From positions 62,001 through 126,000 of the forward strand of contig OZ025734.1 in NCBI GenBank assembly GCA_964019335.1: a DNA stretch of 64,000 nucleotides, in the 5' to 3' direction. Positions 1 through 64,000 of the stretch are shown here, one piece after another. How positions within the stretch are numbered: position 1 is the first letter of the stretch; every line of letters starts with the position of its first letter. A program made the position numbers and the translations under genes. Origin of the DNA: Diplonema japonicum (Eukaryota > Protista > Euglenozoa: Diplonemea). The notes below the pieces were generated by a model. That model searched no databases. It saw nothing but the letters and a program-made list of their open reading frames with translations, and had not been told where the DNA came from.

Positions 1-777
1 TCTAGTCACCCCTGCTGGTAAGAATTTCCCGACGAGGAGGTCGATCAGGTCTGTTTCGAAAATATAACCCAACGGTATCCAGCTGAGGCAGGCTAGGAGA
101 CATTGCAACGCCTCGCATATCAGTTGTACCTCTTGTTTGCATGATAGGACATACTTTATCATATCGAAGACGGTGCTGAACTCGTTGTTGAGCGCTTGCT
201 TGCGAACGGCGATGTGCTCTTTGGTCATCTTACCCTCGCTGAAATCGAAGATCTCTTCGCTTAACTGTCGAATGATCGCGAGGTTGTTCTGCATGAGAAC
301 GTCGCTTGTTCTCGCCGACGAGACGATTTCTTGAATGAAGGTAGGCCATTTCGCAGGCCAGTCCTTTTTCAGGATCTGCACGAGCGTGTTGTTCATTTTT
401 TCAAGAAGCATCCGGTTTGCAACCAGTTTTTCCGGTGTCCCGCTCATGTCCATGATCATGTTAATGATGAAGTTGCGGACGCCTAGCCGCTGCTCCTCCG
501 CCAGGATGTTCCACCGTTTTGATATTACGTCGTCGACGGTCTGCAGGGAGATGAACTTCGCTGGGGTTAGTTTTGAATTCTGTAAAATTGTGCTCGCCTG
601 CGACCAGGCTTCACTGCTTGTCTTGTACTCCTCCAACACCCGCATGGCGCCTTGGTGCAATGGTGTTCCTGCGTGCTCCCCACTGTACACAACATCCACC
701 ACCCTGTCAAACAGGGTCACATCGATAGGTGCTGTAAAGTTCAGCACCCCCCTCATCTGCTGTATTTGAGCGTCCAT
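1..777 (-). CDS. XPO1: Exportin-1 (CRM1), N-terminal part; runs off the window start
   Basis: Manual translation from ATG at 777 gives MDAQIQQMRGVLNFTAPIDVTLFDRVV...RWNILAEEQRLGVRNFII...KMNNTLVQILKKDWPAKWPTFIQEIV...NNLAIIRQLSEEIFDFSEGKMT...LSWIPLGYIFET, which are CRM1 hallmark motifs. Absent from the ORF track because there is no stop in the window. Confidence 0.93.
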   Translation of the reverse strand, partial: MDAQIQQMRGVLNFTAPIDVTLFDRVVDVVYSGEHAGTPLHQGAMRVLEEYKTSSEAWSQASTILQNSKLTPAKFISLQTVDDVISKRWNILAEEQRLGVRNFIINMIMDMSGTPEKLVANRMLLEKMNNTLVQILKKDWPAKWPTFIQEIVSSARTSDVLMQNNLAIIRQLSEEIFDFSEGKMTKEHIAVRKQALNNEFSTVFDMIKYVLSCKQEVQLICEALQCLLACLSWIPLGYIFETDLIDLLVGKFLPAGVTR

Positions 778-906
778 TTTTTTTTCCTCTTTGAGGGGGG
801 GGGGGGGGTTTTCTCTCTCTTTTTACTTTCTTTTTTAAAAAAAAAGGGGGGGGGAAAAAAATCTATGCATTTCTTTTCTAATTCTATCTTTTTTTTTTTT
901 AAAAAT

Positions 907-2352
907 TTATTCGTCCCAATCCATGAACGCCAGCCTCTCCAACAGGTCTTCTACGGCAGATCCGTAGAACTCAACCGTTCGCTGCATATCGGGGCTTGCC
1001 TTGTTTTTTTGAACGGAGGCCGTGGCTTGAAGCAGTTTGATGAACGGCGCGAGGTACCCCGGACAACCCCCGAAAACAGAAACAGGGTATTCCTTACCAT
1101 TGCAACGCAAAAGCGAGGGGAGAGAAGGGTAGCGCAGAGAAAGAACGGAGGCAGGGATGAAATTCTGAACCGGGACCAAAACAGAATGCGGGAGTAGCGT
1201 TGCTGAATGAGACGAACTCGAAGCAAGGCAAATAGAAGTCCCCGGCTTACAAAGCACAGTACACATCGAAGAAAGAAACGTTGCATCTAACGGAACGGTG
1301 CCAGACCGTCCTGTCCCATCTGTGGCAAATGGTGTACCCGCTGTTTCTACGGAATCAAATAACCAAAATATCTTGTCAAACCCGAAACTCTCCTTAAATA
1401 TCCACGGTAGAGTCAACACCTCTGTGATAAAATCTCCATAACGATTTTCCTCAAATGCCGATCGCAACACCTTCGCGCTCAGCAGCCACGTCTCACATTT
1501 CTCAGATATTTCCGCGGGCAGCGATCCGTTTTTTCTATTCGTCACAATCTTCTTGAAAAACGACGATATTTGCAGGCTCCATTTCCTCAAAACTGGTCGA
1601 TGCGATATGAGGACATCCACGAAATGTTGCACAAGACAGCAATACACCACTCCTAGATCAAGCGAGTTGGTAGCAAGGTAAAGATCCCAGTTCACAGGAA
1701 CGACAAGGGTTGTCCTCCATGTTACGCTGTTTGCCAGCCCCGGGAGAAGAACATGCTTTGCATATAAATACATAATCGTCGATTTTCCTGAATCTTTGGG
1801 ACCTTTAATTACGATCCGCGTGCTTGGGGTCTGAGGGGTTAAGTCGTGCAGCCGGTTCACCATATCGGTTTTTAAAAGAAGATCGGAATCGGTTACGTAG
1901 AGTGATAAAAACTGCTGTTGTGAAATAAGGTCAGTTAAGGCTGTGAGGTGGCTTTGTTTTTCGAGGTTTTCGAGATTTCGATATTTTTTTGCGATGGATG
2001 AACTGCTTGAGTATATGAATTCCTGCCACAATTCGTGCATTTCGGGGCCCAGGAGTTTTAGCGGGGAGGTGAATAGGGCCTTGATTTGGTCTTCTTCTCG
2101 GAGGAGCTGGGGGTTTTCGTCTTGGTCGTCTTCTATTATCACCTCTACTACTGTTTCGGGTTCTTGGTCTTTTTCCGCGGTCGGTGTTTGGATTCTTGCA
2201 GGGGGTTGTTTCCGCTCACACCCTTTGAACCTCCCGCACTTCCTGCATGTTACATTTTCACACGAGCTCAGCGCTTCTTTCACTAGCTTGTCGGTCGCGC
2301 TGCATTTCACCTTTTCCTCTTGGAGCTTTCTTTTTAACTCCTCGATGTTCAT
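907..2352 (-). CDS. Hypothetical protein with a P-loop NTPase-like domain
   Basis: Long ORF; the likely start is MNIEELKRKL at 2352, since the upstream part is homopolymer-derived. Walker A-like GPKDSGKST, Walker B-like IFWLFD, and a C-terminal FGGCPGYL. Confidence 0.75.
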   Translation of the reverse strand: MNIEELKRKLQEEKVKCSATDKLVKEALSSCENVTCRKCGRFKGCERKQPPARIQTPTAEKDQEPETVVEVIIEDDQDENPQLLREEDQIKALFTSPLKLLGPEMHELWQEFIYSSSSSIAKKYRNLENLEKQSHLTALTDLISQQQFLSLYVTDSDLLLKTDMVNRLHDLTPQTPSTRIVIKGPKDSGKSTIMYLYAKHVLLPGLANSVTWRTTLVVPVNWDLYLATNSLDLGVVYCCLVQHFVDVLISHRPVLRKWSLQISSFFKKIVTNRKNGSLPAEISEKCETWLLSAKVLRSAFEENRYGDFITEVLTLPWIFKESFGFDKIFWLFDSVETAGTPFATDGTGRSGTVPLDATFLSSMCTVLCKPGTSICLASSSSHSATLLPHSVLVPVQNFIPASVLSLRYPSLPSLLRCNGKEYPVSVFGGCPGYLAPFIKLLQATASVQKNKASPDMQRTVEFYGSAVEDLLERLAFMDWDE

Positions 2353-3580
2353 TTTCCTCCCCCTCCCTTTCCCCACCTTTTTTTTTTTTCCTCTTTTTTT
2401 TTTTCTCGGAAAAAAAAAAAAAAAAAAAAAAAAAACGGGGGAAAAAAATGGGGAAAACGAGCTAGCGCTATGAATAACTATAAAAAAAAAAAGAAGGGGG
2501 AAGAAATGAAAAGAGAAAAAAAAAAAGGAAAAAAAAAAAGAGCGCGGGGGTTGGGTGTATGCAATTAAAATTAAGAAGGGGAGGAAGGGGGGGGGGGGGG
2601 GGGGTGAGCGCAAAAAAAAAGGATTGCATTTAGGAAAAAAATAATTGGGAAGAAAGAAGGAGAAGGGTAGAAAAAAGAAAAAAAAAAGGAAAAAAAAAGA
2701 GAGAATGGGATATTCTTATCGTTGGTCTTCCTTTTTTTCCCTCTCCCTCTCGTCTTTCTTTTTTTACTCCCCCCCCCTCCCCTACTTTTCACATTCATTC
2801 CCTTTTCCCGGCTACAAAAGTCCTGTTGTGTGGCTTTTTCAAAAGAAGAAAGAAAGAAAAAAAGCCTTTTCCATTTTCTTTCTTTTTATATTCAAAAGCC
2901 ATTAACAAATTTAAAAATAAAAGCAGGGAGGGGGAGGAATGAAAAAGGCGGGGGGGCTTTAAATTACGGGCAGGATAGCTTCTTCTTTGAGCTCCTCTTT
3001 TTTTTTTTCCCTTTTTTTTTTCCCTTCTTGTATTTAATTTCTATTAGGGGAAAAAAAAAAAGAAAAAAAAAAAGAAGAAGAGCTGGAGCTTTTCCCCTCC
3101 CCCCCACCCCGCCTACAGTCCTTTCGGTGCGAAGAAAGAACTTCTTTTTTCTTTTTTTCAAAAAAACATATTTCTTTTTTTTTCAAGTTCCCTTCCTTAA
3201 GGTGGTGGGAGGGGCATGAACATTTGACATAATAATTTGAAAAAAAAGAAAAAAAAAAAAAAAAAAAAAAAAAGAAAAGCACATTTAAAGATTGGGTAAT
3301 CGGGTCGTACAGAACATAGAAGAAGCGAAGGTGAAGTACGCGCTGTAAATGAAAGGAGGGAATCTAGCCATAGCGTCCAAGGAGGCCTTGGAAACATAAA
3401 CCTAAAGGAATTAAGATGGAAAGAAATATTTCACGGGCAGGCCTCCCCCCCTCCTTCCATTTTTCCCTCCCTATCTCTAAAAGAAAAAGAGAAAAGAAAA
3501 AACAAGTTTCCCTCCTGTGCATTCCCCCCTCTTTTTTCATTTTCTTTCCAGAAAAAAAAACAAAAAAAAAAAGAAATGGC

Positions 3581-3618
<38 letters not shown>

Positions 3619-5854
3619 CCTTTTTTCAATCTATTTTTTTTTACCCCGCCCGATTTTCTTTTTTAAGAAGAGAAAAAAAAGAAACCCCGGCTCTACAATT
3701 TGAGCATAAGAGCCCAAACAAAGTGTAAAAAAAAAAAAAAAAAAGAGAGGGGCCTGCATTCAGGCTGCACCAACCTGTGCAAAGGTTCGAAGATGTTCAA
3801 AAAAAAAAAAAAGGTTGCTTTTTTTTTTTGTTCTTCCTCTCTCCACCTATATTTTTTAACAAGTAAAAAAAAGAGGAAAAAAAAACTATTTTTGACCTCC
3901 TTCCTCCCTTTAATTGAGGTAGCTATAGGGAGAGAGGCAATGCAACCAAACAAGAAGAAAAAAAGAAAAAAAAAACGGAGGTTGATTTTGGGGAGGGAAA
4001 AAAGTAAAAAAAAAGGGGGGGGACCCACACGTTAGTCGTACCTAGGCAGCAGGTAAAAAATAAAATAAAAATAAAAATAAGAGGAACTAAAATGAAAGAT
4101 ATAAAGCATAAGTCAAGGGAAGGGGAGGAGAGGCGATTAGAAAAGTGTGTTTCAAGGGGCAAAGAAAAAAAAAAGAGAAAAAAATTATGTTTGCCTTTCC
4201 CCCCACTTTTTTTTTTTCTTCTTTTTTTTTCTCTCTGTTTTTTTGTGTTGAGGTGGTAAAAAAGCTTAGTTGAGACTGGTAGGCACTGATTAAAAGTCCT
4301 TTAAAAAAGTTTTTTTTAAAAAATCCAAAGTTCGCTCGGGAAAGGAAAAAAAAAAAAAAAAAAGGATAATAAATAATTATAATAATAATAAAAGGAAGAG
4401 GACTATTTTTCGTTTAACAGCCCCCTTCCTCCTGTCTTTGTTTAACATTTAACATTAAATAGATTCGCTTTTAACTTTTTGAAAGAGAAACAACAGGAGT
4501 GCGAAAGTGTTTTCCCTCTCCGATTTCTCCCTTTCATTTTCGCTTTTGCTTTGCATGCTTTTCTATTTGTTGGTTTTCTTTTTGTGTTCCCCTTTTTCTT
4601 TTTCTTTTCCCGAGCTTAAACCGGATTTCTTTATTGTTTTGCTTCTTTTTTCGATGGTGAGAGCAGAGAAAAGGGGGAGGGAGGGGAAAGAAGAAAAGAA
4701 AGAGCAGGAAAAAAAAAGAAAAAAAAAAATACACTTTTTATTTTTATTTTTTTTCCCTTGTTCTTTTTTTCGTCCCCCCCTCTCTTTCCTCTCGTTGAAA
4801 AAAATTAAACGAAATTGGATTGCAGAAATGGGGGTTTTCTTTTTTTTTTTTTTTCCCTTTTTTTTTTCTTCATTTTAAAATGCTTTTGAAGTGTTTCTTT
4901 TTTTAGTCCCCATGCTGATGCATAATAGATACAAAAAAAAAAAAGAAAACTCACTTTAAAAACCTCCGAGACTGGTCTCAGTCAGGGAGAGGAAAAAAAA
5001 AAAAAAAAAAAAAAAAAACAGGGGAGGGGAAAGATCTTTTATTAGCGGCTGCTGCTCCGTGCTGCGCAATGCCATTTCAAGTATTCCATAGGCAATATAA
5101 ATCTAAGGGCTAATGATTTATTTAAAATAGGTAGTTTAATAGGTTTAGTCCTGGAAGGGAAGAATTTTAAAAAAGAAAAAAAAAGAAAAATTACAACAAA
5201 GCCGCAAATTCATTTTCGATGTTTCCCCCCCCCCCCCCCCCATGTTCCTATTACCTGATTAATAAAATAGAACACAATTTTCACAGAAATCCACTGGAAA
5301 AAAAAAAAGGGAAATCTTTTTCTTTTATTCTCTCTTTTTTTTTTTTTTCTTTTTCTTTTTGCTTGGGGGAAGAATAATGGATAAAAAGGATGTAAAATAA
5401 AGTAACGGTGTGGAAAGAATGGAAAGGGGGTGAACGGGATGAGGGGGGGGGGGGGGGGAAGGAGAAAATAGAGAATAAGTAAAAGGTTCAGGAAGAAAAA
5501 AAAAAAGAAAAAAAAAACCCCCCTACCGCAACAAAATCACAAAATAGTATATTTTAAATAGCGGGGCACCTGATTAACTGTCACAAATTCTAAAGCAATA
5601 TCTCTCGCTTCCTTTTTTTTTTTTTTAAACTTTTAAATTGAGGTGGGAAAGAAGAGAGAGAGAGAGAGGGGGGGGGGGGGGGGATGGAAGCACGTGTTGT
5701 GTGACTTCTTTTCTTTTTTCTTTTTTTTTGTTTGAGCAATAACTCACTGCGCTGGGCAGACGTTGCCATTTCTCTATTTCTTTTTTTCTCTCCCTCCCTT
5801 TTTTTTTTGTATGAAGTTGCTTAGTGGCGAAAAAAGAGTTGCGTATTGGGAGGG

Positions 5855-5885
<31 letters not shown>

Positions 5886-6876
5886 CACCTTCCTTTTTTT
5901 TTTGATAACTACAACTGTTTCTTCTGAATCAAAAAAAAATAATAATTTTCTCTTTTTTTTTTGTATAGGTAGCCTACTTGATGCTTTCCTTACTTTTACG
6001 TCCCCCTTCCCCCCCTTTTTTTTTCTTTTGAAAGGGAATATAACGTATATGTTTTTTTTTGTTTTTTTTTGTTTGGGGGGGTTTTTTTTCCCTACAAAAT
6101 TCTGTTTTTTTTTCTCTTCTTCTTTGCTAATTAAACCTTTCTCGCTTCCCCCCCCCCCCCCCCCCCCTCTAACTCTCACTGGACGTGAGTTCTTCTTGCT
6201 TTTTTTTTTTTTTTTTTTTTCCCAATTTTCTTCTTTTCCCTTTGTATTGTCCTCCCCACCCCTCCTCTAAAAATTAAGAAAAGGTTACAAAAAAAAGGGG
6301 GAAAACGAAAAAAAAAAAAAAAAGCACAGAAAGGGTGTTTAGAGATGAAACGTATTTCTTTTCTTCGTTCGTTCACTAGGTTCTTTATTTATTTTTTTAG
6401 TGTGAGTGTGATAAAATTTTGGTGGTCTCTTTGGGGGAAAGGGAATTGTGAGGGAGAAAGAGTAATTTCATACAAAAAAAAAAAAAGAAAAGGTGAGCGA
6501 TTTCCTTGTAAAATTTCCAAAAAAAAAAATAGTTGATTTACCACAGTAGTGGTGCACTGGTAGTCTTGCCCATAGCAGGTTATGGACAAACAACACCTTT
6601 GCCGATGAGTAAAACAACGAAATATTTTTCTTTTAAAAAATATAAAAAAAACCAAGATTACTATAGACGGTAGAATCCCCCTCGCTTTTTTTTTTTTTTT
6701 TTTTCTTCTTTTTTTTCTCTTTTTTTTTTTCTCTGAAATATTCTTTTCAATTCTTTTTATTTTTTTCTCGTTTAAAAAAAAAATAGGGAAGAAAGAAAAA
6801 AAAAAAAAAAAGGAAAACAAAAAAAACACTAAAACAAGAGGACGGGGGAGAAGGGAGGGAAGAAGAAAGAGAAGAT

Positions 6877-6912
<36 letters not shown>

Positions 6913-8274
6913 GCCATCTCTGGACCCCTTCTCAGGTGTTAACCACCTTAACCAGAAAAAAAATCCCCTTAGTGTTTAAGGGATCGTGTCATGAAGATTT
7001 TCTGACTTTTGGTTGGTGGTGCATACAGCTGCAAAATGAAGCTAACAAAAAAGAGGGCAGCAGGTGACAGGGATTCAAAAAAAAGGGGGGATGGAAGAAG
7101 AAAGAAGAAGCAACTTACTCTTTATTTTTTTTATTTTGTTTCTCTCTTTTTTTTTTTCTTTTTTCTTTTGCCACTAAGCTTAACTAAGGCACCGTGATAA
7201 CCATTGCCCTTTCCCTTCCATCTCCCGTTCCCCTTTCCTTTAAAGCGGATGTTTTTGAGGGGTGGGGGGGGATGTGGAGGGGACTAATATCTGTGAGATA
7301 GATGAGGCCCTTTTCTGCAAAAAAAAAAAATCTTCTTCCTTCTTATTACGTATTTTCCTGTTTAAATATTAAAACATTGGAATGGGGGGATGTAGGGAGT
7401 GTTTTCTTTTTTTTTAAAAAAAGAAATCTTTTTTTCTCTTCCCCCCTTCCATAGAGGGTAGGGTGGTAAGTAGCTTTATAAAAATTTGTGTGAAGAGGGG
7501 TGCAGGACGGAGAATTTCTTTTTTTAAAATACTTAATTCCTTCTTTTTCGTCATTTTCTTCACTCTTTAGGGGCCTCATAAAAACATAACGGGCAAGTAG
7601 AAATAAGACTTAGAAAGTGAAACCGAGACCCCCCCCCCCCCCCCCCTAGTGCTTAGAAGAGTGGGTGACTAGTTACTTACCAAAAGAAAATGAGCCACAC
7701 AAAGGTACAAAAAGAATTCCCTGTTTATACCCCCCCTTTTTTTCCCCCCAAATTCAAGGGGAGAAAAACAACGAAAAGTTTTTTTTTTTTTTCCTCTTTT
7801 TTTTCTTTTTTTTTTTGAATTCATAGTATCTACGGGACTGATCACCCAGCGAGTTTTTCAAAGGTATTCTTTTTGCCCGAAATATGGGTTTTCTGGACCG
7901 ATCACGACTATGATTTTTTTTTTTTTTTAAATTCCCAAAACCCACTATGATCGAAATCTAAACTTGCGGGGAGAGGGGGGGAGGGGGGTTTCGTTCCCCC
8001 CTCCTCAAAAATTTGACAGTGATCGGTAGGTTAACCTTGGAACACTATTTGCTCATTATATTCTTTTTTTTTATTTTATTTTATTTTTTGTTTTGGTTTC
8101 AAAAACCGACGGCGTGATTCAATTCTCCCCCCCCCCCCCCCCACCCACCCACCCACCCTCTTTTTTTTTTCCTATCCCCCGGGAAGCTTTTTTCTTTCAA
8201 AAAAAAAAAAGAAAAAATTAATTCCCGGTATTCACTCCCTTTTTTTTTTTTTTTTTTTTTAAATCTGTTCCCGC

Positions 8275-9282
8275 TCACTTCCTGTGCGTCAAGAACAAGG
8301 ACAGCCTAAGCGCCGGCTTGGGCTGGTTGGACACTTCATCATCCACATGAATAAACCTCGGCTTAAAGATCACATCAAGACTGTCCTGCTCCAACATAGC
8401 ACGAGCCGACGTAACCGCCTGCACGGTCACGTGAACCGACTCTGCTCCCATTGTGAGGATCCCAATGGTACGCCCTTGCTGCCCAGGGCCCCTCATGAGC
8501 TTGGCGATCGCACCGGCTGTCTTCCTCACATGAGAATTCGCGGAAACCCTGATATTGACGTCCAGTGGAGTTGCCGTGTCACAAGTGTCGTCAGCAGACA
8601 GGTTTGGGATGCCTTCCGCATGAAACTTAACATTTCCATCTGACTCCTCATCCTCTTCAGGATACGTGGGTGATACAAGCAATGTCATACCCTCTTGAAC
8701 AATAAATGTCCTCGCCAACGCCATTGCCTTAACAGCCTGGTTGGACCCTTCAACGCCCAGAGCGACAATATCTGCTGTTCCGTGCTCGCGAACGCGTTTT
8801 GCAATTGCGCCAGCAAGGCCTGAAACAGGTGTTGTGGAGGTGGATTTCAAAGGAGGTACTGCAACAGCGGGCTTGCTCGGCTCGGGGGACGCTTTTCCGG
8901 AGGAAAGCAGCGGGATGTTCGACAGTTTAATACTGCCAGAGTCTACGGAATCGTGGGTCATGTTGGATTCGACTTCCTCTTTGTCAGCGCAGCTGCTGTT
9001 GCTGTTAAGCGTGCTTGAGGTAGCTGTCGGGACCAACGGTAGCATTTGAACCTGTTGCTGCTGAGCCAGCCTCTGAGCCAGCATGAGCTGTTGTTGCTGT
9101 TGGGCTAACCATTGTTGTTGAGGCATCATAATCGGTGCCATCATCATTTGAGTGGTGTTGTTCGTGCTCAATGTGTTCAATGTGCTGAGGTCGGCAAAGC
9201 CCTGCCCCGGTTGCTGGATGTAGAATAAAACAGGCTGCTGCAGAACCTGCTGGACTGCCGGGGGGTTTCCTGCGACTTGCAT
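8275..9282 (-). CDS. Protein with a Q-rich N-terminus and two tandem SpoVS (Alba-like fold) domains
   Basis: Two repeats match the SpoVS pattern: LKSTSTTPVSGLAGAIAKRVREHGTADIVALGVEGSNQAVKAMALARTF and IRVSANSHVRKTAGAIAKLMR...ILTMGAESVHVTVQAVTSARAML. Confidence 0.8.
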   Translation of the reverse strand: MQVAGNPPAVQQVLQQPVLFYIQQPGQGFADLSTLNTLSTNNTTQMMMAPIMMPQQQWLAQQQQQLMLAQRLAQQQQVQMLPLVPTATSSTLNSNSSCADKEEVESNMTHDSVDSGSIKLSNIPLLSSGKASPEPSKPAVAVPPLKSTSTTPVSGLAGAIAKRVREHGTADIVALGVEGSNQAVKAMALARTFIVQEGMTLLVSPTYPEEDEESDGNVKFHAEGIPNLSADDTCDTATPLDVNIRVSANSHVRKTAGAIAKLMRGPGQQGRTIGILTMGAESVHVTVQAVTSARAMLEQDSLDVIFKPRFIHVDDEVSNQPKPALRLSLFLTHRK

Positions 9283-10286
9283 TTTTTTTCTTCTTTTTTT
9301 TTTTTAAAAAAAAAAGGATGAAAGATAGAAGAAGAAAAAAGAAAAAAACGGGAAGGGACCGTGTGAAAATATAAAAAAGAAAGAAAAAAAAAAGGGGGAT
9401 GGGAGAGCTGCCTAGGGTACTTAGCTAACGGGTGAAAGGAAAAAAAAAAAATTAGCCCTGTGAGTGTGTGTGTGTTTTTTTTTTTTTTTTTTTTTTTTTT
9501 TTCTAAAAAAAAGAAAAGTTCAATAACAAGAGGGAATATCGGGGAAAGAAAAAAAAAAAAGAAGAAGGAAAAAAAAAAAAGGAAAGGGGGGAATGAAGAT
9601 AATAATGAATAAAATAGTCAAAAAAAAAGAATAAAAAAAAAGTAGAAAGGGGCATGGAAGGGAAGGAGCACAGAACAAAAAAAGTACAAAACGCGGAAAG
9701 AAAGAAAAAAAGGGGGGGGGACCTTTAGAAATAAATAAACATGAATTGGTGCATCCCCCCCTCCCCCCCCCTCTTCAACCTCCTTTTTTCTTTTCTTCTC
9801 TTTTTTTGGTAGAAGTTTTTCTCTTTTTTTCTTCTCTCGATGAGAAAAAGAGGGACACAGGAGATCAGGGAAAAAAAAAAAAAAAAAAAAAAAACAGAAC
9901 AAAACTCGGGTTTGTTTTTGTGCACACGCAGGGGTGGGGGGGGGGGGGGGGGGTGAACTCTTTTTTTACGTAATTCTAGTCATTTATATAAACTATCGCT
10001 TTTACTCTCCTTCCCTTCTCCTTTTCTTTTTTCCATCCTTACGAAACATAACCAGTTACACGGAATGAAGAGGAAGAAAAAAAAAAAGAAAGAAAAAACT
10101 ATTCTTGGAAAAAGGGGGGAGGGAACATGCAGGCCCAAGTAAAATAATCTTCCAGCTCATGATATTTCTTTTCTTTGAAAAAAAAAACTATTCTTTTAAG
10201 GTATGAGTTTTTGCGCTCACCGCCCCCCTCCCCCCCCCCAAAAAAAGAATGGAGGTAGTTTTGTTGGAGAACTTCGTAGGGAGACA

Positions 10287-10322
<36 letters not shown>

Positions 10323-10365
10323 CCGTCATATCTCAAGCAAGGTCGGTCTGCGAAACTTTTCAGGG

Positions 10366-10396
<31 letters not shown>

Positions 10397-10863
10397 CCCT
10401 TGTTTCGATCATTAGGGAGGTCCAGCCCTGATGGACTCTTGATAGGTTATGCCTCTTGACGGACCCATCCCAAAAAACTTACGCTTTTTTTTTAAAATTT
10501 CATTCCCAGCCATTTGGAGATATGGGGGGGGGGAGGGGGGGAAGCAAATAAAAAATAAAACAAAGGCAAGGGCAGGGCAGAGTTTTTAAGGGGGGGGTAT
10601 ATTGAATTGAACAATGATCAAATGGGAAAGGGACAACAAAAAAAAAGGAGCAAACCACATCGCTTTAAGGGGAGGGAGAGGGGTAGGCCCGGTTTCTCCT
10701 CTCCTACTTTTTTTTTTTTTTTACTAAGGGGTACCTCTTCTCGAAGGAAAAACACAACAAAAAAAAAAAAACATTCAATGCAACTCGTAGAATACATGCA
10801 CGCCCCACCCCCATACCTTTATACTATAAAAAAAAAAAAAAAAAAGAAGAAGAAGAGAGAGGG

Positions 10864-10910
<47 letters not shown>

Positions 10911-11531
10911 AAGACAATCACAGGGGAAGATTACACGGAGGAAATAAAAGGAAAATAAAAAAGTTTTGAGTTATTTTCTTTCGGTTTTGTGTGTTCAAAC
11001 AGTCGGTTCAATTGTTTTCTTTTTTTTTTTCTCTTTTTGTGCACCTCTATTACATTAAAAGCTTTTAGGAATTTAGGTTTTTCTTTTGGCTGGAATTATA
11101 CTTTTTTTTTTAAGATGTTCGTCCTAATCCACTGAAGTGGAAGTGAGGTATTTATCAAAAAAAAGGAAATTGGGGGTGAAAAAATCTTATCCTAAAAAAA
11201 AAAAAAGAAACTTTTAGTTGCAAAGGTAATGCTAATAAAAAGAGATTTTCTTTTTTTTTTCTTTTGCAACTACCGCTGCCCAACAAAAAAAAAAAACTAT
11301 CATAAAGGGAGAAAGGAGGGACCAATGCATGTTTTTTTTGGGGGGGAACAAAAAAAAACAAAAAAAATAGGAAAGGGAGGGGGGGAAAAAAAGTGAAACA
11401 AAGTGGTATAAATATTAAAAAAAAAAGGTAACCTATGTTGTTGCTTTTTTTTTTTCCCCCCTCCCCATTTTTTTCTTTTTTGAAACAGAATAGTTTTCCA
11501 CCCTCTTTTTTTTTTCTTTTTTTTTTTTTTT

Positions 11532-12241
11532 TTACAAAACATCATCTCGAATAAATCTGTTCCCCTCCGAGAATTTCCCGGTGTAAAATCTCCTTTGCTT
11601 TCCGAAGGTAGCTTGTTGCTTTTTAGAGGTGGCTTGTTCCAGAAGCTTATTGGTTTGCGCCTCACCGACAACAGAGGTGTCTTGTTCTTTGGCCTTCGAG
11701 ACTTTTAGAAATTGGCCTTTTGAAGATGCTTTTTCCCGCTCAGCAGGGAGAACGGGTGCGAAATCCAACAGCTGAAGACTGGGCAGCCTGTAAATAGTAT
11801 ACAGTCTATACCGTTCCAGCTCGTCCTTAGAGTTCCCAGAAAGCTCAGATTTACAACAGTCGTTTCCCATCAAAGACAAGTATTGCAACTGCGGTACCTG
11901 TTTGGCCAAAACATCGAGGGTGGCGTCGTGGTCCCCTATCTTATTCTTGTTCAGCCACAACGTTTTCAGTTTTGGCAGACAGGGCATGCCCTCAACAGAT
12001 TCCAAAAGGTTGTTGTCCAGCGTCAGCGTCTCGATGCTCGGGAACTGCTCCAGACCCTGATGTGTGTTTTGGTTTGATTTCTTTTTATAAAAAAAAAAAA
12101 AAAGAAAAAAAAAACACGAACCTTCAAACCCGTGATCCTGTTATCCGACAAGTCCAGCAAGGCCGCCTTATCATTCGCCTCCAGCCCGTCGATCGCTTCA
12201 ACATCGGAGCTTACCAAACGTATTTCAATCCCGTCACTCAT
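11532..12241 (-). CDS. Leucine-rich repeat protein (SDS22/U2A'-like with LRRcap), 2 exons
   Basis: Exon 1 is MSDGIEIRL...LDLSDNRITGLK, followed by a GT-AG intron at 12057-12121. Exon 2 is GLEQFPSIETLTLDNNLL...LSLMGN...YRLYTIYRLPSLQLLD. Confidence 0.85.
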
Positions 12242-12371
12242 TTTTTTTTTTTTTTTTCCCCCGTCTTTTATTTTTTTTTTTCTTTTTGGAAGGGAAAAAA
12301 AAAAAAAAAAAAATCGCAATAATCTAGTCAGAGAGTGTGGGATGGGATGGGATGGGATGGGGGGGGAAAAA

Positions 12372-12914
12372 TCACAGTACCACACCTCTGCCTCGAAGCA
12401 GGTCCTTTGCAGCAGGGCACGCATTCACTATGATGGCCCCCAGGGACGCGTCCGGCCGCTGCGTTTCAAAAACCGACACGATCTCAGCCCATTGCTGCGG
12501 AGACGCAATGTCAGAAAGGCGACGGTAGAGCACTGCTGGAGTGGGCAGCGCATCTATCAGACTGTTAAGAAAACTGTAAGCGTCAAAGGGAGGCGGCCTA
12601 GAAGGGTCCATGTAAGGCTGCAGGGGTGCCACTGTGCTCAAGGGCTCATCTTGCCGAACTACCTCTCGCCTCAGAACTTCTTCATTCACAAAGTTTGTCA
12701 ACCGCAGTGCCTCCTTCTGAGCCTCAATGAGGTCGTAGGTCAGGGACTGAAGAACGTCATCTTGACGGGCTAGCTCCGATCTCCCTTCCCCCAGCTCTTT
12801 CAGCACACAGTCCACTAGCTTCTTGTACCCCAAAGGATCAGTGTCGTAGAGGTGCCCCAACCTCTCCCTTAGCTGCAGCATTGACATGTCCTTCGTCCTC
12901 ATCGCCATTGCATT
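12372..12914 (-). CDS. Hypothetical protein
   Basis: GC-balanced ORF of ~180 aa between homopolymer spacers; no family recognised; start approximate. Confidence 0.6.
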   Translation of the reverse strand, partial: NAMAMRTKDMSMLQLRERLGHLYDTDPLGYKKLVDCVLKELGEGRSELARQDDVLQSLTYDLIEAQKEALRLTNFVNEEVLRREVVRQDEPLSTVAPLQPYMDPSRPPPFDAYSFLNSLIDALPTPAVLYRRLSDIASPQQWAEIVSVFETQRPDASLGAIIVNACPAAKDLLRGRGVVL

Positions 12915-13341
12915 GGGTCGTCTGTGAGTTTTCACGGCTAAAAAAAACTAGATAAAAAAAAAAAGAGAAATTTTGACAACAGAGGGGAGGGGGGGGGGGG
13001 GCATCTAATGAGAAGGGAAAAAGTTTTTTTTTTTAGGGGTTGAATCTTTTTTTTTTTCACAAATACGAATGATGAATAAAAAAGGAGTTTTTTTTTTTTT
13101 TTATCCACGCAGAAAAAAAAAGGTGGTATAAAAATCTTTTTTATTTCATTTTTTTGTTCGAGGGGGGGGAATTCCGCTTTTCTCTTCACCCCCCTGTCTC
13201 GCGCACCTGGCTAAAATGCATAAGTATTGTTCGAAGAACGGGAAGAAAAATAAGTGGACATTTTTGAAAAAAGTTTGCTGCCAGCTCTGGGGTCACCTCG
13301 TTCTGTGCCCTGCGAGTGTAGTGAATGAGAAATAGCAGCGT

Positions 13342-13378
<37 letters not shown>

Positions 13379-13460
13379 CCCAAGGGCTTTTCAGGAAAAA
13401 AAACCTCCCCTTTTTTTTTGAAACAAAATAATAGCTGAAAATCTTTTGTCGAGTCGAAGG

Positions 13461-13496
<36 letters not shown>

Positions 13497-13535
13497 TGGG
13501 CCTTGCTTTTACAATACAAAAAAAAAAAAAAAAAA

Positions 13536-14633
13536 TCAGTAGTAATGCGTAGAACCAACAACCTCCGCATGCTGCCGTTTAAGCATCGACTTCTTCCTTT
13601 CAAGCTCCATGACCTTAGCCCGTAGTGCAGGGATGGAACTATGAGAGACAGAGTCGGAGTGTGCCGAGGGTGACATCACCCGAACAGGGCGGGCGGGTGC
13701 TATGTTCCGCTGGTCGGGGCCCAACGGCGGGGAGGACCTCAACTGCAAAGCAACAGTGTTGCTCTCTATCAGGTCCGCCCTTGCGGCCGCCTTCCTCTGC
13801 TCCAACTGCCTGTGGTGGATCTCTTCCGCCATGTCCACAAGCTTCTTCTGCTGCACCTCCACAATGTTGGTGAGATTCCTGACCTGCTTGTCAGAATCCT
13901 CGTATTTCTGTTTATACTTATCAGAAGCATTTCTGACAGAGAGCATCTCTGAGTTCAAGGACTGTATGGTGCTGCACGCCTCGGAGAGGGAGTGGTGTAC
14001 CATTTCAACTTCCTTCCTGTGGTTTTCCATTGTTTTTTCAGTGATTTTCTCCCATTCCTCAGCTTGGGTGAGCCATTTTTTGCTGTGGGTTTCCAGTTCA
14101 GCTTGCATCCGGTTCGCGTTGGCTTCTGCGAGGTCGCGGTCTGCCTCAGCAGATAGCGTCATTTCCTTAGCACGGACAAGCTGTGCTTGGAAGTCTGCTT
14201 TTTCCTCCGTCAGGCTCAGGACCGTTTCTGTGAGGGATTGAACTTGTGTTTCTTTGTTTCGCAGTGCGCCGGAGAGCTCCCCGGCATTTATGTTCCGTAT
14301 TGTACTCTTCACGCGGGAGGAATTTTGAACGGGAGTTGTCGATGAAAGAGGTTCCCTGTCCACCATGTACTGCGCCCTGTAGTCGAGGTAGCTACCGTGT
14401 GAGTAGCCTACTGGAACAGGTGGAGCAGCTTCTGGTGTTTGATACAAAACGTTGCTGACAGGAGCGGCGGTGACGGCGTTTATATCGCCTGCATTGAACG
14501 CGTACCGGTGGTCTGGCAAGCTTGGGCTGCGAGGTACTACATCATCACGGTACCCCACAGCGCTCCCCGACAGGTACCTATTGACGTCTTCGTTTCTATA
14601 CAACACAGAAGGGAGTGGCAGTGCGGGGACCAT
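13536..14633 (-). CDS. Hypothetical coiled-coil protein
   Basis: 365-aa ORF with a central heptad-rich region. Confidence 0.75.
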   Translation of the reverse strand: MVPALPLPSVLYRNEDVNRYLSGSAVGYRDDVVPRSPSLPDHRYAFNAGDINAVTAAPVSNVLYQTPEAAPPVPVGYSHGSYLDYRAQYMVDREPLSSTTPVQNSSRVKSTIRNINAGELSGALRNKETQVQSLTETVLSLTEEKADFQAQLVRAKEMTLSAEADRDLAEANANRMQAELETHSKKWLTQAEEWEKITEKTMENHRKEVEMVHHSLSEACSTIQSLNSEMLSVRNASDKYKQKYEDSDKQVRNLTNIVEVQQKKLVDMAEEIHHRQLEQRKAAARADLIESNTVALQLRSSPPLGPDQRNIAPARPVRVMSPSAHSDSVSHSSIPALRAKVMELERKKSMLKRQHAEVVGSTHYY

Positions 14634-14762
14634 TGTGCATGTTGATCACCTGGTTGAAACGGTTTTTTTTTTTTTTTTTTTTCTTTTTTTTTTTTTTAAA
14701 AAAAAAGAAGCGGGGACGAAGGGGATGGGGGGGTTCTTTCGATATGTATCTTTTTTTTTTTT

Positions 14763-15696
14763 TCACTCGGCTGTGTCCGCCACGTCTCTCTGTGTGTTCA
14801 ACCGAAGACCGATTTGGTTCTTCAGCTCGTCTGTCAAAACAACGATTAGAACGGTCATGTTGTCACAACCGTACCCAGGGGCCTGGGGTGCAAGACATCT
14901 TTTTTATTTTTTATTTATTATTATTATTTTTTTTTTTTTATCCACACCTGTCGCATACATCTTCGCATATTTTGGCAGGTTTCATACCGGTTTGCAGCCT
15001 TCGGCGGACAAAGTCAATGACCTCCTCGTTGGTCATAACATCCCAGATTCCATCACATGCCAGGACTACAAACTCATCGTCAGCCTGTACGGGTGTGAGA
15101 GTGACGTCGGGGTTAGCAGTGACAACTTGTTTCTCCTGCGGTAGGTCGGGGTTTTGCTTGTATTCAAAGTCACCTAAAGCCCGGCTGAGCGCGAGCGAAC
15201 CGTTGACCCTGCCCCCTGTTACATGTCCACCAGCTGCCGCGATCCGCTGGGCTTCGATTTCGTTGTTCGGTTTGTGATCGAAGGATAATGGGTGCGGCCT
15301 TCCACCTCTGCACAAGAGGCACCTACTGTCACCAGCATTGCCCACCACAAAGAACCCGTCAGGTGTGATTAGACATGTTACTGCTGTGCAACCACTACCG
15401 TCGTCTTCCGTGACCGTTTCCTCCAACAGTGTGTCGAAGGCTAGGAAGCCTTTTCTCACGGAGGGCTCCCAGTTGCCCTCTTCGAACTCTTTTGTTTCTG
15501 CAATCTTTCCGTGAAGATGTTTTGCGGCGTACCTTGCCGCTCTGTGGGGGGGGGGGGGAGTGGGTTTTAGTGGGGGCTACATACCCTTTCCCGCTGTGGC
15601 CGTCAAATACCCCGAAAAACCCGCACCCGCCTTTATTCGACCCTTTGAGTTCCAAAACTACTGAATGGGCGTCTTCCATTCCCTTTCGCCATCCCT

Positions 15697-15734
<38 letters not shown>

Positions 15735-15830
15735 TGTTACCTGCATTTCGCTTGCCCCCACCATGAGCAATTCATTCTCGTTTTCAACACTGGCCTTCTC
15801 CGTCACCGGTTTCCCGATAGTATCACCCAT
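14763..15830 (-). CDS. Protein phosphatase 2C (PPM family), 4 exons
   Basis: Splicing GT-AG introns 15695-15740, 15542-15584 and 14899-14947 restores MQGWRKGMEDAH, VFDGHSG, GNAGDSR, LALSRALGDFEYK, VLACDGIWDV and GCDNMT; stop at 14763. Confidence 0.93.
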
Positions 15831-16084
15831 TTTCTCTTTTTCTTTTTTCTTTTTTTTTTTTGTAATAAATATCTCCTCCCCTCTCCAACCGTCTATTATT
15901 TTTTTTTTTTTCTCTTCCCCTCCCCCCTTTTTTTTTTACGGACAAAAAAAGAAGAGAAAAAAAATCGCTGTAATCGCTTTCCCCCCCTCCCGTTTTGTTA
16001 GTACTTAGTGACCGGTAACCGGTTTTCTCTCTTTTTTTGTTTGTTGTTTACAATATATATATATATATATATTTTTTTTTACTA

Positions 16085-16481
16085 CTATTTTCCCTTCAAC
16101 CCGGCGTAACCAGGGGGTGGGTTTGCCCATATCTGTGTTTTTGTTGTACATTTCTTTTTTTTTTTTTTTTTTTGAAATATCCCCCCCTCTCCCTCCTCAA
16201 TACCTGTTTTATCACGTCACCCATCACGGTAGTCGAAGGACCCCCCTTGTTCCCTCTTTCGTGTTGGCCATAAATGGGCCCGTGGCTGTGGGCCACCCAG
16301 ATATTTCCAGCTGTAAAAAAAAAAAAAAAAAAACTCTCTCCCGGTCACACACACACACACACCTGGCTTGTATTTAGTAGAACGGACAATGAAGTAAGGC
16401 CCGTGGGTCTCGTACCCAGAAGCACCCGGGACAGCTGCTGCAGATGCTGCGAGTCCAGGCATCTCAGCGTGTAAAGTGTAA

Positions 16482-16524
<43 letters not shown>

Positions 16525-16550
16525 CTCCTCCCCACCTCACTCTCTCCACA

Positions 16551-16585
<35 letters not shown>

Positions 16586-17437
16586 TCGACAGGGAACTGA
16601 CGAAATTTCGTAAGAAAAAAAAAAAAAAAAAATTCACTTCACGACCTTCCCAAAGTCTGGGTTGTACGTGAAGGATTTCACGGAACCGGGGCACGACGCA
16701 TCGGGGAGGGACACTGTGGGAGGCTGCCCGAAATGTTGGATGTGGGACTCGAGGTACTGTTGTGCCCAGAGCCGCGACCGTTTTGCACGGGGCGCAAAAC
16801 GGGAGGAGCCGGGCCTCCTGCCGGGGTCCCCCCGCGTGTGTTGCTGCTGCTGCGAAATATAATCCTCGATCTCGAGCGATGTGATCTTGCTTTCAATAGC
16901 CGGTATGGTCATACCAGGGAACTGCATGTACAGGTTACGCTGGTCAGGTTTTGGAGCGGCCCCTAGAACCATATCAAGCTCTTGCCGTAAGCATCGATTC
17001 TCTGTACGGACTATATTAATAGTGGGGAGCTTTTTAAGCCGTGAGAGGACCTTTTCGAGGGCAACGCTGCTCTCTGAGCAGATTCTTGCGAGCAGCCTCA
17101 TACGGTTATGTTCAGATGGGTTTTTCTCTTTCATGTTCTCCAGGTGCTTCAGCTCCTTTAGGAGCGGTGCTTTGTACTCACTCCATGCTTTTTGAACACC
17201 TTCTTCGTATCTACCGTGTGTTGTCTCTTGTTCAGGTGGGGCGGTTGTAGGGCTATCTGTGGAAGAGCCTTTTAGTAAGCTTTCTCGTGCGCCAAATTGC
17301 TCTTTCAAGCCTTCTACAGTCCTAATGCGTATTCCACCGGTGTCACCTAGGTCTACGCATATATCACTCCCGCAGACCCCTCTGGCATCTATTACTCTTC
17401 TTCGCCTTACGATTGTTCTTAGCCTGTCGGTTGGCAT
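16085..17437 (-). CDS. Hypothetical protein, 5 exons including a 19-nt micro-exon (16536-16554)
   Basis: GT-AG introns 16555-16637, 16484-16535, 16311-16362 and 16133-16203 give a continuous frame ...FGKVVNFCGESEGYTLHAEMPG...KYKPAGNIWVAH...DVIKQIWANPPPGYAGLKGK*. Confidence 0.6.
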
Positions 17438-17441
17438 TTCT

Positions 17442-17472
<31 letters not shown>

Positions 17473-17627
17473 CTCTCCCTAAAAAAAAAAAAAAAAAAAA
17501 AAATAATAATAATAATATTGGGAGAGATAGAGAGGACGTAGAGAAAGAAAAGTTGTCTCGGGGGTTTTTTTTTTTTTTTTGAATGGTTTTTTTTTTGAAA
17601 AACGAGATTTTTTTTTTGTTGTTGTGC

Positions 17628-17666
17628 GGGAGCCACCACAGGGAGGTTGGAAAAACATTGGTCCCC
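17628..17666 (-). ncRNA. Truncated remnant of HDV-like ribozyme family B (P1-P2-P3-P1' only)
   Basis: GGGGACCAATGTTTTTCCAACCTCCCTGTGGTGGCTCCC is nearly identical to the first half of 31569-31644; P1.1, P4 and J4/2 are absent. Confidence 0.7.
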
Positions 17667-18024
17667 TTCTTTTTTTTTTCTCTTTTTTTTTTCTTTTCCC
17701 TCCCTTTATTCATCATTCCCCCCCCCCCCCCCCCCCCCTCCTCCGGCTTATAGAAAACTAAAACGGAAAAAAAATCGAAAAGAAGATAATAAAAAAAAAG
17801 AGCTATAAAGGGGTCATAGAAAAAGGAAGCGAGCCGCATCCCCCAAAAATGCCTTTCCCCCCTCACAAAACAGCAAGCTTTTTTTCCCCCCCTTCTTTTT
17901 TGTTTCCCTTTTTTTTTTTTTACCCGTATTCCTAATGAAAGGTAAGGGGAGAAAAGAATAGAGGGGAGAAGTATAAACAACGCACCCTCTTTTTTTTTCT
18001 TTTTTCTTTCAAAAAAAAAAAAAT

Positions 18025-18325
18025 GGGGCTTTGATTGCAACACTAGGTGGCGTTAAGCGTGCAATGAAGCACGAACTACCTACTTGATTACAGGGGGCGC
18101 TCCTCGGCCGAGCAGTGTCCTTAATGCGTGCGGTGTGCTCAACCCTAGCCGGGGCGTCCCGGGTAACCAAGATTCTGCGCTCGTGCAGTTTGCTGCCTGT
18201 TCGTCACCCTGAGTATCTGCGTTACGTTCTTCCACTCAGGCGCTACCGGTGATGACCGACGAGGAGGTCAACAGCGAACAACACATCTGATGTACTTCTT
18301 ATATTTCCATGTTATCCCCACCACC
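18025..18325 (-). mobile_element. Repeat A copy 1: ~300-bp SINE-like element headed by an HDV-like ribozyme
   Basis: Homologous to 24021-24263 and 27662-27917. The 5' end sits at a T-tract-AG junction and no credible ORF is present. Confidence 0.75.
18188..18325 (-). ncRNA. HDV-like self-cleaving ribozyme, family A (apparently complete)
   Basis: P1 GGUGGUG/CAUCACC; long J1/2; P2 GCUGUUG/CAGGCAGC (one bulge); P3 ACC/GGU; L3 UCCUCGUC; P1.1 CC/GG; P4 CCUGAGU/ACUCAGG; J4/2 ACGAA with the putative catalytic C at 18203. Confidence 0.75.
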
Positions 18326-18360
<35 letters not shown>

Positions 18361-18372
18361 AAAAACCCATGC

Positions 18373-19197
18373 TCAGATCATGGTGACTACAGTTTCTTCC
18401 TTGCCCACGCCAGTACCGTTCCAATGTTCGTCAGTGCAGACTGTGATGACAATGGCACTGTTCCCAACCTTGCGGAAAGGAGGGGGAGAGGGCGAAGGAG
18501 AAGGAGAAGGAGAAGGAGAAGGAGAAGGAGAAGGAGAAGGAATAGGAGGTGACACACACACATCGGCATCCATCTGCCGTGTCTCCTGCATTATAGCATC
18601 AGACGAAAAATTTGGCGGCGTAGGTGCGGGGCTAGAAACTGGTGTAGATGCATGCAGAGTAGAACCCTTCCCAGAGTTCTTGACATCCCACAACTTGGAC
18701 TTCATCTGTGGGGTGACGTAGTTGGCATCCTTACATCTATCTCTGAGAGTGCACAGCTCGTCAGTGGGCTGCTTAAACTGGATGTCGAGAGTCCCTCCTG
18801 CATTACGAACTGCCTTGCTGAGGATGGATTCGAAGGCTGTCAGTGCGCTCCCCTCTGGGCGGTTCCGCCTGTCGTCCCTCACCCTGAAGAGGATGACCGG
18901 TTCGGAAGGGTCCTTTGTGGTGATGCAGACCTCGCTGCTGCATGGCGTCTTGTCCGTTGTGTCCAAAGGGTTCAGCTGTTTCATTTTGACCTCCGCCACA
19001 TCTGCCATTTTCACCACTCTTGCAACGTCCCCGTTCACTACGGTCAGCATTAGGTACTGATGGGACATGAGCAGGAGGCGTTTCTGCCTCTTGTTCTTGC
19101 TCGTGATGTGCATGACAACCCATGCCAGGAGGATGGTCTCCGCGTCGCACAGTTGCTTGAAGTCCGGGTGTACCTTTAAGGGCACGTTCGCCAGCAT
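18373..19197 (-). CDS. PH-like (myosin TH1-type) domain protein with a Ser-Pro repeat; paralog of 22436-23344
   Basis: ILLAWVVMHITSKNKRQKRLLLMS...GDVARVV pattern; (SP)n encoded by (GAAGGA)n at ~18493-18540. Confidence 0.7.
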   Translation of the reverse strand: MLANVPLKVHPDFKQLCDAETILLAWVVMHITSKNKRQKRLLLMSHQYLMLTVVNGDVARVVKMADVAEVKMKQLNPLDTTDKTPCSSEVCITTKDPSEPVILFRVRDDRRNRPEGSALTAFESILSKAVRNAGGTLDIQFKQPTDELCTLRDRCKDANYVTPQMKSKLWDVKNSGKGSTLHASTPVSSPAPTPPNFSSDAIMQETRQMDADVCVSPPIPSPSPSPSPSPSPSPSPSPPPFRKVGNSAIVITVCTDEHWNGTGVGKEETVVTMI

Positions 19198-19420
19198 TTC
19201 CCCCTCCCCCCCTTTTTTTTTGTTTGTTGTGTTATACAAGAGGATAAGAAAAAGAAAATCAGATAATCATCCGGGCGCTTGGGTGCCTTAGCGCCCGTCA
19301 CGCACCCTACCTGCCAACTATCACCAACGGGCCTACCCGGTCCGGTGTGCTATCTTTCGATACAAGGCACCTGGGTCTTCATTCAACCCTGTTACCCTGT
19401 TAAGGTTTCTTACCATCGGG

Positions 19421-19462
<42 letters not shown>

Positions 19463-19530
19463 GCTACAAACTAACATTAAGGGACAACGTTGTGTTATCA
19501 AAACGAGAAAAACAAAAAAAAATATATGAG

Positions 19531-21609
19531 TTAAAGGAAGTCTTTGTGAGACGCCCCCTTGTTCTCATCTTCTACCTGCACCTATCCCCTTTCAGCAGCG
19601 GTTTCTCCTCCTTTGGTGGTCTTGCCGGCCTTCTCCCCAGCCTGGCCGCTCTTTCTCTTCGTTCTCTCGCCCATTGTCCTTTCAACGCCTCTAGGTCTTG
19701 CTTGGTCTTCGGTGATGCAAATATCGCCCTCCTGTTCCATCCGATCACCGCCTTTGTCCTCCCGATGGATCGTAGTGTGTGCACCCTTGTGCTCGGCTCA
19801 GCTGGGAAGGCCCTCCTTCCTTTCACCTTCTTCAGTACCCTCCCTAGCTCCCATGTGTGCCAGATCTTCTTCATCAGTCCATGCAATCTCCTCGCTTTCT
19901 GCTGTACTTCTGCGAGATCCCCCAGCTTCCCTCCAAGGGTCTTCCCGGTCACGTTCTCGAAATCCAGTGCCAGCTCCACCGTCGACACTGATGTGTTTCT
20001 GCTGCCTGCATACCAGCGCAGTTGCCGCATCCACCTCAGCACCTCCTTCGTGTACTCACGTAGGACATCCCCTGCCGGTAGCTTGCCGAAGTCCTTGTCC
20101 GACGGTACTGGGTGTTCTTGACCTTGTGTGATCTCCAGCCACTGGTGTGTGTGGTACACCTCCTGCCTCTTCGCTTGTAGGGCTGCGTCCCGCTCCCCCA
20201 CCACCGCCAGCAGGTACCTCTGCGTTCCTTCGAGCCTTTCCCTGACATCCTTCCCTGCTCCCCTTGGCAGGATGCCATGCAGCTTCGTACACGGTTCCAG
20301 CCCCCTGCGCGTCATGCCTTCGTGTTCTTCCCGCTGTTGCACTTCCTTGGCCTTTTCGCACTCCCACAGTGCGTGCTCCAGCATGTTGGGCAGCTGTTGC
20401 TCCTGACCGCAGATGTCGCAGTGTGCCGTCGTGGGTTCGGCCTGCTTAGCCTCTTGCTTCCTCGCCTCCGCAATCAGCCACTTTTCGGTGTCCTGTCCTT
20501 TCTCTTCTTCTTCTTCTTGTTCATCTTCAGCCTCGTCTTCATCCTCGTCTTCTTCTCCTTCCGCCATCGGGATGTGCTCCACCGTGTCCGTGCGCCATCC
20601 CCGTGGGTTGATGTAGAACACTGCCCCCGAGATGATCCTTCGCACGTCCCTTGCTGCAATCGGGTCCGTCACCACCAGCTTCCTCCACAGCGCGTTGGTC
20701 TCCGCTGCTGCCGCAGCTTCCATGCCCCCATGGTGCTCCGTTTGCTCATGATTTCCTGTGCTTCCGCCCGCCTGAGTCGGTCCCTGATGTAGTGCTTGTA
20801 GGGCTCCTTTTCCAGTGCGTGGGTGTCCTTCAGCTGTGCCCAGCTTAACTTGATCTGAGGCAGCCACCTTTCCATCATGATGCCCACCGGTCCCAGCGGT
20901 ATCTTCTTCCCGCTGTACCGTTTGGCAATGGCGTCGCAGCGTGTCCACAGCTTGTCGTCCTTCTTGCAGGCTCTGTATAGGAGCATAAGTGCCCTGTATG
21001 CGGCTGTCATCTGTGGGTGGCTCGTGTGTCCCGGCAGTGTCACGGATAGTACTGTGCCTGGGTTCCTGGTGCAGTACTTCTGCCCCCAGAGCGCGTACGT
21101 GGTCTCCTTCACCAGCGTGGCCATTTGTCCCGTTTTCGGCGGTGAGAATGGGCAGTCGTAGAGGCAGCTCGGTAGGATCGTGCTGCTGATGATCTTCGCC
21201 TTCTGCTGAAAGGACAACGGCGTTGCTCCCAGCCTGCTCGCGTCCCGAGTGCCTCCGCCGTCCTGTCGCCGTTGGTTTGCGGCCTGCCGTCTGTCCGCAG
21301 CTTGGCTCCCAGTACTCCTACAGTCCGTGTCGGCTGCAGTTCCTCGCCTTTCACCTTCACCTCCGGTGTCTTCCTGTTCACTGCAAAGGTCTTCGTCTTC
21401 CTGGTGTTGAGCTTCATCCCCACCTGTTTGCAGAAGGCTTCCACTGCGTCTACGCCTTCCTGCAACGCCGCACCGAGCCGTGCCAAGAGGTATGCATCGT
21501 CCGCGTAAGACAGCGAGCGGACCCCTGTGTCGTTCTCCACCTGCTTCATTAGTACCGCCAACAGCGCGTTGATGAGTACCACTGAAATCGGGCATCCCTG
21601 AAGGATTCC
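19531..21609 (-). mobile_element. 5'-truncated non-LTR retrotransposon (RT C-terminal half plus CCHC zinc finger), frameshifted
   Basis: Begins at GILQGCPIS and continues through SYADD, GMKLNTRKT and VGVLG. Two frame changes follow, then CDICG...LEHALWEC, with a stop at 19572. Direct repeat A9TATATGAG (19514-19530) and A12TATATGAG (21610-21629) is interpreted as a target-site duplication. Confidence 0.9.
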
Positions 21610-21870
21610 AAAAAAAAAAAATATATGAGGAGAGGCGGGGGAGGGGGGATAGAACCCACATTTAAGTGTTTTTTTTTTTTTTTTTTTTTTGTATGTCTTT
21701 TATTTTTTCCTCTTTTAACTGGAGACAATGGGTGGGGGGAGAAAAAAGAATGTGCCTTTTGTTTTCTTAAGAACAACACATTCATTTTTTTTGGGGGGGA
21801 GCTGCTTCGAAAAAAAAAGTAAAAAAAAACCAAACAATTACAACAAAAAATCAAAGGGAAGACAAAAAGA

Positions 21871-21962
21871 AGAACTGGCCGTTGTTTGTACGTGCCGGGT
21901 AAAACCTGGAGAAGTTTGTCAACCCGAAACACGTTGCCAACGTTCCCCTTTTGTTTAGACAA
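21871..21962. repeat. Diverged dispersed repeat C; second copy split between ~25572-25595 and ~25961-26025
   Basis: Shared blocks aactggccgt..tacg, aaacct.gagaag, acgttgccaac.ttcccctttt. Confidence 0.55.
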
Positions 21963-22435
21963 GTCAAAGACTCGTTCTTGCAAAAAAAAAAAAAAAACCC
22001 CCAATGAGAAACATTACTATGAACATAACACACCCACAGATACGAGAAGAAAGAATAGAGAAAAAAGAAATCCTGCTCACAATTCGCTAAATGAAAGGAC
22101 GGAAGATTTCTTTTTTTTTCTTTTGTATTGTTTTGTTTTCTCTTTTTCTTTCTTTTGTTTCCCCCCCTCCCCCTTTTCTTTTTTTCCTTCCTTTTCTTTT
22201 TTTTTTTTGCTTCTTTTGGAAATTGATTGAAAGGGGTGTGTGTGCGTGCGAAAAAAAAAAAAAAAAAAAAAAAGAAGGTAGTGGGGACAACATTTTCCTG
22301 GGCTTATCCTTTCCACAGCGGGTGAACACCCTGACTGTACACAACATAAAAAAAAAAAAAAAAAATCAACCGACTCCCATCTTTTTTCTTTCTTTCTTTC
22401 TTTTTTTTTTTTTTTTTTTTTTTTTCCCCACCCCA

Positions 22436-23344
22436 TCAAACCACGCCCACAGTGATCGTGATGGCCGTGTTCCCGTTCGCCTTATGTTTCGGGTAGGCTC
22501 TCTCTGGCGACCTGAACGAAGGGGGAGAATACGAAGGACCAGGAGGAGAATACGAAGGACCAAGAGGAGAATGGAATGACGGGGGAGAAGTCTCTTCTTT
22601 GGGAGGAGGCGGAGGTGGCGGCAACAGCACCGCCTCTTTCGGCGGCGGGGAAGAATAAACTGGACTCTGCGCTTCTTGCACTTGCTGCCCTTGAACCAAA
22701 GACTCCGCAGGAGAACCAAAATTAGGCACAGCCTGCTGCTCACCAGTCCCAAGCGGAGAAGGAGAAGTAGGTGGGGAAGGTTCCCTACAGGCATTTATAG
22801 TCTGATTAATCTCATCATTAGAAGCCCATCTTTTTTTCTTCTCCAAAGGTGTTACGTAGTCCGTGCGCTTCCTCAAATCCTCTGATGAGCACAACGGTTG
22901 CCCGTTACCTATTTGACTGAACTCACAGTCTCCTTTGGACTGAGCAACACTAGCTTTCAAAATGTCTTCGAATTGTTGAATATTGCTCCCCTCTGGGCGG
23001 TTCCGCCTGTCGTCCCTCACCCTGAAGAGGATGACCGGTTCGGAAGGGTCCTTTGTGGTGATGCAGACCTCGCTGCTGCATGGCGTCTTGTCCGTTGTGT
23101 CCAAAGGGTTCAGCTGTTTAGCCTTCACAGTTGCCAAGTCCTGTAGTTTTATGACCCTTCTAATGTCGCCGTCGGGCATCACAATAAACAGGAACCCTGT
23201 TGATATCAAAACCAGCCTCTTTTGTCGCTTGTTCTTGCTCGAAATCTGCATCACCACCCATGCTAGAACGGTGGTGTCCTTCACCGCTCGCAGTGGTTTT
23301 AGGTACTCCGGGTGGATCTGGACTGGGGTGAGTTGAGCGGGCAT
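22436..23344 (-). CDS. PH-like domain protein with a Pro/Ser-rich tail; paralog of 18373-19197
   Basis: VLAWVVMQISSKNKRQKRLVLIS...GDIRRVI; shares an identical 135-bp block with its paralog. The 3' end may continue through further small exons. Confidence 0.7.
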   Translation of the reverse strand: MPAQLTPVQIHPEYLKPLRAVKDTTVLAWVVMQISSKNKRQKRLVLISTGFLFIVMPDGDIRRVIKLQDLATVKAKQLNPLDTTDKTPCSSEVCITTKDPSEPVILFRVRDDRRNRPEGSNIQQFEDILKASVAQSKGDCEFSQIGNGQPLCSSEDLRKRTDYVTPLEKKKRWASNDEINQTINACREPSPPTSPSPLGTGEQQAVPNFGSPAESLVQGQQVQEAQSPVYSSPPPKEAVLLPPPPPPPKEETSPPSFHSPLGPSYSPPGPSYSPPSFRSPERAYPKHKANGNTAITITVGVV

Positions 23345-23517
23345 TACTTTTTTTTTTTTTTTTTTTCTTTTTTTTTTTCCCCCCGCCCCCTTCCCTCCCC
23401 CCCCCACCGCCCCCTCTAGTTTGTTGGTGACATGGTTTCAAAAAAAAAAAAAAAAAAGAAAATGAGATGGGAGGAATGGGAAAAAAAAAAAAGAGGGGGA
23501 AAAAAATGGAGTTTGAG

Positions 23518-23551
23518 TTAAAAGGAGGTCTTTGTGAGACACCCTCCCTTT
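23518..23551 (-). mobile_element. Isolated 3'-terminal stem-loop of the LINE family
   Basis: AAAGGGAGGGTGTCTCACAAAGACCTCCTTTTAA followed by CTCA, matching the LINE 3' end GGGGGCGTCTCACAAAGACTTCCTTTAA followed by CTCA. Confidence 0.7.
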
Positions 23552-23981
23552 CTCTATTGTAATCAGAGAAGAAAAAAAAAAAAAAAAAAGAAGGAAGAAA
23601 AAAAAAAGTCTTGAAAGATTGATATGAGATCTTCGCGCAGGGAGGGGGGGTGGACAACGGTTTGCAGTGTCTGTCACTCTCAATGGATAAAACAAAAGTG
23701 CCGACACTTTTTTTTTTTTTTTTCCTTTCCCATTGCCCCGCTAATGGACTCTTTGTTTCTTTAAAAACAAAAACAAAAAAATAAAAAAGAAACGAAAAAA
23801 CCTGATCCATCCCAGGTAGTGTGTGTAACCCATCCTTTAGGAACATGCTCTGTATATATGAGAGGCAAAAAAAGGAGAAAAAAGAGAAAAGAGCACAAAA
23901 AAAAAAAAAAAAAGGTTTTTTCTTTTTGAGCTGCCGAGAGAGGAAGGAGAAAGGGAAGAAGAAGAAAAAAAAAAATATGAG

Positions 23982-24300
23982 TTAAAAGATGTCTTTGTGA
24001 GACCTTTGTATTAAAAAAAAGGGGGGCTTTGATTGCAACATTAAGTGGCGTTAAGTGTGCAACGAAGGATGAAGCTATCTACTTGATTACAGGGGGCGCA
24101 CCTCGGCCGAGCAGTAGCTTCTTCCTTAATGCGTGCGGTGTGCAACTCAACCCTAGCCGGGGCGACCGGGTAATTATGTGCTACCGGTGATGACCGACGA
24201 GGAGGTCAACAGCGAACAACACATCTGATGTACTTCTTATATTTCCATGCTACCCCTACCACCAATAAAGTACAGAATCTGTAGCTTTAGAATCGTTGGT
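23982..24300 (-). mobile_element. Repeat A copy 2: retroposed unit of SL exon + ribozyme head (P4/J4/2 deleted) + body + LINE 3' tail
   Basis: SL at 24263-24300, repeat A body at 24021-24263, and tail GGTCTCACAAAGACATCTTTTAA at 23982-24004. Flanks are A11TATGAG and A17GAG. Confidence 0.8.
24263..24300 (-). other. Spliced-leader (mini-exon) sequence, diplonemid type
   Basis: ACCAACGATTCTAAAGCTACAGATTCTGTACTTTATTG closely matches the Diplonema SL as I recall it (AACCAACGATTTAAAAGCTACAGTTTCTGTACTTTATTG), including the 3' end TCTGTACTTTATTG shared with kinetoplastids. Confidence 0.9.
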
Positions 24301-24391
24301 AAAAAAAAAAAAAAAAAGAGTCAGTTTTTAGCATCAAGTAGTGGTACTTGTCAAAAATGAAAAAAAGGGTACAAAAGCTTTTTTTTTTTCT

Positions 24392-25123
24392 TTATTTCAC
24401 TCTTCAGAAATTACTTCACGCACTGGGGGGCCCCTTACTTCACGCTAAATCTCATTACTTCACGGTGAAATAATGGCCTGTTTTCCGTGAAGTAATAGGG
24501 GGTTTCCGGTAAATAATATGCCTCGGTAGGCCAATTTTTGCCTCGGTTCGGTTCCCACTTTTTCCTCTCAGTTTGCTATTTCCCCCCAGGTTCAGCTCAA
24601 TTGGCCAACTTTTGCCTCGGCCCAATTCCAAGTTGGACAACTTTTTCCTCCCAATTTGCCCACTTTTGGCTAGGCCTTGTTCCCAGTTTCTGTGGGTAAC
24701 TCTTCTGTGGGTAAGGGTAACTTAGTCAGCTTACCCAAGCACCCCAAAAGACTTCAAAATACCGAAGCAGCAGAAAAAAAGGAGCCAGCGGCCGCGCTAG
24801 GTATGGGAAGGCCTGATTAGAGATGGTGACAGTGGCAATGCCAGCGACAGCGGCAGCTCTAAGTCAACAAAAGGAGGAAAAACAACTTGTATTGTAACCT
24901 TTGTAACCCCTCTCTTGTTGTACCCCTTGTCACCCTGTTGTGCCCCTCGTGGTGAAGTAATTTCAGAGTGTCGCGAAATAAAACCACTTACCTACCGCCA
25001 AGTAATGCTTTACCGACCTCTCGGTTCCGCATTTTACCATCTCGGGCCCTGCGGGCCCTCGACGGTAAAATGCGGAACCTCGAGGTAACTGTAAAGTCAT
25101 TACTTGTTGGCAGTAAATAGCTA
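24392..25123 (+). mobile_element. Non-autonomous Helentron/Helitron2-like element, copy 1
   Basis: Near-identical to 28133-28872 and inserted in T-tracts with no TSD. The left end TTATTTCACTCTTCAGAAATTACTTCAC has an inverted counterpart at 24952-24981, followed by a long hairpin at 24997-25111. TTACTTCACG is reiterated. Confidence 0.65.
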
Positions 25124-25616
25124 TTTTTTTTTTTCTTGTTACACATTAAAAGAATCATAGAAAGGAGAAAACCTTTCCGATTGTCAAAAAAATGGGGGGG
25201 GGGGGGCGGAGATGTATTTTGGACCAGTCAAAAAAAAAAACAGAAAGAAGTTTCGGAGGCTGTCCTGGATTGAGCCAGACTATAATAGCCCAAGGTTCAT
25301 ACCAAACACAGGACAATCCTCTGTGCCCTATTTGAAATCCACCCGTTTTTGAAAAAAAAGGGACTGAATATCAAGCTCATTATTATTTTTTTTTTCCTCT
25401 TTTTTTTTCCCCCTTCAAATACTGGGGGGGGGGGGGGGGGGGGGGTAGAGGGGGGCAGTGCTTTAACAGCCTGTCAAGTTTTTCTTTCCAGACATAGAAC
25501 GTGCACACCTTCAGAAAATAAAAACAAAAAATAAAAAAAGCTACAATCTATTTTTTTTTTCTCCGTTTAGAGAAACTGGCCGTAATTTATACGCTGGGGG
25601 GGGGGGGGGGGGGGTA

Positions 25617-25800
25617 GGGGGTATCAAAAGCCTCCCTTTTCGTGATACACAAACACCATTCTTTTCAAATTTCTGGATTTTCAAAAAAAGAAAAGAAAAG
25701 AAAAGAAAAGAAAAGAAAAGAAAAGAAAAGAAAAGAAAAGAAAAGAAAAGAAAAGAAAAGAAAAGAAAAGGCGGTTCTAAACACCCTGTTGATACCCCCC
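25617..25800. mobile_element. Possible MITE with 11-bp TIRs and TA flanks, enclosing a (GAAAA)n microsatellite
   Basis: TA-GGGGGTATCAA at the left and TTGATACCCCCC-TA at the right. Confidence 0.4.
25686..25769. repeat. (AAAAG)n microsatellite, ~16-17 units
   Basis: Perfect pentamer array seen directly. Confidence 0.95.
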
Positions 25801-26106
25801 TAGGGCATAAGTTGGCAAAGAAACGTTTCCGTTTCCTTTCTCAGAAGAAAAAAACGTGTTCCCTTAAAGGACACGGCCCCAAATTTTCAAAAAAAAAAAA
25901 AAAAAAAAGCTTAAAAACACGTTTCCAACATAGCCCTGGTGGTGGTGGTGGGGGGGGGGGGGTAGAAACCTAGAGAAGGTTTTATACCCGTTAATTACGT
26001 TGCCAACATTCCCCTTTTATTCGAACTTCTTGGAGAAGAAAAAAAAAAAGAAAAAAAGAAAAAGAAAGCGGTGTTCAAGGGCTAGTCCCACTTGAGTACA
26101 ACCCAA

Positions 26107-26166
<60 letters not shown>

Positions 26167-26301
26167 AAAACAAAACAAAAACCATCAGAGAACGAAATTG
26201 TGTCATTCCCAGATTAGAGAGGGATGGAGAGGGGTGGCAATTCTGGTTCTCCCCTCAGGCGAGAGGCACCAGGGAAAAAGAAAGAGAGAAAGAGAGAAAT
26301 A

Positions 26302-26340
<39 letters not shown>

Positions 26341-27136
26341 TATCGCTGAATAATGAAAGGGAAACCCTTTTGGGTTCGCCTTAATGGAGCAAAAGAAAAA
26401 AAAGAAGAAAAAAAAAACGTTTTATTTCTTTTTCTTTCTTTTTTGAGAAATTTCTTTTTTTCTTCCAGCCTTAGGGATAAAAGGAAATTACTATAGCGCC
26501 CACGGAAGTAGGCTAGTAAGTACGACGCAATGGGAGCAAGCGGGGAGAAAGAACATAAAAAAAATAAAAAATAAAAAGAAGAAGAATGAATGAAAAAAAA
26601 AATGAAACTAGAAAGGGCAAGGGAATAATCCCACATTGGCTCTGTATACAAAATAAAAAATAAAAATAAAAAACAGGATTCGAGCCATTCTCTTTTCTTG
26701 TTTCTTTTTTTCCCCTATGAAGGATACAAAAAAAAAAAAAAAATTGCGAAATCTCTCAAAAAAGCCTTTTATTGGTACATTGTACAGTTGACTTTTGCCT
26801 TGGTCTCACACAGATCAGGAAAGCGCAGGAAAAAGGAAAGGTGGTCTTTTTTTTTCTTTTTTTTAAATTTTCATTTTATCCTACTGGAAATCTCTTTCAC
26901 CGGCACAAGCACGTCAAGTCAAGCGTAACATTTTGAATTTAACCACTAAACCCACATCATATAAAAAAAATACATAGACCTTTTGGTCAAATAGCGACCT
27001 GCCATTCTCTTTTTTTTGGCGCTATTGCGCGATTTTTTTTCCACTATGTTTGGCTAAATGCTGCCCTTTCTTTTCGACATTTATTTTAAGATTTTGAAAG
27101 GGTCTAAAAATCCGGGAAAAAGTGACACTGAGGAAT

Positions 27137-27178
<42 letters not shown>

Positions 27179-27661
27179 TTAGTATTACTACTGTAAACAA
27201 AAAAAAAAAAAAAAAAACCAAGAAAATCGAATCACAGGGGAAGAAAAACAAAAACAAAAATTCCTCTAGAAAAAAAAGTGGGGGGGGGGAATAGATACAC
27301 TCCTAAAAACGCGGGGAAAAAAAAATCACAAAATCATTCTTGTGGGCAAAAAAAGAAAAAAAAAAAGAGGTGAGGTGACAAGGGGAACAATTTCCTCCCT
27401 CATCTTCATGTACCCCTCTTCTGCAGGACAGCTTGAGATAATAAAATAATTTAAAGTCCAAAGTTGGTTTTTTTTTAAAATCGAAAAAAAAAAAAAAAAA
27501 AAAAAAGTCCTATGATTTTCCTATTCCCAAATCCTTGTATACAGTATTGCGTTTTTTTTCTTTTTTCTTTTTCCTCCTCCCCCTTTTCTTTTCTTGTTCA
27601 ATTTTACGGAGAGGGCCGAAGAAGGCCTCGAGTGACATTTTTTTTTTTTTTTGAATAAATA

Positions 27662-27917
27662 GGGGCCTTGATTGCGACTCTAAGTGGCGTTAAGTGTGCA
27701 ACGAAGGATGAAGCTATCTACTTGATTACAGGGGGCGCACCTCGGCCGAGGTGTAGCTTCTTCTGCGTTCCGCGTCGTGTGCGTGCGGTGTGCAACTCAA
27801 CCCTGGGGCCTGTTCGTCACCCTGAGCATCTGCAATATGTTCTTCCACTCGGGCGCTACCGGTGATGAGGTCAACACATCTGATGTACTTCTTTATATTT
27901 CCATGTTATCCACCACC
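27662..27917 (-). mobile_element. Repeat A copy 3 (ribozyme L3 region deleted)
   Basis: Homologous to 18025-18325; begins TTATAG|GTGGTG; has internal deletions different from those of copy 2. Confidence 0.75.
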
Positions 27918-28132
27918 TATAATAAACGAAAAGAAAAAAAAAGAAAAACCCGTTTTTGAACTGATTTTCTTTTTTTTTTTTTGTTTTAACAATATTGTTG
28001 TCGAGACTAAAAACTAGTTGATGGCGGCATGATGAAGCTATTTTATTAGGTAAAATCCCGCTCGTGCGCACAAACAAATGAAGCGCCAAACTAGTTTTTT
28101 TTTTTTTTTTTTTTTATTTATTTTTTTTTTTT

Positions 28133-28872
28133 TTATTTCACTCTTCAGAAATTACTTCACGCACTGGGGGGCCCATTACTTCACGCTAAATCTCATTACT
28201 TCACGGTGAAATAATGGCCTGTTTTCCGTGAAGTAATAGGGGGTTTCCGTTAAATAATATGCCTCGGTAGGCCAATTTTTGCCTCGGTTCGGTTCCCAGT
28301 GGGGCTACTTTTTCCTCTCAGTTTGCTATTTCCCCCCAGGTTCAGCTCAATTGGCCAACTTTTGCCTCGGCTCAGTTCCAAGTTGGACAACTTTTTCCTC
28401 CAATTTGCCCACTTTTGGCTAGGCCTTGTTCCCAGTTTCTGTGGGTAACTCTTCTGTGGGTAAGGGTAACTTAGTCAGCTTACCCAAGCACCCCAAAAGA
28501 CTTCAAAATACCGAAGCAGCAGAAAAAAAGGAGCCAGCGGCCGCGCTAGGTATGGGAAGGCCTGATTAGAGATGGTGACAGTGGCAATGCCAGCGACAGC
28601 GGCAGCTCTAAGTCAACAAAAGGAGGAAAAACAACTTGTATTGTAACCTTTGTAACCCCTCTCTTGTTGTACCCCTTGTCACCCTGTTGTGCCCCTCGTG
28701 GTGAAGTAATTTCAGAGTGTCGCGAAATAAAACCACTTACCTACCGCCAAGTAATGCTTTACCGACCTCTCGGTTCCGCATTTTACCATCTCGGGCCCTG
28801 CGGGCCCTCGACGGTAAAATGCGGAACCTCGAGGTAACGGTAAAGTCATTACTTGTTGGCAGTAAATAGCTA
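28133..28872 (+). mobile_element. Non-autonomous Helentron/Helitron2-like element, copy 2
   Basis: Differs from copy 1 by a 9-bp indel near 28299 and a few single-base changes; T-tract flanks. Confidence 0.65.
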
Positions 28873-28993
28873 TTCTTTTTTTTTTTTTTTTTTTTTTTGA
28901 AAGAAAATACGCTCTCTGCAAAGGATAAAAAATCGCATCCTTCCCCCCGATGAAAGAGATCTACAAATAGAAAAAAAACCGTAAAGAAAAATC

Positions 28994-29049
<56 letters not shown>

Positions 29050-29260
29050 CAGCAATATTCTATTCTATAAAAAGAAAAAAAGAAGAAAAAACAAAGAAGA
29101 AGAAAAAAAAGAGACATTTAAGGGTATCTGCAGCATGTGGCAGAACGCTTTAAAAAAAGAAAAATGCGACATCACATGCAAACCCCGCGCGAGAGCCGCA
29201 GGCCAAAAAAAAAAAAGAAGAAAAAAAAAAAGGATTCATTCAAAAAAAAAAAAAAAAGAT

Positions 29261-29500
29261 TGGCTATTTATTACCAACAAATAATGTTCCCGAATTTTCA
29301 CTCTTCACTGTTTTTTTTTTTTTTTTTTCTTTTTCTTTTTTTTTTTTTCTACGCAGGGATTCCCCTAAAGGTAATACGGGGGTTAAATAATGACCATTTT
29401 CCGTGTTAAATATGAGGTCCCCTAGTGGGTGAAAAAAATGATTAAGAGTGAAATAATAGCTATTTTGCTGCCAACAAGTAATGACTTTACCGCTACCCGC
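29261..29500 (-). mobile_element. Diverged inverted mini-copy of the Helentron-like element joined head-to-tail to the right end of another copy
   Basis: Minus strand reads GGTAAAGTCATTACTTGTTGGCAGCAAAATAGCTA|TTATTTCACTCTT...CATTATTTGTTGGTAATAAATAGCCA; junction at 29457/29456. Confidence 0.6.
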
Positions 29501-30573
29501 CTTTCTGAGGGCTGTGGGTCGATGACTGCAGCAGAGCGCTGAATCAACATGGCACGTGAGAAGGTCATACAACGTTTATGCACCTATCCGGTAGACCATA
29601 CAGCTTTAAGAGCACTTGGCGAAGTAAGCACTTTGAAGGAGTTGGACCCTTTAGACAGTCGGAGACTTTATTTCTTTATGACTATATGTCTTTGTTGTTC
29701 GCACGAGCAAAAAAAAGGTTTTTTAAAAAAAGCTGCGAATTGTAAAAAAAGTTCTTTTTGAAAGATAAATGTTTTGTAACAAATAAAAAAAAAACAGCAG
29801 AAAAAAAAAAAAATGCCGTGATTCATGAGGATCCGATTGAGCTAATAAAAGCAAGCAGGGGGGGGATAAGCAAGAAGGAAAATGAGTGGTTTTTTTGACT
29901 GTATGTTCCCTCCTTTTTTTTTTTTTTTTTTTCATTGTTTGCGCTGCAGCATCAACAAAACAAAACAGAGAAAAAGAAGAAGAAAAAAAAAAAAGGCGAT
30001 GTTTAAGGGCAAATCCCACTTGAGGACCACCCTAAAAGAAAAAAAAAAAAAAAAAAAAAACAAGCGAACGAAAATGTAACAAAGAATTCTGGTAAAATTT
30101 CAACCAAAGGTCCCACTTTTCGCGTTCATGCCTTTTTTTTTTTTCTTTTTTCTTTTTTAGCGCGTTTGAAAGATCTTTTTTCTTTTTTGTTTAAAGACTT
30201 GTCAGCGGACCCAAGCGCTGTACTTTGGTCGTGGTTTTTATAATCTTCTTAAGATTCATATCCTTGAAGACTTCTCTCAAGGAAAAAAAAAAGAATCTAT
30301 CCCCCACATTATAATTTGCTGTGAATCTCTTTATTTTATTTTTGTGCATGGATTTCTTATTCTTTTCTTTTTTTCTTTATTCTTTTTTTGTGGTTCTTTG
30401 TAAAAAAACCCAAAAAAGAAAAAAGAAAAAAAGAAGAAGAAAAAAAGCGTAAAAATAAAATCGGTATTTTTTCTTCTTTTTTTCTTTTTTTTTTTCTTTT
30501 GGCATGTTTGACACTCTACACCACAATTCTTTTTTTCTCTCTCTTATTTTTTTTTTCTTTTTTTTTTTTTTTT

Positions 30574-30686
30574 TCACGACGATTTTGATCTTTGAACTGC
30601 CTTGTTTCGGCCCTGCTTCATCGATAGCTTCTTGAACCCCTCTTGGTATGCATGGTACTTAGGTAGCGCTACGAACAAATTCCAAC

Positions 30687-30723
<37 letters not shown>

Positions 30724-31134
30724 CTTCTTCCCCCCACCATACTCTACATCAGCAAGAAACTGTAGCTCCAGCCTGTTCAGCACTTCGAGGGGCACCCCGA
30801 TGAGCGAGGCGAAGAACTTCTGGCACTTAGCGTAGTGACTGACATCGTCAGCCCATTTGGTGGCAACAAGGAGGCCTGCTACAAGGTAACTATTCACGTT
30901 CTTTGGTGTTAGCGTCTTCATCGTTCTCTTCGTTGCGACATCCACGTATATAGCAGCTAAGACAGGGCAACTCTCTGCCCCGCATGCAGACATCCACACA
31001 CTGACGATGTCCTCTAACGGGAGGTTGGACGGGATGGAGGTGTAGACCCCAGAAGAAGGCGACAAAAGCTCGCTTGGAATCCCACGCAGCGCGATCTGCT
31101 GAAGACACGTCGCAATCGGGGTGTGTCTGGTCAT
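30574..31134 (-). CDS. Cyclin, PHO80/CYC2-like, 2 exons
   Basis: VLAAIYVD...LTPKNVNSYLVAGLLVATKWADD...FFASLIGVPLEVLNRLELQFL; intron 30686-30742 restores VDWNLFV. Confidence 0.85.
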
Positions 31135-31568
31135 TTTTTTTTTTTTTTTTCTCGCTTTTTTTTTTTTTTTTTTTTTGTGGGAAAAAAAAAAAAAAAGTTG
31201 TCTCGATTTTAGTGGTGCCATGCAGTATGTGACACAGCGGCCACCCTTGTGAAACTTCGCCCCGAAGCCTCCCAAGTCCCCTGTGGTCCCGTAGAAAGTA
31301 AAAGTGGAGAGGTAAAGAAAGCTTGGAAATTGAAATAGGGAGAGGGGCCACAGAAGCAATTAAACACCAACTGGAGAGTTGTGGGAGGCTTGCTTCACTG
31401 GCACGATGCCGCGGGGAGGCTACTTGCCTGACCTGGTGAAGCCACCTCCTTGTTCGATGTAATGGGATAAGGGACTCTCCGTTGAGGGCGATGCTAACTG
31501 GCGCCACGCGTAGGGTGGGCTCTCCACCCCCGTCCAGGTTTCCCCACGTGTACGGCTTTAGAACGAGA

Positions 31569-31644
31569 GTTTCCCTTTCGCTTGTGTTTCTCCAAACCAC
31601 AATTACCAGGAACCACCACAGGGAGGTTGGAAACATTGGTCCCC
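31569..31644 (-). ncRNA. HDV-like self-cleaving ribozyme, family B (complete, 76 nt)
   Basis: P1 GGGGACC/GGUUCCU with a G1-U wobble; P2 GUUUCC/GGAAAC; P3 ACC/GGU; L3 UCCCUGU; P1.1 CC/GG; P4 UUGU(G)GUUU-GGAG-AAACACAA; J4/2 GCGAA with the putative catalytic C at 31580. Confidence 0.85.
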
Positions 31645-31788
31645 CAAAAAAAAAAAACTCAAAGTGCAGGACAAACCCCCTCATGGAGGGCCGCCCTTGG
31701 GTGGGTTGGGGGGGGCTATCTATTTATACTCCTTCTGGAGCATTGCTTTCGTTCCAATCGAGGCCTCGAGCAAAAAAAAAAAAAAATT

Positions 31789-32274
31789 CTAATTTTTGTG
31801 GGGTTCTTCGACCATCGTCCAGGTTTCATCCCGTTTGTCGCAGGCTCCTTGCACAATCAAGTCGGACGCTGCGTGGTGGAAAAAAACGCCGGTTTGCGCA
31901 TCGTGTTTTACGGCCTCACGGTTTCTTTGAGCAGTGATGGAAGCAGGGTGGGGGATGGGTGGCTGTGGGGCATCAGTGTCCTTCCTGTTCCACCACTCCG
32001 CGGTCTGCAACGCGTAGAGCACAGCACCGTCACCTACGTCTGCAGCAGTCCCTACCTGTCTCCAGGTGAGCTTTACAGGGTCTAGCACCTCAAGGCGGAC
32101 TACCTTGAAGCACATTGCTGGGTCGCCCCTTCGTCGTCTCTTTACGGCTTCGATCTGAAATTTCTTTTCTACTGCATCGATGACCATCCACACAGTCACA
32201 CTTGCTGAGGGGATGAATATCTCCTTCACTACCTGTTCGCCATATAGCTCAGCGGTCACTTGAATTGTACTCAT
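31789..32274 (-). CDS. BILBO1 N-terminal-domain-like protein
   Basis: MSTIQVTAELYGEQVVKEIFIP...VIDAVEKKFQIE...FKVVRLEVLDPVKLTWRQV...GAVLYALQ resembles the euglenozoan BILBO1 N-terminal domain. The 3' end is uncertain. Confidence 0.65.
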   Translation of the reverse strand: MSTIQVTAELYGEQVVKEIFIPSASVTVWMVIDAVEKKFQIEAVKRRRRGDPAMCFKVVRLEVLDPVKLTWRQVGTAADVGDGAVLYALQTAEWWNRKDTDAPQPPIPHPASITAQRNREAVKHDAQTGVFFHHAASDLIVQGACDKRDETWTMVEEPHKN

Positions 32275-33038
32275 GTTTTGGTCATTTCGGTCTTTTTTTT
32301 TTCTTCTGAAGGAAAAAGTTTTTAGGGGAATAAAAAATAAAAAAAAAAGGTGGAGTGCTAACTTGATCCTCAAGTTTTCGAAAAATGCTCAAAGTCCCCC
32401 CCCCCCCCCCCCCCAGTCTCCAAAAACGCTCAAAGCACCTTAGTTTTCGTTATTAGGGATTAGGTTCTCTTTTTTTTTCATTAATGCTCAACAAGGTCGT
32501 TCCCATGTGTTTCCTTAGCAATATGGCAACTTTTTGAAAGGAAAAAAAAAGAGAGAGAGAGAAAAAAAAAACCCCCCTGGTAACCAGGGTTGCTTCCACC
32601 AGGGTTGCTTCCTAGAGCGCTGTGAAGGTCTTCGTTTAAGAAGAAGGCAAAAAAAAAAGGGGGTTGATTTTGAGCACATCTCAAGTTAGTATTCTCTTTT
32701 TTTCTTTTTCTTTTTTTTTTTATTGTACATAAAATACTTTCTTTTTTTTGAGCGAAAAAAAAAAAAGATACAAAACGACAAAAAAAAAACTAGAATTATA
32801 TTTTTTTTTTCTTTTTCTTTTTTTTCAATTTCGTTCTTCTTCTTTTGGGGGAAAAAAGAAAAAAAAAATTATAAAAATAATGAAATAACAAAATCAAGGG
32901 GGAAGAGAGGTCCCACCGCCCTGTCGAACAAATTTTCATTCTTTTCTTTTTCTTTTTTTTCTTTTTTTTTTTTTAAAAACTTATAAGACTTACCCTGCAA
33001 CGTGCGACACCTAACTAATAACAAAAAAAAAAAAAAAA

Positions 33039-34115
33039 TTACGAAGGCAGCAACGAATCAGACTGCTTACCAAACAGCCGCGTGAGACAGTTTGAAACGG
33101 TGGGCTTACGCTTCCCAGGCTTCACGAGCTCCCGTACCTCTTCCCTTAACGTGAGGGAAGTGCACGCCAACCTAACATAATGCGACGCCATGCCACACGA
33201 CCAACACCCCCCTAGACACCCTACCATGGCCGAAGCAAACATCGAAATAATTGTGAATACAGGCAAACCCGGACCCACATCCGACCAATCATGGTTGATG
33301 AGAAAATAAGCAGAAGAGAAAAAAACAACGGCAGACTGCGTTCCGAGAAGCAAGAGAAGGAACGTGAAGAACCGGTAAGTCCGTTCTGCCACACAGCAAC
33401 CCACCACAGGGCAATGATGGTCGTACTCCTTAACACACCAACCGCAATTTGTACAATGAGCAGCCCTCGGAGGTCTGTGAATTTCGCATGTATTGCACCA
33501 TCTCCATACAACAAGTTCTCCTGTACCCCCTGCGACAAGACCCACATAGTCTTTATCTGTTACGTTCATGCCGTTCACCATCGTGTTAACATGAGATATT
33601 ACAAGATTCGGGGTTTTTGGAAACTGCGGGTGCGTTGTGCCTCTTGGGACCACACCAGGGTCGACACATTGTGCTTTTAACAGAACCGCCAGTGTGGCCA
33701 AGTATAGGATTGTTAAAATGACAATAATCCACACATGGTCGTGTGCTGGTGTGAACACGGAGTAACCCACCACTGTTAGAGTGTCTACTAGACCGACTAA
33801 CCAGCCTCCCCATATGTATGGGGTCACAATGCACCCGTAGATTGTCCGCCGTGCTTTGCCGAGTTCTTTCTCCTTTGGTTCCAGGCAGCCCATTGCCAAG
33901 CATGCGAACCCACCCATTGGTGTTACATCGTTATCTTTGTGTACACGTGGCCGGTGGTACGGATGCTGCGGAGGGCTAACAGCCGGTGCGGGTAAGGGTT
34001 GTGCTGTTGATGCTGTTGATGCTACGGTGTCGATCGTGAGTGGGACTGGGACCGGGACTGGCGGCTGCGGTTTTTGGTTGACCGACTCACCCTCCTGCAG
34101 CATCGGCTCGGTCAT
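33039..34115 (-). CDS. DHHC palmitoyltransferase
   Basis: DPGVVPR, WCNTCEIHRPPRAAHCTNCGWCVKEYDHHCPVVGCCV and four TM segments. Confidence 0.95.
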   Translation of the reverse strand: MTEPMLQEGESVNQKPQPPVPVPVPLTIDTVASTASTAQPLPAPAVSPPQHPYHRPRVHKDNDVTPMGGFACLAMGCLEPKEKELGKARRTIYGCIVTPYIWGGWLVGLVDTLTVVGYSVFTPAHDHVWIIVILTILYLATLAVLLKAQCVDPGVVPRGTTHPQFPKTPNLVISHVNTMVNGMNVTDKDYVGLVAGGTGELVVWRWCNTCEIHRPPRAAHCTNCGWCVKEYDHHCPVVGCCVAERTYRFFTFLLLLLGTQSAVVFFSSAYFLINHDWSDVGPGLPVFTIISMFASAMVGCLGGCWSCGMASHYVRLACTSLTLREEVRELVKPGKRKPTVSNCLTRLFGKQSDSLLPS

Positions 34116-34203
34116 GAAAAATGTGGTGGGTCGGGTTTGCGTTGTTTTTTTACCCTTCCCACACCGTGAAAAAAAAAACCCCCCCTCAACACTCCTCCTG
34201 GTG

Positions 34204-34241
<38 letters not shown>

Positions 34242-34383
34242 CTTGCCCTGAGAATTAAGTATAAAAAAAAAATTGAAGGAAAGAAAAAAAAAAGAAGAAA
34301 AAAAAGAAAAAAAAAGGTGGGATAAAGCATGTTCCTTTTTTTTTTTTTTAATTATTATTTTCTTTTTTTTTTTTCTTTTTTAT

Positions 34384-37185
34384 TTACTTCCGGACCCGCT
34401 TCTCCATCGTCTGTGCTGTCGGTGTGCTTCCTCGTTTTTTCCCGAAAGAGAGCTCGAGAAGCGGCGCGGGGGACGGCTTCTTCTTGGTTTTCGCAACCCC
34501 GCCGCCGGTTCCATTGATCTCCCCTGCACTCTTCCCACCGAACGACAATTCTAAAAATCCGTGACGGGGCTTTTTTGCCGGAATTGGGCTGCTTTGAGAA
34601 GACCGCTTCTTCCCTGACTTCGCATCATATGGCAGATCAAGGTCGATAACTTGATCATCTTCGTCATCATCATCATCATCGGCCTCAAGACTGACTACGG
34701 CTGTCGGGGGAAGACAAGCGGGAGTACCGACAAGGCTATTTTTGAACCTCTGCCAGTATATTGCATCAGGTTCGGTAGAGTCCCCGGCACCAATAGTCAC
34801 CTCTGAAAAATTTCGAATATCCTGGAGAACATCCGAGGCCTGCATGGCGTTGTCGGCTTTGCCAAGAATATCGTCAGCGGAGCTCGCGTACAGACATTCG
34901 TCCTCTTCCTGCGACTGCTGTTCGTTCTTCATCATATTATACGCACCGTGGCGAAGGAAGGATCTCAACTTCGAATCCGAGGGTTTTAGATCCGTTTCTG
35001 TCGTGAGAATAGACGATGAGAGAGCCAGCTTCCTGCTTGCCGTATCGACCATTCTCTCTTCAAAAGTGTCAAGACTCACAAAACGGAATATTTTAACCTC
35101 TTTTTCCTGTCCAATACGGTGTGCCCTTGCTGCAGCTTGTAAATCAAGCTGTGGGTTCCAGTCTGTGTCGTAGATGACAACACGGTCCGCGACTGTGAGA
35201 TTCAACCCTACACCGCCTGCTCTTGTAGTTAGAAGAAACACGAAGGGATCTGTCCCGGGTTGACTGAACTCAGAGACTGCTTTTTTTCTGGCCTCGTTGC
35301 CGACACCGCCGTCGAGCCGCACCCATCCCCACGAACGGAATCTTAAGTTTTCCTCGATGATGTCGAGCACGCGCTTCCATTGACTGAACACAAGAACTTT
35401 TCTACCTTCCATCCGCCATTTTTGTAGAACTTTATCGAGGACAACCGCCTTCGCACAGCAGGATATGGAACACGGGAGGTCTGTTTGTTGTACTCTCGCG
35501 GCGGCCATTTCACGAACGCCCTCTATGAGGAAAGGGTGGTTGCAAACTGAGCGGAGCTGTGAGACGAGATGGCTCAGCCCTGAACGATTTCCTATGAGCG
35601 TCGCGATGTTTCGTTCGATGATTGAGCTGTAGATGACACGCTGGAAGGCGGTCAACGCGATTTTGATGTGTGTGTCGGTCCTGGTAGGAAGTTCGCCGTC
35701 GAGCTCTTCCTTAGTACGACGGAGGATGTAAGGTTGAATGACATTTCTGATTGAAGATAACGTGGCCGATACACCAGATCGGGTTTCAAGAGGTGCGCAG
35801 AATGATTTTTTACCAGCGGGTGTGAAATTCGCGGGGTGTGCGATGTGGAGGAGCGCCCAGAGTTCTTGTGTGTTGTTTTGAACGGGTGTGCCTGTTAGAA
35901 GGATTTTTGATTTCGCGCGGAGTTTTTTCGCGGACGACCAGAGGTTCCCGTTCACTTTTTTTAAACGGTGAGCTTCATCAAACACCACAACCGACCATCT
36001 CGCATTGCTCAACCCCGCCTCCCGCTCACGAAGCACCGTCTCGTACGTTGTAATCACAACGTGCGGCAAAATGCTCCTGTTTTTTAAGATTTCGAACTCC
36101 GCGGCAACCTTTCGAACCTCAGGCACCCCGTAGTAACAAGCTATGTTCAGTCCTGACCATGATTTAAACTCTGCTTCCCAGTGAGCGAGTAGAGTGAGCG
36201 GGACAACCACCATGTGCGGGCCCAAACACCCGTATTTCTCATGAAGATTGTTCAAAAAAACTATCGTTTGGATTGTCTTCCCAAGCCCCATATCATCAGC
36301 TAGAATACCCCCGTGGCCGGCTGTGTACAAATTTTCAAGCCATGCTACACCTTGTTCTTGATACCCACGAAGGATAGGGGTTTTAAGAGGGGCGGAGGGC
36401 CGGCGGGACATGTAATTACGGTGGTTGTCGAGGTGCTTCTCGGGAATATCATGGAGGGGTTCCCACGTGCATTCAGAGTGCTGTAGACCTTTCCACATCA
36501 CGAGAGCCTTTCCGGCTTCTTGCGACATTCCAATGATCTTGTCGATTATGGTGTAAGATTCGGGGAAGGGAGGTTCGGTTGGTTCGTAGTCGGCGAAGGG
36601 TGGGATGCTGTTCTTTGCTTGATGCCGTTTAACGCGTTGCGAGATTCTTGCCTCGTCGAAGGTGCTCACGGCCTCATCGCGGGTCCACCATCGTGCTTTA
36701 GAATATGGCCGTTTTTTGAGTTTTAAAAGATATTCTTCGTTCCCCTGCTTGCGCCGAATTGCGAGAACGGCTTGCAACGCAGGGCCTGACCCTGGCAATA
36801 GAACGTCTGATAGACCACTACTGCATATTGTGCTTCCATCCTGCGGTTGTCGTCCTGATGTTTGCTTTTTTTGTCGTGTTGGTTTTTCGTATTCCAGACT
36901 GCAGTCAGACAGTGGTGCCTCATTGTCTGAACCCGATTCATGTGAAGAAGAAGATGAGGAGGAGGAAGAGGATGATGAAGACATCATTCTCTGTGCTGCC
37001 ACAGCCGCTGCTCGTTGTCGTCTCATGACGCCACCTTGGAAGGCACCGCTTCCGTTGCTGTCAAGGACCAAACTTGATGATTTTGGCTGGGTTGTATTGC
37101 CTGTGCCCAGGTCAATGCTGCCTTCTTGAGCCACATATGCTTGGGGGGATTGGTATCCTTGCCATCTCAATCCTCCCCCTGACAT
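34384..37185 (-). CDS. CHD-type SNF2 chromatin remodeller (two chromodomain-like segments plus helicase)
   Basis: EEYLLKLK..YSKARW, ALVMWKGLQHSECTWEP, GILADDMGLGKTIQT, DEAHRLK, LLTGTPVQNN, TTRAGGVGLNL, DWNPQLDLQAAARAHRIGQ. Confidence 0.93.
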   Translation of the reverse strand: MSGGGLRWQGYQSPQAYVAQEGSIDLGTGNTTQPKSSSLVLDSNGSGAFQGGVMRRQRAAAVAAQRMMSSSSSSSSSSSSSHESGSDNEAPLSDCSLEYEKPTRQKKQTSGRQPQDGSTICSSGLSDVLLPGSGPALQAVLAIRRKQGNEEYLLKLKKRPYSKARWWTRDEAVSTFDEARISQRVKRHQAKNSIPPFADYEPTEPPFPESYTIIDKIIGMSQEAGKALVMWKGLQHSECTWEPLHDIPEKHLDNHRNYMSRRPSAPLKTPILRGYQEQGVAWLENLYTAGHGGILADDMGLGKTIQTIVFLNNLHEKYGCLGPHMVVVPLTLLAHWEAEFKSWSGLNIACYYGVPEVRKVAAEFEILKNRSILPHVVITTYETVLREREAGLSNARWSVVVFDEAHRLKKVNGNLWSSAKKLRAKSKILLTGTPVQNNTQELWALLHIAHPANFTPAGKKSFCAPLETRSGVSATLSSIRNVIQPYILRRTKEELDGELPTRTDTHIKIALTAFQRVIYSSIIERNIATLIGNRSGLSHLVSQLRSVCNHPFLIEGVREMAAARVQQTDLPCSISCCAKAVVLDKVLQKWRMEGRKVLVFSQWKRVLDIIEENLRFRSWGWVRLDGGVGNEARKKAVSEFSQPGTDPFVFLLTTRAGGVGLNLTVADRVVIYDTDWNPQLDLQAAARAHRIGQEKEVKIFRFVSLDTFEERMVDTASRKLALSSSILTTETDLKPSDSKLRSFLRHGAYNMMKNEQQSQEEDECLYASSADDILGKADNAMQASDVLQDIRNFSEVTIGAGDSTEPDAIYWQRFKNSLVGTPACLPPTAVVSLEADDDDDDEDDQVIDLDLPYDAKSGKKRSSQSSPIPAKKPRHGFLELSFGGKSAGEINGTGGGVAKTKKKPSPAPLLELSFGKKRGSTPTAQTMEKRVRK

Positions 37186-37291
37186 TCTCTTTTTTTTTTC
37201 TCCCTCCCACCTTTTTTTTTTTTTTTTTTTACCCTTGTTTTTTTTTGTTGGTTTGAAGAAGTAGGGGGGGGGGGGGGGGGGGGGGCATTGG

Positions 37292-37322
<31 letters not shown>

Positions 37323-37386
37323 GGGAGAAACGCAAATTCATATTTTCGGATGTTTTGATGAAGATGAGGTTTGGGGTGGTAGAGGA

Positions 37387-37417
<31 letters not shown>

Positions 37418-38012
37418 CATTCCCCTCATCTTTTTAAAAAAAACTTTTTTTTTTTTTCTTCTACCCGTCGAACCTTTTGAGGGAGGAGAGGAGGAAAAGT
37501 ACCAGACTGTGGACCTCTCAAAAGGAAGCGGGGAAAAAAAAAAAAAAAAAATGGGGAGGGTGTATGAAGGAACGTGTGTGAAGCACAGCGGGAAAGGGGG
37601 AGGAAGCGATGGGAATCAAAAAGAAGAAGAAGAAGAAGAAAAAAACAATACGCTGTATATTGCCCTTTTATTCTTTTTTCTTTTCTCACTCTTCTTTTCC
37701 CTCCCTTAAGCTTCTCCTCGTATTAATGGCTTTTTCTTTTTTTGCCGTTTTTTTTATTTCTTTTCTTCTTCCCAACTCTCCCCTTCTGTCTCATATCTTT
37801 TTTTTTTTTTTAAACCCCTTTCCAAGAACCAAGGAAAACCAATTGGAAACCTGTGATCTTTTTTTTTTACCTCAGAAAGGGGAAGATGGGGGGAGAGGGT
37901 AAAAATACAAAAAAAAAAAAAAGAGAGAAAAAAAAAAGGGGAAGAAAATGGGAACATCGTCCAAACCTTGTCCGAAAAAAAAAAAAAAAAAAAGCGCGAG
38001 AAATCTTCACTT

Positions 38013-38061
<49 letters not shown>

Positions 38062-38094
38062 AGAGGGAACAAAAAAAAAAAAAAAAAAAAAAAA

Positions 38095-38948
38095 TCAACA
38101 AGCCCCATAGTTCGCTCCTTCACCGTTTTTACTGGATTGATGTATCAGTTGAGATTCCTCATCATGCGGCATTTTCATACTCATTTCAACAGGCGACGCC
38201 CCATCGTTGAACACACTGTGGGAATGCCCGGCTTTGTTCTTGACAGGCCTCGCCGCAAGAATCGACAAAAAGATTTCAAACACGGCTTTGAAAGCGAAAT
38301 TGTACATGTACAGAGAAACAACGTCTGTGGTCGTTAAAAACGAGAGGTAGTGCGGCAAAGCATGTCCGACCCATTTCGTTGACTGAAACTGCACTCCATC
38401 AGCGAGAAGCTTTGCAGGGACGTTCCCGATGTACCCACCATCTCTCATAATCTGTACTCCAGAAAGAACACCGAGCGACTCACCCGGTGAAAAAACCAGC
38501 TCAGCCCATAACCACTTATAAAACGCATTCTCTGGGTTGGGTGCACCCGGGTACATCCAGTTCAGGAACAGCAGTTTTGGCATGTGGTAGGGCCCGTTGT
38601 ACAAAAAGTGGACAGCAGCGTATCTGAAAGTTCTTCCTGTAAAATCGTGGCGGGCTTTGATGGTCTCCCACAGCCCTTTGTCGCCTTTTCTGTAGACACT
38701 CTCACTCACCTGCGACAGTGTGTCATAAAGCATAGCAAAGGTACCGCTGATGCAAGCCAGCTTCACCACCAATACCAGTGTGTCTTTTACGTCTAGCCCC
38801 GCCCACCAGCACACTGTCAGACTCACTACCGCCGGTGCCACCATGTACAGAGCCAAATGCAGCCTCAGCCTTATAACCATGCTTGCGGTTCGCCGGAGGT
38901 GCCTTGAAGCACGCCGTGTCCAGTGGTCGTTTTCCCCTGCAGTCTCGC

Positions 38949-38952
<4 letters not shown>
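38095..38952 (-). CDS. Mpv17/PMP22-like membrane protein
   Basis: DTLSQ...RTFRYAAVHFLYNGP...KWLWAELVFSP...FLSIL pattern with several TM segments. Confidence 0.65.
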
Positions 38953-38992
<40 letters not shown>

Positions 38993-39540
38993 TGTGTTTT
39001 GTTGTGTTTACCTTTTTTTTTTTTTTTTTTTTTTTTAAAGGTCTAGACAAGGGCGGGAGAGAAAAAAAAAAAAAAACAGAAAAAAAAAAAAGACCATCGT
39101 TCTCCCCTATCTTTTTTTTTTTTTTTTTGAAATTACTGTGTAGGTGAAACCGGTACGGGTGGGAGGGGGGTAAAAAAAAAGGGTGGGGAGAGAGTGGAAA
39201 AAAAAAAGGTGGGTCCTTTTTTTTGTTTTTTTTTTTTTTTTTTCCAGCCAACTGTAAAACGAAAAGCCTTTTCGTCAAGAAAGAGTGCGGACGTCGTTCC
39301 TGGAGGCTTTTTGGTCTTTCGTTTGCTTCTGGTAATTTTCCAACCAGCTCAACAACATGATTAAGACTTGGACTTGCCAAAGAAATCAAAGGGAGTGGTA
39401 GTCTGCAGTACGCGACAGACTGCCCTTACACAATTCTTTCTTTGCATCTTTCCATTTTAAAACCATCAACCACTGGGCCAGTGGTGTAGAAAGCTATTTC
39501 TTGGCGAAAGTCTTTTCGTTTTACAGCAAAAAAAAAATGG

Positions 39541-39571
<31 letters not shown>

Positions 39572-39833
39572 GAGAAAGAAAAACGGGGAGAAGAGGGAGG
39601 GTAGGGAAGGAGGGAGGGAGACAGTTTTTTCTTTAAAAAAAAAAAAAAATTGTTCCCCCTCCCTCTTTTTTGAGTGGAATCTTTTTTTAAAGAAAACTTT
39701 TTTTTTAAAAAATAAAAAAGAAAACTAGCGAGATGGTATTTTTTTTTTTTGTTTTTTTTTTTTTTTTTTTTTTTTTTAATTCCTCCCTTCCCTTCACCTT
39801 TTCTTTTTTCTGTTTTTTTTTTCTTTTTCTTTT

Positions 39834-40426
39834 TTAAGTCGCGGTGGACCCCACATCACCAGGCGATATGGTGCCCCCGATCCCCATTCCGTGAAGAGGA
39901 ACAGGAATGTTGGAGCTGCCTTTGGCACTATTGTTAAAATGTGGGAGCGGCACAGCAGGGGGCAGAACTACGAGGGCATTTTTTTTTTTTTTTTTTTTTT
40001 TTTGATTACCTGGCATTTGCTGCTGGGGTGCCACAGGAGTCTCAGAAAGCTGAGCTGCCTGCACGATTGCCTTCAGCAGTACTTGAGGAACATCAATATT
40101 CCTCTCCTGACATCTTTTCACAGCAGTATTAACGAGACTCACCAAATTGTTAACTTCATGCTATGGGAAATATAGTTTTTTTTTTTCTCTTTTTTTTTTT
40201 TTTTTTCCCACACCATATGCCTCTTTAAATCCTCTACTGCCGCCAGTTCAAGTTCCTTCATGAGCGCCTCAAGTTCATCTGCAGCCTGGTCCCCGTCCTT
40301 AACGTGCTGTGCTGCCTTTTTTTTCGCTCTCTTTGCCGCCTCGCTTTCCATTTCTTCCCTTATCCTCATCAACTCCTCGTATTTCTGCTGCTCAGCGAGG
40401 AGCTCTCGCTGCTCTGCCATGTTCAT
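39834..40426 (-). CDS. Hypothetical protein, 3 exons
   Basis: GT-AG introns 40161-40213 and 39968-40009 join MNMAEQRELL...LKRHM, HEVNNLVSLV...QQMP and VLPPAVP...TAT*. Confidence 0.7.
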
Positions 40427-40822
40427 TTGTCCCTCCCCTCCTCTTTCTCTGTAAATAAAAAAATGTTTGAAACATATACTACAAAAAAAAAATAATAATA
40501 ACACATTCGATTTGAGCACCGAAACGGAAACAATACGAGGAAAAGGGGGAGGTGGTGGAGGAGGAGGATCCCTTTGTTGAGCGGGAGGGAAAAAAAAAAG
40601 CATAGTATGCATAATATGTTGTTTTTTTTTTCTTTTTTTTTTTCCCTCTTGCATAATGCCTCTCCTCCCCCTCCCCCCCCCCCTCCCACACTCCACTAAA
40701 AAGAAAAAAAAATTGAAATTCAGCCATTTCAACTCAAATACAAACTAAAAAAAAAAAAACAAAAAACAAAAACACGTGGATATTTAATCCAGCGCTTACA
40801 ACAGGGGAAAAAAAAAAAAAAA

Positions 40823-42184
40823 TCAAAGCAGCTCAACCAGCAAACGTAAGTCGTCGAATGTGGGTCGGGATTCAAGCCTCCGGTGGCACGTTACGGTAAT
40901 CGCCGACAAGCGACCAGAAGTAGCCGCGGTGCACCCCGTTCCACACCATTCCCGGAGGTCGTCGGCCAGCGTCCCGAAAGCACGCACCTCGACCGCCTGG
41001 ACAACACGCTGTAGATCATGTGGAACGAACCAACTCGCTCCAAAATCAGATAATTTCACATTGTAGTCACCACCAGGCGTCTCTGTCCACAAAATATTAT
41101 GAGCATACAAATCGCCATGAGCCACCCCCCGACTATGGAGGTACACCATTGCACGGTACACAGCATTGAGAGCCGACACAACAAGGTTCTCGGTTATCTC
41201 GAAGTTCGGTTTTATGTTTCGCACGACAGTGTCCATTGAAGGAGGGCGGCCGAGACCCTTCGCACCGTCGACGAGTTCCACCACTACACCCAATGGATTC
41301 TCTATTATACCATAGGCTAGGACAATATCGTCATGGTGGATTCTCTTAAGGATCTCGATTTCATCCGTGGACTTTCCGTCAGAAGAGGCTTGTTTAAACG
41401 TTTTCACGGCAACCTTGTGTCCCTGCCATGTGCCTTCTTGAACGGTTCCGCTTGCACCGGAACCGAGGTAGCCTTTCATGTGGATGGTGTTTTTGTGAAT
41501 TAAATCGAGAAGGATCTCCCCGCGATCCGAGTTTCGTTGAATACGAGTTCCGCTGCACGCGATCCAAGCGAGTGTTCGACCGGACCATAAGGAGTGTGTA
41601 GTGGGGAGGTTTTGTAAATTCGGGTTTGCTGATATCCGTATCAGTTCGAGTGTGTCAACGGGTAGGTCGACGGGGACCTCTGTTAATTTGTTGTGCGACA
41701 ACATTAATTTCCGTAAATTTATCAAATTGTCAAGGTTCTGCAGGCTTTCAATAGAGTTGTCGGTGAACACAACAGACGTCAAGGAGGTAGGAAGGTCATT
41801 TCCGTTGACATGCTTCAACCCGCATCCTCGCATTCCTAGAAAATGCAGTGATGACATCGTGGTCAGGTCTCCTGTAGCCGTGAGGCCTTTGTTTCCTCCA
41901 AGAAGCAGTATTTTGAGGTTTTGGTGGACCGGGGTGGTTTCAAGCCCGGTGGACCCCAGGTCGAGCTTTTCTAGTTGGGTGAATTCGGGGAGGGTGGCGA
42001 GGTTGGGGTGTTTGCACCCTGATAGGTCGATCGACTTGGAGGCCCTGTCGTGTTTCGCCAGGTCGCACTGTTTCGTTTTTTTCTTCGCCGGTCTCCGGCC
42101 CAACCCTTCCCTGTAGTACACCGTGCACAGCCCTGTGAGAAGCGTTGCAAGAACCAACCACCGTCGCCCCGTGGCGCCGAGCAT
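40823..42184 (-). CDS. LRR-containing protein kinase with an N-terminal hydrophobic anchor, bacterial-type architecture
   Basis: LRRs followed by LGSGASG, VAVKTFK..SSDG, PPS, HGDLYAHNIL, LSDFGAS and EVRAFG. Confidence 0.85.
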   Translation of the reverse strand: MLGATGRRWLVLATLLTGLCTVYYREGLGRRPAKKKTKQCDLAKHDRASKSIDLSGCKHPNLATLPEFTQLEKLDLGSTGLETTPVHQNLKILLLGGNKGLTATGDLTTMSSLHFLGMRGCGLKHVNGNDLPTSLTSVVFTDNSIESLQNLDNLINLRKLMLSHNKLTEVPVDLPVDTLELIRISANPNLQNLPTTHSLWSGRTLAWIACSGTRIQRNSDRGEILLDLIHKNTIHMKGYLGSGASGTVQEGTWQGHKVAVKTFKQASSDGKSTDEIEILKRIHHDDIVLAYGIIENPLGVVVELVDGAKGLGRPPSMDTVVRNIKPNFEITENLVVSALNAVYRAMVYLHSRGVAHGDLYAHNILWTETPGGDYNVKLSDFGASWFVPHDLQRVVQAVEVRAFGTLADDLREWCGTGCTAATSGRLSAITVTCHRRLESRPTFDDLRLLVELL

Positions 42185-42865
42185 TTCACCCTTTCTTCGT
42201 AAAAATGCCGTTTCTTATTGTTATTATTATTATTTTTTTTTGTTTTTTTTTTCCCCCTTTCTTCTTTTCTTTTCTTCACTCTGAAAAATTGGGTGGGGGG
42301 GGGGACAAAACGATAATCCCCGGATTCCATGGGATCCGTAGCAGCGAAGTCACCGGCCGCGAGACGGGAGAGGAGTGCGAAGCAGGGCTGAGGTAGGGCT
42401 ATCAAGCGAGCCTTGAAAGAATATAGACGATAAAGGGGACTCACGTTTTCATTCACATTTTCGAAAGAGGGAAAAAAAAAAACCCCCCCTCCCTGAGCAA
42501 AAAAAAAATGGAAAGGAACACGCGGACCCCACCCCCCCTTCTTTATTCTTTTCTATTGAGTTCTTCGTATCTGTTGCCACCCCCCTCGCCCTCCCCTCCC
42601 CCGTGGTCATTGACTATTTTCCTTTAGGATTATTATTGTGTGTCATGTGAACCTGTTAACGCAAAGTCCTACCTTGAAGTTTAGAAAAAAAAAAGAATAA
42701 TAATTTTGAACTCGTAGTTTTCTTTCGGGGTTTTTTTTCTTCTTTTTTTTTTTTTTCTCGCTCGAGCAAAGAGGGTGGATTGAAAAGAAAGTGCGAGAAG
42801 CAGGAAGAAAAAAAAAAGAACATCCCCCCCCCTAATAAAAAGTAGAAATAATTCTTTGCTCGGCA

Positions 42866-42911
<46 letters not shown>

Positions 42912-43098
42912 ACGGACGCCAAATTCTAGTTATCATTTCTTTTTTTTCCCCCCTCAACCGACACATACACAAAAAAAAAAAAAAAAAAAAAAAAAAGGCC
43001 ACGCTGATGCTATTTTTTTTGTATCTTCCCCCCCCCCTCCCCCTCCTTCGTAAATATTGGGCGAATCACGAAAATAAATATTTTTTTTCCTCTCTCTC

Positions 43099-43577
43099 TC
43101 AAATCCTCGTATCAGCAGATTCTTGAGCTTGTTTGTCTTCATTGGCGCAACAAGCGACACAGGAAACGAGCAGCGCTACTGTCACAGTGGCTATCCCGGT
43201 GAAGAAGGGGACAAGATGCTTGGCATCGGTGTCCCAGCTGAAGCCCATGCCAAGAGAGCCCACGAAAAAAATGAAGAAGGCTCGGCCCACTTGAGACGCC
43301 AAGCACCCGAGGAGGGGGTCTTTACCGGATTCAGCAGTGGTAAGCTTCGACTGTTTTTTTTTTTTTTTTTTTTTTTTTTTTTCCCTTCACACACCCTGAT
43401 GGAAGGTAAACACGTCACCGTGACCAACATTCCAAAGACACACAAGTAAACAGACAGGAAAATTCTTGACATGTCCTTGTCTTTCCCATATTCGTACACA
43501 CAGAACGCCCCTGCCACAGCATTCGCAACCCCGACTAACATAGTCACTGCATTTGCAGCTGTTGTTTTCTTTGACAT
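43099..43577 (-). CDS. COPI-associated/TVP15-like membrane protein, 2 exons
   Basis: Intron 43351-43394; FLSVYLCVFGML...GCLASQVGRAFFIFFVGSL motif. Confidence 0.7.
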
Positions 43578-44345
43578 ATCTCTGTTGATGGAGATGGGCT
43601 GGTTTTAAAAAAAAAAAAAATCTCAAAAAAAAAAAAATTAACAAAAATCTTTTTTTTTTTTTTTCTTCCCCCCGCTGTACAAAACAACTACAAAAAATAT
43701 TGAAGGAAAAAAAAAAAAGTATTTTTAGAAAGTGAGAAAACTCGATAAAATTTCAGTGTGCATGGGAGTGCTCACTGTTCAGGAAAAAAAAAAAAAAAAA
43801 AAAAAAAATAGATAGAAATATGTTATTTTAAAAAAAAAAAAAAAAAAGGAGAGGTAAAAAAAAGATTTGCCTTCTACACCCTCCCGCGCTACCCGCCAAT
43901 CACTGGGCAAAAAAAAAAAAAAAGAGAAAGGCGAGGGGTTTTTAAAAAAAAGAAAAGTGTGGGTTAGAGTTAAGGCCCATCACTTGGTCAACCTTTAGCC
44001 TTTTTCCTTACCCATTGTGCTGTTAATAATGGTATCCGTGAGAGGGCAAAAAGTACGCAGTTTCTTCTCACCACTAGCACTTTAACTCGCTTTTAAAGGG
44101 AGCTATCGTCACCACACCTGAAACCTAGGCAACCCTTGGTCCCGCTGCCCCCTAAAAAAAATAGAACAGAGGAGGGGAACAGAGTAAGAGATGATCTCGC
44201 CCCCCCCTTCCCCCACTCTTTCTTCTTTTTTCTTTCTTTTTTCATTTTGTTACAAATATTTATCGTTCAAAAAAATGATTTTTTAACTACATGCAACTCG
44301 TGCCGAGCACAAAAATATCGCAGCTTTTTTTTTTTTTTAAAAAAA

Positions 44346-44384
<39 letters not shown>

Positions 44385-44456
44385 CGCCCTTATACAAAAC
44401 AAAAACAAAAAAAATTTTCGGGTGACAAAAAATTAAAAAATTAAAATAAGAAAATA

Positions 44457-44494
<38 letters not shown>

Positions 44495-44497
44495 ATT

Positions 44498-45559
44498 TCA
44501 GGCGAAGGTTCCATCTCGACGGTGCATTCTGTTATTCGCTTCAACATTCTGCAGGGTAAGAGGACTTTGCTGCCCTTGCGCCACCACCACCCGAGAGGCT
44601 GGAGCAGGGGGAACGGAATGAAACGTGTGTGTAAGGGGGTTCTCGTCAATAACAACTACATCCGGACCATCATCAGCAATGGCAGGCTGAGGACGTATGG
44701 CAGCCAGGTAGGGCCTAGGGGGTGTAACCACCGCATGTGGCTGTGTGGTCCGTTCTTGATAGACAAAAGGCGGTTCGGGGTCATAAATACCATTCAATTT
44801 CCCAGAATTTCGAGCCTGCTGGTAATTCCGAACAGCCAACGCCTCATCCCTCCTAGCCACCCACGCTCCGATAATTGCAAGCACGGCCGCGATAAAAAAG
44901 CAAACGAACCCAAAAACCACCAACAAAAACGAAGAACTCAGCTCCACCTCCGAGTCGTACAGCTTCCCACCCGCAACATTGACAGACGGAAAGCTGTCGT
45001 AAAAATCCTTCATTTCACGGAACGAAACAAACGCGAAAACACAAATGGGGATCACACAGAGAACGCACGTCACACAACATATTATAGGAAATGTGGTCAA
45101 GGTGTAACCTATTGCACCCAACACAATGGAAACAACGGAGGAGATCAAGGTGAAGAAGAGGAACACAATGGTGGCGATCACACCGTCACGGAACTCCCTG
45201 CACGAGAAGGACGTTGCAATTGTGTAGGGCCTGTTGTTGAAATCGCAGGCGGAGGACGAGGCGGTGGATACTCTGTCTGTTCGGCATCTTCCAGCGACAA
45301 GGTCGCCGCAGTAGTTTACCCCAGAGGCGTACGTCCACTGCCCAGTGCAGCACACGTCAAACTCCATTCTAAAGAGGCCTATGTTGTGGCCGATGTCGCT
45401 GAACCCTAGGTACTCGCCGGGGGTCGCGCGCACCTCGCCGACGATCCACTTTTCCGTTGCGAGCCCGATCACCACAAGCAGCACGCCCACAGCGTTGAAC
45501 ACCATCGAGAAGTACACCCCGTAGTTCCGCCTTGCTGCTTTCACGGCTTCTTTCGACAT
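44498..45559 (-). CDS. Four-TM claudin/amastin-like membrane protein
   Basis: TM1 followed by ATEKW...IGLF...C...C loop, three further TM segments and a Pro-rich tail. Confidence 0.7.
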   Translation of the reverse strand: MSKEAVKAARRNYGVYFSMVFNAVGVLLVVIGLATEKWIVGEVRATPGEYLGFSDIGHNIGLFRMEFDVCCTGQWTYASGVNYCGDLVAGRCRTDRVSTASSSACDFNNRPYTIATSFSCREFRDGVIATIVFLFFTLISSVVSIVLGAIGYTLTTFPIICCVTCVLCVIPICVFAFVSFREMKDFYDSFPSVNVAGGKLYDSEVELSSSFLLVVFGFVCFFIAAVLAIIGAWVARRDEALAVRNYQQARNSGKLNGIYDPEPPFVYQERTTQPHAVVTPPRPYLAAIRPQPAIADDGPDVVVIDENPLTHTFHSVPPAPASRVVVAQGQQSPLTLQNVEANNRMHRRDGTFA

Positions 45560-45619
45560 TTTCTTTTTTTTTTTTAATATTATTTTTTTTTGTTGTTGTT
45601 CCTCCGCGTGAGGGCGGCT

Positions 45620-45656
<37 letters not shown>

Positions 45657-45718
45657 GGTGAACAGAAAAAAAAGGGGGGTAAACCTATCCCCAAAAAAAA
45701 AAAAAAAAAAATTCCCCC

Positions 45719-48700
45719 TCACTTAAATAACGAAGCGTATGGATCGTCGTCTTCCTCCTGCGACGGGGCGGGGGGCAGGGGCTGCTGCGGCTGCGGTTTC
45801 GCAGCTTGAGGTGTCTGTGCAACGGGCGGGCTTTGAGATGACACACCCTTCGCCTGCGCCAGCTTGTATTCCTCGATGACCTGTGTGACGTGTGGAGTTC
45901 AAAGATCTCACTCCGAAGAGGTGTACAAAAACATGCCAAAATTCTTTCCCACCCGACATACCATGGCAACAAGTTCGGTTTCAAACACCTTGTTCTCCTC
46001 CAATCTCAAGCTCAGGATCTCCATACGCTGGCGAAGCTGCGGGTGTATAAATAAAAACACTATTCTTTTACATACGTTTTCAATAACGCTGACAGCGGAG
46101 ACCTTTTCCCGCTCGAAAGCCTCGACACGTTCGGCGGCTGCCTTGATCTCTTCGTCCTTGGCGATGAGGGTTGCTTTGACCTTGTCCTTCCATTCGCGTG
46201 TCTTGTTCTCGATGGTGAGTTTCTCGGTCTGGAGCTTTGTGAGCTGTGCTGCAGTGTCGGGGTCGGCTCCAGTAGCTCGCAGGTCGTCGAGTTCCTTTAC
46301 CGCTTGTTCTCGGAGTGCCTTCTCCTTGTCCAGCTCTGTCTCTGCTTGAAGCTTCCCGCTCATTAGGTCGGAAGATGTGTTGATCATCTCGTTCAGTTTG
46401 TCGCCTCCCATCTTCACCTCAGCGCGAAGGCGCTCGATCTCCTCCTTGTTGCCCTGGGTGGCGGCGAGTTGTTCGACGAGTGCCTCGTTCTCCTTGGTCA
46501 CCATCTCATGTTCATTCTTCATGCTGCTCACAAGTTCACTGAGCTCTTTGCTCTTGGAATCGCTGCTCTCGTTTGCCGATGCAAGCTGCATGTTGAGCTC
46601 TTCAACTTTTGCGCTTATCGTGTTGTTCGTTGTTGTTAGTTGTTCGCTCTGCTGCTTGTGCTCCTCTGCTAGTTGTGTAAGTTTCGCGTCCAGTTCCTCG
46701 TTGCTGAGCTTGAGCTCCTCGCTGATTTTCTGCATTGAAGTAAATTCTTTTTCTATTTCAGCCTTTGCCACCGACAGGCTGCTCACCTGTTCACTAAGTT
46801 CTTTGCTTCTTGTGTCCCCACTTTCGTTTGCCAATGCAAGCTGTGTGCTCAGCTCATCGACCTTTGCACTCAGTGTGTTGTTCGTTGCCGTCAGCTGTTC
46901 GCTCTGCTGCTTATGTTCCTCTTCTTGTTGTGATAGTAAGGTGCTCAGCTCCTCGTTACCTTGTGTCAGCCGGGATGTCTCCAGCTCTCTGTTCTTCTGG
47001 ATTGCAGCAAGCTGGTTCTCAAGCTCAGCCTTTGCCGACGACAGGCTGCTCACCTGCTCGCTGAGTTCTTTGCTTCTTGTGTCCCCGCTCTCATTCGCAG
47101 ATGCAAGCTGTGTGCTCAACTCGTCGACCTTTGCATTCAGTGTGGTGTTTGTTGCCGTCAGCTGCTTGTGCTCCTCCGTCACTTGTGATAGCTTGGTGTT
47201 GAGCTCTTCGTTGCTGTTTGTAAGTTCAGTGGTCAGTTCCTCACTGTTCTTCTGAGTCTCTGCCAACGTGTCCTGCAGGCTTTGCAGTTTTTGTGTAAGT
47301 TCTCCACCGCCCTTTTCAGCCTCTGCGATCTTCGATTCGAGCACAGCCCTTTCCGATGCCAGGTCCTGTACCTGTGTCCTCATCTCCTGAGCTTCTTGCT
47401 TGCTGCTTTCTTGCGCCGTAGTGAGATCGCTGACCTGAGATGCCAATGTTGAAAGCTCGTTGCCACGAGCCTCTGCCTCCTGCTTCTCCGCAGCAAGCTG
47501 GCTCTCAAGCTCCGCCTTTGCAACGGACAAGCTGCTCACTTGCTCGCTTAGCTCTTTGTTCCTAGTGTCGCCGCTTTCGTTTGCAGATGCAAGCTGTGTG
47601 CCCAGTTCATCAACTTTTGCGCTTAAAGTGTTGTTGGTTGCCGTCAGCTGCTCGCTCTCCCGTTTGTGCTCCTCTGTCAGCTGCGAGAGTTTGGTGTTCA
47701 GCTCCTCGTTGTTGCTGGCTTGTTCCTCACTGTTCTTCTGTGCCTCTGTCAATGCGTCTTGCATGGTTTGCAGAACCTCTTCATGACGCCTCTCTTCTTC
47801 AGCAATTTTTGCCTCGAGTGCTTCGTTTTTCGCAACAAAGCCCTGCGCCTTGGCCTTTATGTCTTGAACTTCCTGCTCGCTACTTTCTTGGGCAGTCGCA
47901 AGCTGTGTGGTGAGATCGCTGACCTGAGACGCCAATTCTGAAAGCTCGGTGTCACGTGTCTCTGCCTCCTGCTTCTTCGCAGCAAGCTGGTTCTCAAGCT
48001 CCGCCTTTGCTGACGACAAGCTGCTCACCTGCTCGCTCAGCTCCTTGCTTCTAAAATCGCCGCTCTCGTTTGCCGATGCAAGCTGCGTGCTTAACTCTTC
48101 AATTTTCGTGTTCATTGTGTTGTTCATTGCCGCTAGTTGTTCGCTCTGCTGCTTGTGCTCCTCTGCTAGTTGTGTAAGTTTCGCGTCCAGTTCCTCGTTG
48201 CTGAGCTTGAGCTCCTCGCTGATTTTCTGCACTGAAGTAAATTCTTTTTCTATTTCAGCCTTTGCCACCGACAGGCTGCTCACCTGTTCACTAAGTTCTT
48301 TGCTTCTTGTGTCCCCACTTTCGTTTGCCAATGCAAGCTGTGTGCTCAGCTCATCGACCTTTGCACTCAGTGTGTTGTTCGTTGCCGTCAGCTGTTCGCT
48401 CTGCTGCTTATGTTCCTCTTCTTGTTGTGATAGTAAGGTGCTCAGCTCCTCGTTACCTTGTGTCAGCCGGGATGTCTCCAGCTCTCTGTTCTTCTGGATT
48501 GCATCAATCTGGTTCTCAAGCTCAGCCTTTGCCGACGACAGGCTGCTCACCTGTTCGCTGAGTTCTTTGCTTCTTGTGTCCCCGCTCTCATTCGCAGATG
48601 CAAGCTGTGTGCTCAGCTCATCGATCTGTGCACTCAGTGTGTTGTTCGTTGCCGTCAGCTGTTCGCTCTGCTGCTTATGTTCCTCCAGCTTCGAATTCAG

Positions 48701-50217
48701 GTCTTCGGCACCACGTGTCAGCTCCTCTCTGTTCTTCTGGATTGCAGCAAGCTGGTTCTCAAGATCAGCCTTTGCCGACGACAGGCTGCTCACCTGTTCA
48801 CTAAGTTCTTTGCTTCTTGTGTCCCCACTTTCGTTTGCCGATGCAAGCTGTGTGCTCAACTCGTCAACCTTTGCATTCAGTGTGGTGTTTGTTGTTGCCA
48901 GCTGTTCGCTCTGCTGCTTGTGTTCCTCCGCCTGCTGTGAGAGTTTCGTGCTCAGTTCCTCGCTGTTCTTCTGGATTGCAGCAAGCTGGTTCTCAAGCTC
49001 AGCCTTTGCCGACGACAGGCTGCTCACCTGCTCGCTGAGTTCTTTGCTTCTTGTGTCCCCGCTCTCATTCGCAGATGCAAGCTGTGTGCTCAACTCGTCG
49101 ACCTTTGCCGCTAGCTGTTCACTCTGCTGCTTGTTCTCCGCCGCTTGCTGTGCGGCCTCACCTGTGCTCCTGTTTGCTGTTACCACTTCTGTCTCCAGCG
49201 TGCTGATTCTTTCTGTACTTGTTTGCTGCAATTGAGCGAGCTGGGCTGCCAGCCCATCCGTCTCTGTGTTGGCTGCCGTTGTCTCCGCTAGCTGTTGCTG
49301 CAACTCCTGCACCTTCTCACCCGCAGCAGCCAGCTCGTTGACCTTGAGCTGCATGTCGCTGTTGGCGGTCCGTGCGGCAAGCAGCTCCTCACCAAGTTGC
49401 GCAACACGCTCTTGAAGAGTGTCTCTCTCTTGCTGGAGGGGTTGGCTGTCGGTGTTGCTTTCCTGCAGCTGCTTCTTGAGGGCGACCACGGTGTGCCGCT
49501 CCTTCTCCAAGGCGGCCTTGACCTAATGTGGGATGCTCATGCGTTGGACGGTATACCTGTTCCTGCCACCCCGCTAGCTTGGTTTCAAGTGCTTGCTTTT
49601 CCGCCTCAGCCTTCGCACGGAGCTCCTGTTGACGTTGGAAAAATAAAAATAAAAAAGAATGAGGTGGATACCTGTTCCTTTTGGAGGGTGTCAGGTGTTT
49701 GAGGTGTTGTACCACCTGTCCCTTGTGCGATGCGCGCCTTAAGGTTGCTGATTTCTGTTTCGTTAGAAGTGAGAATGGACTTCACCTTCATCTTCCATTC
49801 GGAAGTACGCTCCGCTGTTTCAGCGATTTCGGCACGTAGACCGCTGAGCTCTTCGTTTTTCTGGGTTATCTGTTGTTGCAACTCCTCAGATGTGCTGCTG
49901 AAGGGGTCGAAAGGTGCAGGGGCTGCTGGGGCAGGGGCTGCAACAGGACTCGGTGGCTTGGCTTGAAGCTGCCCCTTCAGTTTCTGTATCTGCTGGAATT
50001 GTGTCTTGGCCAACTGTAAAAAGATGGAGTTCTTTTTTTTTCTTCTTTTTTCTTCTTATTATACCGTCATCAGCTCCCCCCGATTCATTGCTATCAAATC
50101 TATTTTCCCATCTTGTCTGGCTTGCTGCTGCCCCTCTTTCTCTTTCTCTTTATCTTTATCTTTGCCTCCTGTAACTGTGTTTGTCACACTTCCGATTTGT
50201 TGCTCTAACCAGTTCAT
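45719..50217 (-). CDS. Large coiled-coil protein with internal ~60-70-aa repeats, multi-exon
   Basis: Start MNWLEQQIG at 50217. GT-AG introns at 50014-50064, ~49626-49671, 49523-49556, ~46038-46076 and ~45881-45961. Repeats of EHKQQSEQL...VDELSTQLASANESGDTRSKELSEQVSSLSSAKAELE; ends EEDDDPYASLFK*. Confidence 0.8.
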
Positions 50218-50416
50218 TGTTTCCCCGCTCCCCTTCCACCCCCCTTTTTTTCCTTTTTTTTTTTTTTTTTAAAATCGAGCCGTATTGAAATGAAGAAATG
50301 CACACACAAAAAAAAAAAAAAAAAGAAAAGAAAAAGAATTCGATCGTTAAGCGACCCACGCAGGTCAATGGTGTGTGGGGGGGTTTGTAGTCAAGACTAC
50401 ACATTGGAGTGAGATT

Positions 50417-50871
50417 CTAGCCTGTGCTGCGCCATCTTTCAGACGCATGCCTGGACCCCGTTATCTCGCTGTAGAGTAATCTTCTTCTTTTGCTGACCTC
50501 ACTTTCGTTTGCCGATGCAAGCTGTGTGTTCAGCTCGTCGACCTTTTCCCTCAGTGCGGTGTTCGTTGCCGTCAGCTGCTTGTGTACCTCCGCCTGCTGT
50601 GAGAGTTTCGTTCTCAGCTCCTCAAGCTGGCTTTCAACCTCAGCGTAAGGTGTTGCTGGGGCAGGATTTGGTAGCTTGTCTTGAAGTTGTCCTTTCAGTT
50701 TCTGTATCTGCTGGAATTGTGTCTTGGCCAACTGTAAGAGATGGGGGGGGGGGGGGGCTTTTCTTTTCCCTTGTTATCTCCTTCTTATTATACCGTCATC
50801 AGCTCCCCCCGATTCATTGCTATCAAATCTATTGACTCGTCATTCTCTTTATCTTTGCTTGCTGTTTGCAT
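50417..50871 (-). CDS. Short tandem paralog (or pseudogene) of the coiled-coil protein
   Basis: Shares IDLIAMNRGELMT|intron|LAKTQFQQIQKLKGQLQ, one partial repeat unit and the 5' flank motif with the large gene. Confidence 0.6.
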
Positions 50872-51125
50872 TTGTCCCCGCCCCCCCCCCCCCCCCCCCT
50901 CTTTTCGTGTGATGTGGAAATTACTAATCGAGACGTATTGAAATTGAAGAAAAATAACACAAAAAAAAAAAAAAAAAAAAAACAGGGGTTTGAAAAAAAA
51001 AAAAAAAGAAAATACTGGCCGTCAACAGGCGAACGTGCCACTGAAATGGTGGGAAAAGGGAAAACAAAAAAGGGGGGGAGGGGAAGGGTGACACTCACAA
51101 GAGAAAAGTTGAAGGGGTAAAAGGG

Positions 51126-51158
<33 letters not shown>

Positions 51159-52178
51159 AAAGAAAGAAATACTAGGCCCCATGCTGTGCTGTAGGCACAA
51201 AAGAAAAAAAGAAGAAAAAAAAAGAATAAGATGACGGACTGGGCGAAAATAAATAAAAATAGGGAGAGAGGAAAAAAAAAAGGGGGGGTGTTCTCCCCCC
51301 CTCCCCCCCCCTTCTATGGCATAACAAAGAGCAAAAGGAAAATGGTGTGAAAGGGAAAGGAGTAAGAGAAAAAAAAAATACCTCCTCCCCTTTGTTTCAT
51401 CTCTGTTTTTCTTCTTCTTCTTCTTTTTTTTTTTCTTCCTCCCCCTTTTTTTTTGAAAACGTATAAAAAAATGGATTTCTTTCTTTCTTTTTTTTGTGCC
51501 CCCCTTAGGCAATAAGCTAATGTGAAGAGAATTTTTTTTTTTTTTTTTTTTTCCCATCCGTCACGGGTTTGCGAATTCTTGTTCGCTGACTAGAACATGT
51601 CACCATGAAATGAAAAAGAGAAGGGGAAAAAAAAAATCCCTCCATTTTTTTTTTTTTTTTTTTTTTTTTCCCATGCACAATTACCCGTAAGGTGGAACTG
51701 CAACCAATTAAACACGAAACAAACAATGGCCAGTTTTTTTTCTTTTTTTTTCTTCTTCAATTTTTTATGAATCAAGTCTCTCTAACTTGCATCATTTTGA
51801 GGCCCCCTCCACTTCTACCGTTTTTGAGGGTCTTGGTAGCAGAGCGATATTCTGGATTTTCGAATTTTTCTCCTTTCGCACACCGGCAGTATGCGCTTTC
51901 CATGCTGCGGAAGGAATGTTCACCACTGAAATTTTTCGCTACCCCGCGCCCCCAGTGAGTTAGCACACCATGAAAATTAATGATGGGTGGGTTTTAAAAA
52001 AAAAGAAAAAAAAAAAAGAAAGAAAGAAAAAAAAGAGAAAGAAAGAAAAAAAAGAAAAAAAAACTTTTGTAATGTCTTGCGTCTATTTTTTTTTTTTTTT
52101 TTTTCCCTCCTTTTTTTTTTTTTTTTTTTCTCTATTTTTTTTCCCCCCCGATTTCTTTTGTGGAAAATTAAAATTAGG

Positions 52179-52212
<34 letters not shown>

Positions 52213-52671
52213 TTAGGGGACAAATACATTAACAAAAAAAATAACAACACACAGCAGTACCATGGGCCAAACTGGCTCGAGTAGCGGGGGGGGGGGGGGG
52301 GGGGTAGGAAAACAACTAATCAAATCGTGCGCGTGCACATGAAATGTGCAAGAAGCAGAGGGAAGGAAAGAATGGAGGGGGGATTGTATTTCTTTTGTAA
52401 TTTCTTCTTCTCCCCCCCCCCCCCCCCCCCTCACTTAAACCTACTTTGCTAACTTTTTTTTCTTTTTTCTTTGCTCTTTATTTCTTTTTGTCCATTCTTG
52501 TTCTTGTTGGGGAAAAAAAAAAAAAACAAAAGAAACCTTGCCCTTTTGTTGAGTTAAACTTACTTAGCACTTTTTTTTCCCCCCCTCTTTTGAAAAAAAA
52601 AAGAGACGGGGTAAAAAAAAAGAAGAAGAAAGAACTGCCGTTTCTTCCTCAATTATTTTTCTTTTTGTTTA

Positions 52672-52702
<31 letters not shown>

Positions 52703-53288
52703 CCTTCCGCTTTTTCTTTCTTTCTTTTTTTTTTAGTTTGTATAAAGTTCAACAGATAAAAGAAGTATGGGAGAAAAAAAAGTTCTTTTTTTTTTCTTGT
52801 TTTTTTTTTCCTCAACATTTTTTTTTTTGTTTCCTTTTTTTTTTTTTTTTCCTTTTTGCAGGGGGTACGGGAAAGGGGGTGTCGGGGGGTGGGTGGGAAC
52901 AAAGAAGAAAAAAAAAAAAAAAAAAAAAAAAAAATGTTCACTTTTTTTTTTTCCAAACAAGAGAAAAATAACTAGAACTTATTTCATTTTTTTTTTTTTT
53001 TCTTGGGGCGAGATCCCCTAAGTTTCGTTAACCTAACTTCCATCCACCCAGGTTAACAAGTGGTCTCCAGCAGACTATCTACCATATATCCCAAAAAGCA
53101 TCATACTTAATGACAACAGCAGGATGGGATTGAAAAACATGATGCCAAAAAAAAGAAAAAAAAAAAAATTAGTTCTGTTGCATTTTCTCAAAAAAAAACA
53201 AATCAAAAAAAAAAAAAAATCTAACTATGAAAAAACAAAAAAAAACAAAAAAAAATCTATTTCCATCCCCCTCCCCCCCCTTCAAACT

Positions 53289-54120
53289 CTAGTTCAAGGC
53301 CTGTTGCTTGTAGTCATTGTCCATTTCCATCTCATCAAGCACACCGCACTGTTCGGGGAAAGTCATTCCGAAGGACGGTGTTTGCCTGGAACGGATAACC
53401 ATGAAGGCAATACCCCCAATGACCAGCAGACCACCAAGCACGATAACAATGATAGCCCACACAGGGAACCCATCAGAGCTGTCGTCAGGCACGACATCAG
53501 TTGGGACAGAGAGCCCCGAAGGGAATGCTGCCACACTGCAGGTAGTCCCTTTCAAGCACGCATCAAAAATGGCCTCTTTGCTCTTAGGCATGGTGATATC
53601 GATAAGAACCCCACCAGAAGCGCAGCTCAGGGCGGACGTGTTTGTAGATTTCACCACTGTCATGTCAACATTGAAAGCAGTAACAAGGCTGTTCTTGAGA
53701 GCAAGGATTCTGCGGATTTTTTTTTTTCTTTTTTTTTTTTTTTTATCCATACTCCGTTTGTTCGTCACTTCCAGATGCGATCGAAAGGCACACGCTCCGC
53801 GTGGAGGAGTCCTCCGGGGCCATCACGGGAGCGCTGTTGTTCGAGTCCTCTGGTGTGACCATCGGTGTGAAAACCGTCCCGTTCTCCGGGGTTGCCATCG
53901 GCGCGTCTTCAGGTGTTACTTCCGGCACCATCGCTGTAGGGGCAGCATTGGGGGCAGTCATATTGTCAGAAGGGGTCATATCGCCTGGGGCCGTCATGTT
54001 GTCATTGGGTGCGGTCATATTCTCCGGTGTATCCCCCACGGCCAGCAGGTAGCCATCCCAGTCCTGGGCTTGGCTCACCGCCACCAGGCACAGAATAGCC
54101 AGGGCTTTGGTAAATGACAT
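53289..54120 (-). CDS. Type I membrane mucin-like surface protein, 2 exons
   Basis: Signal peptide MSFTKALAILCLVAVSQA, NMTAP repeats (N-glycosylation sequons), intron 53710-53752, and TM FPVWAIIVIVLGGLLVIGGIAFMVI. Confidence 0.8.
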
Positions 54121-54622
54121 TTATTTATTTATTTATTTTTTTTTTTTTTTTTGTGATGGCTTTTTTTTTTTTTTGATGGAAACATTCAGTTCAAGACTGG
54201 GAAAAAAAAAAAAAAAAAAAAAAAAACTCGGAGGGGAACGCGAATGGCTCGTCGACGTTTTCTTTTTTTCCATTTTTTCGTGATGGAGCTGAGTACCGTG
54301 ACGGAGCTGAGTACCGTGACGGAGCGAGAGCGCAAGCACGAGAAGTCCGCCGGAAGGCAAAAAGGGACTCCTACATAAAAAGCAGCGTGCCGGAAGGAGC
54401 CGACCGGACACAAATCGACCCAGCAGCCTTACCGAATGCGACGAAGTGCAGAAGTACCTGCTGGAGGTGGTAGCGAACCGCGTGGGCAACATGGAGGACT
54501 TGGGTTCACACGGGCTCAAGATTGCCTACTCAAAAAGAAAGAAATACAAAATTATTAGACGTTTCTTTTTCCTTTTTCCACCCCCCTCCCCCCTCCCCCC
54601 CATCCCTCACTACTTTACTTCA

Positions 54623-55283
54623 CTAATAACATATCCGTAGCTGGAGCCCGCTTGGTAAATGCGAGGACACCACAACGCTGTGTCTGTGCTCATCTTCAAG
54701 GACAAAGTCGGTGTTTGGGTCAAGGCCTTTTTTTTTTTTTTTTTTTTTTTCCTTCCCCCCCCAAAAAAAAATACCTAACGTAATCGCAATTGTTTTCCTC
54801 AAATCCTCTGCAGGGACCCCGGTACCATACCACACTACATGGTAGGTGCGATCGCCATCGGCCACAGCGAGAGATCGTTTATCAAAGGCAGGCTCAAGGG
54901 TATGCTCTTGCTGGTGCCTATCCATATTCTTTTTTTTTTTTTTTTTTCTTTTACGAAAACGCCTGAGTCTGTTTCTCCCACAACCCTCTCCGCCCCCCTC
55001 TTGCTTCCCTGGCACGCCTGGTGTCTATTTCCTCTCCTTGTGACGACGTCCCCTTTGAGCGTTTCTTCCCTTGTACACTTGCTTGCGGAACGCAAGTATT
55101 TCCTCTGATCAACCCCTCTATTACAGGCCGGCCTCCCGCCATCATCTGCCTTCTGCTGTTGTTCATGTAAAATTCCTCTTCGGGGCTAATCCTTTTCTCC
55201 AGCTTCTCCTTGGGCACTCCTGTCAAGGGGATGGGGCGGCTTACCTCGTGAGGGACGACCCTGGCGTTTTTGTTCTTGAGCAT
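54623..55283 (-). CDS. Hypothetical protein; exon structure uncertain
   Basis: Coding-like segments MLKNKNARVV..., NMDRHQQEH...TIAITLG and LDPNTDFVLED...ICY* are separated by A-rich introns; the upstream junction is ambiguous. Confidence 0.5.
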
Positions 55284-55589
55284 TCTCCCCCCTGAATAAA
55301 AAGGGTTTGGTTTCTTTTTTTTTTCTTTGTACCCCCCCCCCTTTTATTCTCGCTCAATGAAATATATAAAAAAAAAAAAAGAAGAATGAAAAAGAAAAAA
55401 AAAAGCATGAAAAACAGGACTAAATATCCTTTTATTTTTATTTTTTATATATATTTCTTTTTTATTTTTTTTTTTAAATTTTTGCCTATCGCTGTCTAGT
55501 CCTTGAAGAAACAGGGAAGGAGCGAAGAAAGAAAGTGGGGGAAAAAAAGAAAAAAAACACGGCAGGGGAAGGGGTACGGGTACACTCAT

Positions 55590-58500
55590 CTAGGAAGATA
55601 GATATCTCTTTGCCCCTGCTTCGGCGTGATGGCTCATGGCCTTTGCTGCGTCGGCTAGTTCTTTTTGCACTTCGGACACTACTTCCTGCACGGACACATC
55701 AAGCAAGGCCTCCTGCAAAGGGGCTGCTGCTTGTAACACTGTTGCGCCTGTATCCTTCATTCCTTCGCTGCTGGGAAGCATTGATGCAACAGAAGGCAGT
55801 TCGGCGGGGATGCTCTCACGTAGCGTCTGGGAGGTGCTTTGTACCACCGCACCCGCATCCTCACGGAGGCTTTGTGTCGCATTTCCCAACTGCTCGCTGC
55901 TGGGCAGCATCGATGCAACAGAGTCTTGCATCGAGGCCAGCCCATCAGCAGGGATGCTCTCACGTAACGTCTGAGCCGTGCTTTGTGCCGCTGCACCCAC
56001 ATCCTCACGGAGGTTTTGTGCCGCATTTCCTAGCTGCTCGCTGCTGGGCAACATCGATGCAACAGAGTCTTGCATCGAGGCCAGCCCATCAGCAGGGATG
56101 CTCTCACGTAAAGTCTGAGCCGTGCTTTGTGCCGCTGCACCCACACCTTCTGCACTGGGCATCGGAATCTTGATGTCGGAGACAGCACGCTGCACTTCCG
56201 CGACGTCGGGCACATGGAGGCCTTGTGCTGAACACCCCACAGCTTCTGCAATATCAGGCATGTTGCGGGCTTTTTCACAGAGACCGTTCACTGTTTCATT
56301 CACCGCCTCCTTGCTAGGAAGTAGCGATGCAGCCGAGCCCTCACCGAGAACCGACACCGAAGCCATCGCCTTGCTGCTCATTTCCTGTACTGCGCTTTGG
56401 ATCTGCACCGTGTCGGGCAGCTCTGCGGGCATGTTTTCACGAAGCTTTTGCACAGTTCCTTCCACATCCTCGCTGCTAGGCAGAATCGAGCTCATTGAAG
56501 GAAGCTCCACTTGTGACAAGGTGTCTCGCACTGCAGCTGTACTCTTGGTGCAGGTGTCGGGAAGTGCCTGTTGAAGGTTCTGTGCAGCACCCTGCGCCAT
56601 ATCAGCGACTCCCTCACCTGTGGGTAGAACTGAAGTCAACTCAGTGTCCTTGAGTGAGGTTGCTGCCTCTGTTGCCTTGTTTTTAATCTCCAGAACTGCG
56701 CTCTGCAGCTGCGTCGTGTCCGGCAGCTCGCAGGGAACGCTCTCGCAAAGCTTTTCAGCAGCGTCTTGAGCAGCAGTCGCAACATCTTCCCCGCATGGCA
56801 GCTTTGACGCAACGGGTTGCACCAATGCTATCCCAGGGGCTGCTGCCGCTGCTACTTTGTCACCTGCTTCTTGCACCATGCTTTGAGTGTTGTCACTGAG
56901 CTTGTATATCGTATCGCTCTGCAGCATTGCACCCACAGCCTGTACATTGTTCTTCACATCTTCATGGCTTGGCAGTTCAGGCGGAGCTACTGAAAGAACT
57001 CCGGTCGCAGTCTCCATTGCCCTGCTTGCCACTTCTTGCATCTCGTTTTGTAGTTGTGTCACACCAGGCAGTTCACTAGGGATGCTCTCGCGAAGCTTCT
57101 GTGCAGTGTCCTGTGCCATGGTACCCGTGTCAGGGATGCCTAGCACGGCTGTCTGCATCTTGTCGATCATTTCCTCAGGAAGCAGCCCCGCACCAGACAT
57201 GGCTTCTTGCGCTCTCTCGAGAGCGCTACCCACTGCAGTGTGCTCTGCAGCTGCAGAGTGGGATAGCGAAGCAGAGACAGCATCAGCGAGGCCATGCATG
57301 TCACTGGGGATGGATTCACGCAGTCGCTGCGCGGCATCTCCAAGACCCGTGACCTTGTCAGCAACCATCTGCTTCGGGTTGGACGCTGCAGCGCTGACCT
57401 TTGCAGCGACAGCTTCCATTTCGTAGGAGCGAGGGACAAGCCCAAGCAGCGACTGCAGGGCCTCGACGGTCGTGGGGAGATCGAGCGTGGTGGCCTCGAC
57501 CTCCTTCACCATGGGTCCGAGCTCGGGGAACAGCACGGATGCTTGGGTCGCTGCATGGAGGAGCTGTTCCTTCGTCTTTGAGTGCAGCATGGCCTCAGCA
57601 AGGGACCTCGCTTCTGCGCTGGAGGAAGGGTCGGTGTACAGGCTATGGGCATGTTCCACGAGTTTGAAATGCTTCCCTGCAACGAGGAGCAAGCGGCCAG
57701 AGGAGCCTTCGAAGTGGGACTTAACAGCGTGGCTGAGGAGGAGGTCGGCGATGTACTTCCCGTCGCCGTCCTGGACCTTCTGAATGTCGACACCCATGCG
57801 GCGCGTGAGGAGGGTCTTGAGGATCTTGTTGCCGACCTTCATAGCAGCCTCGTCGTTGTTCTTAAGTGCGGTGAGGTGTTCCCCGCTGTTGGCGAGGATG
57901 TCACTCAGCGACGAGCTGCCAGAAGAGCTGCTTGCAATGTGCGTGGTCAGTGCTTGGATCTCATCACTGCACTGGAAATCCGCAGCTTCGCAGAGCAACT
58001 TCACACCGACAGAGGACTTCCACATGAGATCAGAGTCTATACAGGGAAGGTCCGACACAGCAAGGGATACCAACGGGCTGCCCTCCCATGTGAGGGGGAA
58101 GAGAATGGTCGCAAGCTCAGCGTGGAAGGGGACCATCTTCGCAAGCTGCTCGGATAGAATATCCTGCAACAGTGAAGAATCAAGGGTCGTGTCGTTCAGA
58201 AGCGCTGCGGCGTTGAGGATGCTCCCGTCGAGTCCGATGGAAAGCTCGCCCGAAGGGGACTTCCCACGCAGAGCGAGGACGTTGCCCACCTCTTCGACAT
58301 CTGCCTTAACGCTGACATCCTTGCACCGCACGACGTACTTCATCACTTCTATCTTCTTTTCCTTGCTCCTCTCGCTCATCTCCCTGTCGCACACCTTCAC
58401 CAACCCGTTGATGCCCTTCCCACCCTTGTGGCGTACCTCGACTACAACCTCTGCGTCATCGTTCTTCGTGACGTTGTCGATCTTCCCGTCTTTGTACATA

Positions 58501-61500
58501 AGATGGCAGGTCTCAGTTGAACCATTGTTTGTTATGTTCACAGGAAGCTCGTGAGAGGACTTGTCTGCTACGTTTGGAGGGAAGTACACTGGGCTTGATG
58601 AGAAGGGTGCGATGTTTACAGAGCACGGGGACACGCCGACAGAGATGCCGACCCAGCTTTGGTTCATGACTGTCAGCGGTGACGGCGGTAACCTGCCACC
58701 CAGAGTGACATGAATGGTATTTGTTGCAAGGTCGTGCTCTGTGGACACCAACACCCACAAGTTGTCGATGCGGACCACAGTTGCATTGCCCTCTTGAGGG
58801 ATGCGGAAGGTTGTGGCCTCCTCGCTGTCGGCGGTGAGGACAACGCTGCTGCTGTCATCCAATTTGTTCCGAAGGAAATAAGCGCCTCCCGGCTGGATCC
58901 GCCCCTCCTCACCATCGATCTGAATGGAGTACCCCGCGTTGGTGGTGTTGCTGACGACGCACATCGGCGACAGCATAACAACCGTCTGCCCGTCCTCCTT
59001 GGCGTTGGTCACTACAACATTAACCACAGCAGAGCCTTCCGACGTAATCTGTTGAACATTCTCCGTTATACTAATTGGTACACCCTCGACCACGCAGGGC
59101 CCAGAATGGGGAACGGGGGTGCCCTGCGGAAGGAGCCAATTCTTCCCGCCGAAGGTTGCCTTGAGCTTGAAGTTTGTAGAGTTCAGAAGCCAAATAGGAG
59201 TGTAAAGCCTTACAACACGCTTTCCAAGATCGCCATGGACCGTCATCAGTATAGGGAGGTCGTCCGTGGGGTCGTCCTTGTGGCGGAGGAGCGGGATGTG
59301 TTTTTCATTGAACTTTGTATCAACGACAAGAGGCCTCGATGTGCGGGGCTGCCCTGTTACTGGGCACACGATCTTCAAGGACACTTTCATCGGCTCCGAG
59401 ACGTCGAAATCGTGTACAAGAACTACCTCGTCACGAGGGACCACCGGCACTGTCCTGTCGTCTTTTACGCTTAGTGACGCAGTCACCGCAAACGGGAGCT
59501 CGTTTCGTATCTCAAGCGGGGGTTCAAGCATCATGCACATGTAGTTCTCCACCACTGTTTTCACCAGCATGTTCCACCCATCCTGCAGCACCGTGATGTT
59601 CTCCCCTTCCTTCGGTATGGGGCACTCCTCCGACCACTCCTGGCCGTCCTGCTGCATCTCATACCTCGATATGGTGTGTGCTGTGTTCCCCGACCGCGTC
59701 TTCTTTGAAGCGTCGAAGAACTGAAACCGTAGGACAGGGCACTCTGTCATCAAACACGTCGCCATCAGCAGCGAGGCGGGGACAGGGGCTTCCATCTTTG
59801 GAGGGAGGATGGCGACATAGTCACCGCACTGCAGATGGACGACCAGGGCGCTTTTATTCTGGAAGAAGACAGGTCCTGTCACAGACACTGTGCTGCCCGA
59901 CACGTTGGCGATGACCGGAATGCAACCCTCTGGAACCTGCAAGAAAGGGTCCCACAGCAATGCAGCGGGGTCATCGTGCTTAGAGTTAACCGACTTCACC
60001 GACGACCCTCTGTCACGGTTGCGTCGAGGTGTGGACCTGAAGCGAGGGGAGTCCACTAGCGCGACTTCTAGTTCGTCTAGGTCAATTCTGTTGATCTCCA
60101 CCCACTCACGGGGGGGGCCAAGGATGGCATCGTGTGCATGGCCTTCTCCCATCGCCCATGCTGCGAGGTCGTCCGCTTGCTGCTCCCTTGCTGCTATTAC
60201 GTGCAGTGCGTCGTCAGGCAGAGCTTCGTCGTTTGCCTCGCAGGATGCTTCCTCCGTCTCGTCTCGTAACGCAGACGGGTAGCTCCCCAGCCACTCCGCC
60301 ACGTCGACCTCCCACTTCTTACACAGAAGCGTTACGATTTTCTCTGCTGTCTGTGAGCTGTCTGCGATGAGGTTCAGCAGTGATTCTACCTTCCCCAACC
60401 CCTCTTGGTCATATCTCTTGTAAAAGCTTGTCAATGTATACCCCACAACGCCAATGGGCTTGTATCCCACCCATTTCGAGCTCGGCTCCCCCAGCTCCTG
60501 GCATTCCAAATGCAGTATTGTGTCGATGGCGATGCCCGACGTGAGCTGCTTGCGGATCTTTGCTTCGCTGATGTCGAACATGCCACAGAAGGCTTTCACA
60601 CGAAAAGCGATCTCCGGCAGGACAAGCTTCAGCTCGGTGCACTGCAGTTCTGCAGGGCATTCCCTTGTAAGCCATTGGGAACACAATGGGGATATGGTGC
60701 CGTCGTGCGGTCCCGAGCGTAGCACTGTTGACACGTTGAAGGTGTCAGTGTGCTGAATAGTCCACTTCCCGCCTGAGGAGTAGATCCTCCCGCGGCCACA
60801 AGACGATGTCCACACAGGTTGCTTCTCAAAAGTGACAAGCGGTACTAAATGGTAGGTAGCTGAAAGATGAGGGAAACTAGTGCAAGTGATCTTGATGTAG
60901 TGCAGACCAGCAAAAGACTGGACTGGGGTGTACTTAGCAAAGCCGATGACAGGGTGAGCGGGGTCTGCGGTGTGCGGGGTGATTGTCCACTTTTCCGTCT
61001 TGGCCTCTTGCATCGTCACAGCAGGCGTGCCGTCCTCCGAGACGGTGCAGGACACAGCAAAGTCGACACCCGTCTTGTTCTTGACGATGAGGTTGCGCTG
61101 CACGCGCGGCTCGTCCGTCCCGTTCAGCAGCGACTTAACCGCCAGTAATGTCTTGTCGTTGATCGCCAGACTGGCCTCATCAGCGTCGACCACCCAGGAG
61201 CTTGTCTTCCACCCCCTTCCACGGGGGAGTCCGGTGGGTTTCTCCCCCATGTCCAGAACTGCTTGGCAGTCTTCCAACACGGTTGTCCATTGATGTGCAG
61301 ACGAGTCCCACACGCCAGCCGACAGCACGATGGCTGACGACGCCGTCCACCTCGGTGCCTCCTTAGGCATCGTAGTAGTGTCCATCTGCATCGTCATCTC
61401 CTCGTCCACACCCCGGCACACTAGTCGCACGCTTGCAGCTCCACCACGCGACCCACACAGCGCTAGAGAGACAGGCCCGCACGTCAGTGTTAAACTGTCA

Positions 61501-64000
61501 GACCACTGCATCACGTTTGGAGCATCGGGAGGGTAGATCGACATGTATATCTTGTTAAGTGACTCGCTCAACGCGACAGCATCCATCCATGTGGCACGGA
61601 AGGCGATTGGAGATATGTCGCACCGCGTGACGCCTGTGAAGGACGACGGTGAGACCTGCGTGATGGTCGTCGTGTACGATACAGAGAAGGGCTTCGAGAG
61701 CATGTTCGGCCCGCGAGCCTCAGTGGCAGGAGGGGGTGCCGTGATACGGAGGTCTTTGCACCCGTAGCCAGACGTCACGACTTTCCCATTCCAAGAGTAC
61801 TCCCAGTTGCACGACCCCCAGTCCATGCCGAACCCGTCTGGGAGGTCCGCCACCCCGTCCTCGATGTACACCTTGCAGGAGTACGGTTTCCATTCGTCGG
61901 CATGCTTTTCTTTGACCTCGTCAGCGTTGCTGTGCACAGTGCAGTCCACAAGCTCGTACTCACCCGAGCCAGGCATGACGTAGTCCTCGAAGCGCTTCGT
62001 GCAGTAGATTTCGAATCCCTTGATAATCAGCTTGCACCTGCTGGAGATCACAATGCAGTACTCGTTGAGCTGCCCTTCAAGGAGGGCAATCTTGGCATTG
62101 GGTTGTGCAGTGATAGTGAGTGAGGTGCTGGCGTGGACCAGCAGACGGTTAGAGGGAGAGAACGCGACACTGGCTGGGGACAGCTCGCAAGGGGAAGTGA
62201 TGAGAAGGTCGTGCGAGAGGAGCTCGGCGTCAGGGACGATCTGCAACACGTCTTGCGTGATGACAGGCACACCAACGGTGAAGGGGGCAAAAAAGCCCAT
62301 TGCATGGCGCACTGCAGCAGGGACGGGGTTGAGGACAGGGTTGCTCAGGTGCATGATCAGCAGCATGGCATCGTTGTCGTCAGTGGTGTACGAGAAGAGC
62401 GGCTTCCCCTCCACTCCCCGCGAGGACATGATGGTGGCAGGGACGTCGTTCTTGTCATGCGCGGTAACGCTGAACACAGCAGCCTCGCCATCGACAGACG
62501 TCGCACCCTGCAGCGGTACTGACGCCCTGCTTTTCATCTCGTTCACATTTACAACACATGCAGGGGGTCGTTCCCCGCTCCCAGTTGGCGCCAAGCTCAG
62601 CTCCAACGCAAGGCTGTCCGTCTCCAGATCTATTAGAGCTGCGACGCCTTTGCTCTGCCCGGGCACAGGCGACTGCTGTCTGGACGAAGGAGGGGATACC
62701 GTATCTCGCTTCGTGCCGCCTATGGCGATGTCGTACAGAACTCGACCCGTCTCCGCAGAGACTTCGGAAACAGTGGCGAGCGAGGCGTGGTTGAGCTTCA
62801 CTTTGACTAAAGGCCCGATCTTGCCCTTGGTGATGATGACGGGGATGTCTTCGCGTTTGGGGACAAGTGACGACCCGTACACGAGGTGCGCTCCCGTTTC
62901 GCAGAGCACATCCGTGCCGTGCGTGGCGGGAAGGAGCAGGCTTCCCTTGCAAGGTCGGATGGACACTTTCATCCCGCGTAGTCCAAGGTCCCACCATTCG
63001 TGTGTGTCGGTGTCGTTGCAGTCGTTCTTGCGGGCCCGTTTGCGAAGGGCGGCTTTTTCGAGAAGATGCATACGGCTCGACACACGAAGCTGGCCGAGGT
63101 TGCAGACAAGCGCTTCGGTTTCCGCAGCACTGCAATCGCGAGGAATGACAACAGTGGGGGCAGCAGCGATGATCTTGATGTCCGAAGTGTGCCGTTCCTC
63201 CAACGCGTCGACAATGTCCTGTGCAAGGGTCTTCACATAGGAACGCCCGCTCGCAGGGGATGGGGTGGGGGAGGTGGACAACCCAACGTTCCCGTTTCCG
63301 ATCCCGAGCTCCGGGGAGAGGATGCTCCACCCAGCTGGGGCGCGGAAGAACACCGCGAGCTTCGTAAGGAATACAGTGTTCAGAATAAGCCTCATAGGAC
63401 GGCTCGTCTGCAAAGTGAAGTTCGTGTCCGCAAGCAGCCCTTTCTCATCCGTCAGCTTCGAAGTGGGCTTCATGAACGCGTAGCACGCAGACACTATGGA
63501 CAGTGTGCTTGCATGGTGAATTCCATCTGTTTCAGGACCAAGTATCTGTTTCCACTGGTTTTCTTCAGCAGACGCATCAAGTACAACCATATCAGTGATT
63601 CTTGTAAGGATGGTGCAATCTATCTTGGTATCAGACAGGTCCAAGTGAAGTCCTTTCATGACAAGCTGAGTGAGCAACGGGGTGGTGATGGAGTCCCGCA
63701 GGGACAGAACGCACTCTCGAACCTCGAAGGAGTACTGCTTCCGACGCATGGTGCTCTTGTGAGGCTGTATTTTTAAATCTCTGTTGATGGTATTGGACGA
63801 CGGCGCCTGTACCGTCGATTTGTCTTTCCTTTGAGTAATCTTTGTGAACCAGCTTGTTTTCGGGGCTGCTTTTTTTTCCGCTGCTTTTTTCTTCTTCTCG
63901 CTGTCTATCATTCGATATGATATGACACGGTATGAGATGAGTTCCAGTGCGGGCAGAACATCTTCATAGAGCGTCAGCAGGCGGATCCATTTCACAGGAA
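55590..64000 (-). CDS. VPS13: VPS13-like lipid transfer protein, C-terminal ~2800 aa; start lies outside the window
   Basis: IKIIAAAPTVVIP...LVCNLGQLRVSS (RBG module) and VAB-type repeats LEPPLEIRNELPF, LYTPIWLLNSTNFKL, LSPMCVVSNTT and PLTVMNQS; frame open to the window edge. Confidence 0.8.
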   Translation of the reverse strand, partial: PVKWIRLLTLYEDVLPALELISYRVISYRMIDSEKKKKAAEKKAAPKTSWFTKITQRKDKSTVQAPSSNTINRDLKIQPHKSTMRRKQYSFEVRECVLSLRDSITTPLLTQLVMKGLHLDLSDTKIDCTILTRITDMVVLDASAEENQWKQILGPETDGIHHASTLSIVSACYAFMKPTSKLTDEKGLLADTNFTLQTSRPMRLILNTVFLTKLAVFFRAPAGWSILSPELGIGNGNVGLSTSPTPSPASGRSYVKTLAQDIVDALEERHTSDIKIIAAAPTVVIPRDCSAAETEALVCNLGQLRVSSRMHLLEKAALRKRARKNDCNDTDTHEWWDLGLRGMKVSIRPCKGSLLLPATHGTDVLCETGAHLVYGSSLVPKREDIPVIITKGKIGPLVKVKLNHASLATVSEVSAETGRVLYDIAIGGTKRDTVSPPSSRQQSPVPGQSKGVAALIDLETDSLALELSLAPTGSGERPPACVVNVNEMKSRASVPLQGATSVDGEAAVFSVTAHDKNDVPATIMSSRGVEGKPLFSYTTDDNDAMLLIMHLSNPVLNPVPAAVRHAMGFFAPFTVGVPVITQDVLQIVPDAELLSHDLLITSPCELSPASVAFSPSNRLLVHASTSLTITAQPNAKIALLEGQLNEYCIVISSRCKLIIKGFEIYCTKRFEDYVMPGSGEYELVDCTVHSNADEVKEKHADEWKPYSCKVYIEDGVADLPDGFGMDWGSCNWEYSWNGKVVTSGYGCKDLRITAPPPATEARGPNMLSKPFSVSYTTTITQVSPSSFTGVTRCDISPIAFRATWMDAVALSESLNKIYMSIYPPDAPNVMQWSDSLTLTCGPVSLALCGSRGGAASVRLVCRGVDEEMTMQMDTTTMPKEAPRWTASSAIVLSAGVWDSSAHQWTTVLEDCQAVLDMGEKPTGLPRGRGWKTSSWVVDADEASLAINDKTLLAVKSLLNGTDEPRVQRNLIVKNKTGVDFAVSCTVSEDGTPAVTMQEAKTEKWTITPHTADPAHPVIGFAKYTPVQSFAGLHYIKITCTSFPHLSATYHLVPLVTFEKQPVWTSSCGRGRIYSSGGKWTIQHTDTFNVSTVLRSGPHDGTISPLCSQWLTRECPAELQCTELKLVLPEIAFRVKAFCGMFDISEAKIRKQLTSGIAIDTILHLECQELGEPSSKWVGYKPIGVVGYTLTSFYKRYDQEGLGKVESLLNLIADSSQTAEKIVTLLCKKWEVDVAEWLGSYPSALRDETEEASCEANDEALPDDALHVIAAREQQADDLAAWAMGEGHAHDAILGPPREWVEINRIDLDELEVALVDSPRFRSTPRRNRDRGSSVKSVNSKHDDPAALLWDPFLQVPEGCIPVIANVSGSTVSVTGPVFFQNKSALVVHLQCGDYVAILPPKMEAPVPASLLMATCLMTECPVLRFQFFDASKKTRSGNTAHTISRYEMQQDGQEWSEECPIPKEGENITVLQDGWNMLVKTVVENYMCMMLEPPLEIRNELPFAVTASLSVKDDRTVPVVPRDEVVLVHDFDVSEPMKVSLKIVCPVTGQPRTSRPLVVDTKFNEKHIPLLRHKDDPTDDLPILMTVHGDLGKRVVRLYTPIWLLNSTNFKLKATFGGKNWLLPQGTPVPHSGPCVVEGVPISITENVQQITSEGSAVVNVVVTNAKEDGQTVVMLSPMCVVSNTTNAGYSIQIDGEEGRIQPGGAYFLRNKLDDSSSVVLTADSEEATTFRIPQEGNATVVRIDNLWVLVSTEHDLATNTIHVTLGGRLPPSPLTVMNQSWVGISVGVSPCSVNIAPFSSSPVYFPPNVADKSSHELPVNITNNGSTETCHLMYKDGKIDNVTKNDDAEVVVEVRHKGGKGINGLVKVCDREMSERSKEKKIEVMKYVVRCKDVSVKADVEEVGNVLALRGKSPSGELSIGLDGSILNAAALLNDTTLDSSLLQDILSEQLAKMVPFHAELATILFPLTWEGSPLVSLAVSDLPCIDSDLMWKSSVGVKLLCEAADFQCSDEIQALTTHIASSSSGSSSLSDILANSGEHLTALKNNDEAAMKVGNKILKTLLTRRMGVDIQKVQDGDGKYIADLLLSHAVKSHFEGSSGRLLLVAGKHFKLVEHAHSLYTDPSSSAEARSLAEAMLHSKTKEQLLHAATQASVLFPELGPMVKEVEATTLDLPTTVEALQSLLGLVPRSYEMEAVAAKVSAAASNPKQMVADKVTGLGDAAQRLRESIPSDMHGLADAVSASLSHSAAAEHTAVGSALERAQEAMSGAGLLPEEMIDKMQTAVLGIPDTGTMAQDTAQKLRESIPSELPGVTQLQNEMQEVASRAMETATGVLSVAPPELPSHEDVKNNVQAVGAMLQSDTIYKLSDNTQSMVQEAGDKVAAAAAPGIALVQPVASKLPCGEDVATAAQDAAEKLCESVPCELPDTTQLQSAVLEIKNKATEAATSLKDTELTSVLPTGEGVADMAQGAAQNLQQALPDTCTKSTAAVRDTLSQVELPSMSSILPSSEDVEGTVQKLRENMPAELPDTVQIQSAVQEMSSKAMASVSVLGEGSAASLLPSKEAVNETVNGLCEKARNMPDIAEAVGCSAQGLHVPDVAEVQRAVSDIKIPMPSAEGVGAAAQSTAQTLRESIPADGLASMQDSVASMLPSSEQLGNAAQNLREDVGAAAQSTAQTLRESIPADGLASMQDSVASMLPSSEQLGNATQSLREDAGAVVQSTSQTLRESIPAELPSVASMLPSSEGMKDTGATVLQAAAPLQEALLDVSVQEVVSEVQKELADAAKAMSHHAEAGAKRYLSS

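What the first reader, a model, noticed from the sequence alone, without database searches (positions are those of the whole stretch)
18188..18330. HDV-like ribozyme whose cleavage site lies inside the trans-splice acceptor AG
Seen: a full nested double-pseudoknot (P1 GGUGGUG/CAUCACC, P3 ACC/GGU, P1.1, P4, ACGAA, P2) with an 8-nt L3 shared by copies 1 and 2. Copies 1 and 3 begin with a U-tract then AG|GUGGUG; copy 2 has the SL joined at exactly that AG. Known: HDV-like ribozymes cut immediately 5' of the first P1 base. Inference: cleavage falls between the A and G of the acceptor and destroys it. After trans-splicing the last G of the SL rebuilds P1, so the ribozyme could remove the capped leader. 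Self-cleavage and trans-splicing would therefore compete at one nucleotide. The site is also only ~48 nt after the stop codon of the 18373 gene, so it could set that mRNA's 3' end.
Basis: partly seen in the sequence, partly recalled or inferred. Interest (0 to 1): 0.9.

Follow-up and report, generated by a model that had tools for sequence, protein, structure and literature searches.

The report
Ribozyme-headed SINE abutting a splice acceptor
This is the self-cutting (HDV-type) RNA head of a short jumping element present at least 745 times in a protist genome. It sits so close to a splice signal that a few copies still carry the cell's spliced leader joined at the cut site; the element type is known, the leader junction is a modestly new detail.

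Summary
On the minus strand, 18325→18188 has every element of an HDV-like double pseudoknot, with catalytic C at 18203. All 66 distinct non-leader copies examined start exactly at G1, the predicted cleavage site.

The U-tract and the A of the "AG" are flanking target DNA, not element. Copies sit behind T-runs, and position −1 is A in 53 of 66.

Genome-wide, 12 copies carry the 38-nt spliced leader: 8 joined at G2, 4 at G1, none further upstream. The G−1 junction is over-represented, and three of its four copies have intact ribozymes. That fits the published HDV preference U>C>A>G at −1. Leader-bearing copies are not enriched for broken ribozymes.

Not shown:
- Covariation within the family is absent, but the copies are too alike to test it.
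- No RNA run was available, so cleavage, competition with trans-splicing and any role in the upstream mRNA's 3' end stay inferred.

HDV-like ribozymes heading retroposons are known in trypanosomatids. This scan had already found this family elsewhere in the same genome.

The parts
18329..18359 (-). T-run (31 T) in the flank upstream of the element, followed by AGA (18328-18326). This is target DNA, not element. With G1 it forms a polypyrimidine + AG acceptor-like signal.
   Evidence: Upstream flanks differ between copies but are T-rich: 68% T at -25..-4 against 29% background.
18319..18325 (-). P1 5' strand GGUGGUG. G1 = 18325 is the predicted cleavage site (5' of G1) and the first base of the repeat.
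   Evidence: 66 of 66 non-leader copies start at G1.
18280..18318 (-). J1/2 insertion (positions 8-46). It probably forms a peripheral hairpin (about 9-18 with 41-50) with a variable loop.
   Evidence: The MFE and centroid folds show the hairpin. Subfamily substitutions and insertions fall in its loop.
18269..18279 (-). P2 5' strand.
   Evidence: 98.4% of cells paired.
18246..18268 (-). Catalytic core: P3 ACC, L3 UCCUCGUC, P3' GGU, P1 3' strand CAUCACC, and GG of P1.1.
   Evidence: The Rfam RF00094 alignment places CCUCCUCGUCGG on the HDV consensus CCUCCuCGcUGG.
18208..18240 (-). P4 hairpin (CCUGAGU ... ACUCAGG). This copy has two private changes that turn a C.A and a U.G of the family consensus into U-A pairs.
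18200..18207 (-). J4/2 with the predicted catalytic C at 18203 (ACGAA).
   Evidence: C at position 123. CGAA aligns to J4/2 of the HDV model.
18188..18199 (-). P2 3' strand CAGGCAGCAAAC.
   Evidence: The 26-mer spanning J4/2 and P2' occurs 745 times in the genome at up to 2 mismatches.
18024..18187 (-). Non-coding body and 3' end of the SINE-like copy, ending ...CAAUCAAAGCCCCA. It carries a 24-nt internal deletion relative to the 326-nt family consensus.
   Evidence: length 302.
18011..18023 (-). T-run (13 T) directly after the element: target-site duplication and/or U-tail. There is no poly(A).
23975..24300 (-). Copy 2: 38-nt spliced leader (24300-24263) joined to GUGGUA... at 24262. It belongs to an older subfamily, has P4/J4/2/P2' deleted, and ends in the tail GTCTCACAAAGAC...AACTCATAT.
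27661..27917 (-). Copy 3: G1 at 27917 behind ...UUAUUAUA. Part of P2, plus P3 and L3, are deleted, so the ribozyme is dead.

Best explanation
Window 18325->18024 (minus strand) is one copy of a short non-coding retroposon (SINE-like; consensus 326 nt; at least 745 copies). Its first ~138 nt fold as an HDV-like self-cleaving ribozyme.

Proposed mechanism:
1. The element lies in the same orientation as the neighbouring ORFs and is probably transcribed as part of long host transcripts (inferred).
2. The ribozyme cuts 5' of G1 (18325). This frees an element RNA that starts exactly at G1 and still carries the whole ribozyme (inferred from the fold and from the copies' ends).
3. A partner reverse transcriptase copies this RNA into T-runs without a poly(A) tail. 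New copies therefore begin at G1 and are flanked by T-runs (the ends are shown, the enzyme is inferred).
4. Because the landing site is a T-run usually followed by A, most copies carry a pyrimidine tract + A|G1 that looks like a 3' splice acceptor.
5. Now and then the 38-nt spliced leader is trans-spliced there. Such RNAs are also retro-copied, leaving 12 leader-bearing fossils joined at G2 (8) or G1 (4).
6. After splicing at A(-1)G1, the leader's last G restores P1 with U at -1, the best HDV substrate, so most such RNAs would lose the leader again. Junctions with G at -1, the worst substrate, keep it. This last step is the least certain.
For: Fold:
- All elements are present in canonical order.
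- 95.5% of pair cells are standard pairs across 31 distinct copies, against 21-52% when the partners are slid.
- L3 and J4/2 align to the Rfam HDV model.

Boundary:
- 30 full copies diverge immediately upstream of GGTGGTG.
- In an unbiased sample, 24 of 30 copies start there and 3 more carry the leader.
- 66 of 66 distinct non-leader copies have G1.
- The chance that a descriptor hit falls on that exact base is about 7e-6.

Same architecture with other sequence:
- A second family (96 copies) has a compact HDV-like head at 31644->31569 with different P1 and P2 and the same P3, GG and CGAA.
- That head scores 29.7 bits against RF00094, E 0.0046.

Selection on master copies:
- Shared non-CpG substitutions hit 1 of 58 core sites against 23 of 268 other sites, one-sided p 0.05.

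Flanks:
- T-rich on both sides, with duplications that include non-T bases in several copies such as L017, L015, L023, L030 and L066.

Leader fossils:
- 12 copies, joined only at G1 or G2 and never further upstream.
- Two have 5'-truncated leaders, as expected of incomplete reverse transcription.
- G(-1) junctions are over-represented, p 7e-4, and 3 of the 4 have intact ribozymes.
- This matches U>C>A>G at -1 in the HDV ribozyme (PMC1874588).

Precedent: L1Tc, NARTc and SIDER ribozymes (PMC3185411, PMC4035085).
Against: - There is no direct evidence of cleavage. No RNA run was on record and only contigs could be laid.
- No compensatory change occurs within the family.
- The Rfam score is far below threshold: 14.6 against 50 bits.
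- The nested MFE is unremarkable, z = 0.33.
- Leader-bearing copies with U at -1 include three with length-intact cores (L091, L092, L093).
- Gross ribozyme lesions are no more common among leader-bearing copies (4 of 12) than in the background (about 27 of 96). Efficient removal of the leader is therefore not shown.
- The four G(-1) copies could descend from one source copy, which would weaken the p-value.
- The A at -1 is only sometimes part of a visible target duplication. Its origin is unresolved.
Confidence: 0.8

Rival explanations
1. Cleavage and trans-splicing are a regulated competition at one phosphodiester. The ribozyme also serves the host by setting the 3' end of the upstream ORF's mRNA (stop codon at 18373) and by removing the capped leader.
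For: - Geometry is right: G1 lies 48 nt after the stop codon.
- A(-1)G1 follows a 31-T tract.
- Leader fossils sit at G1/G2.
- The -1 identity pattern fits (PMC1874588).
- SIDER2 elements in Leishmania 3' UTRs are reported to destabilise mRNAs by cleavage at the ribozyme signature (as cited in PMC4035085).
Against: - The acceptor is half flank and differs between copies, so nothing marks this copy as domesticated.
- Copy 1 has an AG at -3/-2, upstream of the one at the cut site.
- The upstream ORF has no homologues or domains.
- No RNA data exist.
- There is no enrichment of dead ribozymes among leader-bearing copies.
Confidence: 0.2
2. The leader-element junctions were not made by trans-splicing at the flank AG. 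Instead the reverse transcriptase jumped templates, from the 5' end of an already cleaved element RNA (G1) to the 3' end of a free leader exon (...UUAUUG-3'OH, the first-step intermediate of trans-splicing), with or without 1 nt of overlap.
For: - Junctions occur only at G1 or with a one-G overlap, never with flank bases between.
- G1 junctions are far commoner than AG(-2,-1) flanks would predict.
- Several leader-bearing copies have intact ribozymes.
- End-to-end template jumping is an established property of non-LTR reverse transcriptases (my own knowledge, not checked here).
Against: - The free leader exon is a rare, short-lived species.
- The genome holds 227 dispersed leader copies fused to many unrelated sequences, as expected of retro-copied trans-spliced RNAs in general.
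- The flanks supply an excellent pyrimidine tract + AG.
Confidence: 0.1
3. The fold is an inactive relic or a coincidence. The uniform 5' end at G1 comes from transcription initiation: an internal promoter as in Pr77, or RNA polymerase III with the downstream T-run as terminator.
For: - The T-run right after the element would terminate Pol III.
- L1Tc combines a promoter and a ribozyme in the same 77 nt (PMC3383444).
- There is no covariation and no Rfam hit above threshold.
Against: - No tRNA, 7SL or 5S similarity was found.
- The only A-box-like word lies about 85 nt inside the element (my reading of the sequence), so it does not explain a start at G1.
- The full set of HDV core features at the exact boundary is very unlikely by chance.
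- A second, unrelated family in the same genome has the same architecture at its head.
- Leader-bearing copies show that Pol II read-through RNA is used as template.
Confidence: 0.08

Closest known systems
L1TcRz / Pr77 hallmark of trypanosomatid L1Tc, NARTc, ingi/RIME and SIDER elements (PMC3185411, PMC3383444, PMC4035085)
   Same: - HDV-like ribozyme occupying the first nucleotides of LINE and SINE-like retroposons in organisms with spliced-leader trans-splicing.
- Cleaves 5' of +1.
- Frees element RNA from polycistronic transcripts.
- Is carried into each new copy.
   Different: - The ribozyme here is about 138 nt with a J1/2 hairpin, against 77-126 nt.
- Its L3 and J4/2 are close to HDV itself.
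- Copies have no poly(A) tail and sit in T-runs.
- Promoter activity is unknown.
- The authors propose that L1Tc mRNAs lack the leader, whereas here 12 copies carry a leader joined at +1/+2.
- Sequence homology to Pr77 was not tested.
R2 and other non-LTR retrotransposon HDV-like ribozymes, including the R2-derived SIDE elements (PMC3774820, PMC3414825)
   Same: - A 5' ribozyme processes a host co-transcript at or near the element's 5' junction.
- Non-autonomous short derivatives keep the ribozyme head.
- Large J1/2 regions occur.
   Different: - R2 is specific for a 28S rDNA site.
- This family is dispersed, targets T-runs, and lives in a trans-splicing host.
Genomic HDV ribozyme (Rfam RF00094)
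   Same: - Double-pseudoknot order of helices.
- 7-bp P1, 3-bp P3 and 8-nt L3 (UCCUCGUC here against UCCUCGCU).
- GG for P1.1 and C-G-A-A in J4/2.
- The published -1 preference U>C>A>G (PMC1874588) fits the leader-retention pattern.
   Different: - G1-C rather than G1.U at the base of P1.
- A 39-nt J1/2 insertion and a longer P2 with a bulge.
- The score is only 14.6 bits against a gathering score of 50.
- The context is a cellular retroposon, not a viroid-like virus.
Leader-bearing retrocopies: relict spliced leaders in dinoflagellate genes (my own knowledge), and leader-headed LINE copies noted elsewhere in this genome by the scan
   Same: A complete or 5'-truncated leader sits at the 5' end of a retro-copied sequence, as a fossil of a trans-spliced RNA.
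   Different: Here the leader is joined within one nucleotide of a ribozyme cleavage site, so the ribozyme could in principle remove it again.

Membership tests
HDV-like self-cleaving ribozymes | Nested double pseudoknot with P1, P1.1, P2, P3 and P4 in canonical order | tested here: met
   All five helices can be drawn on copy 1 and on the family consensus. 95.5% of pair cells are standard pairs in 31 distinct copies, against 21-52% for slid partners.
HDV-like self-cleaving ribozymes | 7-bp P1 whose first base is the nucleotide 3' of the scissile bond | tested here: met
   GGUGGUG/CAUCACC. G1 is also the first base of the repeat in 66 of 66 copies.
HDV-like self-cleaving ribozymes | 3-bp P3 closed by a 7-8-nt L3 that supplies two C for P1.1 and the U...G of the metal-binding wobble | tested here: met
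   ACC-UCCUCGUC-GGU followed by P1' and GG. It aligns to the HDV consensus CCUCCuCGcUGG. This is met at sequence level only.
HDV-like self-cleaving ribozymes | Catalytic C in J4/2 followed by purine-A, directly before the P2 3' strand | tested here: met
   ACGAA with C at 18203, then CAGGCAGCAAAC.
HDV-like self-cleaving ribozymes | Covariation supporting the helices | tested here: inconclusive
   There are 0 pairs with changes on both sides within the family, because the copies are too alike. A second family in the window has different P1 and P2 sequences in the same architecture.
HDV-like self-cleaving ribozymes | Match to a curated Rfam model at the gathering score | tested here: not met
   There is no hit at gathering score. 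RF00094 gives 14.6 bits, E 5.3, and uses the wrong P1 5' strand because of the J1/2 insertion. The Rfam HDV models are narrow, so I take this as a limit of the models rather than as exclusion.
HDV-like self-cleaving ribozymes | Mg2+-dependent self-cleavage giving 5'-OH and 2',3'-cyclic phosphate | not testable with these tools
   This needs an in vitro transcription assay. No RNA reads were available.
Non-autonomous non-LTR retroposon (SINE-like) | Short, non-coding, high copy number, dispersed, with defined ends and target duplications | tested here: met
   745 hits for the internal 26-mer and 619 for the 5' 24-mer. The consensus is 326 nt. Duplications that include non-T bases occur in several copies.
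Non-autonomous non-LTR retroposon (SINE-like) | 3' end shared with an autonomous partner LINE | tested here: inconclusive
   Older subfamily copies, and window copy 2, end in ...CCTTTAACTCATAT. So does the LINE-like element at 19514-24004. That element's ORFs gave no Pfam RT hit. The partner of the young 326-nt subfamily was not identified.
Non-autonomous non-LTR retroposon (SINE-like) | Pol III head derived from tRNA, 7SL or 5S (classical SINE) | tested here: not met
   No tRNA was found and no Rfam family. The head is a ribozyme, as in NARTc- or SIDE-type elements.
Pr77 / L1TcRz hallmark (trypanosomatid L1Tc/ingi clade) | Sequence similarity to the 77-79-nt signature | not tested
Pr77 / L1TcRz hallmark (trypanosomatid L1Tc/ingi clade) | Poly(A)-tailed element | tested here: not met
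   Copies end ...GCCCCA followed by a T-run, with no A-tail.

The most novel reading that the evidence does not exclude
Each insertion behind a T-run + A builds its own trans-splice acceptor across the ribozyme's scissile bond. An element RNA can then either be cut (5'-OH, uncapped) or receive the capped leader. The leader's terminal G restores P1 with the optimal U(-1), so the ribozyme works as a self-contained 'de-capping' device. The -1 base (U against G) would decide whether the leader survives.
Probability: 0.25. Interest if true: 0.65.

Novelty: new member of a known kind. Interest (0 to 1): 0.42.

Why it matters
HDV-like ribozymes heading retroposons are established in insects and trypanosomatids. 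This case extends them to another euglenozoan lineage, with an HDV-near core.

It also gives a rare genomic record of two RNA-processing reactions, self-cleavage and spliced-leader addition, acting within one nucleotide of each other. If the -1 rule holds, the 12 leader-bearing copies are a natural experiment indicating that the ribozyme works in vivo. The system would also let one test how uncapped 5'-OH RNA and leader-capped RNA fare as retrotransposition templates.

For annotation, at least 745 such heads create acceptor-like signals and potential cleavage sites between genes.

Tried and rejected
- **Rfam, whole window at gathering score and 1.5 kb at E up to 10:** no ribozyme hit. Only a 166-nt search gave a weak RF00094 match.
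- **My structural descriptor:** too permissive on its own, with 0.88 hits per shuffled window. I used it only together with the repeat boundary.
- **Covariation within the family:** no power.
- **Nested MFE fold:** no signal, z 0.33.
- **RNA evidence:** no RNA run on record, and contigs cannot show ends.
- **Are leader-bearing copies enriched for dead ribozymes?** This looked striking on the first four copies. It failed against a background estimated from 96 copies chosen by their 5' end.
- **Leader-ribozyme base pairing as an inhibitor of cleavage:** the duplex energy is no better than for shuffled leaders.
- **tRNA-derived head:** none found.
- **Homologues and domains of the flanking ORFs and of the neighbouring LINE-like ORFs:** none found.
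- **Leader fusions in the second ribozyme family:** none in 96 copies, which is uninformative at a 1.6% rate.

Full report
**What is there**

Numbering from G1 = 18325, it contains:
- P1: GGUGGUG (positions 1-7) with CAUCACC (72-78).
- P3: ACC/GGU (58-60 with 69-71), closing the 8-nt L3 UCCUCGUC.
- P1.1: GG (79-80), able to pair with L3 C62 and C63.
- P4: CCUGAGU/ACUCAGG (86-92 with 112-118).
- J4/2: ACGAA, with the C at position 123 = window 18203.
- P2: 10 bp between 47-57 and 127-138, with one bulge and one mismatch.
- J1/2: a 39-nt insertion. ViennaRNA folds it as a hairpin (9-18 with 41-50).

This is the canonical order of an HDV-like double pseudoknot. A 166-nt Rfam search aligns CCUCCUCGUCGG...GG...CGAA to the HDV model, but only at 14.6 bits, because the insertion hides the true P1 strand. 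Searches of the whole window or of 1.5 kb gave no ribozyme hit.

**It is the head of a retroposon**

A search of the window's own 62.5-Mb genome with 18330->18020 returned about 40 near-full-length matches out of 1414 candidates.
- The J4/2-P2' 26-mer occurs 745 times at up to 2 mismatches.
- The 24-mer starting at G2 occurs 619 times.
- Aligned copies are alike from GGTGGTG to ...CAATCAAAGCCCCA (consensus 326 nt; the window copy is 302 nt) and unrelated outside.
- In a sample chosen by the internal 26-mer, 24 of 30 copies start at G1, 3 carry a spliced leader and 3 are rearranged.
- Among 72 distinct 5' junctions, 6 carry the leader. All 66 others have G at +1.

My descriptor alone is weak: it gives 0.88 hits per shuffled 64 kb, or about 7e-6 per position. 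The statistically meaningful fact is that its P1 start coincides with an independently defined repeat boundary.

A second, unrelated family (96 copies) has a compact head at 31644->31569. It uses other P1 and P2 sequences but the same P3, GG and CGAA. It scores 29.7 bits (E 0.0046) against RF00094 and 22.4 bits against RF02682. The architecture therefore recurs at retroposon heads in this genome.

**Conservation**

Within the family there is no compensatory change, because the copies are young. Substitutions shared by four or more copies and not explained by CpG decay fall on 1 of 58 core sites. That one site is L3 position 4, which I recall to be variable in HDV-like ribozymes. The figure elsewhere is 23 of 268 sites (one-sided p 0.05). 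Within the ribozyme, the shared variants sit in the J1/2 loop and at the P4 tip. This suggests that amplifying lineages kept the core, but the evidence is weak.

**Flanks**

- Upstream flanks are 68% T at -25..-4, against 29% background.
- Position -1 is A in 53 of 66 copies, with 0-7 A before G1.
- AG at -2/-1 occurs in 2 of 66 copies.
- Downstream, a T-run follows ...GCCCCA directly, and there is no poly(A).
- In several copies (L017, L015, L023, L030, L066, L012, L021) the duplication includes the non-T bases, so the T-run plus A is at least partly target sequence. In others the A is not repeated downstream, and its origin is open.

The "U-tract + AG" is therefore half flank and half element. 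In copy 1 the flank reads ...T31-AGA|G, which puts a further AG at -3/-2.

**Spliced leader**

The 38-nt sequence ACCAACGATTCTAAAGCTACAGTTTCTGTACTTTATTG behaves as a leader. Its last 23 nt occur 227 times, dispersed. Among the 30 places examined they are joined at the same ...TTATTG end to many unrelated sequences. A 39-nt leader is reported for Diplonema (PMC10161547). Earlier notes of this scan call the organism diplonemid-like, which I did not verify.

Exactly 12 copies of this family carry the leader: 8 as leader+GTGGT and 4 as leader+GGTGGT. None has 1-30 flank bases between leader and G1. Two have 5'-truncated leaders, as expected of incomplete reverse transcription.

Leader+GTGGT is what splicing at A(-1)G(+1) would give.

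**Does the ribozyme act on such RNAs?**

- The first four leader-bearing copies I saw had independent deletions in the core.
- The full set has gross lesions in 4 of 12 copies. The background, estimated from 96 copies chosen by their 5' end, is about 27 of 96. That is no enrichment.
- G(-1) junctions make up 4 of 12 fusions, although AG(-2,-1) flanks are 2 of 55 usable acceptors (p 7e-4).
- Three of those four copies (L026, L050, L094) have intact ribozymes.
- The genomic HDV ribozyme cleaves in the order U-1 > C-1 > A-1 > G-1, with a more than 25-fold range (PMC1874588). Retention of the leader mainly where -1 is G is what an active ribozyme would produce.

Caveats: n is small, the four copies may share one source, and reverse-transcriptase template jumping from a cleaved G1 end to a free leader exon would give the same junctions.

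**RNA evidence**

No run on record as RNA holds the stretch, and the runs laid were contigs, which cannot show ends. Cleavage, competition with trans-splicing and any effect on the upstream ORF remain inferred. That ORF (18373-19239) has its stop 48 nt before G1 and no homologue or domain.

**Comparison with known systems**

HDV-like ribozymes at +1 of LINEs and their short derivatives are established for R2 and for trypanosomatid L1Tc, NARTc and SIDER (PMC3185411, PMC4035085, PMC3774820). There they are proposed to free element RNA from polycistronic transcripts, and L1Tc mRNAs are proposed to lack the leader (PMC3383444).

This family works in the same way. It differs in sequence, in its J1/2 hairpin, in having T-run flanks without an A-tail, and in leaving leader-bearing fossils at +1/+2. 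Older subfamily copies, including window copy 2, end in ...CCTTTAACTCATAT, which is also the 3' end of the LINE-like element at 19514-24004.

**Earlier notes of this scan**

The scan had already described this ~320-nt ribozyme-headed family, its T-run insertion and leader-headed LINE copies on other pieces of the same genome. My results agree with those notes. They add the genome-wide census of leader junctions and the -1 pattern.

**Verdict**

- This is a new member of a known kind, with a modestly new and testable twist.

Noticed in passing
window 31569-31645 (minus): A compact HDV-like ribozyme (GGGGACC ... ACC-UCCCUGU-GGU-GGUUCCU-GG ... CGAA-(A)GGGAAAC) lies directly behind a T-run. It heads a separate family of 96 copies. 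RF00094 gives 29.7 bits (E 0.0046) and RF02682 gives 22.4 bits. No leader-fused copies were found.
   Followed up: partly
G000 genome-wide; loci L031-L060: The last 23 nt of the spliced leader occur 227 times, dispersed, often near contig ends. They are joined at ...TTATTG to at least 8 unrelated downstream sequences, for example GTCGTTCGTGTTCTGCTGG... and GTACCCAATCTGATCC... Leader-headed retrocopies seem common in this genome.
   Followed up: partly
family positions 63-80 (window 18263-18246 in copy 1); e.g. L032, L036, L073, L089, window copy 3: Independent deletions recur across L3, P3' and P1' (4-6 of 73 copies at each position). This may reflect reverse transcriptase skipping a stable structure, or slippage between short repeats.
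   Followed up: no
The motif GTCTCACAAAGAC...AACTCATAT stands both at 24003-23975 and near 19553-19518.
   Followed up: partly
5' junctions of 66 copies (loci L001-L116): Between the upstream T-run and G1 there are 0-7 A (one A is commonest). In many copies these A are not repeated after the downstream T-run, so they may be untemplated additions rather than target sequence.
   Followed up: partly
G000 C1:652-659 kb, C2:57-58 kb, C4:642-648 kb, C5:739-747 kb (L098, L099, L102, L105, L108, L113): Clusters of copies share the same upstream flank (AAC[CT]TT[AT]ATCTTCTTTTTCA). Most also share one deletion that removes P4 and the catalytic C. They look like parts of a larger duplicated or tandem unit rather than separate insertions.
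   Followed up: no
window 18208-18240 (minus): Copy 1 differs from the family consensus by two private transitions in P4. Both turn a non-Watson-Crick position (C.A, U.G) into U-A. One of them is at a CpG.
   Followed up: no
window 18373-19239 (minus): This ORF of 288 codons has an (SP)n run encoded by the (GGAGAA)n repeat at about 18480-18550. It has no homologue and no Pfam family. Contigs of two runs of other organisms (share 0.05-0.16) cover parts of it with few differences.
   Followed up: partly

What the first reader, a model, noticed from the sequence alone, without database searches (positions are those of the whole stretch)
23965..24321. SL-capped, ribozyme-headed SINE-like retrocopy carrying the LINE 3' tail
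Seen on the minus strand, in order: 38 nt of SL, the family A ribozyme head, the body, T8-AATACAAA and the LINE hairpin tail. It lies between A11TATGAG and A17GAG, a degenerate TSD of the same type as the LINE's. Inference: a trans-spliced RNA was reverse-transcribed to its very 5' end by the LINE machinery. This copy lacks P4 and the catalytic C, as expected if only a dead ribozyme lets the SL survive to be copied. Together this suggests a promoter-less SINE/LINE system that exits polycistronic RNA by self-cleavage or by trans-splicing. Caveat: copy 1 shows no tail and copy 3 only a weak resemblance near 27621-27636, so a template-switch chimera is possible.
Basis: partly seen in the sequence, partly recalled or inferred. 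Interest (0 to 1): 0.88.

Follow-up and report, generated by a model that had tools for sequence, protein, structure and literature searches.

The report
Spliced-leader-capped SINE retrocopy with LINE tail
This is a DNA fossil of a short mobile-element RNA that had received the cell's mRNA spliced leader before being copied back into the genome, and it ends in a stray piece of a LINE tail; it is one of at least 14 such leader-capped copies, and it shows that leader addition competes with the element's own self-cutting RNA head.

Summary
The sequence is as described. On the minus strand it reads T17, then 38 of the 39 spliced-leader (SL) nucleotides with one private mismatch, then a family A body, T8, about 37-45 nt resembling the resident LINE's 3' end, and T11.

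- **SL origin:** the true SL RNA gene continues GTACCC, so this is not an SL-gene relic. SL joined to family A recurs at 14 or more loci with unrelated flanks.
- **Acceptor:** most ordinary copies have a T-run plus A just before G1. That forms a trans-splice acceptor overlapping the putative HDV-like cleavage site.
- **TSD claim fails:** CTCATAT is the LINE's own conserved terminus. Real duplications are plain T-runs.
- **"Dead ribozyme only" fails:** 6 of 12 SL-bearing copies keep an intact core, although large core deletions look enriched. This copy's deletion junction is unique in the genome.
- **LINE tail:** it is appended after a complete family A end. It is the only such case among 473 A1-type 3' ends. 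A second SL copy (L040) has the same layout, which favours one chimeric event over nested insertions.

Earlier notes of this scan (s1-858960, s1-858158, s1-855142) had already reported SL-joined copies, SL-headed LINEs and a LINE chimera elsewhere in this genome.

The parts
24301..24317 (-). T17 run directly upstream of the SL. It is the T-rich target or flank typical of all family A and LINE insertions, and it is preceded by CTC.
   Evidence: T-runs flank both sides of family A copies and of 5'-truncated LINE copies.
24263..24300 (-). Spliced leader nucleotides 2-39 (38 nt) with one private mismatch (A for T at CAGTTTC). The last G doubles as ribozyme position G1.
   Evidence: SL RNA gene exon. 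The closest published SL differs at 2 positions (PMC3795323).
24180..24262 (-). 5' part of the family A HDV-like ribozyme head (reference positions 2-84): P1 5' strand, the long J1/2 insert, P2 5' strand, P3/L3, P1 3' strand and P1.1.
   Evidence: The fold was tested.
24171..24179 (-). Unmatched filler (ACATAATTA) at a private internal deletion that removes P4, J4/2 with the catalytic C, and the P2 3' strand (reference positions ~85-155).
   Evidence: The junction is unique in the 62.5-Mb genome.
24021..24170 (-). Family A body with an A1-type 3' end (…GCAATCAAAGCCCCCC). It belongs to an older, diverged subfamily, 81-86% identical to A1 copies.
24013..24020 (-). T8 run after the family A 3' end. 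It is either the U-rich end of the family A RNA or half of a split target T-run.
   Evidence: Every A1 copy is followed by a T-run.
23976..24012 (-). Diverged copy of the last ~37-45 nt of the resident LINE. It contains a hairpin (GTCT, loop CACAA, AGAC at 24003-23991) and then …TTTTAACTCATA.
   Evidence: 89% over 47 nt to 19552-19506; LINE terminus in 30 copies; alignment. This tail variant is unique in the genome.
23965..23975 (-). T11 run after the tail. Every LINE copy has an equivalent T-run, which is the possible target duplication partner of T17.
19506..21600 (-). Resident LINE copy, at least its 3' 2.1 kb. It encodes a reverse transcriptase piece and has the reference 3' terminus used for the tail comparison. 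It is a separate insertion, because 23300-23964 is single-copy.
   Evidence: RVT_1 match, E 1.2e-8, on 21109-21582. 97-99.6% identity to the 29 other copies compared. for the single-copy stretch.
18015..18331 (-). Family A copy 1. It has an intact ribozyme core and lies behind T-run+AGA. It is the reference for what copy 2 has lost.
27654..27922 (-). Family A copy 3, with an internal deletion in the P2/P3 region and no LINE tail.

Best explanation
The feature is a one-off retrocopy of a spliced-leader-capped transcript of a ribozyme-headed, non-autonomous retroposon ('family A'). Family A is about 326 nt long and has roughly 440-470 copies.

Shown:
- The SL is authentic and lacks the SL RNA intron.
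- The same SL-family A junction occurs at 14 or more unrelated loci.
- Ordinary copies usually sit behind a T-run followed by A. That A and the element's first G form a polypyrimidine-AG trans-splice acceptor that overlaps the putative HDV-like cleavage site.

Inferred:
- A family A copy was co-transcribed with its surroundings.
- It was trans-spliced at AG|G2 rather than self-cleaved before G1. The terminal G of the SL restores G1.
- A LINE reverse transcriptase copied the capped RNA up to SL nucleotide 2.
- The LINE tail was probably acquired in the same event. Either reverse transcription began on the 3' end of a LINE RNA and switched after about 40 nt to the U-rich 3' end of the family A RNA, giving a U6-L1-type chimera, or a single RNA carried both parts.
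- The product integrated into a T-run, the usual target.

The 50-70-nt ribozyme deletion is private to this copy. It may have arisen before, during or after retroposition.
For: SL identity:
- The SL RNA gene has a conserved upstream block, a GTACCC intron start and a T-run terminator at three gene copies.
- The SL 24-mer has 227 dispersed hits, with several distinct downstream classes.

Recurrence and acceptor:
- There are 12 exact SL-family A junctions, plus L035 and L053. All have different flanks and belong to different subfamilies.
- In 22 of 35 non-SL solo copies an A lies immediately 5' of G1, after a T-run.
- Stacked new SL plus relict SL at 7 loci shows repeated cycles of trans-splicing and retroposition in this genome.

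LINE and its tail:
- The LINE encodes RVT_1.
- Its terminus is conserved in 30 of 30 copies.
- The tail aligns to it.

One event rather than two:
- Only 1 of 473 A1-type ends is followed by the LINE hairpin, and it is this SL-bearing copy.
- A second SL copy, L040, has the same order: SL, family A with its own T-run, then a short LINE tail.
- A LINE tail occurs in 2 of 12 SL copies against 0 of 42 non-SL copies, p = 0.046.
- Chance nesting expects about 0.02-0.06 such cases among 14 SL copies.
- L005 shows that this genome also makes chimeras containing unspliced SL RNA.
Against: - T-runs on all sides make the target duplications uninformative, so one event and two events cannot be separated at this locus.
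- 5'-truncated LINE copies normally begin right after a T-run. That is exactly how the tail begins here.
- Five of the 14 junctions keep the full G1 (SL|GGTGGTG). That needs an AG directly before G1, and none of 35 sampled copies has one.
- There is no RNA evidence. Only short contigs were available.
- The ribozyme is supported by fit to the HDV-like architecture only. There is no covariation and no Rfam hit.
- The chance-nesting estimate extrapolates the T-run density of one window.
Confidence: 0.6

Rival explanations
1. Two independent, ordinary insertions. A severely 5'-truncated LINE fragment (~40 nt) landed in a T-run first. An SL-capped family A retrocopy later landed in the T-run at its 5' junction. 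T17 and T8 are then the duplication of the second event.
For: Both elements target T-runs. Truncated LINE copies start directly after a T-run. Family A copies also sit in the T-runs that follow LINE tails (L072 and L040 5' flanks). About 0.5-2 such chance neighbours are expected among roughly 460 copies.
Against: The only A1-end-plus-LINE-tail case in the genome is in the ~3% of copies that carry an SL. A second SL copy has the same layout. The expected number among 14 SL copies is 0.02-0.06.
Confidence: 0.22
2. This is a bona fide SINE subfamily whose own 3' tail is the LINE tail. It is flanked by a CTC…T(n) target duplication, and its SL survived because the source ribozyme was already dead.
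For: Subfamily A2 really does end in a hairpin plus CCTTTAACTCATATAT, like the LINE. Large core deletions occur in 5 of 12 SL copies against 2 of 39 non-SL copies, p = 0.005, with a post-hoc threshold. A C usually precedes the 5' T-run of LINE insertions.
Against: The tail follows a complete A1-type end plus T8, and that arrangement, the tail variant and the deletion junction are each unique in the genome. CTCATAT is element sequence. Six of 12 SL copies have intact cores, and overall lesion rates do not differ (p = 0.50).
Confidence: 0.08
3. The SL was not trans-spliced onto this RNA. Reverse transcriptase reached the ribozyme-cleaved 5' end (G1) and switched template onto a free SL exon or another SL-bearing RNA.
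For: Five of 14 junctions are SL plus the complete element from G1. That fits a cleaved 5' end better than the common AG|G2 acceptor. Chimeras with SL RNA exist (L005).
Against: All 14 junctions use exactly the last SL exon base and none carries intron sequence. The window copy and 8 others have the AG|G2 junction predicted from the common T-run+A flank. The free SL exon is only a transient splicing intermediate (established knowledge of trans-splicing).
Confidence: 0.08
4. A relic of an SL RNA gene or SL RNA pseudogene.
For: GT follows the SL, as at a 5' splice site.
Against: The authentic gene continues GTACCCAATC and has a conserved upstream block that is absent here. The downstream sequence is family A.
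Confidence: 0.01

Closest known systems
L1Tc / NARTc (and ingi/RIME) of trypanosomatids, with the Pr77 hallmark and the L1TcRz HDV-like ribozyme (PMC3185411, PMC4035085, PMC3383444)
   Same: An euglenozoan LINE and non-autonomous partner system in polycistronically transcribed genomes. An HDV-like ribozyme sits at the very 5' end of the element RNA and frees it from co-transcripts.
   Different: Pr77 is also an internal promoter that gives unspliced transcripts (PMC1874656). Here the cleavage site overlaps a polypyrimidine-AG acceptor, and DNA copies carrying the SL exist. The head here is ~135 nt with a 43-nt J1/2 insert, and it shows no sequence relation that I tested. The tails are T-runs, not poly(A).
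SL-tagged retrogenes of dinoflagellates (PMC6050394, PMC5585692, PMC12014239)
   Same: DNA-encoded SL at the 5' end marks retroposed trans-spliced RNAs. Stacked relict SLs record repeated cycles, and they are seen here at 7 loci.
   Different: The template here is a mobile-element RNA, not a protein-coding mRNA. There is no poly(A) tail. The lineage is different (a 39-nt euglenozoan SL).
Template-switch chimeric retrocopies such as U6-L1 in mammals (from my own knowledge: Buzdin et al. 2002; not retrieved here)
   Same: The 5' part is a full-length copy of another RNA. The 3' part is a short 5'-truncated LINE 3' end in the same orientation. The whole sits in the LINE's usual target.
   Different: The captured RNA is itself a retroposon with its own U/T-rich end. 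The target duplications are homopolymeric, so the defining single TSD cannot be verified.
SLACS / CZAR / CRE site-specific retrotransposons in SL RNA genes (from my own knowledge)
   Same: Retroelements associated with SL sequence in Euglenozoa.
   Different: Those insert into SL RNA genes at a fixed site and carry only the first ~11 nt of the SL. Here a complete SL exon is fused at a splice junction, at dispersed loci.

Membership tests
HDV-like self-cleaving ribozyme | Nested double-pseudoknot pairing potential (P1, P1.1, P2, P3, P4) in the canonical order | tested here: met
   On 40 family A heads, 92% of cells pair in the proposed P1/P2/P3/P1.1/P4. Registers slid by 1-3 columns give 24-56%. 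L3 (UCCUCGUC) and the following GG resemble the HDV core.
HDV-like self-cleaving ribozyme | Catalytic C in J4/2 | tested here: met
   C123 lies in GUGA-C-GAA in intact copies. It is deleted in the window copy and changed to U in the decayed composite copies.
HDV-like self-cleaving ribozyme | Evolutionary support (covariation) or a match to a curated model | tested here: not met
   There are no pairs with changes on both sides, because the family is too young. No Rfam HDV-type hit appears at gathering threshold or at E<=10. The 43-nt J1/2 insert may explain the Rfam miss.
HDV-like self-cleaving ribozyme | Self-cleavage 5' of G1 | not testable with these tools
   This needs in vitro transcription and cleavage, or 5'-OH end mapping. 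No raw RNA reads were available.
SINE paired with a LINE (shared 3' tail) | Short, non-coding, dispersed in high copy number, 5' end fixed | tested here: met
   442 head hits and 473 A1 3'-end hits. The consensus is 326 nt, and many copies are 98-99% identical.
SINE paired with a LINE (shared 3' tail) | The element's own 3' end is homologous to the partner LINE's 3' end | tested here: not met
   This holds for subfamily A2 only, which ends in a hairpin plus CCTTTAACTCATATAT. The A1 type, including the window copy's own end, ends in AAAGCCCC(A)+T(n), unlike this LINE. In the window copy the LINE tail is appended after that end.
SINE paired with a LINE (shared 3' tail) | Pol III-type head (tRNA, 7SL or 5S) | tested here: not met
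   No Rfam family matched. The head is ribozyme-like. The element is therefore 'SINE-like' in the sense of NARTc/RIME.
SL-tagged retrocopy of a trans-spliced RNA | A complete SL exon fused to downstream sequence at a splice-acceptor position, with no SL intron | tested here: met
   SL nucleotides 2-39 are followed by family A from G2. The gene's intron is GTACCC…. An AG acceptor is formed by the flank A plus G1 in 22 of 35 source-like copies.
SL-tagged retrocopy of a trans-spliced RNA | Independent recurrence at unrelated loci | tested here: met
   14 loci. The 12 whose flanks I could read differ in flank and subfamily.
SL-tagged retrocopy of a trans-spliced RNA | Poly(A) tail and a clear target-site duplication | tested here: not met
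   There is no poly(A). The 3' end is a T-run or the LINE tail. The flanks are T-runs on both sides, so the duplication is uninformative.
Template-switch chimeric retrocopy (U6-L1 type) | 5' foreign RNA copy plus a short 5'-truncated LINE 3' end, co-oriented | tested here: met
   A second example is L040.
Template-switch chimeric retrocopy (U6-L1 type) | A single target duplication around the whole chimera and none between the parts | tested here: inconclusive
   T17 upstream, T8 between the parts and T11 downstream are compatible with either one or two events.
SL RNA gene or pseudogene | SL followed by the SL RNA intron, and a conserved upstream promoter block | tested here: not met
   compared.

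The most novel reading that the evidence does not exclude
In this euglenozoan, promoter-less retroposon RNAs leave polycistronic precursors by two competing 5' routes that share one phosphodiester neighbourhood. One route is HDV-like self-cleavage before G1. The other is SL trans-splicing at the AG formed with G1. Because the terminal G of the SL rebuilds G1, a trans-spliced element RNA would remain a ribozyme substrate and could remove its own cap and leader ('self-decapping'). SL-bearing DNA copies would then be the escapees. They are enriched for core deletions and are sometimes rescued for retroposition by template switching from LINE RNA.
Probability: 0.3. Interest if true: 0.7.

Novelty: new variant of a known kind. 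Interest (0 to 1): 0.5.

Why it matters
The copy is a physical record of three things.
- A ribozyme-headed retroposon RNA is a trans-splicing substrate in a polycistronic genome.
- The resident reverse transcriptase can copy a cap-4-type SL down to nucleotide 2.
- SL-capped copies associate with LINE-tail chimerism.

Together with the other 13 SL-capped copies and the stacked relict SLs, it gives a testable model of how promoter-less SINE/LINE RNAs are released and capped in Euglenozoa outside the trypanosomatids. In the trypanosomatids, the L1Tc Pr77 promoter-plus-ribozyme model dominates.

Each ingredient on its own is already known: the HDV-like head, the SL-tagged retrocopy and the LINE chimera.

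Tried and rejected
- **Rfam.** A whole-window scan at gathering threshold and a permissive scan of the intact copy 1 found no HDV-type or any other credible family.
- **Covariation on 40 heads.** None was found, so the fold rests on fit alone.
- **Pfam on the long minus-strand ORFs of the LINE.** Only one 157-aa piece matched RVT_1. The longer ORFs are off-frame.
- **The stretch 23300-23964.** I tested whether it is the LINE's 5' end. It is single-copy, so copy 2 is not the LINE's 5' UTR.
- **The abundant SL class GTCGTTCGTG….** I tested whether it is this LINE's 5' end. It has no match in the window.
- **A source copy with the same deletion, the same tail variant or the same A1-plus-tail arrangement.** None exists in the genome.
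- **Sequencing runs and laying contigs.** There were no raw RNA reads, and only short repeat-dominated contigs. Nothing spans the SL junction.
- **SL-gene relic reading.** Rejected.
- **Limits on fetching.** I therefore could not fetch two further SL-family A loci (C13:292879 and C24:264935) or full-length LINE copies.

Full report
**What is in the sequence.** On the minus strand the region reads in this order.
- T17 at 24317-24301.
- 38 nt identical, except for one base, to the genome's spliced leader (SL), at 24300-24263.
- The 5' part of a dispersed repeat, 'family A', from 24262.
- An internal gap relative to full-length copies, bridged by 6-9 unmatched bases at 24179-24171.
- The rest of the family A body, ending in AAAGCCCCCC at 24021.
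- T8 at 24020-24013.
- A 37-nt stretch at 24012-23976 with a small hairpin and …TTTTAACTCATA.
- T11 at 23975-23965.

Two other family A copies lie on the same strand at 18331-18015 and 27922-27654. The tail matches the 3' end of a repeat at 19552-19506 with 89% identity over 47 nt.

**The leader is real and this is not an SL gene relic.** A 24-nt SL probe hits the 62.5-Mb genome 227 times, against 0 for the reversed control. The window copy alone has A in place of T at CAGTTTC, so that change is private.

Three hits share a conserved upstream block (L012 and two in L029, 352 bp apart). They continue as GTACCCAATC…, include a stem-loop and an AAUUUCUUG-like stretch, and end in a T-run. This is the SL RNA gene, with a 39-nt exon starting AACCAACG. 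The exon differs at two positions from a published euglenozoan SL, 'Euglenozoa 14' in PMC3795323.

Retrocopies start at ACCAACG after a variable base. They therefore carry nucleotides 2-39.

**Family A and its head.** The main form (A1) is 326 nt and ends in AAAGCCCCA followed by a T-run.
- Its 3' 19-mer has 473 hits and a head 24-mer has 442.
- Many copies are 98-99% identical.
- Subfamily A2 shares positions 1-270 and then ends in a hairpin plus CCTTTAACTCATATAT and a T-run.
- Subfamily A3 has a third kind of end.
- Composite tandem forms with about 520-bp spacing also exist.

The first ~135 nt fit an HDV-like ribozyme.

| Element | Reference positions |
|---|---|
| P1 | 1-7 with 72-78 |
| P2 | 51-56 with 129-134 |
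| P3 | 58-60 with 69-71 |
| L3 | UCCUCGUC |
| P1.1 | 62-63 with 79-80 |
| P4 | 86-92 with 112-118 |
| J4/2 | GUGA-C123-GAA |

On 40 heads, 92% of cells pair, against 24-56% in slid registers. No pair shows compensatory change, and Rfam finds nothing. I therefore call the head 'HDV-like by architecture'. Cleavage itself is untested.

The window copy retains reference positions 1-84. It lacks P4, the catalytic C and the 3' strand of P2.

**SL-capped family A copies recur.** Exact-pattern searches find 12 SL-family A junctions. L035 and L053, which have point changes, bring the total to 14. The 12 loci I could read have unrelated flanks and include A1, A2-like, A3 and diverged bodies. These are therefore repeated events and not one duplicated locus.
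- Nine junctions read SL|GTGGTG. The window copy is one of them.
- Five read SL|GGTGGTG.

Among 35 non-SL solo copies, 22 have an A immediately before G1, preceded by a T-run. That is a polypyrimidine tract plus AG, with the G of the AG being ribozyme position 1. Trans-splicing there predicts exactly SL|GTGGTG, and the last G of the SL rebuilds G1. The five full-G1 junctions are not explained by the sampled flanks and remain open.

Independent support for cycles of trans-splicing and retroposition comes from seven loci. There, a new SL is joined to the part of an older SL that follows its internal CAG. This is the 'relict SL' pattern known from dinoflagellates (PMC6050394).

**Does only a dead ribozyme keep the SL?** The data give mixed answers.
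- Of 12 SL-bearing copies, 6 have an intact core by my criteria.
- Of 42 non-SL solo copies, 27 are intact, giving p = 0.50.
- Deletions of 5 nt or more in positions 1-134 occur in 6 of 12 SL copies against 7 of 39 non-SL copies (p = 0.053).
- Large deletions of 13 nt or more occur in 5 of 12 against 2 of 39 (p = 0.005, with a threshold chosen after seeing the data).
- The window copy's deletion junction occurs nowhere else in the genome. No source gene with that lesion is on record.

The strict claim therefore fails. A weaker enrichment of core deletions is possible and needs an age-controlled census.

**The LINE, its terminus and the 'TSD'.** The repeat ending at 19506 is a LINE.
- A 157-aa piece (21109-21582) matches RVT_1 above threshold.
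- Its last 25 nt have 452 hits.
- The copies compared are 97-99.6% identical, and many are 5'-truncated at different points.
- All 30 fetched copies end …GTCTCACAAAGACTTCCTTTAACTCAT(AT)n and then a T-run.

CTCATAT is therefore element sequence and not target. Truncated copies are flanked by T-runs on both sides, usually with a C before the upstream run. Where the runs carry an odd base, short T-rich duplications are visible.

The stretch 23300-23964, between copy 2 and the LINE, is single-copy. The two are separate insertions.

**How the tail got there.** The tail follows a complete A1-type end and a T8. It is not that subfamily's own end.
- Genome-wide, an A1 end followed within 34 nt by the LINE hairpin occurs once, here.
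- The tail variant is also unique. There is therefore no tailed subfamily and no source locus.
- That single case falls in the ~3% of copies that carry an SL.
- A second SL copy (L040) has the same order: SL, an A2-type body with its own T-run, then a ~60-nt diverged LINE end.
- In my sample, a LINE tail follows 2 of 12 SL copies and 0 of 42 non-SL copies (p = 0.046).
- I estimated chance nesting from about 452 LINE copies and 1-4 x 10^5 T-runs of 8 or more, extrapolated from this window. That predicts 0.02-0.06 cases among 14 SL copies.

I therefore favour a single event. Either reverse transcription primed on LINE RNA switched to the U-rich end of an SL-capped family A RNA, as in U6-L1 chimeras, or one RNA carried both parts.

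The T-runs prevent proof. A truncated LINE fragment followed later by an SL-family A insertion remains a real alternative (about 0.2).

**Context and earlier notes.** Other SL classes in the fetched loci are 5' UTRs followed by ORFs. One has RT-like motifs (L027). Another locus is a fusion of unspliced SL RNA to unrelated sequence (L005). SL-headed retroelement DNA is thus general in this genome.

Earlier notes of this scan say the same. They report a few SL-joined copies of this SINE (s1-858960), SL-headed LINEs (s1-858158, s1-858959) and a 5S-LINE chimera (s1-855142). They also name the organism as a diplonemid, which I did not verify beyond the SL comparison.

The closest published systems are these.
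- L1Tc/NARTc, with the Pr77 promoter and an HDV-like ribozyme (PMC3185411, PMC4035085, PMC1874656).
- Dinoflagellate SL-tagged retrogenes (PMC5585692, PMC12014239).

My searches and the Diplonema papillatum genome paper (PMC10161547) turned up no report of SL-capped SINE or LINE copies in Euglenozoa. That is only a limited search.

**Limits.** No raw RNA reads exist for this organism in the served runs. The contigs laid were short and repeat-dominated, and they bridge nothing at the SL junction. Two SL-family A loci and full-length LINE copies therefore could not be read. All counts from pattern searches are lower bounds.

Noticed in passing
G000 genome-wide; loci L002-L030: The SL occurs 227 times dispersed, often within 10 kb of contig ends. 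It is followed by a handful of recurrent sequences (for example GTCGTTCGTG…, GTCGTCTGTG… and GTATCGACCG…). Several of these are a 5' UTR plus ORF of retroelements, one with RT-like motifs (L027). Whole retroelement families seem to carry a DNA-encoded SL at their 5' ends.
   Followed up: partly
C8:849420, C12:811876, C20:399043, C58:506924, C76:2341, C83:358324, C102:195398 (L018, L026): Stacked leaders. A complete SL is joined to TTTCTGTACTTTATTG, the part of an older SL that lies after its internal CAG. This is a dinoflagellate-style 'relict SL', implying re-splicing and re-retroposition of an SL-bearing copy.
   Followed up: partly
L005 (C2:150571, +): Unspliced SL RNA (exon plus about 80 nt of intron) without its promoter is fused to unrelated sequence. 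It looks like a chimeric SL RNA retrocopy.
   Followed up: no
L043, L056, L060, L077, L090, L101 and similar loci: Composite tandem forms of family A with ~520-bp spacing differ from young copies almost only by CpG-to-TpG/CpA changes, including the catalytic C123 changed to T. This suggests cytosine-methylation-type decay of older copies.
   Followed up: no
5' junctions of non-SL family A copies: 14 of 35 copies have AA between the upstream T-run and G1, and these bases are usually not repeated at the 3' flank. Their origin is unexplained. They could be untemplated addition, a target preference, or selection for an AG acceptor.
   Followed up: partly
window 31569-31645 (-) and L036 3' flank: A second, compact HDV-like-looking repeat (…CCAACCTCCCTGTGGTGGTTCC…CAAGCGAAAGGG…) occurs in the window and again just downstream of an SL-family A copy on another contig. 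It is therefore also multi-copy.
   Followed up: no
listing (e.g. C7, C28, C19, C20): LINE tails are strongly co-oriented within contigs (for example 19 of 20 on the minus strand of C7 and 13 of 14 on C28). In the window, the LINE, all three family A copies and most of the long ORFs listed between 13.5 and 32 kb share the minus strand. This fits sense-oriented insertion or retention in polycistronic units.
   Followed up: no
A1 3' end (…GCAATCAAAGCCCCA + T-run), 473 hits: The most abundant and youngest subfamily does not share its 3' end with the window's LINE. Its mobilising partner is unidentified.
   Followed up: no
whole window: Homopolymer richness is extreme: 415 runs of T or A of 8 or more bases in 64 kb. 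These runs are the insertion sites of both the SINE and the LINE.
   Followed up: partly
L040 and L129 3' flanks; window ~28036: The sequence after the LINE tail in L040 (…AACAATATTATTGTCAAGAC…GATGGCAGCGTA…) recurs after a full LINE tail in L129. Its GATGGCAGCGTAATG part appears among the unmatched contig ends (loose ends) at window ~28036. This is another repeat that neighbours LINE ends.
   Followed up: no
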